Source of the DNA: Squalus acanthias
Taxonomy: Eukaryota
Direction of reading: 5' to 3'
DNA length: 64,000 nucleotides
Assembly: GCA_030390025.1 (NCBI GenBank)
Contig: CM059438.1
Location: 79,918,001-79,982,000 of the forward strand
Below, piece by piece: positions 1-64,000 of this stretch. Within the stretch, counting starts at the first letter, position 1, and every line of letters starts with the position of its first letter. A program made the position numbers and the translations under genes. Under the pieces are notes generated by a model that did not search any database, was not told where the DNA came from, and was given only the letters and a program-made list of their open reading frames with translations.

Positions 1-37
1 CATCTTTATCTCGTAAACTTTGCAATGATAACAGTAC

Positions 38-87
38 CTGTCCACATAGAAAGGGAAACAAAACTTGGTCAATGTCTGCAGAACTTC
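38..87 (-). CDS. dennd1a: DENN domain-containing protein 1A (connecdenn-1), 50-bp coding exon in the uDENN region, probably exon 4
   Basis: Minus strand reads ttttctctccacAG|GAAGTTCTGCAGACATTGACCAAGTTTTGTTTCCCTTTCTATGTGGACAG|GTactg, with a polypyrimidine acceptor and GT donor. It translates to EVLQTLTKFCFPFYVD, which I recognise as the DENND1A N-terminal sequence. Confidence 0.95.
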
Positions 88-3000
88 CTGTGGAGAGAAA
101 ACAGAGAATTTATGCATCTTATGGGGCCAATAAATATAATATTAACTGCACCATACAATTACACCTTCCTCTCTCCCACCCCCCGCCCTCACTCGCTCCA
201 TGACAAAATGGGAGACAGATGAAGAAGTAGGGCACTTATCAATTATAGAAAGAAACAGTGAGCAGTCAATCACTTGCAATAATAAACAATATCAAACTTC
301 ATTAAATATGGAAAAAATGATCAAGATTCACACATGAACAGGCTGCAGGGGCTACCTCACGTAACCTCCTAGGGGATTGGAGGTTGGGATGCTGAGTGTT
401 AACACCCCTCCTGGGACTCTCTTCAGCCTGACCATATGGATCATACTAAATAACACCAAACCACATGGGCTTATCTTGGCCCAGACTGCCACTGCTGCCA
501 GAGCTTTGGCTGTTACCTAGAAACAGGGGCTGATGGGATTAGAAAACCAATGGTAGAGTATGACAAAAGAGAAGACCACAAAAAGCAGCATCTCTTTTCT
601 CCAGTCTGTCAGTTTTTTAAGCAATACAAAATGGTAGGCACGTGAAATACTTCACTGTTTTTCATCACAAACGATGGTTTTAAAAAAGTATGGTTTGATT
701 TTTAAATTACATGCTACCTGACAGCTGCAACATTAGATTATTAAAAGTTTAATACATATATAGTTTTTTTTTAAGTCTTGAGGTCAAGTTTCAAGCGCCT
801 ACCACTGGGACAATGCAATCAATAAAAATGCTGTGGAGCACATTACCTGTGTAAGCAATGAGGGGGCAGAAAGGACAGGGGTAGTTTGGAAAAAAAACAT
901 CTGTTCAGATAAGGGATCCTATAACTGAAAATCCAATTTAAAAAGCAAACTCAAACCTCAAATAAGAGAGATTGCTAATCTCTGTCTTTTTCCACTTTTG
1001 TAAAAATATGTACATTAGACTATATTAAATTCAATATATTTGTATAACATTTAAACCAACATTATTAGGACTTTTAGAAAATTATAAATTTAGGTTACTT
1101 GAAATCTTTTTCTTCATACCTGCAATCTTTTTATCCTTTATTTACACCAGGTTAAACACATTTCCTACTATGCTTTAGTACTTGGCAGCACATCAGAAAT
1201 CAAATAAAACCGCTTTAAAAATACATTTAACTATCGAACAGTTTGATAGTATCAATTCCTTTTTAAAACTGTTTTCTTCCTTTAAAAAATCTATTTACCT
1301 TCGGGTGAGGTAAAAAAAAAAAATGTTTTAATCCTCATTATAGCAAGATGACATTTGTGCGTTTGCAGCTTACAGACCATGTAGTTTACTCTACACAAAC
1401 AATTTTCATAAAATGGTTTGTAATGTTAATTACATCTTCACTTTATATTCATACATTTTACATGTGGATGAGAAATAGCTAATTAAATTTTCCTGTGGTC
1501 CCAGCGAACCAGTTCAAGCTGTGGCTGGATTGCCTAAAGCCAATTTGAACCTTCCTGATAAATTAAACATTACTTTGCACACGTAGCAGTTCTCTTACCA
1601 GTGCTCTTGAATGCTGAACACTATAAATTTCTGGCAGTAACTTCGGCTTAAACAGTCCGTGCACTTAGTTGTGCAGTCATCGCAAATCACGTAAAAAATA
1701 TTTTATTCCTTCAACAGGTTTTCCTGCACAAATGTTTGTTCTAAATCATACAATGTGATGCTGCTGTAACTATAGCTGTAATCAAGTGACAGCAAAGAAT
1801 CAGTCTTGTGATCCATTACCCCCTTTACCCGGTCAACCACATGTTGTAACAGACCAGCCATCTACAAGCTACCCTTGGTACCTTAATATAAACTCTCTGA
1901 ATTCTGAACTATGAATTGCTTCTGCCGCAAAAGTAACGCCACCTCATCGGGTCCCATGCCAGAACCACTTCAGAGGCAGTGCAAAGTAACTGATACAGGA
2001 TTGCAAGCTGTATCCCACCAGACACCAGTTCGCCCTTCTCCCACCTTCCAAAAAGTCTCGCACTCTTCATTGATTGTATTCACCCATATCTTTTTACAAT
2101 CATCAGTTCCAATGCACTAACAAAACATTGAGGGCATTCGTTCAGCACACAAGAATTGTTTAATGCCTCATAAGCTCAGATTTCTAAGTTTATCAATTAG
2201 TTTTCAATACTCTTATGAGATACCATCCACTTTACCCTGCATACTTTGCAAAGGATAAGGTAGCACTGAATGTTTAAGCGCTGTTAAAAAGGATTTTAAG
2301 ATACTGGATTGTTGTTCACAGAAACTATATTATAGAGGAAACTTGCATTCAAAAAAAAAGTATGCACATAACCCAATTTTGTAGAAAATTAAAATGATTA
2401 AATTATATTATACTTTATAAATATCATAGTGTATATACCACCAGACAATGTTTTAAACAATAAAATCTGGGCTGGGCTAGATCCTGTGCCGACTGACTAT
2501 GAATTGGGCAGAAATCTAGTCCATTTAATTAAATGCATTCAAATAGTTTTCTAGTTAAAATCAGCATGGTCTTCTTGTGCACACTAAATTTGAAAAGCAG
2601 ATCAAGTGAATGCATGCAGGCTAAATGTCAAAATGCAAACTAGAGAAGATGCAAGTTGCATTTTACCTAAGTAACTTACTCATGACAAAAGAAAATTATG
2701 AATCAACCAAGCCTGGTGAGGTTTGAACACACAAAGACAAACAAATGAACAGAGCAGTTAACAATGTATCTGTACTATATGTTATGAAGTATTGTATATT
2801 TAAAACCAGCATTACTTTGATATAGAAAATTGCAGCAAAATTACTGCAATAAATCACGTTAAATATAGTAGTAGCTAAACTATATGTACATTTTTAAGGA
2901 TTCTAAGACTACACTTTTTCTGAAAATCCTATTGTTTCTCATTTCAACAATCATTTATTTTGTGATTTGGTTTCTGGCTTGTTATTTTGAACAGGAAACT

Positions 3001-4318
3001 GGTATGTACCAAGCAGTCACATTTGCAAAGAGTAGGGCATGATCCATGTCTCTTGTGGGATTCAAAGCAGCCATGTCACTGCTGGCTTTAGGACATGCAC
3101 CACCTGTCTCCATTCCCCCAGGTTCCACTCTTTTCATTATCAAACTACTGCTGACATTATAAGCTTCACATGCACTGTCTAAAATCCTCACCGATCAATA
3201 TTTCCAACCATACACATATTGATGACTACAGCTCATCGATTAAGCTAGCTTCAATTGCAAAGTTTTGAGCAAAAATACTTAAAGATGCTGACTTCAAACA
3301 AAATGCTGCTGTGCAAAATGTTCGATTGGTCATGAATTTATTCTTCTCGTTCATATTAATAAAGATTCAGAAATCAAGAATCAATGTACATTTCTGGACA
3401 AGTTTTTAGTTGTCCTCTGACTAGCAGACCTATATAAGCTGGATGTAAATGTTTATTTTTAAACATATACTATCCTCTCTCCAGGCCCAGACCTTCACAG
3501 CAACAAGAATGTACCTCCAGTTGCTCAAAGGTGAGATTAAGAAATTTTCAATAAAAGAGTTTCTCTATCATGGTCAGAATTATCATTCTATTCATTTCTT
3601 TCAATTTTTTTCATCAAACAACTTAAGGGAGCTCTACTTTGCAACTGAAATCCCCCCAGGTTAATGACTGGATTTCGATTTGTGTTAATTGAACCCCTTT
3701 GAACTATTCAGCTCAGTAACACCTCAAGCCAGTTCTTCTGATTAGGTCATCAGCATTCACTATTTAAAACAGAAGTACAGAAAGAGGAAAAACAATTTTA
3801 ATCATAATTTTCTAACGGATTTTGTTTCAAAGGATTGCTGGTGGTGGCAGTCACTCGTTACTTAGCCTCCCAAGCTCAATTTTGAAAATGCCCCATTCAG
3901 AATCAACCAGTTACAGTTCAGAATTATCAAAAATTTTAAAACCTATGTGCTTTTTCAGTTTATTTCTGTCTGTTTAAAAAGTGAGGATCAGTGACAACAT
4001 TGGGAAACTGCCTCCAAGGCATACTGAGAGCCCAAGATTATTAGAGATAAATGCAGATCCTTCATTGAGAGCATTTTTATGTTTAGTAGTATTTGATGCT
4101 CAGTTAGCCATGATTTTTTTAATGAGTATTATATTTAAGTCAATCAAATGCAAATGTAACAGATTCTTGGCACGATGAACTCAATTTTGATTTGTTTTCC
4201 TGTACGTGCAAATGTATGGTAGACACGAAGCTTATAATTATAGAAGTAAATCCACTCAAATCCACACAATTCTGTTTATATTGTGTGTTTTTTGTTTAAA
4301 AAAAGAGGGCAAGATTCA

Positions 4319-4408
4319 AAGAATCATAGAATGTTACAGCACAGAAGGTGACCATTCGGTCCATTTTGCCTATGCCGGCTCTTTGAAAGAGCTATCCAAT
4401 TAGTCCCA
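4319..4408 (-). mobile_element. 3' tail fragment of a CR1-type LINE or a SINE sharing that tail
   Basis: agaatcatagaatgttacagcacagaagg...ccattcgg is the reverse complement of a CR1-like 3' end with a short terminal repeat. Confidence 0.6.
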
Positions 4409-4774
4409 ATCAAATACACCCATGAGCAAACCCTGCCTCACACAATTTTTCCTTCACTTTCTTTAAAAAATATTTAAGCTTCCATTCCACACAGACCTCC
4501 TTCACTGCTTCGCAAAGCCTCTTCAACCTCATTACTACCGGAATGGTTTCCCCACCCAACAATTTTTTATTTGCACTGCCAATTTTATTTAGCTGTGTAT
4601 TTGCACAGCAAGCCTTCTTCAGTCCTCTGGCATAATTTTTCCTGTCCACAAAGTTCCAGTTATAACTTGTGCGGTGGTGGATAAAAATGATGGGACAATA
4701 ATTTCTGGGCCCAAATTTAACTGAAAATTAACCTGTTTGTTTAGTTTGCTTTTTTAATTTGCTCTATAAATGGT

Positions 4775-5012
4775 CCTTGGTAGATGTCAAAGATCCCATG
4801 GCAATAACAGCAGGGGAGTTCTCCATGCCATGACCAACATTTATCCCTCAATCAACATCATTTATCTCACTGCTGTTTGTGGGACCCTACTGTGTGCAAA
4901 TTGACTGCCATGCCTGCCTACAAAACAACAGAGACTGCACTTCAACAGTAATTCCTTGGCTGGAAAGCGCTTGAGCATGTGAAAGGTGCAATACAAAAAT
5001 GCACACTCTTTC
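4775..5012 (+). mobile_element. Decayed Deu-type SINE (SacSINE1/AmnSINE1-like), 3' half
   Basis: aaagatcccatggca...atttatccctcaatcaacatca...ctgtgtgcaaattgactgcc...gtgaaaggtgc aligns by eye with the reverse complement of the 31996-32423 copy. Confidence 0.7.
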
Positions 5013-5612
5013 TTTGAGTATTACCAATCCAAAGAACATAACTTTCCTTTCTTTAGTATGGTTATCCTCAATAGGGCACCCCATTAGAATATTTTTCTGG
5101 AGGTTCATTGGCTGATGCCAATAACTTAGGCTCCTTAAAAATGTGAAAAAAAAAACTGAGCTGGTTAGTTTAAATAATAGCATATTTCATATTTCTATAC
5201 AGAAGTGACATTTGAGCCTTGGAAATCTGGCCCATGGTCAGACAATTCAATTCCATTTGCAATTATATTTATTATTCATTGAGTTTGTCCTGTTTGAATT
5301 TTGGGAAAATTGTCTGGAAGTTTGGAAAGGCCATTTGTTAGCACTGTTGTCTCATTGGTGAGTAAATCCTACATCAGAACAAAATGGCTGATTGAGATAT
5401 ATGCAAACTAACAGGAACTTTATATGTGACCCAGGCTCCATGGTGTACACCCAAGCAACCTACAAAGAGAGAGAGAGTTTAGCCACTTCTGCTCCAATGT
5501 CAATCTAATCAAAACTACTCCTGTTCTGAGGCTGGTGACTTTCCAAATTTTAACAAGGAGGCCTGACACAAGGGGCGAAGCATCTTTGCTTGCGGTAAAA
5601 TAAACTGACAAT

Positions 5613-6181
5613 GGCCTCAATATTAACGCTCGCCCATGACGAGCGGGAGAGGGTGGATGGTAAAAATGAAAAACGGGTAATGCGACCCCAACCTGCCGCT
5701 CTTTTCACGGCAGCGGGTTTTGTGGCGTGCAACTGTCCTGTCAAGGAGAGGCGGGACACTTCATTAACATATTTAAATCAGGCTCTAAGTGCACTTGAAA
5801 TCCTGATTTAACAGTTGCTGTTACTAACAGGGCTCGGGAAACCCGGCAATGAAAGGAAGACAAGAGCAGCCAGCTCAAGAAGGTAAGTGCCTTTTACAGC
5901 ACTTCTTGTGGGCCAGGAGGAGCAGGAATGCCTCCCCCCACCCCCCATTCCCTCAAGGAAGCCTTTGGCCTCCGCTCTGCCAATCGCGGCCTCTCTCTTC
6001 CCCCTCGCTGCGATCGCAGACCTTCCCCCGCGCCCCCAAGCACCGATGTCTGGCCTTTCCCCCCCTCCCACAATGGCCCCTCTCTCTCCCCCATCCCTCC
6101 TCCCTCCCGCCCACTCAACATCCCCGACTTTGCCAGATTTTCCCCGCGCTACCCCGCATCCTCCCCACAAATATCAGGGCC
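5613..6181. mobile_element. Non-autonomous PIF/Harbinger-like MITE
   Basis: Imperfect TIRs GGCCTCAATATT / AATATCAGGGCC and a 3-bp duplication AAT (5610-5612, 6182-6184). The GC/CpG-rich interior contrasts with AT-rich flanks. Confidence 0.65.
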
Positions 6182-6661
6182 AATGATTTTGTAAGACACG
6201 GGAGTAAGAATTCACGTGCGGCACCACCATTGCTTCATCATGGTGCTATTTTCATATGGTTTCCCCAGCACTTTGATCTAGGCTATATTCCCAAGATGCA
6301 TGGAGGATGTGGAATGAAGAATCATATTAATGTGAAAAAAAACTGAGGGGGAATCTTAAAACACTTTTTCTATATATATTAAATATTTAATAACCATTGT
6401 ATTTTAATTTGAAAAGCACATGCAAAGAGTGAAATGTAATTCAGAATGTGAAATGCAATGCAAATTTATCAAAATGTTATGCAAATACAAGTTTGTGCAT
6501 CATTTTCAGTTTATAATGAGCATACTAATCTTGCCATTCCTTGCTAGTAACATTTCAATAAATCTATAAAAGGTAAACATTAAATTCACTTTCCGCTGAT
6601 GGATGTACAAGGGAATTTCCCAAACCCAAAACATTTCAGTTCTTCTGGAAAGTTTCATTAA

Positions 6662-8785
6662 ATAAGAACATAAGAAATAGGAGCAGGAGTAGGCCAATCG
6701 GCCCCTCGAGCCTGCTCCGCCATTCAATAAGATCATGGCTGATCTGATCCTAACCGCCAATCTACTATCTACTATCACAGAACTATCTCCTGCATCTAAC
6801 AGAATTGCACACACGAAATAGGAGCAGAATCAGGCTACACGGTCCCTGGGCCCGCTCCACTACCCACAGGGCCATGACCGATCCGAACCTAGACTCATGT
6901 CCAAATTCCTGCCCGCTCCCCGTAACCCTTAATGCCCTTTACTTCTAGGAAACGGTCTATTTCTGTTTTAAATTTATTTAATGATGTAGCTTCTACAGCT
7001 TTTTGTGGCAGCATATTCCATGGACCTACCACCCTCTGAGTGAAGTAGTTCCTCCTCATCTCAGTTTTGAAAGAGCAACCCCTTATTCTAAGACTATGTC
7101 CCCTAGTTCTAGTCTCACCCGTCATCGGGAACATCCTCCCCGCATCCACCCGATCCAACCCCTTCACAATCTTATATGTTTCAATAAGATCGCCTCTCAT
7201 TCTTTTGAACTCCAATGAGTAGAGTCCCAATCTACCCAACCTCTCCTCATATGACCACCCCCTCATCCCCGGGATTAACCGAGTGAACCTTTTTTGCACT
7301 GCCTCGAGAGCAAGGATGTCTTTCCTTAAGTAAGGACACCAAAACTGTATGCAGTATTCCAGGTGCGGTCTCACCAATACCTTGTACAACTGAAGCAATA
7401 CCTCCCTATTTTTATATTCTATCCCCCTAGCAATGAAAGCCAACATTCCATTTGCCTTCTTAATCACTTGCTGCAACTGCATACTAACCTTTTGAGTTTC
7501 GTGCACCAGGACCCCCAGATCCCTTTGCACGTCAGTACTCTCCAGTTTCTTGCCATTAAGATAATAAATTGCTCTAGGATTTTTCCTGCCAAAGTGCATC
7601 ACCTCACACTTTCCAGTGTTGTATTCCATCTGCCAAATCTCTGCCCACTTACTTAGCCTGTCTATGTCCCCTTGCAGGTTTTTTATGTCCTCCTCACTCA
7701 CTACTTTCCCTCCCATCTTTGTATCATCTGCAAATTTTGATATGTTACACTTGGTCCCTTCCTCCAAATCGTTAATATAGATTGTAAAGAGTTGGGGACC
7801 CAGCACTGACCCCTGTGGAACACCACTAGTTACTGATTGCCAGTCTGAGAATGAACCATTTATCCCAACTCTTTGCTTTCTGTTAGATAGCCAATCCTCT
7901 ATCCATGCCAGAATATTACCCCCAATCCCGTGATTTTTTACCTTAAGCAATAATCTTTTGTGTGGCACGTTGTCAAATGCCTTTTGGAAGTCTAAATACA
8001 CTACGTCCACTGGTTCCCCTTTATCCACTCTATATGTTACTTCCTCAAAGAACTCCAGCAAATTTGTCAAACATGACTTCCCCTTCGTAAAACCATGCTG
8101 ACTTTGTCCTATTAAATTATGATTATCCAAATGTCCTGTTACTGTTTCCTTAATAATGGACTCCAAAATTTTACCTACCACAGATGTTAGGCTAACCGGT
8201 CTATAGTTACCAGCCTTCTGTCTACTGCCCTTTTTAAATAAGGGTGTTACATTAGCAGTTTTCCAGTCTGCCGGGACCTTAGCGGAATCCAGGGAGTTTT
8301 GAAAAATTACCAATGCATCTACAATCCCTACCGCCACTTCCTTCAAGACTCTAGGATGTAAGCCATCAGGTCCAGGTGATTTATCCGCCTTGAGTCCCAT
8401 TATTTTACCGAGTACCACTTCCTTAGTGATTTTGATCGTGTTTAGCTCCTCTCCCCCTATAGCCCCCTGTTTGTCCAGTGTTGGGATATTCTTAGTGTCC
8501 TCTACTGTAAAGACTGATACAAAATATTCATTCAGTGTTTTTGCCATCTCCATATTTCCCACCATTAATTTCCCGGTCTCATCCTCTAAGGGACCAACAT
8601 TTACTTTAGCCACCCTTTTTCTTTTTATATAACTATAAAAACTCTTACTATCTGTTTTTATATTTTTTGCTAATTTACTTTCATAATCTATCTTCCCTTT
8701 CTTAAATCAATCTTTTTGTTATTTTTTGCTGCCTTTTAAAGTTTTCCCAATCCTCTGTCCTCCCACTAGATTTCGCTACCTTATA
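6662..8785 (-). mobile_element. 5'-truncated young CR1 (L3) LINE
   Basis: Contains the ORF2 RT region and a 3' UTR ending ...ctcctgctcctatttcttatgttcttat on the minus strand. Homology stops near 8785. Confidence 0.93.
6895..8613 (-). CDS. CR1 ORF2 reverse transcriptase plus C-terminal domain (572 aa open; endonuclease lost by truncation)
   Basis: Motifs KSPGPDGLHPRVLKE, NYRPVSLTSVVGK, YLDFQKAFD, GVPQGSVLGP, KFADDTK, LVRPHLEY and RGDLIETYK. Confidence 0.92.
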   Translation of the reverse strand: MAKVNVGPLEDETGKLMVGNMEMAKTLNEYFVSVFTVEDTKNIPTLDKQGAIGGEELNTIKITKEVVLGKIMGLKADKSPGPDGLHPRVLKEVAVGIVDALVIFQNSLDSAKVPADWKTANVTPLFKKGSRQKAGNYRPVSLTSVVGKILESIIKETVTGHLDNHNLIGQSQHGFTKGKSCLTNLLEFFEEVTYRVDKGEPVDVVYLDFQKAFDNVPHKRLLLKVKNHGIGGNILAWIEDWLSNRKQRVGINGSFSDWQSVTSGVPQGSVLGPQLFTIYINDLEEGTKCNISKFADDTKMGGKVVSEEDIKNLQGDIDRLSKWAEIWQMEYNTGKCEVMHFGRKNPRAIYYLNGKKLESTDVQRDLGVLVHETQKVSMQLQQVIKKANGMLAFIARGIEYKNREVLLQLYKVLVRPHLEYCIQFWCPYLRKDILALEAVQKRFTRLIPGMRGWSYEERLGRLGLYSLEFKRMRGDLIETYKIVKGLDRVDAGRMFPMTGETRTRGHSLRIRGCSFKTEMRRNYFTQRVVGPWNMLPQKAVEATSLNKFKTEIDRFLEVKGIKGYGERAGIWT

Positions 8786-10671
8786 TGTAGGCTTGGGACA
8801 AATCTCCCAACCTTTAAAAATTGGAGACAACACCAGCATATAAGGTTGACATTTTCTGGAACATTCTGTGCACACTGACGTCAGTATTTTGTGCGAATCC
8901 AAACCCTATCTGCACTGAATTATGCTCCAGCATCATAAGCCCCAAGTGCAACAACTCCTCGAGACTAATTGACGAACTAGCTCAATCTGAGACTCCCTCA
9001 TCCCAATGTCATTGCCAAAGCATTTAAGCATCCAAATAATTAGCCTATTAACCTTTGGACATCACTGATGATCACTCATCTCATTTCTATTTAAAAACCG
9101 AGCAATCCACTCACACAGACATACCCCATCAGGCCCCACTGAAAAATGTTAACCAATTGGAAACCTATAAGTTTGCACAAGATTTTGCTTTTTCTCCCCA
9201 TTACCCTCACTCCTTGTGCCACTTTAATATTCCAAAGTTGACTGGCACAATTTACTGCTAAGCAAATAAAAGCAGTAATCAAAGATAATTGAAGAAAATT
9301 GGTGGACTCCGATATGACATGCAGAGTTTTGGCACATGTACAAATGTGTCTATGCCCATTTTCAAGGAAACCAACGAGCCGGTAAGTGCAATTGTAGTTT
9401 ATTTCTAGTTACTTTAAATGGCTTCTGCAAGAAAAATGACCAGTTATTTCAATTAATATATTTTAGTAGGAAGATGGGTATTCTATTGCTTGTTCAACTG
9501 AGCTAAGTCTTTTTCCAAGGGAAAACACATGGTACAATGCAGCATTCAAACTATTAAGGCAGCGTCTATAAAGGCTGATGTAAATGAATTCCACAGTTGA
9601 ACCCAAGACAAAATCACCAATGAAACTTATTGAGAATCCAACAACATTTTTTCTATTGCCAGTTCCCAACATACTCATCTTAATAATGAATTTCCTGCCT
9701 TGAGATAAAGTCACCAATTGCCCCATGTGCGGGTAAAATCTGTTGAAACATACAGGGGTTACTTTGGGTATGTGTATACTTCAGTTAATGAATGAGCAGA
9801 TAAAGGGGAAGAAATGATCAATTCCGCCCTCCCCACCCCACACACAGTCATAAGTAAAACTTATGAATAATTCAACGGTGTCACATTGTTGCATTGTCTG
9901 AAGGTGTATGTCTTTATATGTAAAAATATATAATACAGTGGTTACCCTTTCACAAGTGCAATTTAAACTCATTAATCAACAAAATAAACACAGTTCAGCT
10001 GAAAAAGTAGAACTGTTCTCCCAACCAAAAGGATACAAGTTGAAATAATTGTTCTTTTTTCTTGCGCCGGGTAAAATAAATTACAATTGTATTTAAAATA
10101 TTTATATGAGGAAATAACTGTAGAAGTGCTTCTCCTCGCCATCCTCTCGAGATCAGGCTCAGCTGTGATATGCCCCTCCTGCCATTCAACAGTCTGCTGA
10201 TACCCACAGTCTAAAAATGGCCATTTAGCAAAGTACCAGGAAACTACTTACACCTATAGAACAATACCAAGATGACTCAAAGCCCCAGGAGAAGCAGGGA
10301 GAAAAGTTTCAATAAAAGAGAGATCACAGGAAATGATTTCTCTACATAAGATCCTTTAGTGAAATAGCATTGTATTCTTACTCGTGAGCAATAAACATGA
10401 GTGCTCCGTACCTGAATAATCCAGAATCATTAAAACTACTTTTGAGTCTTTTGCAGCTGTATCGTTCTCCGGTGCATCAACATCTAGAACCCTGCAGCGA
10501 TTACCCCATCTGTTAGTTCACAATAGTGTTCCACACCTACAGGTCTACCCTGGTTATGGGTTTTAAAATGCTGTTTTGCTAATCTTTTGGCAGCTAAGTG
10601 GATTAGTATTGGGTTTTTGCTGGAACTTTGGTGCTCAGAAATAAATTAAACAGAAAATGAATGTCCAGATA

Positions 10672-11170
10672 CTTGATCTGAGAGAAGGTTCACTAGACTG
10701 ATTCCTGGGATGAGAGGGTTTTCGTATGAGGAGAGATTGTGTAGATTGGGCCAATACTCTCTGGAGTTTAGAAGAATGAGAGGTGATCTCATTGAAACAT
10801 AAGATTCTAAGGGGGATCGACAGGGTAGATGCTGAGAGATTGTTTCCCCTGGATGGAGAGTCTAGAACTAGGGGGCATAGTCTCAGGATAAGGGTCGGCC
10901 TTTTAAGACTGAGATCAGGAGGAATTTCTTCACTCAGAGGGTTGTAAATCTTTGGAATTCTCTGCCCCAAAGGGCTGTGAATGCTCAGTTGTTGAATATA
11001 TTCAAGGCCGAGATAGATAGATTTTTTGGACTCTAGTGGAATCAAGGGATATGGGGATCTGGTGGGAAAGTGGAGTTGAGGTGGAAGATCAGCCATGATC
11101 TGATTGAATGGCAGAGCAGGCTCGAGGGGCCGTATGGCCTACTCCTGCTCCTAATTCTTATGTTCTTATG
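10672..11170 (+). mobile_element. CR1 LINE 3' fragment nested in the DIRS fossil
   Basis: Encodes RRFTRLIPGMRG.SYEERL...RMRGDLIET and ends in the tail ctcctgctcctaattcttatgttcttatg. Confidence 0.9.
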
Positions 11171-11642
11171 TAGGAGTGGATTCCTAATAAAAGGATTCTG
11201 GAAGGTACCAACTCAGATCCACCAAGGGGCTGAGGTAAGTAAATAGCTCTATTGCCAGGAGTACTTTGTTGCTTTCTTTACAAGTGTTTCCATATGTGTC
11301 AGTCACCTCGGTAGGAGCAAACACTGAGATAACCATCAGCAGTTATCACAGACATACACTTAAAGAGCTTGTGTACTGCGACTAGATCGAAGAACAACAC
11401 CTTGCAGTAGTGCTCGCCCATCACCTTGAAAGACAGAAATTTTGCGTGGTACTCCCTGGTGGTTAAAACGAGAGGCGCATTGTTTAAATCTTTGGCAGTC
11501 ATCAAGTCCCCTGGGATATTACCTGACTGATTACAGCAGCCTGTTTTTAGCTGCTCATTTCTGAGGCACTTGTTCAGTTTTCTCTGATCCAGGGTGGGTA
11601 TGAATAACCTTTTTTGGGGAGAACAAAGTAGCAAGAGTTAAA

Positions 11643-11877
11643 TAAAAACAGAAAATGCTGGAAATACTCAGCAGGTCAGGCAGCATCTGTGGAGAGAGAA
11701 AGAGAGTTAACGTTTCAGGTCGATGACCTTTCGTCAGGGTTCTGATGAAAGGTCATCGAACTGAAACATTAACTGTTTTTCTCCCTCCACTGATGCTGCC
11801 TGACCTGCTGAGTATTTCCAGCATTTTCTGTTTTTATTTCAGATTTCCAACATCCGCAGTATTTTGCTTTTGTATTC
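11643..11877 (+). mobile_element. Non-autonomous Penelope-like element (inverted pseudo-LTR hairpin)
   Basis: ~95-bp inverted arms centred near 11739, a unique ~40-bp tail, and a 12-bp TSD GCAAGAGTTAAA (11631-11642, 11878-11889). Both arms contain a hammerhead core. Confidence 0.8.
11737..11775 (+). ncRNA. Minimal type I hammerhead ribozyme motif, slightly decayed
   Basis: GGGUU CUGAUGA A AGGUC AUC GAACU GAA ACAU U AACUG. The core is intact, stem II has one mismatch, and the palindrome ACGU has changed to ACAU. Confidence 0.6.
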
Positions 11878-14800
11878 GCAAGAGTTAAAGATCACTCCTC
11901 TGGAGCCTAAAAGTGCAACAAAGCTACCCTGGAACAATAATCACTCTGGAGTCAGGAATGGGAAACCCTGTAATATAACGATTGGGTCAAGACCGTAATC
12001 CTCAGCATAACCCCGCTGAAGGGCAAGGCATGCAAAGCTCTGCCCAGAGGTTAAATAAGCAACTATTTTCTTTAATACAAGCTATTTTGGTGCTAAAATC
12101 AACAAAGGAAATTTGACCTAGATCACTATTGGAGGGAAACTTCAGAGCTTCCAATACCAAAATCTCTTTGGCATATACTCCAGAACATCTTTGCACCTAC
12201 TTCCCCAAACAGACCAATGCGCCGTGTCGTACCAGGGCAGACTTTTCTAAAAGTAATGGCACACAGTCATACTGACTGGTCCACCCATGTCTTCAATTAC
12301 CTGAGGAAGACAGAAATGCCTTGGGTTAGGTGACATTGTTGGAACCCATGTTACCTGTAAGGACCCTCATTTATCTGGCCAGAGCTTTTCATGTTGACAG
12401 TATTAAGATAGATAATGGGTCCACAGATCCAATGATCAAGAAGGATACCATCCAAGATAGCTTCAAAAAATTGTGTTCTCCACTCTTTTGGTATAATGAC
12501 CACACCAGATTCAGGTAAGATCCTTGGTATTTGCAACAACAGTACACATCATCGACTCAAAACCTCCGTTCAACTGCCACCCAGAGCCTCAGGCAATCTC
12601 CTATCGAGCCTCGTCTGCTTTACTCCCCCTAAACCACGCCAAATAGAATGGATCATCAGATCAATTGACAGATTTATTGTGGTTTTTATTTTGGAACGAA
12701 TGCAGAAGGCCATCCTTTTGCTGGAGGAAGAATGAAATTCCTCCTGACAAGCTTACTGAAAAAGTTGGTGCGAGTGCAAATCAGGAATGTTTATCCTCTC
12801 TTCCTTAGACACCTCATTTATAGGAAAGGCATATTAATAGCACACACAGATATTAAAGCCAAAACAAGAATATATAAAATTATCAAAGAAAATACCGAGA
12901 CAAATCAAAGAGAAATGTAAAATAAATTTTTCTTGCTGTGAATTTTTGTGCTCTTGTATGTGAGGGTCGTTAGTGCTGGGTACTGGAACACTTTCCATTT
13001 CAGGCACACAATTTCAGCATGAGCACCAAGTCAGGTGCATTGGAGTTAACTGTAGAGTCAATCTCCTTTACTCTTCCCAGTAATAAAACACGGCCCCAAC
13101 TTCAGAAGAGCATCCCCGACCTGCACTGGCTATCGTGTGACCTCTCTAAAAAGATTAGTGATGAATTAGACAGTTTTGTGCTGCAGCCATGCCCACTGCC
13201 AACTTGAATGAGACTGTCCAAAACCATTTTATGTCTGCTCCTTCCAGCCAGCAAACAGGAAAAAAAACTTTTGCCCCAGCAATCAGAACTGGATGTGAAC
13301 TCCACTCAGAGGTGAAAGATCGAACCTATTGTGTCATCCAGTCCCTAAAACAGATTCTTGGGTCAACTTCCTGAAAACAAACAGCACATTAAGGGCTCAT
13401 CTATGAACATTAGCAACAGGAGTAGGCCATTCAGCCCTTCGAACCTTGGGATCTGCACCTCATCTCTCCTCTAGTGTGAACAAACCATAAGATTCTTCCC
13501 AATCAGTGACATAAAATAAATCAAGATGGGGACAGGGGTGGGTGTACATGTGCTCTAGATGAAAAAGGTCTCTTAAAAAGGTAGATATCCATGTGATTTC
13601 CCAACTGCATGGAATAAGCATCCACTATATATGGAGCCTAATGAGTTAGGAAGAACTAGCTATCTGAACCGAATCACTTCATCATCCATATACAATTGCC
13701 TTCTGCTGATTCAGGTTTCTAAAAGAGTGGTTGGAATGATTCTTACCAAAGCATAAGTGAATAGTATTAAAAATGTTCAAAACAAAACTGAAAACAGCAG
13801 TAAAATATTCCATGATATTGGCTGACTAAAGATACACTGTGCTATTAAAATTGGATCTTTACGAATCTCTGTTGCCTCAAAGGTTGAATTTTGCCTTTTT
13901 GCCCTTAATCGCAGTTGAAATGCTCATGATTCACACACCAGGCAACAGCTTTTCTACCATCAAGTCCTTCAAGTCTGACTTGGTCATTACACTAAGGGGG
14001 GGAATGGGGGGCGGTAAGAATCCCCAAAGTCTCACTTTCTTTATAACATAAACAGAAACTGTGGATAATGGGCCCTTGCTGAATTCTCTGCACTTTAAGG
14101 CTCCCCATGGGATTTTGGTTTCACAGTTGTGACTGAAACTGCGTCAAGACAGCATTTCTGACTTGTACCTTAATGACATTGTAAACACAGAAGTAAGAGG
14201 GCAGAAGTGTATCGAAGGCTTGCTAATAACTGTCTTCAATCTGTCCTTTCTTTGCCTTAGTCCACGTACCTATAAAGCTTAGAGATTATTAACATACAGA
14301 ATGTATTTTTAGAATAAATACACACCAATCAGATAAAAACCTATCCTCAGAAAATCAGTTACAAATTTGAAACATAATCTATACAATTTGGGGGGGAAAT
14401 TCCACACATACAGCTTTAAAAAAAATCTTCAAAATTACATTATAATGTTGCAAAATATTTTCCTTTACTATTTCCACGCAGGTAAATTAAGATCTTTATA
14501 TGACCCAAAAGACAATAATAATGACCTATTTACTCTGCTCACTGATAATTTAGTTACTACACAAAGCTGCAGTACTGTGTTACAACAGTAACAGCAGTTT
14601 GTTTTGGGGTTTTTAAAAAAGGATTTTTCCAACTACAAAATGAATAAATTGTGAGAAATCAGACCAATGGAGGAAAAAAAACTGTGGAAGCTCCACCATC
14701 TCTGTCATTGTACAGGAAGAGAGTGCCGCCATTAACAAAATAGATCAAAACTCAGATTGAGTTTCCTTTCAATTTTAACGTAGTCCGATTACCGCCTGGA

Positions 14801-15139
14801 AACATTTTCACGTCAGTCACTTCTGGACAGTCAAAGTGAGGTGATGTGGAGGTTTTTTGTTAATCTTTTAAAATAAACTCTTTCAAGCATGGTTCACAGA
14901 TTAGGAAGACTTGTTACCCAAATGTTAGGGAGAGTAACCACATAATAAAGGCAGCAGCAGTTATCCTTTTTGTGAAGTGGCAGGGAAGGGTTTCATTTGC
15001 CTTTACTAACTTCATATGTACAGAAAAAAACACTGCCTGTATCCAAGTGGCACTTTTAACAGTAGCTTTAAAATACATAATTTCTAACATGTAATGTTTT
15101 TACTCATTAAGGCACAAGATGTCAGTGATGGTGAATTTC

Positions 15140-15465
15140 GAGCACCCAGTGCTGGCATTCAGCCTCCCAAGTCACAGTTAACACAGCCAGATACAGAGTA
15201 AAGTTTCCTTGGGCAAATAATGTGCTTTAACCCAATCCTTACAAAAGCGCCATCACTGCACCAATGTGATTTCTTTTCCATTTCCTACATCAGCCATCTT
15301 AAGATCTCTCCAAGACTGCCAATTTAGTGCCAAATTATAGGCGGTATTGTAATATAGGCCTATGCCCACAAGGTCAATGGTTGAAAAAGCCAAAACCTAT
15401 TAACTTAGCAACCCTCCAGTCGACAGAGGGACGTCCATTCCATCAACCAGAGTTGGATTCTAACT
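15140..15465 (-). mobile_element. Ancient SINE resembling LF-SINE; a related copy lies at ~13020-13330
   Basis: Minus strand ttggcactaaattggcagtcttggagag and gggttaaagcacatt resemble LF-SINE segments as I recall them. The 13020-13130 stretch shares the agagt-aa...gccccaac/aacccaatc...agcatc/agcgcc...ctgcac layout. Confidence 0.45.
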
Positions 15466-15469
15466 CAAG

Positions 15470-15780
15470 AACACCTTGTATTTTATATAGTGCCTTTAAC
15501 ATAGGAAAATGTCCCACGGCACTTTACAGGAGCGTAATTGGACAAAAGTTGATACCGAGCCAAAGGAGATACTAGGAGGGGTGACTAAAAGCTTGGTCAA
15601 AGAGGTAGGTGGTTTTAAGGAGCATCTCAGAGGAGAGCACGGTGGAGAGGTTTAAGGCAGGGATTTCCAGAGCTAGATGGTTGAAGGCACAGCCGCCAAT
15701 GGTGGGGCGAACAGAACAGGGGATGCGAAAGAGGCCAGAGTTGGAGAAACACAGAGTTCTCAGGTTACACAGGTGAAAGG
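15470..15780 (-). mobile_element. L2 LINE 3' fragment
   Basis: ttgtattttatatagtgcctttaac...gtgactaaaagcttggtcaaagaggtagg...ttttaaggag...ttccagagc is a typical reverse-complement L2 3' end. Confidence 0.7.
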
Positions 15781-17504
15781 CTAGTGCACAAACTCACTGT
15801 ATTACTCAATCTCTATCAGCATACAATTTTAATTTTTATTCATATGATTTTGTTGCTCCCTAGTGTACACGTTTACTGTTATTGACAATGTAAAGTACAT
15901 TCATACTCAGATTTCAATATTCAGTAAAATTTTTGTTGTCACTTTTTGTAACAAATAAAACTGAGACAGAATCCATTTTTGGATTGATGATGTGTTCAAA
16001 GAGTTAAAAATATTAAACATTGTACAGAAAATTTTGCTTTGATTCATAATGTCTGTTCAAATGCCAATATGCCTACATGCATTCACCATCTGTGACCTTC
16101 TCCTGACAGGCCTTTTACACAATCTTTGAAAACTCTTTTACCCAGCTATCAGCTCTCTTCAAAGCTGACACTGCAAGGGCTTGAATCAATCAATATTTGT
16201 CCATGCACAAATCAGGTTTTGCAAAGTAGGAGCCACAATTTCTCCCCTGAATATTTCCAAATCTAGTGTAAAGGAAGGGGTGGGGAGGGTGGGAAGAGTA
16301 ATTTGACAAACTCCAAACAATTTATGCAAATCTGTTTAACTGTTCACAGACAAACAAACATTTATTTAGCTTTTGAAATGCTTCCCTAATTTGAGTGTGT
16401 AACAATGAAAGAGAAGTAGGCTGAACCAAAGGGTAGCTTAACTGCTGTCCCACTGCATAAATATTCAGCTGAAGATTACAGGATTCATGTTCAGCCTTCT
16501 TAGGTTTCTCCAAAGTCCACATAGAATTCAAGGGAACAAAACTAGCGAGAAGTAGAGCAGATGTCAAACAATGCTGCAGTCTGTCCTTCCTTTCTCTCAA
16601 TCAGTACTTAGTCCTTTTATTTTCTCAGTCAATATGGCTGGGTCATTCAATGATTTTCCTATAGACTCACTGTATTGTAACCACAGATCTATGCACAGGG
16701 CCGCTGTCAGCATTCCCAAATTTCCCAATGAAAGGGCATTATGCTAATTCTCCGTCTCTTACTCACTCAATCTCTCCGGCTAGCCTCAAATGCAAACTCG
16801 CTGGAGTATCCCAAGTCCCAGCCTTCATTTCTTGCCTGTTCTGTTTGCCTTAGGGCCCTGCTGCTTGTTTTGACAGTGGATCCCCCCAGATAGTTGGGAT
16901 TAGTAGTGCTTGTTTAGATAAACTTGAATCAAGGCCTCCCAATGTACAAGATAGACACAGCTACTGAGATTCCAGCTGCCATATCCTTTCATCCAGATAA
17001 AACTGCATTTGCACAGTAGCTATTCAAACCAAAGGCTATGTCAGAAAAATAATATACTGAATGAGTGGCTGATAAAAGTAGTTTCATGCAATCTTCTGTG
17101 CTGATATAGGAAGACTTCTCAGTGCTGGAAACAAATGAAAGTAGAAGCAACACGACTGTCTCTAAGAGGGTTATTAAACAGGGAATACTACACCGTGTTT
17201 ACTAGCTGACAATCGTTTCATTTATCAAGTCTGCTTATGCTATTCAGTCTGGGGAGTTACATAGCGTAAACAGGCTCCGAAACTGTATGCAAGAGAATCT
17301 TGCAATATCAAACCCCTGCATTCACCGAGGGTCACATTTTAAGCCTTTTTCAGTCTCTAGTAGTTTTGAAATGAAGGAATTGGGATTTGTTCGTGTCACA
17401 GTCCACAGAAAGTACAGATCAGTCATATAAAGCTGAAGCATATGCATTTGTTTTTTTTTTAGTTAAACCTATGATAAAAGTGTATAGCATTACATTTTTC
17501 CATA

Positions 17505-20370
17505 AATGCATGGTATGTTATTGGCTCTGTTACTGGACTAGTAATCCAGAGAATGAGAGTTCAAATCCCACCATGGCAGTTTGAGAAAAAAAACACAGAA
17601 TCAAGAAAAGGTACCAGTAAAATTGACCATGAAGCTGTCGGATTGTCTTAAAAACCCAACTGATTCACTAACACTCATTAGGGAAGGAAACCTGCCATCG
17701 TTACCTGGTCTGGCCGATATGTAACTCCAGTCAACCACCAATGTGGGTGAGCCAAGACATACCCAGGGATGGTGATGGAGTAGTCTGGGAGGTTGGCTCA
17801 TTGGTATAGTTCTCCAATGATGACTATGCCAGGCTGTTGCTTGACTAGTCTGTGATATAGCTGTCACAACTTTGGCATCAGTTCCCAGATGTTAGCGAGC
17901 AGGGCTGGGTGCCTTTGTCGTGTCCTGAATCTATGCCAAGGTGGCAGCCGAATGGACCGTCCAGTTTTATTCTTTTGTTGCTTCCTCGTGGTTTGATAGA
18001 ACTAAGTGACTTGTTAGCCCACTTCAGAGGGCAGTTAAGAGTCAACCACATTGGCGGCTAAGATCAGTTAGAGAGATCAGAGATTTAGAAAAACTGGCTG
18101 GGCAGACCCCCAAAAGGTGGGGGAAACAATGGAATACAGTCGGGGGGTGGCCCTGGGAATCCTCAACATTGACTCCAGACCCCATGAAGTCTCATGGCTT
18201 CAGGTCAAACGTTGGCAAGGAAACTTCCTGCTGATTACTACCCAACATCCTCCCTCAGCTGAATCATTACCTCCTCACGTTGTACACCACTTCGAGGAAG
18301 CAACGGCACAGAATGTACTCTGGGTGGGACTTCAATGTTCATCATCAAGAGTGGCCTGGTAGTACCACCACTGACTGAGCCCTGAAGAACATAGCTACCA
18401 GACTGGGCTTGCAGCAGGTGGTAAGAGAACCAACATGAGGGAATAACCTACTTGACCTCATCTACACCAATCAATCTGTGACAGGCAATGTTCCCTTTAA
18501 GCCGCGCAGCGCTCTGCAGCTCCCATGCAGCCGGCTCACCGGCTTTTAAATAGGAAAAACAGCGCATGCATGGTATTTTGAATGGGCCGCGCACCCAAAA
18601 AAAATTAAAGTGAACATTGGTCACAGGTGCATCTGTCCATGACAGCATTGGTTGGAGTGGCCAACGCACAGTCCTCGTGAAGATCAAGGCCTGATTTCAC
18701 ACTGAGGACACCATCCATCGTGTGGCACTACTACCGTGCTACGTAGAACAGATTAAAAACAAATCTAGCAGCTTAAAACTGGGGATCCATGAGACGCTGT
18801 GGGCCATCAGCAGCATCAGAACTGTATATACCACAATCTGTAACTTTATGGCCTGGCATATCCCTCACTCCTCGATCACCATCAAGCCAGATAACCAATC
18901 CTGGTTCGATGAGGAGTGTAGAAGAGCATGCCGGAAAGCAGCACTAGGCGTACCTGAAAATCAGGTGCCAACCTCATGAAGCTACAACACAGGACTACAT
19001 GCTTGCTAAACAGCAGAAGCAGCATGTTATAGACAGAGCTAAGTGATCCCACAATCAATGGATCGTGTCAAAGCTCTGCTGTCCTCCCACATCCAGTCGC
19101 AAATGGTGGAGAATTCAGCAACTAACAGGAGGAGGAGGCTCCATCAACATCCACAATGCTGGCGGAGTCCAGCACGTGACTGCAAAAGACAAGGCTGAAA
19201 TATTCACACCATCTTCAGCCGAAGTGCCAAGTTGATAATCCTTCTTGGCCACATCCTGAGGTCCCAACCATCAAAGAAGCCAGTCTTCAGCCAATTCAAT
19301 TCACTCCACGTGACATCAAGAAACAGCTCAATGCACTAGACACAACAAATGTTATCGGCCCCGTCAACATCCCAGCCGTAGTGCTGAAGACCTGTGCTCC
19401 AGAACTTAGCTAAGCTCTTCCAGTAGAGCTACAACACTGGCCTCTACCAGACAACGTGGAAAATTGCCCAGGTATGTCCTGTCCACAAAAAGCAGGACAA
19501 ATCCATCGCCACCAATTGCCATTCCATTAGCCTATTCCCAATCATCAGCAATCTGATAAAAGGAGTCGTCAAGTGGCATGTACTCACCAATAACCTGTTC
19601 ACCAATGCTCAATTTGGGCCCTGCCAGAACCACTCCGCTCCAGACCTCATTACAGCCTTGGTCCAAACATGGACACAAGAGCTAATTTTCAGAGGTGAGC
19701 TGAGAGTGACTGCCTTTGGCATCAAGGTAGCTTTTGACAGAGTGTGGCATCAAGGAGCCCAAGTAAAACTGAAGTCAATGTGGATCAGAGTGAAAACTCT
19801 CCAGTGGCTGGAGTCACACCTGGCACAAAGGAAGATGGTTGTATTTGTTGGAGACCAATTATTTCAGCCTGCAGGAGTTTCTCAGGGCAGTGCCCTAGAC
19901 CCAACTATCTTCAGCTGCTTCATCAATGTCCTTCCCTCTATCATATGGTCAGAAGTGGGGCTGTTTGCTGATGATTGCAGTGTTCAGTTCCATTTGCAAT
20001 TTCTCAGATAATGAAGCAATTCATGCCGACATGCAGCAAAACCTGGACACCGTCCAGGCTTGAGCTGACATGACAAGTAACATTCGCACCACACAAGTGT
20101 CAGGCAATGACCATCACCAACAAAAGAGAGCATAACCACCTCCCCTTGACATTCAATGGCATTACCATTGCCGAGTCCCCCACCATAAACATCCTGGAGG
20201 TCACCAGTGACCAGAAACTCAACTGGACCACCCACATATATGCCGTGGCTACTAGAGCAGGTCAGAGGCTGGGTATTCTGTGACAAGTAACTCACATCCT
20301 AACTCCCTAAAGCCCCTCTACCACCTGCAAGTCAGGAGTGTGATGGATATGCTCCACTTGCCTGGATCCT
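17505..20370 (+). mobile_element. Decayed CR1-group LINE (endonuclease plus RT) with a tRNA-like head, an internal inversion and a nested MITE
   Basis: B-box GTTCAAATCC at 17559-17568. Endonuclease remnants GVALGILNIDSRPHEVSWLQVK; RT remnants KVAFDRVWHQG, GVSQGSALDPTIFSCFIN and GLFADDC. Many stops and frameshifts. Confidence 0.85.
18486..18619. mobile_element. hAT-type MITE nested in the LINE
   Basis: TIRs CAATGTTCCCTTTAA / TTAAAGTGAACATTG (14/15 match) and an 8-bp TSD GTGACAGG / GTCACAGG. Confidence 0.85.
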
Positions 20371-23300
20371 TTTCACTCAGTTGCACCAAAAACACTCGAT
20401 TGCCCCGCCTCCTTTTTTCACACCAAACTGGTGCATTGACCCTTGGGATTGCTGACAGCATTACATTTACCTCCAAAGCCTCCACCTATCCATAATTTGT
20501 TTTTACAAAAACTGTTCTAAACAGGGAATGTTCCCTCCTTGCTTAAGCTTTCATGCTCCAATAGTGAGCTGTTTTCAGCTAGTTTCCAGTTATGTTTGGC
20601 ACAATACTTGATTATTTTCAACTAAAATCAGAGACATTTTGACACCAGAATTATTTAGTGCTTGAAGCTTGCATAAATTTTAACGTCACCATCTTTATCA
20701 AATGTTTTAAGATAGAAAGTCAGATCAGCAATGGGGTTGCTGAAATGAATGCCCAAGAACCCTGGAAGTAGCTCTGTATGGAGTTAAATTATGACTAGTT
20801 GAAAGAGACTCGCCAGTTCAAGTTCAGTACTAGCGCCTGCAATACCAGCACAGTACAAGTCTGGTATTTGTACCACTCAATCGTCACCACAAACATGCTT
20901 TGGTTTGACAAGTTCAGTGTTAAGATTCTGAACAGGATTTTGTTTTATAGTATTTGAAAAGTTCAGTGTTTAAATTTCAAATGGAGATAATGTTAAAACC
21001 TGGCAATATTTGCCAGGTCATTATTCAATAGTACTGTCATGCAGTTATTACAATAACTACTTGGGAATGTGAGTTATACAGTTGGCATCAAGAAAATTTT
21101 AATGAATCTATCCTGATGTCTACATTTCCTGTTAAGAATCAGTGCAAGTTAAGTGCTAGCATGATGGGCCTAAACTCCAAAAGCCCAAGCAGATGATTTA
21201 AGTTAATAAGGCTGCCCCGACAGCTGTTGCAGCAGCTCCTACCGCCTAGAACACAGGGGCATACTGGTGACACAAGTGGGCTACTAACATGCTGAAAGTG
21301 ACAACAGTCAATAATGCAGTGAAATGAACAAACATATGTGTTTTCAAGATTTGTTTTGCACAAAAGCCAAACAGTTTTAAGTGGCTACTTAAATTAATAG
21401 AAGCATGATTATGTCCCCGTACCACTTAAGCCACATTACCAAGGCAGCACAAGTCATTGCATAAATAAGGTGAACCGTGTTATGTTCATCATAGCACAGG
21501 ATGTTGTAAGAGAGAATCAGACCATATTTCACTTTTATGAACCCATAGTCATTAAGGTGCTGCTGTTAAATTAGAAATGTTTCTAGCTGTACAGCTTCCT
21601 GGTATGATCTCTACCCTCTTGCAAGACCTGCCTTCAGCAGAGACTATGGACCACGTGATGGGTTTTCTCTGCTCTTTCAATACATTCTAATTATTGTCGG
21701 CACTGTGCTTTGCAAAAAGGAGCAGTACAATACAAAAGTAGTTTAAGGGCAGTAGTTACTCTTTTTTCTTGCTGACTTGTACAATTAATTTAAATGATAT
21801 TTTAAATCCCAGAGGCGGAGTATTTTCTGAAATACGTTGTAAAGCAAGCATTAAATTTCTATCTGTAGAAAAATAAGTATTGCCTCAAAATATAGCAAAC
21901 ATATAGCAGAGGAGATGCAAAAAGCCAGCAAAGGATAAAGTTGCTATTGATTATAATTAGAATCAACAAATCCAACTTTAAATTTTGGATTAACAATGGC
22001 AAAAGGCTCGGAGCAGCTCATCTGAATGCTGCCCTGACTGGCAGAGGAGAGGCCTTAAAACAAGAACAGATTTTTTTTTTTTTTTTTTTACAGAAGAAAA
22101 ACATTCGGGGAGATGTCAGTAAATCGTAATTATTTTGAAAGTTGAAGTATTTGGTGGTCAAAATATACAAAACAAAATATACATAATTAACCATGTATTT
22201 CAAACTATACATCTCTTTCGAACTTCGATTCTAAGATTGATAGATTGCACGGAGGCCCACAGGTGTCTCAATGAATACAATTAAATAGTGAATATCGGAT
22301 ACCTAGGCGTGATTACAAGGGAAGTCATCTGATTCATGGATTTGGGAAATCTCAAACACAATAGCAAAGTTTGCGTGTCTTAAAAATAATCTAAATCCCA
22401 AGATGATATCCCAACCTAGCACTCAAGGTTTCTTTTCCATTACAAACTAGTGGATCTCCCGTGCCACTGTGCATGGATAAAAGATGTTCAAAGTAAAATA
22501 TTTTTCCCACCAAAGCCTTCAACTTTCAAAAGTTGAAGTATTTCGATTCAACATATTAAATAGTCTGCCTTTCAGTGAGTGCAGACAGATTTTTTTTTTT
22601 AAACTATACCTGCATGTTATAGCTACATAAATAAATGTGTCACTCATACATAGCAGTTGCATAAATAATGTTAGATGAGCAGAAGTGTAGATGCACAATA
22701 CTGTGAAGATAAAACCAAAACTAAATAGATTCTAATTTATATGGCCAGTAACAGGACAGTTGAAGATGGGGAAGTATGTAATACTGGTTAGACTTTAACA
22801 CATTAGCACTTATAGTGCTAGGAGTGGACATACTGACTGCTACACTGTATCCTTAAAAGAAACTTTACACAGGATAGCCATAATATGCTATAAACTCAAC
22901 AGGTTTATTTTTATTGAGAAGAAATAAGGGGCTAGAAATTCAGTACCTTAGCGCCTCCTGTTGGGTGCTAAGGGCTCATCGCCCGGGCGCGGCGATTCCA
23001 ACACCGCCCGTGAAATTCAGTCGGCATTTAGCGCCGGCGCTAACACTTAGTGCCTGGCCCTCTAGAGCCGCTCAGACCGTGACGTCAATGAGTGTGCAAC
23101 AACCCATTAGTGCCCTGGATGCAAAATTCAGTCGCTGCCCCTGACTTACCACCTGGCACTGAGAACGGCAGAAACCGCAGGCGTCGATACCTGGGATTGC
23201 CGCTCCTGGGGTGCTATTTAAAGGGATCACTTACCGGTCAGATTTATTGCTGGCTTGTCAGATAGCATTTTGGCTGTGTTCACATTTTCTCCATGTTTGC

Positions 23301-23371
23301 TTTGTTGCTTCTCTAACAATTTCTTCACTTGTATTGCTCTGAACATTTCTATGTCCTCTCTTCTCTCATTT

Positions 23372-24447
23372 ATGGGGGCTGTGCTGGCACTCCACCTTGC
23401 CCTCCGGCAACTACGTCGGAGGCAGCGGACGCAGAGATAGAGATTGCCAAATGTGGCCAGAGGGAGGAGGAGGGCCGACAGACCTCACAACAGGAGGCCT
23501 TACCCTCTCAGGGTATTCCGGGAGCACTTCTCCTACATTCATCTCTCAGAGGAGCAGTGCCTTAGAAGGCTCTGCTTCAGCAAGGAGGTGGTCACAGGGC
23601 TCTGCCACCTCCTGCAGCCAAGCCTCAGCTCAGGATCAGGATGTCTCTCTCAGTGGCAGTTAAGGTCACAGTTGCTCTCAATTTCTACGCCAGCGGCTCC
23701 TTCCAGGCTTCAACAGGGGATATTGCAAAGGTTTCGCAGTTCGCCGTCCATTGCTGCAACCGGGAGGTAACAGACGCTCTCTACAAAAGGAGAAGGGAGT
23801 ACATCTCATTCCCCATCACCAGAAAGAAGCAGGACAAACGCTCATGTGGCTTTGCAAGGATAGTGGGATTCCCCATGGTTCAGGGCGCCACTGACTGCAT
23901 CCACGTGGCATTGTGGGCACCTCATCACAATGTAGAGGTATTCCGTAACCGCAAAAGCTACCACTCTCTGAACATTCAGTTGGTGTGCGACCACAGACAG
24001 TTCATCCTGCCAAGATACAGTCATCCTGCGACAGACTGGTGTCCCAGCACTGTTCCACCCACCACATGAAGGTCGCGGCTGGCTGCTCGGAGACAAGGGT
24101 TATCCCCTCCGCAACCCCAACACTCCTGCTCAGCACACATACAATGACAGCCATACCGCCACCAGGAACCTAATCGAACACACTATCGGGGTGCTAAAGC
24201 AACGGTTCCGCTGCCATGACCGCTCTGGAGGAGCCCTGCAGTACTCCCCTGATCGAGTCTCCCTTTTCATTGTTGTTTGCTGCATGCTGCACAACCTGAG
24301 CCCAGCCATTGCCACCAGGGATTGGAGGTCCACCTCAGGAGGAGGAAGAGGAGGAGGAGCAACAGCAACGGAGGAGGGAGCCACTCAATCTTGCTTCTGC
24401 AAGGGCCGATCGTGAGCGCCACATTAGACACCGCTTCCAATCAATGA
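23372..24447 (+). pseudogene. Harbinger (HARBI1-like, DDE_Tnp_4) transposase, frameshifted
   Basis: Fragments [89 protein letters not shown] and [14 protein letters not shown]...GGALQYSP...IVVCCMLHN, spread over different frames. The PGSxHD segment is deleted. Confidence 0.92.
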
Positions 24448-24539
24448 TATATCACCTGGCGTTTGCGCAGTACAACTACATTATTATGTCCAGCTCGCAG
24501 CCCCCATGAGAAACATCACAAAATGTGCAATGTCAAATT

Positions 24540-24732
24540 AACAATTTATTATCGAACACAACTCTCCCTTATGAAACACAACTATTCATAAACAAGCACA
24601 ACCATTTATCAACAAACACAACTCTCTCTTATCAAACTGAACTATTTGTTACCAAACACAAATATTTATTTTATAAGCATAACTATTTGTTCACAAACAC
24701 AATATATTTACAAACACATCAATTTATTAACT
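24540..24732. repeat. Imperfect ~18-20-bp tandem array (aaacacaactatttat-like) between the convergent 3' ends of the Harbinger genes
   Basis: Repeated aaacacaactct / aaacacaactatt / aagcacaaccatt / aagcataactatt units, with several TTTATT (minus-strand AATAAA). Confidence 0.7.
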
Positions 24733-24764
24733 CACACTACCCCCATTTGCTACTAAAGTATTCT

Positions 24765-26709
24765 TTACTCCCCCTTCTTCAATGATTTCCCTCCCCTTTT
24801 GAGTTTCCCCCCCTCCCAACCCTACTGCTCCTCCGTAATGTGGCCCCAGTGGCTGCAGCAAGGCTGATGGAAGGCTGCTGAGTCTGGGAGCCAGAGACTG
24901 CAGATGGCCTTGCAGGACGCTCTCAACCAGCTCTGGGCCTGGAAGGCCCGGCTGCAGACTGTACCATATGGACGGCAGCAGTCTGGGATGGCTGGGTTAC
25001 AGGCTGCGACAAGTGCAATGGCGGAGTGGTAGTGGTGGGAGCAGGAATGCTGTCATCCTGAGAGGACCGCACCTTCCTGCTCGACCGACACACTGCCACT
25101 ACCCTGGGGCAGGATCTCCGCATCCGGAGCAATCTGCACGAGCACAGATTGCTGGCCTGCTGCGGCACCGTGAGATCCCCGGTGGACTGTGGGCGACCCA
25201 GCGAAGATGGCAGCAGTCAGTGCTTGCGTAGTATCAACCTGAGACTGCATCAGAGCAGTCTGAGATTGCATGCCAGCAACCACTGACTCCATTACAGGTT
25301 GCGTTGCTTCCGCCTGTGCTGCAATAGCTACTGCCACCTCACCCATGACAAGTGGCATGAGGTCTGGGTCAAGGATGGGCTCGATGGTGTGAGCAGAGCG
25401 GAGTGCAATGTTGGCAGCGGACTACTCCACGCTCCTTGCCAGTGCATCCATATTCTCGGGCACCCTTGCCAGTGCACCCATGAGTTCGGTGTGCATGTCC
25501 ATCGCCTGTCTGGTCAACACCTCCACATCGAGGTCCTCATCTGAGTCCTGTGCAGCAGAACTTGCGCGCACTCACCCTCCGGGGAGATAGCCCCCGAGCT
25601 TCCCTTTCCCCGTGGTGTTGCTGCAGCCCGCTGGGTCCCGGGGCTTCACCCACATCAGACCCATGTACTAGGCTCCCCTCCAGCGACCGCGTCGCCCCAT
25701 TATCGGATCTAGCGCCTTCGGGAGACACAGGCAGTGAGGCTCTGGCTTGTTCTACCTCCTCCTCTCCCGCGTCGCTGCCACTGGGAGTCTGAGGGACAGG
25801 CTGGTCAGCTGGTGGCTGATTATCTGAAAGCATTACAACAGTGACTCCACTTCAAAAGTACTTCATTGACTGTAAAGCGCTTTGAGATGTCCGGTGGTCG
25901 TGAAAGGCGCTATATAAATGCAAGTCTTTCTTTTCTTTCATAAAGGCACAAGAGTGGGGTTAAGGTCAGGGGAGGGGGGCAGGAAGGGAGCAAGGAATGG
26001 AGACAGTATACTTAGATGGAAAGTGGGAAAGGCTTGCGGTGCGAGGGGGAACTGGTATGAGAGAAGAGGGAGAAGTGATGAACATACTGTTGTTGTCCCC
26101 AAGGGGGTCGACGTCTCAGACGGCCACAGCACCCACAACCTGGGCCCCAATGATGCGGCCCACTCGCTCCTCCAGGTCTGTAAGGGGGAGCAGGTCCACC
26201 TCCTGTTTGTAGCTGCTCCCTCCTGTTGTGAGCAAGCTTGGCCTCCAAGAAAAAGGAAAGCGTGTGAGTGAGTGTGCAGCTATGTGTTTGGCATATGTGC
26301 CTACCATAGTTGAATAGCTGTTAATGTATGCAAGGCATGAGCTGTGCATGTCACTTTTAGTAGGTGGGCATAGTTGGTGGATGAGTGTTGGGGATGTGGC
26401 GGTTTATACAGTGTGTGCACAGACTGAGGTTGAGATGGTGGCATGTAGAGGTTTATGAAGCATCTTCTCACCCGACCACCCGAGTGGTCATTGAACTTCT
26501 TCCGGCACTAGGAAGAGAGTTCTGTGGACCACACTTCTGGCTGACACGTCCTGGGCCATCTCCCTCCACATCCTCAAGGCCTGTGGCAATGGCCTCCTGC
26601 CAGTGTCTGGGAAGAGCACTGCCCGTTGGCGTTCCACGGCCGTGACCAGAGCCTCCAAACTGTGGTCGCTGAACTGGCGAGTGAGCTCTCTGGGCCTCTG
26701 ATTAGCCAT
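24765..26709 (-). pseudogene. Harbinger Myb/SANT-like DNA-binding protein gene, 3 exons (~26709-26472, 26242-26088, 25823-24765), frameshifted
   Basis: MANQRPRELTRQFSDHSLEALVTAVERQRAVLFP...W.EMAQDVSARS (trihelix/Myb-like), then AKLAHNRREQLQTGGG and LTDLEERV. GT/AG boundaries are visible, and the C-terminus is low complexity. Confidence 0.82.
25831..25934 (+). mobile_element. Deu-type SINE 3' tail inserted in intron 2 of the Myb gene
   Basis: cattacaacagtgact...ctgtaaagcgctttg...gtgaaaggcgctatataaatgcaagtctttctttt, the same tail as 31146-31259. Confidence 0.85.
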
Positions 26710-27303
26710 GACTTCTTTGAGTGAAGGCTTGCAGCTCCTTGCAGGCCCAGTTCACAAGCAGCAATGATCAGAGTGAGGCTGTGCAGCATGATTAAACCTC
26801 TCCTTTAAGAACTGGAAGGCGCCAGTCTGTCTGATTTTCTAATTGACAGTGCCGGACCTTGATTAGCGCTTTGAAGGTAGCTTCTCACTCTTCAACGTTA
26901 GTGCCCTAAGAGAAGTGTCTGGTGCTTGATTTAGCACTCCACTTCCTTCTTGGGGTGCTAAAATTCAATTTCACAGTCACCGGTGCTAAAGTTAGCACCC
27001 CAAAATGGTTGATAACGAATTCTTCCCCCCCCCCCCCACCCCCCGAGATCCATGGTGCAGAACCCCAAAAAGTTTGTAGGGAATGTGGTGAGGGAAATCA
27101 AGAAATCATCATTAAGAAATGCCATGCTTGGGCTTTACAAGACTGTAGATTGTTGAAGTAAGGGGCAATTAAGGCAAGGAATTTCAGTTTTGTAAAAGGG
27201 TGACGCTTCAGTAGATTAAACTACTTATAAAATTCCTACTGGTGAAAATTATAAATGCCAACTGTTATAAATTTGAATCATATACACACACATTTAGGAG
27301 GGA

Positions 27304-28301
27304 TTCTTCTTCTTAGGCAGTCCCTCAGATACGAGGGTGACTTGCTTCCACACTAAAAATGAGTTCTCAGGTGACTGATGAGTCCAATGCGGGACCTACA
27401 GTCTGTCACAGGTTGGGCAGACGGTGGTTGAAGGGGCAGGTGGGTGGGGTGCTTGGGTTGACGTGTGCTCCTTCCGCTGTTTACGCTTGGCTTCCGCTTG
27501 CTCCCGGCGAAGAGACTCGAGGTATTCGGCGCCTCCGCTGTGTGCGGTCTTGGGCCAGGGATTCCCAGGTGTCGGTGGGGATGTTGCACTTTTTCCAAGG
27601 AGGCTTTGAGGGTGTCCTTGAAGCATTTCCTCTGCCCACCTGGGGCTCTCTTGCCGTGTCGGAGCTCTGAGTAGGGCGCTTGTTTTGGGAGTCTCGTATC
27701 GGGCATGCGGACGATGTGGCGTGTCCATCGGAGCTGATCGAGCGTGGTCAAAGCTTCGATGCTGGGGATGTTGGCCTGAGCGAGAACACCGACGTTGGTG
27801 CGCCTATCCTGCCAATGGATTTGCAGGATCTTGCAGAGGCAGCGTTGGTGGTACCTCTCCAGTGCTTTGAGGTGCCTGCTGTACATGGTCCATGTCTCTG
27901 AAGCATACAGGAGGGCAGGTATCACTACTGCTCTGTAGACCATGAGCTTGGTGCTGAGTTTGAGGTCCTGGTCTTCAAACACTCTCTTCCTCAGGCGACC
28001 GAAGGCTGCACTGGCACACTGAAGGCGGTGTTGGACTTAGTCATCGACGTCTGCCCTTGTTGACAGTAGGCTCCCGAGGTATGGAAAGTGGTCCACGTTG
28101 TCCATGGCCTCATCATGGATTTTGATAATCGGGGAGCAGTACTGTGTGGCGGGGGCAGGTTGGTAGAGGACCTTTGTCTTACGGATGTTTAGTGTAAGGC
28201 CCATGCTCTCGTTCGCTTCGGTGAAGGTGTTGACGATGGTTTGGAGTTCGGCCTCAGAGTGTGCGCAGACGTAAGTGTCATCTGCATACTGTAATTCGAT
28301 T
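27304..28301 (-). mobile_element. 5'-truncated RTE-clade LINE (RT C-terminal half)
   Basis: Minus strand IELQYADD at the 5' break, then KLSTKLMVYRAVVIPALLYASETW...QRCL...RMPDTRLPKQ and a C-terminal CPTC..C.SRIGLISHLRTH finger, ending in a short (GAA)n tail. Confidence 0.9.
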
Positions 28302-29381
28302 GCAATCTTACTGTAACAACTTTATTTGGAGAAATTATATTTCTACATTTACAATAATATGCATGTTTAGGACAGCTGAAAATTTTTTATTTTCACTGGT
28401 CTGGCTTTTATAAATAATGTGAGAAATAGAAACTCATCGAGAGACATGATCATTAAATTCAAAGAGGAGAATGGGAGGCAACTAGTTAACTCCATATAAA
28501 ACATATTCAGACTGAAAAACTCTTTCTAAACTTAAAAAAATGCAAAAATTATAAATAATTTAGGGCTGGTTGAAAATCGATAGTTTTCTAATAGTTTCGT
28601 ACCGCCATGGTTAAGTTTTAAACGGATGCTATTCTTATTATACATTTCATGAAAGGTGGTCACTGTAATATTGCAGTCACTCCTGGCTTACACCTGCACC
28701 AGTTACTCTGAAAAATTCAACTCCTGGCTGATATCCTCTTTTTTTTGGTTGCTTTTTTGTAAAAATAAATACAGAATTTAACATGTTTAAAAAAATCTAT
28801 ACTAATTGACAAAATGTTTGCAGATTTACTTGCAAGTGCATGCATGTGTACGTGCGCACTTTATTCTAAACACGGCTGACAGATACAAAACATCATTTTA
28901 CACAACGTTTGCAGTAGAGACCTAAATATAGGCTTGTATTGTCCTGAGGGCAAGACTCGACAAAGGCATCTGTGATCATTCACTCCAAATACTAGCATTC
29001 TAGCTCTTTGTTCCATTTATTTAATCCTTGTAGGAACAGACCAACATGCAACATCCAGAACTTGAAATTTAAACACAAACTTACAGTAACCCAAGCACAC
29101 TGGTTACATGTTTGGTAGTTTCTACCCCTTTCCCAATGACCCTGAATTACAGTTGTATAGAGGTCAAATCCTCATTAATCTAGAACATTGCCTTTGTGCT
29201 TTCTGAATTACATTAAAAAAAAATTAAAAATTGCAATTGCACGTTCAACAGTCAAAGGACTAATGTTAACTGATTTTCTTTTAATAAACAGGAACTTTTG
29301 GTGCTGGTGAGTACTCTGAATTGTAGTCTTTTACAGTGGAGGTGGACTCCCATATATCAACATTTTGTCTGCTTAGATTGA

Positions 29382-29900
29382 GTGTCAGTTTGGCTCAGTG
29401 GCAGCACTCTGGTCTCCGACTCAAAAAGTTCTTTGTTCAAGTCTTCCTCCAGGATTTGAGCACATAATCTGGTGCAGCACTGAGGGAAGTTGCTGCATTG
29501 TCAGAGGTGCCATCTTTCGGATGAGACATTAACCCTGAGGTTCCATCTGGCTGTTCAGGTGGTTATAAAGGATCACATGACACTTTTTCAAAAGCCCATC
29601 AGCATCTGTGAAGAAACAGACAAGCTGGCCTTTCAGGTGTTAACTTGCCTGTTTGCTCCACAGATGCTGAAGGATCACCTGAGCATTTCAGCATTTTCTA
29701 TTTTTGATTCAGATTTCCAGAATTAGCAGTTCTTTTGCATTTTATTCACACTTTTTCCAAAGACCTGTCTGTATGCATATTGGCTGCCACATTTGCCGAC
29801 ACAATAGTGACTACACTTCAAAAGTAATTCACTGGTTGTGAAGCACTTGGGGATATCCGGGGCATGTGAAAGACACTATAAATGGAAGTCCTTCCTCTTT
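29382..29900 (+). mobile_element. tRNA-derived Deu-type SINE interrupted by a Penelope-like element
   Basis: Head tggctcagtggcagcactct...gttcaagtc, Deu-like core ctgagggaag..gctgcattgtcagaggtgccatctttcggatgagacattaa, and tail gtgaaagacactataaatggaagtc. Confidence 0.8.
29595..29747 (+). mobile_element. Older Penelope-like hairpin element with the ribozyme core deleted
   Basis: Arms cagcatctgtg...cacagatgctg, the shared tail ttcagatttccag...ttttgc, and a 15-bp TSD ACACTTTTTC(A/C)AAAG (29580-29594, 29748-29762). Confidence 0.75.
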
Positions 29901-30374
29901 TACATTGGGCCTCAATGTCGACACTCAGCTGGCCAGGCAGTGACAGTGAAGATTGGGAGGATAAGGAGAAGAGTACAAGATGTCCAGAGGCCTGTTGGGA
30001 TGCCAACTGCAGTTTGTGGAGGTGGTGGTGGGGTGGATGGTGTGGACAAATTCATGGGCAAGTCTGATTTTTATTTTGTAAATCTTTTGTGCATTTGCTA
30101 TGTGATAAATGGTACTTTCGGCAATACGGTGTACTGGGCGAAGAGCTGTCATGTTAGTGGCATCTCAGTAATGTCATTTTACTGGACTGGGATCATGAAG
30201 ATCTTTTTCGGTAAAATGCAAGAGAGAAAATTGAATGTTGTTGTATTTACATTACAGTTCACACTACTGAAAATCAGTTCCACAGTTATAGCGAAAGGTA
30301 CAATAGGCAAATTCTTTCACCTCTCCAACAATTAAAATTATTTGCAATTCATTGTAATAATGTACTATTACAAC

Positions 30375-30775
30375 TACAACAACAACAACATGCACTTATA
30401 TAGCACCTTTAATGTAGAAAAGCGCTTCATGGAGGCATAAGGAGGATAATCAAAAGCTTAGTGAAGGTGGTGGGTTTTAGGGAGGGCATTCAAAAAGAGG
30501 GAATTGGTGAGGCAGAGAGATTTAGGAAGGGATTTCCAGATGGGGGTTGCACAAGAGGCCGGGCAGAGTGTTCAGGGAGGAGGTTTAGGGCTGGAGGAGA
30601 TTAAGGGGGAGGCAAAGCTTTAAAACACAAGAATGAGAATTTTAAAATGAGCTGTTGGGGGAGGTCTGCCAGGACAGTAGGGATGGGCAAGCAGGACGTT
30701 GTGGAGGATAGGATATGCACAGTAGGGTTTGGGATTGGCTGGAGCTTATGGAGGCTAGATGATGGGAGCCCACCC
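30375..30775 (-). mobile_element. L2 LINE 3' fragment
   Basis: (caa)n followed by atgcacttatatagcacctttaatgtag; the minus frame reads LHKLQPIPNPTVHILS. Confidence 0.7.
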
Positions 30776-31145
30776 ATGTACTTAGCATTATTCTTAGCTC
30801 TCAATTAAGGAATTAGCTAAGCCATTGTTGGTGACAGTAGCATGTAAAAGAGAGTACTAATTATAAATGGATACAGTCTGTCAATTATCACTTTGATCCA
30901 TATTCAATGGCTAGTTGCCAGGTTGGATGGGTAGGCAGGCCAATACTGGCATAGGCATACCTCTTTAGCTCTTTACATTTCATTGGTTAGTAACCTGACT
31001 CTAATTTGACCAAAAATAAGTACAAAATACAATAAACAGTTTAAAGATTCATCTTTTAATTGGAGAGTGTCTGGTACTGTCCACCCAATAAAGAAAAATA
31101 ATTCTCTATAAATGTGAATCCTCAAATTACTGCAGCGCCTTATTG

Positions 31146-31259
31146 TCCTACATTACAACTGTGACTACACTTAAAAAAAAAGGACTTAATTGGCTGTAAA
31201 GCGCTTTGGGACGCCCTGAGGACGTGCAAGGCGCTATATAAATGCAAGTCTTTCTTTTT
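31146..31259 (+). mobile_element. Deu-type SINE 3' tail
   Basis: cctacattacaac..tgactacactt...ggctgtaaagcgctttgggacg...aggcgctatataaatgcaagtctttc. Confidence 0.8.
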
Positions 31260-31995
31260 ACTGCTATGTTGCAATATAAAGTGGTAGAAAACATGTTGCT
31301 CATGCAGTTATAATAACTGCAGTCAAGTCCATCTGGGACGATATTGGGCAACAGCAGTGTCTTTCCTGGGAAGAGAGAATTGGAGGGAAAGCCTAATCTT
31401 CTCGCAACCAGTTCAGAACATCATAGACAGAGGTCTGGATGCAGGTCACCCAGCTGCCTGAGAACTGATAAATTACTCAACTCCAAGCTAACACCATACT
31501 AATGCCAAGCCTCACTATCAGAACTTAAAAAAAAATAAACAGCAGAGAACCATTATGACCAAGTTTAGCATTCTCTCATTTTTGCATTTCTAAACATAAG
31601 CAATTAATTCCAATACCATCAGCAAGGGAAATGGCAGGGAGAACAAGCCTGTTATTTCAAGGAAACTGAATTAACAGAAACAACGATACAGTTATTAACA
31701 AAATGTTTCAATGGTATTGTCATTTCAACATGTCTGTTATTTCAGTTCCCTCATACTGCAGATCTCAGTAAGTAAAAATACCTGCAACAAGACAGACTCG
31801 TTTAAAAGATGATTTTTTATTCAAGGTATGCAACTCATCTTAAAACTAAATTTCTTCATTAAAAGACATCATCACATAACTAAATGTGAAGTGCATGTGT
31901 ACGGTAGGATAATGTTCATTCAAATCCACATAATACGCGAAGCAGAATAATTACAGTGAAAACAAGTTTCAGTATTCTACCAATGGTTCTTGTAT

Positions 31996-32423
31996 AAAAA
32001 GAAAGACTTGCATTTATATAGCACCTTTCATGACCACCAGACATCCCAAAGCACTTTACACCCAATGAAATACTTTTTTTTCCCCCCCCCCCCCACCCCA
32101 AGTGTAATCACTGTTGTAATGCAGGAAATGTGGCAGCCAATTTGCACACAGCAAGCTCCCACAAACAGCAATGTGATAATGACCAGATAAGCTGCTTTTA
32201 GTGATGTTTATTGAGGGATAAATATTGGCTAGGACACCAGGGATAACTCTTCTTCGAAATAATGCCATAGGATCTCTTATGTCCACCTGAGAGAGCAGAC
32301 GGGGCCTCGGTTTAATGTCTCATCCGAAAGACAATGCAGCGCTCCCTCAGTACTGCACTGGAGTGTCGGCCTAGATTTTGTGCTCAAGTCTCTGGAGTGG
32401 GACTTGAACCCACAACCTTCTGC
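31996..32423 (-). mobile_element. Near full-length tRNA-derived Deu-type SINE (SacSINE1/AmnSINE1-like)
   Basis: Minus-strand B-box gggttcaagtccc at ~32399-32411, the Deu-like core (cagtgcagtactgagggagcgctgc...tttcggatgagacattaaaccgaggcccc) and an L2-like tail. Confidence 0.88.
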
Positions 32424-33759
32424 CTCATTTTCTTTGCTGCCAACAGCAGCTCTAAAGTCAGCAGCAAATCAACAAAGTGCACAAGGCAATGTTAGTATTA
32501 TGAGCCGAAGTATCCATAATAGTGGAACCTCCGGCAACAATGTAAATCCAAACAGTGCCAAAATGGAGGCACCCATCTTTTTGGCTCCAGGGTCCTATGT
32601 GTTTCAAGCACTGACACCTGCTCATACAGGGAAAGTGGTTTGCTGTTGCAGGCCTTTGTGAACAGTACAAGTGGCCTCAGAGCACTGGGGTTAAGAAGGG
32701 AGTAAAAAAAATCAGCCAGAGTTCTTGTCCTTCATCATTATCCAGCAACGTGCTAGAAATGCACATTTATGGGTCCTGAGAGAACAGGGTCAGGCTCAGC
32801 CATGATCCCCCTGTGGTTAAATGGCCGACGGTCACTCACTGTCTAGGCTCGCACGTCAAGGCTGGCCACTTGGGTAAGGGCAGCGCTCAGCATTGGTGGA
32901 GCTGTACCTCAGCCAGAATCAATGTTGTCAGGACAAGAGGAAATGAAATAAACAATGAAATAATTTACAGCACTGTTGGTGAAGTAGTGGTTCCACTGGC
33001 AGCAGCGTTGTAAGGCAAGTACGACATTAAATAACTCATGACAATTTACATCAGGTACAGATCCATAGCCTGCAGACATCAAACCTTTTAAATCCAATTA
33101 TGTAGGTGTTGAGTGAGAACACAAGTGTGGCGACTTCAAATCAACCCACAAATTTGTTGCTGCCTGAAGTCTCACATTGTGGATCAAAGTCTGGCTCAGG
33201 TGTCAGACCTGGCATTTGTTTATACAGTCTAAATCCCGGGCTCTGACCAAACACTCCCTCATCTTGTTGTGGCACAGCCATCTTTATAGTGGCCTCCCTG
33301 CGTTTTTTTTTTGGAGGTCCAAAATTTTAAAAAGACAGCTTTTCTAACAGTGGCCCCATTGACCAGACTTTCTATATTAATTGTGTTTTTTGCTGAAATA
33401 AGAACAGCAAGTGAACCACGTGTTGTCAAGCACACCGGACATTACTCAAAGGTTGTCACTCGGCGGTCTTCAGGCCTGTACAAAGGCATAAAACCAGTAA
33501 GTTTGTAAATTACTAATACTTATTAGTCAAATGAATGTGTTTTTGTTAGCTGCACTGAAGTGTGCCAACGTGACCAGACCCAACGTGCTTTCTCATTCAC
33601 ATCAATGTTATTTTGAATTGGGTCTGTAGTGATGGTCATTTATAATACTGCTCATCTCTGTCCCTACCTCGCCTCCATTTCTGCTAAAACTCTCATCATA
33701 CTTGCTTAGGCAGTGAGTTTTAGTGTCCTCCAGGCTCCGCTTGTTTGACTTGATCATCT

Positions 33760-34200
33760 GCATCCTGAGCTCTTTCCTACATAAAATCCAAATTGTACAA
33801 TACTCCACCACCCACATCCTATCCTGTACAGATACTCATCCGTATTTCCAAATCCCCTCATGACCTCACCTCTGCAAATTTCTCCAGCCCTACATCCCAG
33901 CTCACAGCCTCCACTCTTTCAATTGAAGTCGATTGTGCATTCATCCTTCCACTTCACCATTGGTTGTTGAGTATGCAGCAATCACAGCCCTGAACTCTGG
34001 AATTCTCTGCCTTACCACATCTCACCCTGCCTTCAACAGCCTCCTCAACACCCATCTCTTTGATCACGACTTCAGTCACCTCCCCTGATTTTTTCTGACT
34101 ACTTGCTTGGTCTCCACACCTTCTCCTTTCCCCCACCCCCGCTTTTTGAAGCCCTGTGGTAATCTAATTGCATCAAAACCACTAAGTAAGTGCAAGTTGT
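33760..34200 (+). mobile_element. Old L2 3' fragment; similar fragments at ~36980-37130, 44680-45050 and 48660-48842
   Basis: aaatccctcatgacctcacc...ctctggaattctctgcctta...ctctttgatca...tgcaagttgt; all copies share the gctatataaatgcaagttgttg-type end. Confidence 0.55.
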
Positions 34201-34748
34201 CATTCTGTAAGAAACAGAAGCACCTGTTACTAAAACTATTCTAAAACTCTCTGAACAGATCTGCAGAAATTTGAAAAGTACTCACTCACGTAACAACACA
34301 GTCCTGTTTTTGCTGTTGAAGTGGAGATAAGCACGCCGCCTCAGTTTCCTTTGATTTCTCTTTACCATCAATAATTTATACTTGGAAATTAATGAGAGGA
34401 AAGGGCTAGGAGAATGTCAAGATAAAAATAGTACTGGAATAGGAAGGTAGGTTTACAAAAGAAAAGGTGACTGAAAATGCTCCCGTATTATTGTGTCGAG
34501 TTTACTCATCTAGGCTCTGTCATGTTGGGGCCGATGAAGAAGGAAAAAGGTATTTGAAACTTCAAATAATAAAAAAGTTAGGATAGGAGAGTGTCAAATA
34601 AAAAAATGGGGAAAGAAAGAAAATGAAAAGGGCATTACAAAATGAACACTGCCAAGATGTTTCTTTATGTAAATGGCGTTTTAGATATTTAATTTGTAGT
34701 TTATAGGTAAAACTACAAAAGCAAAACTATTACAAAAGCAAAACTATT

Positions 34749-34973
34749 ACAAAAGCAAAATATTGCGGATGCTGGAAATCTGAAATAAAAACAGAAAATG
34801 CTGGAAATACTCAGCAGGTCAGGCAGCATCTGTGGAGAGAGAAACAGAGTCAACGTTTCAGGTTGATGACCCTTTGTCAGACGAAAGGTCATCGACCTGA
34901 AACGTTAGCTCTGTTTCTCTCTCCACAGATGCTGCCAGACCTGCTGAGTATTTCCAGCATTTTCTGTTTTTAT
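34749..34973 (-). mobile_element. Non-autonomous Penelope-like hairpin element, same family as 11643-11877 but in the opposite orientation
   Basis: ~95-bp inverted arms centred near 34880 and a 12-bp TSD AGCAAAACTATT (34737-34748, 34974-34985). Confidence 0.8.
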
Positions 34974-36689
34974 AGCAAAACTATTCCTGTGTCAGTAGTT
35001 TTAGTACTGTAATATTTTCAGTGTCACAGTGCATGGGCTGAAAGCACACAAAACTGGGTTGCCTCAGGGGAGACTTTCCCTGAATGTGCTAGCAGCCAAA
35101 GGATTGGGTTTACTGGTTGACAAGAATCAACTGCATTGCACATCAGCTAACTTACAACTCTTCTCTATTTAACACAGAAATAAACCTAACTACAGTACTT
35201 GAAAATATAGCCTGAGTAAATTATTTCCATCAATATACTGATGGTAGCTCTTAAGTTATTGCTTTAACCTCACTCTCAGTTTTGGCCATTTTTACAATTT
35301 CTTCTTGCTTTTTCATTGTGTTCTTTATTTCATTTTTAATTCCATCACCTCTGTGGTTTTTATTCAGTTGATCGAGTTATTTTTTCTAATAATTGAGATT
35401 TTTATTGAAATCAAAATCATTCCTCATAATTATCTAGGATATTCGGAAATGACTTCCACCTACAGCAAGACATGTGGAATATGTGATACCAGTTATTAAT
35501 TATGGCCTTGCATGTCCCCATTAAAGTTCATTTCCATTGTTACAATAAGCAATCTAACAGTCAATTTAGCCAGAATTCCCTGCCTAAGCTAGCATTAGTC
35601 ATGCCTGCAACCACTCTCCAAAAAGATCAGTTTTGATTATTTTTGTACAACAGCCATAATAGAATTATTAACTGCTCCAATGCAACTATTTCAACAGTTG
35701 ACTACTTCAACATTACCAATTGGCAATTGGATAACACGATGAAAACAGCAAGTTGCATTCCTGAAACTGGCTATGTACTCTCATTACACCTGTCCACAGA
35801 AAACTTGCAATGTTGAAACCTTTTGCAGTCCACAGTTGAACCTGAATTTCGTGCATTCTCCGTCACTTCATTTCCCATCCCCCTGTACCTAAAGGAGTGT
35901 AGCTGAAATATTGAAGAAACACAAAGAGAGAGACGGAATGCTTTACGATCTGCTTTCCGTTAAACTAGGCATCATAGCCCACTCCTTCTTATAGTGTATG
36001 TAACCAAATGTTTGTGTTTAGAATTTCACTCATCAGGTAGCAATTTTATCATAAACATGAATGTTATTCCATTCAGGCATGATAAATGAGTTAGGGCACT
36101 GGACAACCCCTCCACCTTGCCCTCCCCACCCCCCAAACCTCAGTGGAGTTTCATTTATCAGAGTCCACTACAAGAAAGTTTCACTTTACTGATAGTTTGC
36201 CTGTGATGCTGCATGCTGGTGCTTAACACCACTCAAGGAGAAAAAATGTTGTCTCCTCCCCGTCTCACCATACCTTGCTCCAGCAGTTGGGTGGCCATTC
36301 TAGGTTGCCCTTTTGCTCTGTAACTAGCCAATTAGGTTTTTCTCTCTCGTGGACCACTCTCTAATTTTCCTATCCTTTCTGTTTGTAGGGACACCCAGAA
36401 CTCAGCAGTGTTAGGAAACTAAACCTGCATTCCAACATGGTTTTTAATGCATTTAGTACTGAAGTGGTGGGCTCTCTGCATTAACTAACTTGTATATTGT
36501 TCTTCTCTAACATCTAAAATATATTTAGCCCATTGTAGTATTCTAATACAAAGGAAACAATTAAGTGGATCAAGCAAATCTTTACTTATCAGATTCTGGC
36601 TGAGAGCCAATTGCAGGTGAAAATATTGAGCACACAAAAATCCTTCCACAATCCAGCTATGATTCAGAAACAATACTGCGGACAATCTT

Positions 36690-37310
36690 TCTTCCCCGTA
36701 TCTCCTGAAGACAGTGATTCACTTCCATGCGTGCTGGAGGCCCTCTGGTGCTTCATCCAAGTGACTTTTTTTCATATTTGAGCCTTAACCATGAGCTTCA
36801 GTGTGCTATTCTACATAAAAGGCATGGCAGTTGAGCCTAATCCCATCCTCATCCATCCATCCATCCACTCATTCCAGCACTGGTTACGGAGTAGCAATCA
36901 GGAGCAGGAACTAGAGCGAGCCAGAACTTTCAGTTATCTTCCCAAACCCTTTCACTGTGCTGTATCCCTCCCCATGGAGGAAAAGCCTCCTTAAAACTTA
37001 CTACTTCAAATACAATTTCAGCCACTTCCCTAATTCTAATCCTACTCATGCAGGGGTCAACCCGAAACTGTGAAGCAACTGGAGATGTTTTTGCCATGTT
37101 CAAAGCACTATATAAATGTAAGTTATTGTTGAACTATGGGAAAGAGAGGGGAAAATGAGCCACAGAGACCAAATCCAATTATAGTGCCTCCACCCTTGCA
37201 TCAGCCAAGATCAACTAACTCAGCCTAGACCAGGGATTGAACCTGGGATTTTTATCTGTGCGGCTGAGTCATACACCACGTGATTCATTTATCTGCTGAA
37301 ACACTTGAGG
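36690..37310 (-). mobile_element. Ancient tRNA-headed SINE-like repeat interrupted by an L2 tail; related copies at ~10140-10300, 32670-32945, 38350-38460 and 40115-40360
   Basis: Minus-strand B-box ccaggttcaatccc at ~37232-37246. The copies share caggctcagc.tga / gtct.ggctc.ca..tgaa.aatggcca.ttg / cagga...gagg segments. Confidence 0.5.
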
Positions 37311-40300
37311 AAAGCATTTCAATATGGTTTTAACTCTGCATCCTTCGGGTGAGTGCTTTGGTTTAATTGACTTTTGGGGAGCTTGGGATGAGATTTTTAT
37401 TTGCTTGGCAGCCCAGTGAAAACAATGGATTGGTCTGTGTGCATGCAAATATCATCCTTTGTGGGGAGACACTGTTAATCAACTGGATGGGGTGCATAAG
37501 AGATTATGATTAAAATGCTCATGGGTTATTTTCAAAAATGTAGAGCTATAATTAGGCATTACACTTTATCCTAATGATTGTGACCCCAAGTTTAATAAAA
37601 AATTAAAAGCCTGTTTAGACTGTCATTCTCATGACTTACGTTACATTTTAAAAATATTTTTATTCATTTAAACATTAAAATCAGTCCTTCTTTATACTTT
37701 TCAATATTGAAAATTTTATTCATCCAGGCAAAGTTTCAAAAAGAACTGATACTGTATGGCCCGCCAACTTTTCTCCCACCTATTTTTTTTTAGAACAGCA
37801 ATTTTGTTTCAAATCAATTTTAAAATGATATACTGCACCAAACTGTTATATTTCCCCAAATAAGAGCGCAGCTTTAAGTTATGTATTTAACTGCCATACA
37901 TCATAATGTTATTGCTGTAAATATACGCACACAAATAAGGGAATAGATTCTACTCTGTCAATAATTATAAGCAAGGTTTCTACAATGTGGAAAAGCTCAT
38001 TTGTTACATCATCTCTTTGTATCAAACAGCTTATTTACATTTCAGATTACATTTTTCATGAAACACTGAGATCTATCAGCACTAAGAGTCTGAAATAATG
38101 AGGGAGAAAGACTTTTAATAACACATCAGGTCTGCATTACTTCCGTGTCAAAAAGAAAGGTTTCTTCTATAGTGATGGCTCATTTATTCTGCCCATAAAT
38201 GAGAAGCAAAGATGAAACTGATGAACTTTTACTGCCCATTTGTCTTTAGCAGACAATTAAGACTGAGGAGATCAAAATGGATTATCATACCATGCAGACA
38301 ACCAGCCTAGCAGTCATACATCTCCGAGGCCACAGATTTGTGACTCCCTTTCATCCCTCCCCTTTCTTCTTATGCTTTTTCCTCTCTAAAGGCAGCAATA
38401 GCTTTGTGGCTCAAGGGAAGCCAAAAGCCTGGCCATCATTAGTCAGTCACAGATGCCGATCTAACGTGTTTTTTCTGTTTCTAAAGGATCGAGCCACAAT
38501 AATTTGTGACAGAGTCCCCCGCAGTAGTATAAAGACCTTCAGGAATAAAATTTCACTGGTAGTAGCAGCACCAACAGAAGCCTCTGATCCACTGCAATGA
38601 CTACAGTACATCTGAAATTTATTTTACCCACAAACAAGCAGATGCATTCATATTTGGTAGTCTTCTTTTCAAGCAATACTTTAAAAAAAAAATCATTTTT
38701 CTTTTGACAGTTACAAGGCCGTGAGTCAGTGTAAAGTTTACTTCTATCAGACAAACCAGCAAATAGGCTCTTCTCGCTGACAAGAAGGCCACCATTTTCC
38801 AATTAAGTGCAAAACTACAACAAACATTTGTACAAAGAAGGACAAGGCTTAAATGGCAAATGTGCTACACATCTTTATTGAGGTGTATGCAAATTATTTT
38901 GGAGCAATTAATTCAGAAATACATTAAACAGAAATCCTTTGTGTAAACACCAAAAACATGAAGAAAACAACAATGGAGCTTCTTTTTGTAAAAAAAAAGC
39001 TGCATCTTCCAGATTTGCTAATTAATAAAGACTTTATGTGCCCGAGCTGATTTACAGAATAGCAATCACGACGAGAGCTTCAGATGACATCATATGGTCA
39101 AACAAGCTCAAGGAGTTTAAAACCACTGTCTAAACCCCCAGATGAGAAATCCCTCCCATGGATCCATTATTTTTGATGATGCATATACTGTGGTGCTGGT
39201 GGGACAATTTTATTGCTGATGCCAAGCTCCATGGCAGACATCACAAATACCTGTTTTTTTCTTAAATTTGGCAAATTGTAAAAATGATTTTTCTTTTAAA
39301 GTTCATACAATATCTGTTTTATGCCTATAAATGTTACTGTTGCAGTAAATGATCTAATGTTACTAATGTTAATTTAATTAGAGAGAAAGGTTTGTTAAAG
39401 GTGAAATATAACACGTCACGATTATGATCAGATAAACTTAGATTTCCCCCTCCCCATAAACTTATTTTGTTCACTTCTAAAGTCCACCTGCAAAATGCAG
39501 CTTTTCCTGGTCAAGAAAGTGTGCAGGCATCCTGCTACCTAGCCTCTCTAAATGAAACTCTACAATTGACTTGTTAAGAGGTGTAGAAGATTGGTGAATT
39601 GTACTCCCTTTCTATGATGGGACACTAATGTATGGTACCTCACCACTGTTGGGGAGGGCAGAATACAGATGCGCCTGTGCCCCACCACTCCATCATACTT
39701 TATGGTACACAACAGAGCTTATACTTGGATTTTATAAGCCTGTTTAAGACAACTTTACAAAAGAATCAAGTTTTCATTAGGAAAACAGTAACTGAGAATT
39801 AATAGATTCAAGGGGATAAGTAAGAGTTAACAGAGTTTTCTATCTACATACATTTTAAGACTTTAGTCCACTGAGTATTTTGCAATGAATAAATTTATAA
39901 GACAATATGACTTTAGCAAAATATATTATAAAACCAAAAGCTGAGCACAAAATGTTCTTTTGGAAGAACATAATAAACATGGAAGCTCAAATACTGTCTC
40001 ATTGCTTAAAATGTTCCAGCTCCCCAATAGTTAAATGGGAAGACACACCACTTGTTATAAGTAATGAGCCATGCAGACCAGAAAAGTCCGAAATCCAACC
40101 CCAGTCTATGGCAAGTTAGCTGGTCTAAGGCAGGTTGTGGTAGGAACGCTACTGTTGTCCTCGGCACCCCTGAGCTAGGACTGACTCCCACTAGACAGAA
40201 TGTATTGGAGGAGGGCAGACGTAGCTGAATGTCCCCCTCAATCCCTTTCTTGTCTCACACATGAAGAACGGCCACATTGCTAAGGCACCACAAGACTGCT

Positions 40301-41274
40301 GGCACCCACAGGACTGCATTCCAACAAGAGGCAGCACCTTCACCAGAAGGGTCAAGAAGATTTGATTGTGGGGAGGGGGATGTGGAGGGAGAACTTCTGA
40401 ATGTAAAGTTATTTAATATTTTCAATATCTATAATAAAACTAATTATGAATAAATGTTTAAAATATAGGACAGTGATCTAGATCTCGCCCATTCTATCAG
40501 AGGAAGGCATCGAGTCGAGCTCAGGCCATTCCCACAAGGACGGTGGCGGATCAAAGGATAAGAAACTCAGGCGGCTCTCACGCGCCTCCTAGCAGTCATC
40601 ACAAAAATATCCTAACACAGAGCAGATCCGCAGTCCGCTCTGTGTTGGAGCTCTAGGGGAGGAAGAGGAAAATAAATAGAAAGATTTATCACATTTTCTC
40701 AAGTTTCAAAAGGTACTTTGCTTGAGAAACATTTTACAGTAAACTTACATCTTTGTACACTTAACATCACAATAGGATAGTGTATACAATAAACAGCATC
40801 TTTTCAAAACTGCCATCAAGAGAACTGGTTCGAGAGAAACTGTACTACAGCAAGCTACACGATCATGTATTAGGCCTTCATAAATTTCACAGTGGCATTG
40901 TTTGCATCACGTCACTGATGCTCTTTTACTTTGAACTTCCAATTTGTCATTTAAACAGCTATTTGCCAGATAACAGGCACAAGGAAAACTTAAAAAACGT
41001 ATTTCATCTGTTGTTCATATATGTTGGCATGTGCTTTACTTCACAGAATTGCTTTGAAAAATTACCATGCTGGGTTACAAATTTTGCCTCCTACTGTATA
41101 TCTTTTCAAACTGTCAATGTCATCATCATCTTCATCAGTGGCTCTTAATTATCACCCCCATCTCTTCCCCAAAAAATTCATTTGTCTCCTTCATTAAACT
41201 GAACAGCAGTGATATCTTGAGTGACTCTGAAATAAATTTTGCCATGTAAAAAAAGTTAATTACGCATTCCAAAC

Positions 41275-41318
41275 CTGGTCGCTGTAGTCCTCAGGGAATT
41301 GCCTCCGCACCTCAGGAT
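41275..41318 (-). CDS. dennd1a: DENND1A 44-bp coding exon, probably exon 3
   Basis: Minus strand reads ttatttacAG|ATCCTGAGGTGCGGAGGCAATTCCCTGAGGACTACAGCGACCAG|GTttgg = (D)PEVRRQFPEDYSDQ. It ends in phase 0 and joins in frame to the 38-87 exon. Confidence 0.95.
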
Positions 41319-44163
41319 CTGTAAATAATTGACAGATAATATTAATTGGCTTTGGATTAGCGAGCAAGCAGAGTATCACACATTAATATTTGATCAGAAG
41401 ATGATAGGGACCTGGCAGGGGATCCAAGGGGCAGCTGAGGCTGTTATGTTGATTAGGGCCAGTGAGAACTGTTCAAGGCTTTCCCCTTTTCCCTCCTCCA
41501 GTTAGGAAAAAAAGGAGAATATTTGGCGCACCCTTTAGCTTCAAGACAGTTTTCTACCCTAACCTCCTACTAGCTGCAAATTGCCATCTAGATGTGTTGC
41601 CAGAATATCAGAAGGTCTTTCAAATTCCAGAGAGCCTGCTTTGATTGTGATTTTATTAGCTACCTAGTTTGGCTGACTACAGAGCATAATAAGATAAATG
41701 TCCCAAATTTAGGCTACATCTCTGCCAGCTACTGATGTTCTGCTACCAGCATCCAGCAGAGCATGCACAGTGTTATCACAGATCAACTTATGAATAATAG
41801 GGGGACATGCAGAAGGGTCAATTTAATGCGTGGAATTCTTCCAAAAAATCCCCGACTCCAAACAGTTCCTTGAGGCTAATTAGAACAGTGCTGAACCTTT
41901 GTCAGCATGCATGACAACAGTATCAAAGATTTAAGGAGGGAAAAAAAGGGATGCTGTACATACAGAACACTATAAGTGACAGCAAATATTTCTTAAAACA
42001 TACGCTTCAACTTGTTTTGTCAGATCTCTGCTGTCATTAGATTATGAAATGTAGTATATTGGCAGGGGATTGCGATGTACTTCTATTAGCCCCAATTACA
42101 TGAATGCAGTTAATTGAGACAAAATTAGAATTAACTGCTGATCCAGATGAAACAGCATTACACAGTAAAAACAATGATGATCAGTCGCATACAGATTCAG
42201 TCTTGTAACAACAACAAAGAAAATTCTCCATACTCCAGAGACCCCAAAAAAAAGTACATATTGGAATTAATTCATGTTAACAAAAAATGTTTTAAAAATT
42301 CCAGAGTAAAATTAGTTTAAAAGTCCCCCTGCAGAATGTATAGGCAAAGCACATCCTCCGGCTATAGCGTGTATGCTTGTACGTAACAGAGTACCAATAC
42401 TGGTGCTTGCAACTTTATGTAATTTGCGCTCAATTCATGCTCTAGTATCCCTAGAGTACTGTAGCTGCTAGGTAAATGGGAAAAAAATAGTGGAGTAAGT
42501 CAATTCAGACAAAGTTGATCCACATAATGATTTGATTTCCTGTGTAGAGAACATTATTGATTTTGGTGAACATGCATCTTTAACCCTTTAGGCGTTATGC
42601 TGTGCAAACATTCAAACTTGATTTTTTTTTTTTAAAGTTTTTGTCATAAGTGGAAAGTAAAGATCACATTTGGAGGCATAAATGGTAGAAATGCTATAAT
42701 TAGCAGAAAATAATGAACTGACTTAACATTTTCATTGATAATACACATTGTAACTATTGACTAATCTGTCCCCATACAACTGGTCACGGTAATGAGTGTT
42801 AGGCTACTTGACTGTGTAGGGCAACCAGTCCAGCTGTGATTTAAATAGTTTGGAACTTATTCCACAGAAGAATATTATGACTACATCAATAACAGCCCAC
42901 AGACACCCCACCAAGAAAACCTACCACTGAAATACATTTTAGGTTACTAGCTGGGGTAATTGAAATATTGACTTAAAATTGTATTCCAAGTGAATCTGGG
43001 TTTGTTCAGTGTGACAGTACCATGATAATAGGTGAGAGCCTAAATGCATATTTAACTAAGAAGTGGATCTAATTCTAAGATGGTTACAAGTTACAGAATT
43101 TTTGATTCACTATATCAATCAAATATTCTATTGCAAAAATAATTGGTTGGCATAAGCCTGGCTAATGGTATTTTTCATGAAAAAATGATTACATTATGCT
43201 AGTTAGAATCCAGGGTCCAGTGGCTATTTGTAATCATTTTATGACTCGCAAATTATTTTCAAGTTACTATTCCAGAATCAATCTGCCTAGAAAACTACTT
43301 TATCAGGTCTAATTTTCACATTTATGTAATCAGAAAAATAAATATTTGTGTTAACTGGATTTAACATTAATTATCCTCCCCCCCCCCCTGCCATTTTCCC
43401 ATGTCCATTTCACCCCCTCCCCCATACACTTTACATAGACAGTTTTCCATGATGTTAATCTGCTCTTTTTACCCCTGTTTGGTCTAATTTACTTTATTTC
43501 TTTGTTCAGATACTTGTTGGTGAACTTGGCCACAAGTGTATGTAAACGAAAAGTTCCAAGGGGACAAATCGTCCTCAATCTGCAGATCCACTGGTGTGGA
43601 TTTGAATGGAATACCTTTTGTTGGTTCTGGTGTTAAGAAAAAAGTAGGCCCTCAGACGATTAGAAATTTGATCCCTTAAGTTTTCCCTTCTGTGACATAA
43701 AATATGCTCTCTTGGAGCAGCACTCTCCTCGCAGGGGTACACTCTCCTCCCCATAATCTGAACAAGAGGCAGGCGGACAGCCAGCTGGACACACTGAACA
43801 GACAGCCGGACCAACCACAACAGCCTTGCTGTGGTGCAAGTCGAACTCATTAGTTTCATTGTACCGAGTAAGTCACTGTAGAGCAACAATACATACCTTA
43901 TACATGAATGTAATTACTAATTCACAGTTTATATGGCAAGACATGCTTTGAATAACTAAAGCAATTTTCATTAATTTAATTACTGTAGTCATTTTGAGTC
44001 GTCTTTTTATTTGCTGCTTAGCAAAAATATGTAGCCTGTAAGAAAACTGGCATTCTAATCGTAAATACTGTTAATAGGAACTGCAAAACTTTGGGTAGCA
44101 AGAGAGTGGGCTTTGGATAGAAAACAGCTATCCACATTAATTTAACTCAGAATATTACTTTAA

Positions 44164-44525
44164 AATGATGAAAGGTTTTGATAGAGTCGGCACAGAGAGT
44201 GTGTTTCCACTGGTGGGGAAGAGCAAAACTAGAGGCCATCAATATAAGATCGTCAGCAAGAAATCAAATAGGAAATTCAGAAGAAACTTCTTTACCCAGA
44301 GAGTGGTGAGAATGTGGAACTCGCTACCACAGGGAGGGGTTGAGGTGAATAGTATAGATGCATTTAAGGGGAAGCTAGATAAGCATGAGAGGGAGAAAGG
44401 AATAGAAGGTTATTATGCGTATATAGTTAGATGAGGAAGGATAGGAGGAGGTTCGAGTGGAGTATAAATGCTAGCATGGACTGGTTGGGCCAAATGGCTG
44501 TTTCTGTGCTATATATTCCATGTAA
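44164..44525 (+). mobile_element. CR1 LINE 3' fragment
   Basis: MMKGFDRV...FPLVGKSKTRGHQYKI...FRRNFFTQRVVRMWNSLP followed by the 3' UTR. Confidence 0.88.
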
Positions 44526-47500
44526 TTACAGTTTAAATGCCTTGAAAAGTGTGTCACAAGTTTTAACGCAGATTTTGCAGCAATCTTATATACAATTATA
44601 TTGTCAATACTGTACATCAACCTTTAAGTGTTTACTTAACTGTAAAATATAGTATGCAGCATTTGCCTTTCTAAATACAGTTTAAATCTCTCCATGGCTA
44701 GCCTTTCCCCAAGTCTGTGATCTGCGACCCTATGTCTCTGCGTACACTGGGCGGACTTCCATACCGACTGCTTCTGGTTCCCTGATTTCCATCAGTGGCC
44801 GGTCCTCAAGCTACCTTTCCCCAAGGAACTCCCTTCCTCAACATCTTTGCCTTTCCACCACCTACCCGGTCTTTAAAAACCTCCATTCCCTTCTTTTGGA
44901 CTGTGCTTTTGTTCCCTTCTAACCTTCTTCCTCTTCTTTCTCTCACTCTCCCCCTCACTCAGCGTATACTCACTGTCCACCAGACTTCAAACGCTCCAGG
45001 GCACTTTTCTATACCTGATGAGCGCTACAGCAATGTAAGCTGTAAATGAAGCAGAATTGCCGAGGCATAACTATTAACAGACTTTGCAGTCTCTGGTTAA
45101 ATCTAATTTCCACAGGAAATTAACACATCGAGAGCACTGGAATCGGTTTTAAATAATAACCAAGTCATCGAACGCTTTCACCACAACTCACTTAAAAATA
45201 TCTGTGTACACATACAACAATTCAAGTTTTCTTTAACTCCAAGTTGGGAAAAAACCCACAAGAAGCTGCAGAAATATCAGTTTAATGCGTGCTGTGGTAC
45301 AGTAGCAGACAAATTGTTCGACTGAATTGCACCACTTTTCAGTGGATCCACCAGGTGGAGCTTCCCACAAAGGACAAAACAGAGTGCTCATCTTGTTGGT
45401 CAAACTATGGAACAATACAGGTGTTGGAAGCAGAAGAAAAGCATGCAGCCCACTCTGTGGCATGATGCTGTTCCAGTACATTGGAGATGAGCAGGGAGCA
45501 GGTGAGGAAATGCTAGAATTTAAACAAAGGCCAAAATCAAAAAAATTCCCTCGAATTCTAACAAAAGCAAAAACTATAAACTAGCAGCTGAAGTAATGAC
45601 GCTGCCCTTCCGGACAAACTGGAAAGGTTACATCCTAAAATAAACACACCAGTCCAATCACAACAGAGCAGCCCAAGGCTGATCCAAATTGTCCACAATT
45701 GCAGAAGTCACAAAACCACTAAGATTAGGATGAAAATGGCAATTTGATTGCATCCTTCCAGAACCCTGCCATCTTCCCATTGCAGCATCTAGCTGGGTTT
45801 TTTTTTAAATGAGTCACGTATCTTGGCCTCAACAACCCTTACTGGAAACTGTACCCTCTTGTCCTGCTGCACTGACATATCCAAAACTATTCTTTCAGAT
45901 TTACTTTCTCCGTGAAGTATATTATACACCTCTACAAGACCCCCCCAGCCCGAGACTGAAGAACCTGTCAGGATGTCTCACATAGCTCTTCCATTAGACA
46001 CTGAGGATTAACCTGCCAACGTGGGATTTGTTAAAAAGGAACAGTGCAAGACATCTAGACCGGCCTCAAGACTACTATAAAGGAAGTGAAAAGGTACATA
46101 TAAAATATCGTGGCTTTCAACATTCCCTTATGACAGTCAAAATGTTGTAAGTTCTAGGGCTGGTGACTTGTGAAATATGGCCTCGGACAAGTGAAGGAGA
46201 AGGGTTGTTTCACTACATCACTTTGGTGTGAAATAGTGTACAGAGGATTCATCTGTATTTATTTAAATATATTCAATTTCAGGCTTAGAAAGTAAGTTGG
46301 GTCAGAATACATACCGTTAATTGCTAACTAACTTTTTACATTCCATCTGTGAAATAAGTTGAATACACTATCTATCTTATAAATACATGTATGCTCATAC
46401 AGGGAATCCCAAGCTATTTCCAACTGTCAGTGTAAACGCAGGTTTGGAAGCCTTTAATGCCTGAGCATCGCTCCTTAGCGGATAGACATTCCACTGAATA
46501 GAAAGCAGGCTAAGTGATGGAAGTGAGGGGAAGAGAAGGGGCATGAATAACATCTGCCATCGGTAGAAGAGTGATAGTCGAGTGATTATCTCTGAAATTC
46601 AATCTCTCTAAAATTCAATTTCTCCCCAATAAGTAGGGTATTCCTTTAAATGCAGCTAGATAATTATGCAATAATGTGGACCATTCACTAAAACCATCTC
46701 AATTCAAGACTGCAATAAACAAAATGTTAAGACATTTAGCCAGATACATAGATTATATATCCAGGAAAAAAGTACAAAAAAGGAACTTTAGTATAGGGAT
46801 ATGTACAAGGAATTGTGCGCGCTTATATCGACATCAATATTGAACAATCAGATGGCGTTCCTCTATTGCTTTCTTCCTGCAGTTACAAGATTTCCTTCAT
46901 AGAGCCCTACCCTTATCCATATGTTTTGGCAAATTCTCGGTCAACACTGATTGATCTGTAGAGACCATATTGATACTGATCCCACTCCCACCAAATTATA
47001 TGATTTTGAGCCCTGAAAGAGAATCCCCTTACCCTACTGTCTAAGTACAGAACTTCACAGAGGAGTCCTGTAACTGTATTACAAGACGTCAACTCGAAAA
47101 CAGCAAAAAAAGAGGAAACAAAAGTAGGAAAAATTGACAAATGGAAACTGAATTCAAAGAAAGACCAAATCACAATGTCCAAGAGCAAGGGCATGGTGCC
47201 ATTATCTTCCAACATGCAGTGGACACTGCCGTGATGAATTGTGCAGACTACTAAATTAATCTAATCTACTGAAGGTGGCCAACCACACAAGAATCCTTGA
47301 ATCTAAAGCCTCTGGTAGAAATACAGCTGTGTTGTTAATACAGTTCTAGAAATCCTTGGCACTGGCCCGTCTTGCACTAGAAGCAGAAATAAGGCACCAG
47401 TTCCCAATGCAATCGACCCCCACGCTATGAGCATTAAACTTTATTTGTAAACAAAATCTTCACTGTATAAAGAGTAAAACATACCTATGCTCCCCTTTCT

Positions 47501-49264
47501 TTGAACATGTTCAGAACTGTGCTACTAAATTAAAGCCAGCAGGCTAAAATTAAAAGCTGCACAAAAGTCAGACATCATCTTTTTAATGGTTGTCTGAATA
47601 TGTAGAAAGATGCCAACTTCACTTTTATTGGCTGACACGAGACATAAAAGCTACTGATTGGGCTTAAAAAGAATAAAAGTTTTTATATATATTTTAACGG
47701 GTTGTGCACTGTGAATACCAAAGATTTGACTTTTGCTTAACTACCCAAGTGTCATAAAAATTCATAAACCTCAAACATGGAGCCAAGACTGCTGAAAAAG
47801 ATTCTTTATTGAATCAGTACATAATCAGCTTTGTATGCAATTCTTTAGCAGCAACAGAACACTTTTCTTGCAAACAGCAGCAGCATGGAACATGTAAGAA
47901 CGTGGCACCCTGTGGTTATGCAAACTGTCTTAAAATTTTCTGCTTGGCAGAATTCCATTTGCGTGTCTGTGTGTTTTTACAAGTACTGTACTTTGTGCAT
48001 TATACTATATCAGCTGTATTTCATTGAGTTTTAAATAGTCTGGTAACATTCTGAAGTCTTCTGCATCTTTATTTGGAAACAGTGATTAATGGAAAACAAT
48101 GCATCATTCTTTATTGTATATACTTTAAATTTATGTTATTCTTTGGCTTTATTCAGTGCAACACAAAATACCAATGATTTAAAATATATTGCTAGAGAAC
48201 TGATCTGTAATAGTGAGAAACATATTGTGGATAACTATTTCTGCAGGATTTTCCCCAGGAAAGAATTATCATGGAAGAAAAAAATCACTGCCAAGCATCC
48301 AATGGTTATATACCAGCAAGCGCACCAAATCTGAAGCTGTGTTTAAGAGTACAAGTCCCACTTGTACAGGTGTGCAATGTGATTGAATCAGAAGAAGTAA
48401 ATTAAAGTTTTTCCGCCATTCTTGAGATTAGATTGTTCTCACAAAGTACTATCACTACAGAGGGAGTTACGTCCGAGCCCAAGGCAAGTGCAGCTCTGAC
48501 AAACCCTGTGTTGGTTTGCAGCCAAATCCAACAACAGTAACACGCGGTGACTATGTGACAATTACTCCATGTGGCTGCCTTGTAGATGGAATGCATCAGG
48601 CTTGAAACTAGTCCAAAATTTAGCTGCTGCTTATGTGAAATCGTCCTCAACTTTATTTGTGGCCCCACGCTCTGGAATGTCCTCCCTCTCCTCCTTTAAG
48701 ACCCTTTGACAACACTTTTGATCACCCCCTCCCCCAATATCTCCTTTGGCTCAGTCCCCATTTTTTCCCCTTATGCCTCTGTAAAGCACCTTAGGATGTT
48801 TTTGCTATGTTAAAGGCGCTATATAAATGCAAGTTGTTGTCATTGAACGAATCTCCCCAATATTACAAGCAGCAAGGCATCCTTACCCAAAGGTTTGCTT
48901 TAACAGCTAACAAACTGCTGAGATTGTCTGGCACTTTCAGAGTTGTCTGCATAATCAGAGAGCTTTTATCAGGCTTATGACAGATCTTCTGATCATTTTC
49001 TATTGATGTGGAACAGAACAAAATGATAGTAATTCCTTGAACTAGAAATAATTCAGATACCACCTTATAAGTAACCTTGGATATTGACAAAAGACTCTCT
49101 TGTCCTCCTACCACATGCTTTTGCAATTTTAATTAATATAATGTAAACTAAACATAGATTAGTCCAAAACAGTGCTGCTTAGATTCAGCTCTACTCAAAA
49201 TAGGGCCTCAAATCATTTTCAGAATTTCAGATTATTAACTGAAACATTTATAAATGTTCAACTA

Positions 49265-50600
49265 CAGCAACAACTTAGAATTTAATATTCCCTCAGGCGA
49301 GAAAAAAAACACTGATCAGTGGTAGGAGGGTTGCGGCAGTGACCAAAAGGGGTAGATTTTAAGGAAGCTTTTGAGGGAGATAGAGAAGTAGGAAAGCGAG
49401 AGGTTTAGGGAATGCACTCCAGCGTGTGGGGCCAAGACAAGCAAGGTTCTGCTGCAGTCAGTGAAGCAAGGAGGTCAGAGACACAAGAGTATTGAGTACA
49501 CACTTTAACATTGAGCGGAAGAAGGTTGCAGAGGTTAAGAAGGGGCGAGACCATGGAGGGATGTGTAGATGAGGATGGGAATTTTGAAATGAATTCATTG
49601 TGATTTGAGAAGCTCATGAAATTTGCTGAAAATGGGGGAGCAGAGGTGAGGGATAAGATAGGAACAGGAGTCGGCCATTCAGCCCCTCGAGCCTGTTCCA
49701 CCATTCAATGAGATCATGGCTGATCTGCATTTTAAATCCATGCACCTGCCTCGGCTCCATAGCCTTTTATACCCTTGTCCAGCTAAAACCCATCAATCTC
49801 AGATTTAAAATTATTAAGTTAACTAGCATCGACTGCTTTTTGTGGGAGAGTTCCACACTTCTACCACTTCTTGTGTAAAAAAGTGTTTCCTAACGTCTCT
49901 CCTGAAAGACCTGGCTCTGATTTTAAAGTTATGTCCCCTTGTCCTAGACTCCCCCACCAGCGGAAAAAGTTTCACGCTAACTATCCTATCAATTCCTTTC
50001 AAAATCCTAAAGCCCTCAATCAAATCACCCCTCAACCTTCTATATTCCAGGGAATACAAGCCTAGTTTATGTAATCGCTCCTCATAATGTAACTCTTGGA
50101 GCTCTGGTAACATTCTGGTGAAGCTGTGCTGCACTCCTTCCAAGGCCAATATATCCTAAAGCGCGGTGCCCAGAACTGTACACAGTGCTCCAGATGTGGT
50201 CTAACCAGGGCTTTGTACAGCTGCAGCAAAACTTCCTCTCCTTTATATTCAAGCCCTCTAGTTATAAAGGCTAACACTCCATTAGCCTTTTTGATTATTT
50301 GATAATAAGCTGATAAGATACAGGCAGCGGAGTTTTGGATGAGTTGTAATTTGTGAAGGGTGAAACTTAGGCAGCTAGCAAGGAAGGTACTAGAGTAATG
50401 GAATCTGGAGGCTAAAACGGTATTAAGGATTTTGGCAATGGTAAGGGTGAGGTAGGGACAGAGGTCAGGCAATGTTGCAGCAGATAGAAATAGGTCATCT
50501 TGGTGATGGCTAGAATATGAAAATTGAAGCTTAGCTAAGGGTAAAGCAGGACTGAGTGGGTAGCCAAGGAGATGAATGGAGTTGAGTGCCAAGGTGAAAT
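49265..50600 (-). mobile_element. Old L2 fragment split by a CR1 insertion
   Basis: The minus frame LHKLQLIQNSAACILS ends at the CR1 junction, and the L2 3' region continues at 49265-49651. Confidence 0.7.
49661..50311 (-). mobile_element. CR1 LINE 3' fragment nested in L2
   Basis: IIKKANGVLAFITRGLEYK...LVRPHLEHCVQFWAP and YEERLHKLGLYSLEYRRLRGDLIE, flanked by the direct repeat GATAAGATA (49652-49660, 50312-50320). Confidence 0.9.
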
Positions 50601-51070
50601 TTCATGAGTAGGACAAGCACAAACATTTTTCGTAATAGGACAAATTACTGGTTTCTAAAGACATCGTTAATCACATCACATGATGCATATACCCTGTAGC
50701 AGCTTAATTTGACATGAATAATCACACTATTCAATTCCAATTATCCAACAAGACAAGTAAAGTTGGTTCTGAGTGTATGACTAAATACACAGTTCTAGAC
50801 AATGTAGGACAGGATAAGTGATCAGTTTTTATTTTATGTATAGGGTGGATTATATAATCTTGAATTAGATATAGCACAAAGCCAATATAGTGTCGCTTTG
50901 CTCCAATACAATGTAGCCTGTCTCAGACAGGCAGGTAGATGGATATTGCATGGGTTTCTGTAACCAATCATTGAGTTGCAAATGTTCCTAATTTTGAAAA
51001 CATTAGCCAAAATTATCCAACTTTTTAAATTGCAGTTTAAACAGCCAATCGGGTACATTTCAACATGAAT

Positions 51071-51170
51071 CCGTTCTGATGAAAGGTCACTGGCCTGAAA
51101 CGTTAACTCGGTTTCTCTCTCCACAATGCTGCCTGACCTGCTGAGTATTTCCAGCATTTTTTGTTTTTAA
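51071..51170 (+). mobile_element. Single-arm Penelope-like element beginning at the hammerhead motif
   Basis: GUU CUGAUGA A AGGUC ACU GGCCU GAA ACGU U AAC (51073-51107) followed by the family arm. TSD TTCAA(C/A)ATGAAT at 51059-51070 and 51171-51182. Confidence 0.8.
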
Positions 51171-51980
51171 TTCAAAATGAATACTTCTGCTGGTAATTAT
51201 AGCTCAAGAGCTACGAGCGATTCCACAGCAATCTGAGCAAGAAAATAGTGGTCGCAAAGTATTAAACCTGGCTGGGTTTGTAAGTTTGATAACAGTCGCT
51301 AGTTAATCTTCAAGCAGCCAATGCCACGTGTAGTCGTCAGGTTAAGTGGGATTAGCGACCGAAATTCTCTGCAGTACATGCCGAGGAGTTGGGAGATGCA
51401 AATTCAAGGTGTGACGACACAAACAATGGTGAGAGGGTGTCATTACAGCAGGACAAGTTTACATAGGCAGTGTCCATTATCGATGCAGACATAGGAATTT
51501 ATAATGGAAAATGCTGCATGCACAGATCAAGATTTATTTATATAAATAATAATGTGGCATATATGTGTGAGGATGTCGGATAAGGGCAGGTTGAAGTTGC
51601 TCTTTGATGCTGCTGATTCCTCTCTCTCCCGCTTTATAACCTTCCAACATTCAAACTCAAAGAATGGCCATTTAGGTAGCATACCAGAGGACTGTCTATG
51701 TAACTGGACCACAGTTGGGAGTTATTTTAAAAACATCTCAGTAACGGCTATAGTTCCATCATCTAATGAACTGTACAACCATTAATCCTTAATCTGTTTC
51801 TCAAAGTGTCATTAAGTAAAGCTCAATATTACATTGCGTTAAGTCGAGACTGATAGATATTAGAGAGCACTCTGTGGCCAAACTCTGACAGTCAGCTGTG
51901 TGCTTGCACGCCGCAAAATAGAACCCTGCTTCAAAATGAGATTCAAACTAAAACAGTTGAATGGCTGGGGTAAGTATGTA

Positions 51981-52399
51981 CAGGAAACTTTTGTTTATCC
52001 GGCATCGACGGGACCGGCGTGGTGCCGGTTTATCGAAAGTACCGGATAACAGAGAGTTACATCTACCGAGGCTATTTTTAACAAAGAGACTCCAGGCAGC
52101 ACGGGAGAATCAACTCCTGCTACTGCAGTGTTTCGGACTTCCGACAACGCCAGGAGGCCGAGTAGTGGCACTTTTGAAAAGTACCCCTACTGACTAAATC
52201 GGCGTTCGCGGACTCGGACTCGGGATCAGCAACATTGCCGGTTATTTGAGAGGATTTTTCGGAGCACTCGGCGTTCGCGGAGACTCGACTGCGACTCGGC
52301 AACATTGCCGGTTATTTGAGAGGAGTTTTTGGAGGATGATTTTTGCCGGTTAAGCGAGAATTCCGGATATTTGGGTGCCGGATAAACGAAAGTTTCCTG
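51981..52399. mobile_element. Tc1/mariner (pogo/Tigger-like) MITE
   Basis: 24-bp TIRs CAGGAAACTTT(T/C)GTTTATCCGGCA with TA on both sides. CpG-rich, with an internal ~55-70-bp tandem duplication (52200-52325). Confidence 0.9.
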
Positions 52400-52531
52400 T
52401 ACATTCTTTCAGTCCCAAACTGACCACTGGGCCAGGGCCTCAAATTGAACTTGCAGAACTACTGGACCGCCTCTCAGTTCACACTGCAGTAAAAATTTAT
52501 TGGCTCAGCAACGTAATCAAACCTAAAGACT

Positions 52532-52670
52532 CGAGTTCGGGCGAAAGGTCATCGAACTGAAACGTTAGTCCTATGTCACTCTCACCACAGATGCTGCCTG
52601 GCCTGCTGAGTGTTCCCAGCATTTTCTGTTTTCATTTCAAATTTCCAGAATCTGCAGTCTTTTGCTTGTT
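52532..52670 (+). mobile_element. Decayed single-arm Penelope-like element
   Basis: gagttcgggcgaaaggtcatcgaactgaaacgttag...cacagatgctgcctggcctgctgag...; the core has mutated to CGGGCGA. Confidence 0.75.
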
Positions 52671-53233
52671 GCTAAAATCTTGCTCACCTTGCTTCGTACA
52701 CAGGTGTTTCTTGGAGTGGGTTCCCTGAATTTCTGCATAAGAATACATTTACTGATCCATCATTTAAAAGCAGGGGTTTTGCAGCAACATGTGTGTGTTC
52801 TCTTGTGCTTAGATAAGCACGAGAGTTTGCATACAGTTGAGAATTAAAACTAGGCTGTGGTCAAAGGAAAGATCACACCCCGGTTTTGGTTATGTCCATT
52901 TTCCCATAGAATGAAAAGCACTGTCTTGTACAGGAAAACTGGGCACTGTGGGTATGTGAACTGCTCAAACATATCCTGGCTTGAAAACATCCTGAACCAG
53001 CCCACAGGGAATAATTATTTTATCCAAAAGTATTTTGCCTTCGATAGCAAATTTTACAACAGAATTCACATTTGTGTGTTAAAACTTTTTTATAGAATGG
53101 AACAATGGCAAGAAATTTACTTCAGCCAACATTAGACAATTCACACGCACACAGCCAGTAGTACTTGAAAAGAATACAAGATGGCCCTAAATGCTTTGCT
53201 GTAGGCAGTACAGACCAAGTGGTGTTATGAAAG

Positions 53234-53606
53234 GACTAGAGGATGGACATGCTGGGGACACACTGCTTCCATTTTTGTAATGGAGTGTGTGTCTGCAAAT
53301 CTTTTTGTAGGTAGGCACTCAACCACAGAGAGTAAGTAAATCTGCTCTCAACATGCTTGGGATCATCCACTAGTGTTTCCTGAAGTGAAGCAAGACCGAG
53401 GCGAAGTAATTATTGACAAAATTGACTAACCGTTTAAGAAATATTTTGTAAATAATTATTTCTCATCAGGAAACACTAGTGGATTCACTTGAGCCTGTAG
53501 AATGCAGAATGCAGAATTATTTCTTTCTGCAGCTGAATAATACCCTCCATTACTGAGACAGCAGCGGTATGCTTTCTCTTGAGGGTCATACATTTACCCT
53601 CTAGTC
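53234..53606. repeat. Ancient ~370-bp imperfect palindrome
   Basis: Perfect 19-bp inverted pair ATCCACTAGTGTTTCCTGA (53365-53383 / 53466-53484), an inner 18/20 pair (53403-53422 / 53443-53462), and outer pairs gtaatggag/ctccattac and gactagagg/cctctagtc. Confidence 0.75.
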
Positions 53607-56344
53607 TACTTAAATCTATGATGCAAAGCAAAATTAAAGCTGCAGCCTGGAGAGGACAGATTTTGCTCTCTGTTAGAGTTTGAATCAGCCCACTTCATAC
53701 TGTTCACATGGTTCCAACTAATGCAGAACAAGTGCTAATGTTATAAAAATCAAAATATCAACTCCACAACATCAATGAGGTAAATGACAGAGCATTAACA
53801 CATCAATGAAGTAGTAACACACACCTTATCATTAGTACAGTCATTCTCATTCTTTTTTTATATTTCACATGCCAATCACAACTCAGCAGCAGGATCTTTA
53901 CTTCATCCCAGGTTTGAAAAAAGATAGCAAAAGTTTGCATGGAATCGAGATTTAGAGTCTGAAACAATGTCCTTAAATATGCTGAATAGAAAAAATATTT
54001 ATTGCTGGTAGTGTAATTATAGGATTATTCAGTGAAACAGGGACAACATTTTTTTTCCCCAGCCCTGTTACTTCATCATTCCGATGTCCCAATATCAACA
54101 AGGAGCCTATATTGATTGCATTAGAGTAATCAGAAAAATAACTACAAATTGCCTATATGTGACAATGTTATGAATTTCAAAAAATACTTAAAATAAGACT
54201 ACTGTAAATTCTATTTGAAAGAATTGCGTCTCAGTTCACAATCACACAGAACAGGGAGATACTGTATAGGATGAGCATGAGAAATACTGCTCAACACATT
54301 GCAGATTTTGTATTCAAGATATCAAAAGCACAGTTTTACCTTTATCTCACTTATAGCTTGGAATTATTTTTTTTACCAATGGGTATCTAGATTAAACATA
54401 ATTTGGACCTTTTGCAATTATCTGCTTTTAATTAGGAACATTTCAGAGTCTTTGATGGTTTTGCATTTGAATCAAATCAATCTGTATTAACTACTTATCT
54501 CAGATTTTACTATAACTGCAGTACCTCTCCTCTCAATTATTTTCTTCCATTTTTACAGCTGAAACCTTTCTATTCCCCCCATTTCTTTGAGCGGTGAAAA
54601 GTTACAGCTCCAATTTTTGTGCAAACAATAAATGTTAATAAGGGCATGGATAATAATGTAGATTCGCTCGTGTACAGCGTGCTAGGTAAACATTTAACTC
54701 CAACAATGAAGAGACTTGCTGGCCACCATCAGAAAACCAGCATACACAGCTTTGATATTGGTAAACCACATAATCTCATTGCTCAATTTCATGGAGTTTT
54801 AGCCAAACAAGTGCTTCTAAAGGACTGCACTGCAGGCTTGGCTAGATTCGAATCTGAGTCGCAACCTGACGCGATTTTCCAGCTGACAGGATGGGAATAC
54901 GCCACAAAACAGCGCATCAGCAAGGTACTTAAGCATTGCTCTTTTACATGTTCTGGAGCCGCATTCCGCTGCATGAACACTGTTCCTTATTAGACCTCTT
55001 CAGATTGAAGGTATCTGAATTAACTTTCCATTTTAGCAGCTGTCATTTCTGCAGAACCGCCTAACAGTGCATGTAGTGCCTTTTTAAAAAATATTTTAAC
55101 TTTACCTGTGTTACTCTACTTCAAAACTAAGGGTAAAATGGGCTTATGCTTCTGAGCCAAACAACATAAATTGCAGAAGCTGTATAACCTTGATTAAAAA
55201 CGGAAAGCAATCCAATATAAAAGTATTCGATTTAAGATCAGACATTTAAATTGGACTATCACTCTTCCATAAACTGATCTCCTGAAGGCAGTACATAAAA
55301 CCTACAAAATCAATTAACAGCGTTACACAAAGTTTCTTTTGTCCGTTTTGAAAAATCTAGTTTTATGAGGGCCGGCAAATTTGGAAAGTTTCCAAACAAG
55401 GGTGGAAAATTTTATGGACTTAAAAAAAAAAAATCTCAAAACAGTAAAGACTGAATTCAATTTCTCTACCAACTTAACCAAATTGCTTTCTCATCATCAT
55501 CCTCTGACAATTTTTAACATCTTAAGTGAATTGAAATACACTCCACCCTCATTATAAAACCAGGCCCTGGGAGACATTCTACGTGTTATAATAAGATGCA
55601 TGTTACAATGAATGCTATATAATGCAGCCCACAGTGTATCATAAAATTAATCAGGATCCAAGGTCCAGCAGCCTCATAACAGAGTCCTCTGAGGGTAGAT
55701 TCATTGCATGATATTGTAAAACTGTTTATGCTTGTGAGAACAATATTTTCGTGCTTTTCACGGTGTGACCCAACCAACAAAAATACGATCACATATACTG
55801 TATACGTAGCTTGTAGGTGGCAGAATGTATGAAGCCATTTTAAATATTCCGATGCTTCCCATTCCAACTGAAATGTATTAGAACAGAAATGTTGTATTCC
55901 AATTAATAAACTGTGGGGAAGTACCTCATCTCCAACGTAGCATCTCCCACTGATGATCCAGCCAGACTGTAAATGATCAAGGTGAAGGGAGAAATCCTTT
56001 CTTACACACACACCTGCAGTTACTTCCACTATCTTTAAGGACAAAGATCAAATGCCAAGCGTTGACATTCTGAGATATGTCCTTCGGGTCCATGTACTAG
56101 ATATGCAGTGTGTTGCTCTGTAATAGTCCCATACACGTTATTTTACAAATCTAATGATGGAGAACAAGTTTTGCAAGCACTCCACAAACCCACTGTTTGT
56201 ACCTGGACAGACCTGGTACTGCCACACTTCAAACTCACCCGAATGAAATGAAGTTCACCAAACAGCATCCTTGGTCTGTCTCCTTTCCAAAGAAGTCAGA
56301 TATTCACTTGTTGGCAACACCCCAAAGACTATCAAATCACAAGA

Positions 56345-56920
56345 CAAGTACAGATAAGGAAGGCAATTTAGCCTATCCAATCTTTTCCATCAGGAAAACC
56401 TATAATCTCACATCCCTCAATTAAAACATCCAACTGACTCAATCAAAGGTTGTTGTCTCTACTAATTTACACTGAAGTTCATTCCATGTGTTGATCACAC
56501 CTGTACAAACAACTACCCAGAACAGTCCTAAATTTGTCTTTTACCATTTTGATCCTGTGCCTCCTTGTCCTACTGAGTTTCAAATTGAAGTCGTGTTCGG
56601 AATTTGTCTTTTCTACATCATTTACTATCTTGTAGACTTTGGTGAGGTCTCCTCTCAACTGCCTCCTTTCAAGGCTGAAAAGCCTACGTTTCTCAAGTCT
56701 TTCCTCATACCTTAATATCCTGGTGCTAGGGATTAGCTTGTGCCTCTTCTCTGCACTGCCCCAAGGCTTGAATGCATCTCAGTGGCAAAAACTGGACCCA
56801 GTACACAAGGCATGATCTGACCACACCACTGTTTAGTTTAGCATGTCCTCCAACTTACACTCTATTGATTTAACAATATAGTTTATAGTCTTCTATTTGC
56901 TTTGCTGATTGTTACTCCAC
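56345..56920 (-). mobile_element. Old CR1 LINE 3' fragment
   Basis: ttcaaggctgaaaagccta...tcaagtctttcctcata...ctcttctctgcactgcc...aactggacccagtac is the reverse complement of the QFW / AVQRR / YEERL..LGFSL region. Confidence 0.65.
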
Positions 56921-57452
56921 AGTGACTGAATCTAGCCCCGCCCCTCCCAAGGGCAGCGATGCTTACAGGGTACACAGCTCAGGAAATTTTAAGTATGCAG
57001 ACCATGATTTTCCATTCATTAATTTTAATGGACGGAAAATCATGGACTATGCGCCTGTGTTTTCACAAAATGGTATGCCTGAAGGTGCTGTTCTCCACAA
57101 GATTGCAAAATCACCCGTTAAATTCAGAGTCTACCAACACGACAAAGTCTCCCTCAACTTCACCCTTGGCTATTACAACAATATTCAGAGTATGTATGTT
57201 GTCAATTTTTTTTCCAATGTGCAAAATCTCTACATTAGTAAAAGCTAGAATAAGCACAATGATCTCAACAGGATATTCATTCTGAACTAGATCAAAACCT
57301 TTTAATCATGAAAAAGAGCAGAGGATGCCAACAACCTCAATCCTCATGCATAGTTTTTAGCTATTTCAGGTAACTTGCCTTGTATAGTTAACTGTAGTCG
57401 TCTGGTAGTATTCTCTGACTATATATGCTGTGCCCATATGTATTTCTTCACT

Positions 57453-57489
57453 TCACCTGACGAAGGAGCAGCGCTCCGAAAGCTTGTGA
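57453..57489 (+). ncRNA. Minimal type I hammerhead ribozyme motif with all core nucleotides intact
   Basis: UCAC CUGACGA A GGAGC AGC GCUCC GAA AGCU U GUGA: stem I UCAC/GUGA, perfect stem II GGAGC/GCUCC, and palindromic AGCU in place of stem III. Confidence 0.78.
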
Positions 57490-57545
57490 TTTCAAATAAA
57501 GCTGTTGGACTATAACCTGGTGTTGTGCAACTTCTCACTTTTGTA
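57453..57545 (+). mobile_element. Short pseudo-LTR of a second Penelope-like family
   Basis: Hammerhead motif followed by tttcaAATAAAgctgttggactataacctggtgttgtg...cactttgt; unrelated to the first family outside the ribozyme core. Confidence 0.7.
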
Positions 57546-60357
57546 TAGTGAGGGAAGAGTAGAAACAACATGAATGTCCAGGTTATCTGAAGCCAGCAGG
57601 GCTCCAGTGATAAGATTCTCTAATCCCTGATGTCATATTCCCTAGAGACAAAGAATCAGTCTTACTGTAATTTGGGTTGTAGCCCAAGACTTTACTATAA
57701 CATATTTGGAAGTGAAACATACAGTGCATTATCCACGTACTATCACCACACTGTTTCAAGTCTCTGCCCAACACTCGTTACAAAACAAAGGTGGAGAGGT
57801 GATGGGGGAACATCCCAGTGTTGTAGCTCTTGGAGAAAGAACAGGGGAATTCCCATCCCACAGATGCACATTCTAGTCTGTCGTTCATCAGAAAAGATTT
57901 TTGAACAATGTCTCCAAATTTGCCTTTTTTAGCACCTAGCAAGAACAGTGAGGCCACTTCACAAAAACTAAGATACTGCAGATCATATTAAGCAAGCCAT
58001 ATGCATAATCAATCTTCTACTTGTTCCTAAGAAAACTAGTTTGATCCCAGTGGATATTCGTGGCAACATCGATAAATTTGACTAACAAATTTAAAATTCT
58101 GTTTTTAGTAGAAAAACAAAACGATATGGAATGCAAATTAAGATCATTATTCTTTTCTTTAGAAGCACCGAAACTGACATTTTGCAGTGCTCCGGTTCAA
58201 AAGTGTGGCATATCACTAGTGAAAAGGGGATACCAGTTCAAGAAACTGGGTTTTTAAAATAATCTGATTAGGTAGTCATTATTCCACAGATTCTTCACAT
58301 AGCATCGACTTAACAACAACAGCAGCAGCAGCATGCATTTATATAGTACCTTTAATGTAGAAAACAGTGCTTTTCTCATTAGCTGCCTGGCCACTGTACT
58401 TGCATGACACTTCCGTTTTATCTAGAAGTATATTATCTCCAGAAGTTGCTTAGTGTCAGAAGAGCACAGCTTTTGGTCATATTCAAATAATCATAATTTA
58501 TCAAGGGTCTTTAGAGTTTCCTTCTAATTTAGCCATTTTACATTCATGATCTCATTGTGCCAGGAACGGTTTCCTTTTATTGGTCTCAAAAGCTAGTATT
58601 TTCATCCAAGGTCTTGTAATCTCAGTACGGTTACTCATAGAGGAGTGATGTTTGACATAATTTGCAAAATGTGGTGTAAGTTTGATTCCTAGCAGTTTTC
58701 TTTCTGGTATTCCCGGACTCCCAACCACCCACTCTAGTCCCTAACCCCAGCATGAAGCAGACCACCCCTTCCCCTTCTGCGACTCCCTCCCACACAGCAA
58801 CCCCAGAACCTAAGTTTACCCCCCTCATCCCCATCCCGAGCACAGAGTATCTCTCACCCACACAGGTGGCCCCACCCTGCCTTGGTACATCCTGCATTCC
58901 CTGGTCTTCAACAAAGGTAATATATAGATGATCAAAGGGGTGTGTGTGTGAAAGCCAGAGAGATGAGGTTGAGGTAAGAAAAAAAGTTATGAAAAAAGTG
59001 AAGAGTGCAAAAAACTATTGAAGACAGATAGAGATAACAATGAGAAAAGGGTTAGAGAACCACACAGATAAATACTATATAAAAGGAGAGAACAAAAGAA
59101 CGAACAAAAGAGACATGAAAAAATTAGAGAGTGGGAAAGAGGCAAAGAATATTCATTTTTCCCCATCAGTAAACACAAGGGGAGCTCAACAATTAATATC
59201 AGAATTTATATCAAGCAAACACCAAGGACTGTATAACTGTCTGAGATGTTTGATATTCTATCCAAAAAGGTAAGTATATACTGTAGTAACATTTCTTGAC
59301 AATGTGCTAAAAATGCAATGCTTATTTTTGCTGAGCAACTTGTTTTCAGCACTTTACAGATTTGTAAAATCAGAACTGAATCCCATTCATGTTCCAGAGC
59401 TACTGCAGTCCTGTGGCCCTTAGAATCAAAGTATTCAAGCTTTTAAAATAATTACATTGCTGTCAATTATCCACTAAGTATTTTGTGTATAGTTCAATAC
59501 TCTATTTCTGTTTTTCAATCCATAGATTTCCTCTTAAAACCATCTAATACTTTCTTTGCCATAAAACTTCCATATCAAAAAATAATTCCTCAAATAAACC
59601 TAGAGGAAAGCTCAATTAATATTTCTAAGGTTGGGTATGATCAGACTGCAAATTAAGCAGACAAAAACAAAGGAAAGTGATTTTTTTTTCCCCCAGAGGG
59701 AAATAGTGCTACCACAGAAGTGATTTACTTGCCAAAAAAGCTATTACCACTCAAACTCGCTTTTGCATTGATATGCCATTTCAAGGGCTACTGATTTAGT
59801 GACTGAATAAGTCAAATTCTATTTTTGTTACATGAGATTTCTGATTCTTTTTCTAAACCAGTCTTTCGGGATTGTATGCCACCACTCCATTTATGTTTCC
59901 ACAAAACACACACATCAGTGGCTTTGGACATGACCTTTGCTTGCACAGAGATTAATACTTTTAATAATTCTACTTGGAATCCAATTAGTATTTTATAGCA
60001 AATAGATAGCTGGTTTTGAAGTATGCACGGTCTTGTTTACAATAGCTTTTTGACAATGGCACTTTGCAAATTTGGTCATTAAAAATAAACAATGGTGGAA
60101 TCATTAACTCACTCAGAGGCTTCAGAATATGGTCTAACATTAACTTCTTTGTAACTGTGCAACGCGCCTGCAATTCTCCGATATGTGCTGGTTGCATGCA
60201 AGGCCTCAACATCCACATGGTGTCAAAATTTGCCCTATAGAAGTCACAACCTATGGTTTACACAAGGTAATGATATTATGTGAGGTTCATTTCGAAAGAC
60301 ATCATTCTGTTTTTCTACTCTCACAGTGCAAGTAGTGGCTATGAACACCTGTAGGGA

Positions 60358-60725
60358 TAGGGTTGCCCACCCTCTAGGAATGCCCTGGAGCCTCATCTCC
60401 AGGACACTGCTGGGAGAAACCCAGGAGAAAAATCATTGGGGCAATAAAAATTGATGGGTTTTTTTTTTAAATTAAATTTTCTTTGAACACTTATGTTTAC
60501 TGGTTATAAAAATATTGGACATGGGGGAAAAAATTGCTGTTTGACTGACAGTCAAGAATCATCCAATTGGATAATTCGCTTTCCAACTGGTGTGGCAAGG
60601 CGCTGCGCTATGAAGACGGGCATGTCGGGAGACCAATGGCAGGAGTGTGGGGGCGGGGCGGTTGGAGGTAGGCTGTCATGTGAAAAAACCTCCAGGAATA
60701 TGTGCAACCAGAGTTGGCAACCCCA
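60358..60725. mobile_element. hAT-type MITE, old
   Basis: TIRs TAGGGTTGCC / GGCAACCCCA, subterminal ctccagga motifs, and 8-bp flanks TGTAGGGA / TGAAGGCA (6/8 match). Confidence 0.65.
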
Positions 60726-60955
60726 TGAAGGCAGAGTTTGGCAATCCTGCAATGAGAATTTATGAAGCTAGAATCCTAGGAATAGGAGATACCAGGGGTT
60801 CAATATTGAAAAAAAATTGTGGACACCTGAAGTAAATCTTATATTCTCATTTTATCTACTATACAGTACCAAATGCTTGCAGACCGCAACCTGAGGTTTA
60901 AAGCTTCAACACGTCATTGTAAAGTGCACCCTGAAATCTCAAAGTCAAAAATATT

Positions 60956-61671
60956 GGCCCAGAATTTGCGGTTGTAATGACAGCAAAACTGTCAGCGCTC
61001 GCCGTCATTACAACTGTGAAACCGACAGTAACTTCTGCCGTCCGTACATGCGCAGTTAAACGCGGAAATCCAGAAGTGGCTGTCAAGTCATTCCCTGCTC
61101 CTCCACAGGGTGCGCTGTTGAACTCCCCGCAGCCGGCAACCAATTGAAATCACTGAACTGATGAGAACTTCACTTTTACACTCCAATATCGTCGATAAAA
61201 AAAAACACTAAAAAGTTAAGCTTTGCTCAATGAGGTTTTTAACAGCGTACTGAGTCATAACTACTACTGAACAACCGTTCTGGCCCAGAAAAACTAATTT
61301 TCTATTTGTGGAATGTCAAGTTTTTCCATTATGATAAAAATTCCATGGTTTTAAAATATTTTTTTAAGTTTGTTTATGATATATTTCAGCTTCTACCTTA
61401 CTCCCATGTGTATGCCCAATCTGTATTTCGCTCTCTGTAAAATGATTTAAAAAGTGAAGGATAATCAGTGCATTTTACTTCCTGGTTTGCCGTCTATGAA
61501 AAGTCTTTAATAAAATTGGCTGCTTAGCCAGCTTGATGGCATCGCTATTGTTATACGCTGGGGATTGCCTAGACTTGGCCCTAGAATCAAAGTAACGTTG
61601 GGAGAGATCACCAAATATTTGTGGGCAGCGGCGAGCGCCATCACTTCACCGCTGACTGCAAAATCCAGGCC
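60956..61671. mobile_element. Non-autonomous PIF/Harbinger-like MITE
   Basis: TIRs GGCCCAGAATTTGCGGT / ACTGCAAAATCCAGGCC (13/17 match) and a 3-bp TSD ATT on both sides. Confidence 0.8.
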
Positions 61672-64000
61672 ATTTGGATTGCTATTCCTGAGATGACTGT
61701 ACTGGTTTTATTTATTTAAAAAGAAATGAGTTATTTACCATACAATACAGAAAAAGAGAGAAGTTTGCAAAGTTTTATTTTTCCAAAAAGAAAACCAATT
61801 ACAGTACTGGTGCCAAACTAAAGTCATGTGATCAAATTTAGTCTCCTACATCATCATATAATCCTGGATCAGAATTAAGCCAAGCTGACACTGGTCTCTG
61901 GGCTGATGCCAAGAAAGTGAGAAGTTGCTGGCCATACAGCAACACTGACAGAAGTTTGGGCGCGAGTCACCTACACTATCCTTGGCCAGTGAATAATGTA
62001 TAGTTAGGGGCGGGGGGGGGGGGGGGGGTGAAGAAGAGAAAGAAAGGTGGAGGCACCATAAAAAGAAAAAGAAAAAAGTGGGATGGGTAAATATTCAATC
62101 ACAATGGTTTCTTTACATGGCTTTCTTCTTCCCTACTTAAATGCAGTATTTCAGACCCAAACTGCCTAGATTAATAATGAACAAAACCAAAGTTGGTTAT
62201 TTTGCAACTCTGGTGGGCCAATGCAAAACTTCTCACCTTACAAGAAAACATCAACTCACAACAATCAACTCAAAGATTTCATTTGAACACACCTGCAGTC
62301 GAGTTTAACCGTAATTAATTGTTCAAGTACTGACAGCATTTCAACACCAAAATAAAAACATCAAACCCATTTTCGAAAGGAATCCAGCATCTGATGACAG
62401 GAAGTCACTTATGATGTTTAGTTAAAGCCTAATAAGGCATATTGAAGCTATTAGGGTGCTAAGCCAGTGTTTATGGCTCCCAGCATGCCTATTTTAAAAA
62501 GGGAGCAGTGTTTGATGAAAGGAAGCATCGTTAACCTACCCAAATGTCCAAAATCATCCACAGATAACACATACAGACAATACTGTAACATAAATTCCTT
62601 TTATTTTCTCTAACAGGTGGGAAGTGAAAAACAACTACAAACACACACACAAAAACATACACACTGCAGTCTTTCCAGTTCATACACAAGGAAATGAATC
62701 CTGGATGCAAATAGGGATTAATCCTTTCATTCAGGCATTGTTCTGTGCATCTACTGTATTTATCTAGAAACACAAGAATTCAAAAACTAAAACTAATTCT
62801 TGCATTGTGTGGGTCAGGTCACAAGTTCTCCTCTGCCAGAATTATACAGTAATCACATTTTAAATTGAACTACCGAGAGCTTTGCTTCACCATAAAGAAG
62901 ATGGACAAAAAGGTACTTCATTCTGCAGCTGTAAGTGCAGGTGTTATCTTTGTCATCTGGTGCAGTTGTATTACATGACTATGTACCAATGTACCTCAAG
63001 ACCTACTTTTAAGCAGAATAGAATAATGTAACAATGGTAAGCATACAGTGCATCTCTGCAAAGCAATAAGGAACAAAGTTCTCTTTAATCTGTATAATCA
63101 AATACTACTCTTGCAGTACTGGGAATTATGTGCCAGTTTAACCTGGCAGCAGATAGCCACCCTTTCAAATTCAAAAGATTCAATAAGGAGGCTCTTGCGA
63201 TGAAAGGAGATGATTAAAGCAGTATTGTTGGTAGATGAAAACTGAGGTAAACTTTTTTGTAATTGCGAAACCAAGGTGAAGGGCCAGTACAGGACACAAA
63301 GGTGAAAACAGTAAAAGAGAAGCCAAGGTAAATGAGGATGTAATGATTAGGCGACACTAAACGTAGGTGTTAAAAGCCTGAAAGAAGTAAGGAGTTCCAT
63401 ACTTCTGAAGTCCTGAGAAAGAATAAATTAGAGCAGAGGATTGTACAATATGTCCTGATTGCAACAGAGTGGGGAAGTAAAGTAGCACAATATTTTAGAC
63501 AGTGTGCGCAAAATAAAAACCCTCTGACCTTGAAACCAATCAAATGAAATTCTAGAATATCATTCTGAATCTTACAATCTACATGACTCACTCCATCCCA
63601 CTGTTTTCATATTTGATACAGCCATGACTGTAGCAGCTCCAAATTATATTTAATCAGCACCCCATGTCCATAACTTCCCTTATAATTTCACACTCATTCT
63701 TTCCAGATATTTTTTAAACTTTTGGTTGAAAAAAGGAATTAGTCAAAATAGCACAACTGCTTTTGCTGGGGCAATAATTTACACATTCACGGCTCCTCAG
63801 GGATTAGTAACATCCTTTTTAACCTCTACTAGTCTCACCTGAGGCTCCTCAATATTTGCACTTGTGTTCTTGGCTTGCACTCCAAATTAAATAGCCTACT
63901 TACATCTACATTCTTTGTCTTTCAGCATTTTCATGACTTGGATCCTGTGCTTCTCAATCTTCTTTTCTCCAATGAAGAAGATTGTTCAATTCCAAGAGTT

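Follow-up and report, generated by a model that had tools for sequence, protein, structure and literature searches.

A minimal hammerhead ribozyme motif within an intron of the dennd1a gene of the shark Squalus acanthias raises two questions: what kind of element carried it there, and whether it does anything at its present site. An earlier note, made from the sequence alone, had taken it to be the end of a non-coding, retrozyme-like family related to Penelope. The motif was followed up within the 64,000-nucleotide stretch of DNA that holds it (the window) and among related copies in the 3.7-Gb genome. At a probability of about 0.9, the stretch is a 156-bp 5′-truncated 3′ pseudo-LTR (pLTR) of a protein-coding Penelope-like element (PLE), inserted antisense in intron 2 of dennd1a, with a hammerhead that is likely inert and is intact because the copy is young.

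The Hammerhead Motif

The motif occupies 57453-57489 (+), an assignment based on sequence, descriptor, folding, and covariation. Both conserved boxes are present, as the earlier note had described, together with a 4-bp stem I (UCAC at 57453-57456 with GUGA at 57486-57489) and a 5-bp stem II with a 3-nt loop (57465-57469 with 57473-57477). The core CUGACGA lies at 57457-57463, with an extra A after it at 57464, and the GAA box lies at 57478-57480. The place of stem III is taken, again as described earlier, by the palindromic tetramer AGCU (57481-57484), which in a dimer would pair between the two molecules as stem III and is replaced through a compensatory swap in a second family of elements. 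Cleavage is predicted 3′ of U17 (57485), between 57485 and 57486, so that the cut proposed in the note agrees with hammerhead numbering. The AATAAA inside the pLTR (57495-57500, +, the strand opposite to dennd1a) begins 5 nt past stem I and not 6 nt as first reported, and is invariant in 37/37 aligned copies. The hallmarks of the minimal type I hammerheads of metazoan PLEs found here include both core boxes, a helix I of 4-5 bp, helix II, the extra base after A9, G10.1-C11.1, and a palindromic 15.1-16.1 segment replacing helix III.

A descriptor search, proposed earlier as a check, returned 57453-57489 (+) as the single match on both strands of the 64-kb window; 100 dinucleotide shuffles of the window gave 0.13 loose and 0 strict matches per window. 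Rfam returned no hammerhead match to the motif, either by E-value or by gathering score, a miss that is not counted against the hammerhead because minimal forms score below the Rfam models. Judged by its sequence, the motif is a genuine minimal type I hammerhead with predicted cleavage.

Folding predictions depend on context. Folded alone, stretches of 37-60 nt form both stems at probabilities of 0.65-1.0, and the probability of stem I is at most 0.08 once 100-350 nt of context is included. Folding of 57440-57560 gave a z-score of -1.76, with a top fold that differs from the hammerhead. The palindrome duplex is predicted at -2.5 kcal/mol, and in a two-copy fold a stem II swap (-30.5 kcal/mol) is preferred to stems II and III (-18.3 kcal/mol), in a notation in which stem I is not expressible. 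By analogy with published PLEs, a lone monomer would be expected to be weakly active, an expectation that the earlier note shared: in the available text of one study, minimal PLE hammerheads showed no cleavage as monomers and low cleavage as dimers (Cervera and De la Pena, 2014, PMC4209133).

Extent and Parentage of the Insertion

Similarity to other genomic copies covers 57388-57544. The insertion itself, delimited by these copies, by the related locus L122, by its target-site duplication (TSD), and by an empty site, spans 57389-57544 (+), and is thus 156 bp long where ~90 bp had been supposed. The two copies of the 9-bp TSD lie at 57380-57388 and 57541-57549 (+), as identified by flank comparison and the empty site, and the last 4 nt of the element are common to the element and the right TSD. 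For the empty site there is one contig, from a relative (organism C, run X9) and not from the same species; this contig skips exactly 161 nt, with 9 letters that fit either side, and has ~55 differences over ~1.2 kb of flank. Since the relative has the empty site, the insertion is lineage-specific. The window copy shows four differences from the copy majority, all outside the motif.

Parentage was traced through longer copies. A 101-bp query against the genome gave 863 first-look candidates, of which the 40 scored were 98-100% identical, and in several copies a GIY-YIG C-terminus lay upstream on the same strand. For the window's own subfamily, a query of 501 bp upstream of the ribozyme, which places no selection on the ribozyme, gave 1,448 candidates (40 scored, 39 fetched). 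All 39 copies picked in this way on the endonuclease end and 3′ UTR run into the window sequence, 37 of them across all of it at 93-98% identity. Because longer copies continue into an open reading frame (ORF) for reverse transcriptase (RT) and GIY-YIG endonuclease, the window copy is a 5′-truncated 3′ pLTR. At L122, 890 of the 892 residues of the ORF are present at 94% with one frameshift, and the 3′ end matches the window copy at 97.5% identity; among the loci examined, the window's own subfamily yielded no fully intact ORF.

Intact ORFs belong to sister subfamilies. A query with an RT fragment gave 18,486 candidates, of which 148 were scored and 16 loci were picked for long frames. Each of these 16 loci has a frame of at least 920 aa (892 aa from Met in most) and, 270-300 nt past the stop codon, a pLTR that is 83-89% identical to the window copy; 14/16 carry two same-strand hammerheads ~3.1 kb apart. 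The attribution to a Penelope pLTR, and the search for a parent with RT and GIY-YIG, were thus borne out, with linkage in 39/39 copies and intact frames at 16/16 sister loci. The same sequence stands ~300 nt behind the stop codon of a coding element, so the supposed non-coding family has to be given up. At L057, three same-strand hammerheads recur with a 3,115-bp period, as tandem full-length PLE units.

The 892-aa ORF matched RVT_1 in Pfam at 36 bits (cut-off 29.6), and fragments of the ORF gave only a weak RVT_1 match. Its motifs include YIDD, a CX4CXXC linker (residues 753-761 of the L053 ORF, present in L122 too), and GIY-YIG with CCHH, the GIY-YIG domain being assigned from motifs, with no score from Pfam. 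These motifs place the parent as an EN+ PLE, putatively of Neptune type, the CX2-5CXXC linker being common to Neptune and Nematis. As in the Neptune and Nematis EN+ PLEs described in the available text of Craig et al. (2021, PMC8557442), a single ORF encodes RT followed by a C-terminal GIY-YIG with CCHH and a CX2-5CXXC linker, and pLTRs, inverted 5′-truncated partners, and variable TSDs are shared as well; unlike those elements, the window copy lies outside a microsatellite. Direct-repeat pLTRs with a hammerhead, partial tandems, and inverted partners were all seen for the parent. Such architecture has been described in the fish elements Xena, Poseidon, and Neptune, along with thousands of single hammerhead copies per genome derived from truncated PLEs (Cervera and De la Pena, 2014, PMC4209133, available text). 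Helix II has 5 bp in the window motif vs. 7-8 bp in Schistosoma, and the same text names no cartilaginous fish (PMC4209133). No literature on shark PLE hammerheads or on this Squalus acanthias PLE family was found; supplements may list such families.

Copy Ends and the Origin of the Fragment

At their 3′ ends, the 39 copies fall into 17 short and 20 long ones (~33 nt further, to the ORF start codon), with 2 broken; L099 and L101, broken inside the element, were omitted from the end and decay counts. The window copy belongs to the short, tail-less class. The two 3′ end classes and the variable TSD match the published optional tail of PLEs.

To compare 5′ ends, copies were chosen solely by their match to the sequence that follows the predicted cut; of 439 candidates, 41 matched and 30 were used. 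In window-equivalent positions the 5′ ends spread from 55990 to 57481 among the 30 copies, of which 19 are ~95-140 bp long and start at 57440-57481, the 5′ edge of the motif; BLAST ends at fold-back junctions may be several bases off. None of the 30 starts at the predicted cut (57486), the nearest start being 57481, so the templates of reverse transcription were apparently mostly uncut. An inverted partner accompanies 21/30 copies. The cluster of 5′ ends at 57440-57481 may mark a transcript start, and the copies of ~95-140 bp arose from the autonomous element by truncation or fold-back. The window copy begins further upstream than this cluster, at 57389.

These ends bear directly on the alternative that the stretch is a monomer of a non-coding non-LTR retrozyme, derived from a tandem-array transcript that cleaves itself, circularizes, and is mobilized by a PLE. 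Non-LTR retrozymes are described as head-to-tail arrays of 150-450-bp units expressed as circles (PMC7229834; bioRxiv 10.64898/2026.07.22.740005; available text of both). The window copy resembles them in having a type I hammerhead related to PLE pLTRs and in being short and non-coding at its site, whereas their hammerheads are mostly canonical and that of the window is minimal (PMC7229834; bioRxiv 10.64898/2026.07.22.740005). Retrozymes derive from PLE pLTRs and have been reported in one chondrichthyan (bioRxiv 10.64898/2026.07.22.740005, available text), and the short copies starting at 57440-57481 would suit such an origin. However, the search for tandem copies found no short head-to-tail repeats with hammerheads: 220 hits in 152 loci (813 kb, a non-random sample) included 0 same-strand neighbors closer than 1.2 kb and 53 opposite-strand pairs closer than 1 kb. 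No tandem array was found at the insertion site either. The 5′ ends are scattered with none at the cut, an inverted partner is the usual form of PLE insertion, and all 39 copies of the unselected sample are tied to the coding element. With short head-to-tail repeats lacking in these loci, the stretch is not read as a retrozyme, an origin that is very improbable here.

For the preferred reading, a truncated pLTR of a coding PLE, a route can be proposed. The element's own endonuclease would have nicked an AT-rich site; RT would have initiated internally on the element RNA, using the upstream of two start points, and copied across the uncut hammerhead before dropping off after ~156 nt. By analogy with published PLEs, cleavage by the motif in full-length element RNA would require either a dimer joined through the palindromic tetramer or an element protein, and the lone antisense window copy is predicted to have neither dimer partner nor protein help.

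The Poseidon element PAc of Anolis carolinensis offers a parallel: its tail marks two internal RT start sites, its targets are AT-rich, cleavage by its ribozyme requires protein, and insertion in vitro does not depend on the ribozyme (Frangieh et al., 2024, PMC11167929). PAc and the window family have in common two 3′ end classes ~30-40 nt apart, an AT-rich target, a hammerhead near the ORF start, and no sign of ribozyme-cut templates (PMC11167929). PAc belongs to another clade, however, and its start codon lies at stem II, whereas that of the window family lies ~90 nt behind the cut, at the tail end (PMC11167929).

The Host Gene and Selection on the Motif

The placement in a dennd1a intron given by the earlier note was correct, the intron being intron 2, although the note was silent on the opposite strand of the host gene. 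Exons were located by protein motifs that we take to be those of dennd1a. Motif matches place exon 1 at G000:C14:80076823 (-) and exon 2 at G000:C14:~80067800 (-); exon 3 (41275-41318, -, 44 nt) and exon 4 (38-87, -, 50 nt) lie in the window with AG/GT ends. To the left of the window, the minus strand holds DENN and uDENN exons, and exons 1-5 are all minus; the top PDB match of exon 5 is DENND1A (6ekk, 54 bits vs. 40 bits for DENND1B). The element sits in the ~108-kb intron 2, upstream of exon 3 and antisense to dennd1a. As a result, the ribozyme and AATAAA are absent from the dennd1a pre-mRNA, and cleavage of the host pre-mRNA by the window copy is impossible.

Within 260 kb around dennd1a there are four descriptor matches, two per strand, all in intron 2. 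The two on the dennd1a sense strand, L067:7314 (-) and L069:9066 (-), are intact minimal hammerheads of different families, so sense-strand copies are tolerated in intron 2 too (n = 4 motifs, a small number). That the core, stems, and AATAAA are all intact, and lie within a conserved gene's long intron, might be taken to favor a role for the host, in which a ribozyme or poly(A) signal would trim the dennd1a pre-mRNA or an antisense RNA. This is the least probable of the explanations considered: the element is antisense to the gene, the insertion is missing in a related organism, intactness is expected from age and seen in 24/37 unselected copies too, and the sense-strand pair persists in the same intron without visible harm. 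No literature linking DENND1A to a hammerhead ribozyme was found.

Selection is visible among master elements. In 8 variants picked by hand from two families, the core varies only at U4 and N7, 9/11 stem pairs change on both sides (palindrome included), and 95.5% of cells are paired in the alignment vs. 22-42% when it is slid, most covarying changes stemming from one split between the two families. Because stems and palindrome covary across families, the fold is taken to be maintained in the master elements. Inserted copies, in turn, decay neutrally. They differ by 2% from the majority, 24 of the 37 unselected copies keep core and stems, and singleton changes at non-CpG sites are not rarer in core and stems (11/27) than elsewhere (27/112; p = 0.15). 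In a raw count the core seemed less often changed (2/333) than the flank (80/4070); this difference was rejected because inherited subfamily variants inflate the flank figure, and by alleles there is no difference. The intact motif of the window copy is what its young age would lead one to expect.

The intact-ORF loci (L048-L063) carry two kinds of variant: 11/16 hold U4C, in a lineage with a U-A closing pair, and 5/16 have U4 and an extended loop 2 containing a 6-nt palindrome of its own. By motif, U4C is present in 23/36 from these 16 loci vs. 1/52 from loci of the window's subfamily. U4C lowers hammerhead activity in vitro yet permits viroid infectivity (PMC3088659, available text).

A PLE lineage might keep the motif mainly for its fold, as a signal that binds protein, starts transcripts, or stops RT, and only secondarily for cleavage. 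The prevalence of the activity-lowering U4C among intact-ORF motifs is consistent with this, as are the clustering of copy 5′ ends at the motif's 5′ edge with none at the cut, and the finding that catalytic mutants left insertion of the anole element unaffected in vitro (PMC11167929). However, the remaining core positions are invariant in the 8 variants and the palindrome covaries, as would be expected under selection for a core that is active as a dimer; viroids with U4C remain infectious (PMC3088659, available text), and the change may be a single inherited event. A folded signal is unlikely, and it concerns the parent element, being compatible with an inert fragment in the window. A narrower and still more doubtful proposal is that the hammerhead serves in these PLEs as a family-specific RNA signal more than as a cutter: the AGCU and ACGU palindromes would limit dimers to self, the lineage richest in intact ORFs tolerates the weakened U4C core, and RT would stop at the motif's 5′ edge and not at the cut.

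The window copy matters little, being antisense and lineage-specific, and one among at least hundreds of nearly identical fragments in the genome. The family is of some value, since intact ORFs are numerous and the ribozyme varies naturally (U4 or C4, three loop-2 types, two palindromes), and it offers ready material for asking what the hammerhead does in the PLE cycle.

Seven pieces in the window represent the second pLTR family with a hammerhead (stem I AGUU/AACU, palindrome ACGU), at 11640-11874, 34745-34973, 51073-51173, 52531-52666, and 29639-29738; the first two of these stretches are fold-back pairs. None of its pieces in the window passes the hammerhead descriptor, and two intact copies lie in L069. 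Its parent is possibly a second, divergent PLE ORF (RT-like, weak RVT_1) at L022:1633-3101, directly behind a copy of the Neptune-type element. At L044, two segments of the parent 3′ UTR, one of 44 nt (82%) and one of 15 nt (exact), are matched in collinear order in the stretch behind the second family's hammerhead; within the parent they lie ~310-170 nt upstream of its own hammerhead. An old capture of one PLE's pLTR by another is a possible source of these shared pieces.

A 24-bp, 88% inverted repeat with a 2-nt loop lies at 56999-57048 and may belong to a small repeat family, to judge from its very high summed depth in contigs. No PDB match was found for a 119-aa open frame at 56889-57245. 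A 603-aa open frame at 6898-8706 (-) encodes a LINE reverse transcriptase, presumably of CR1/L2 type, and many further LINE fragments are found in the window. Broken transposase frames at 23441-24412 (+) are, from their motifs, presumably Harbinger-like.
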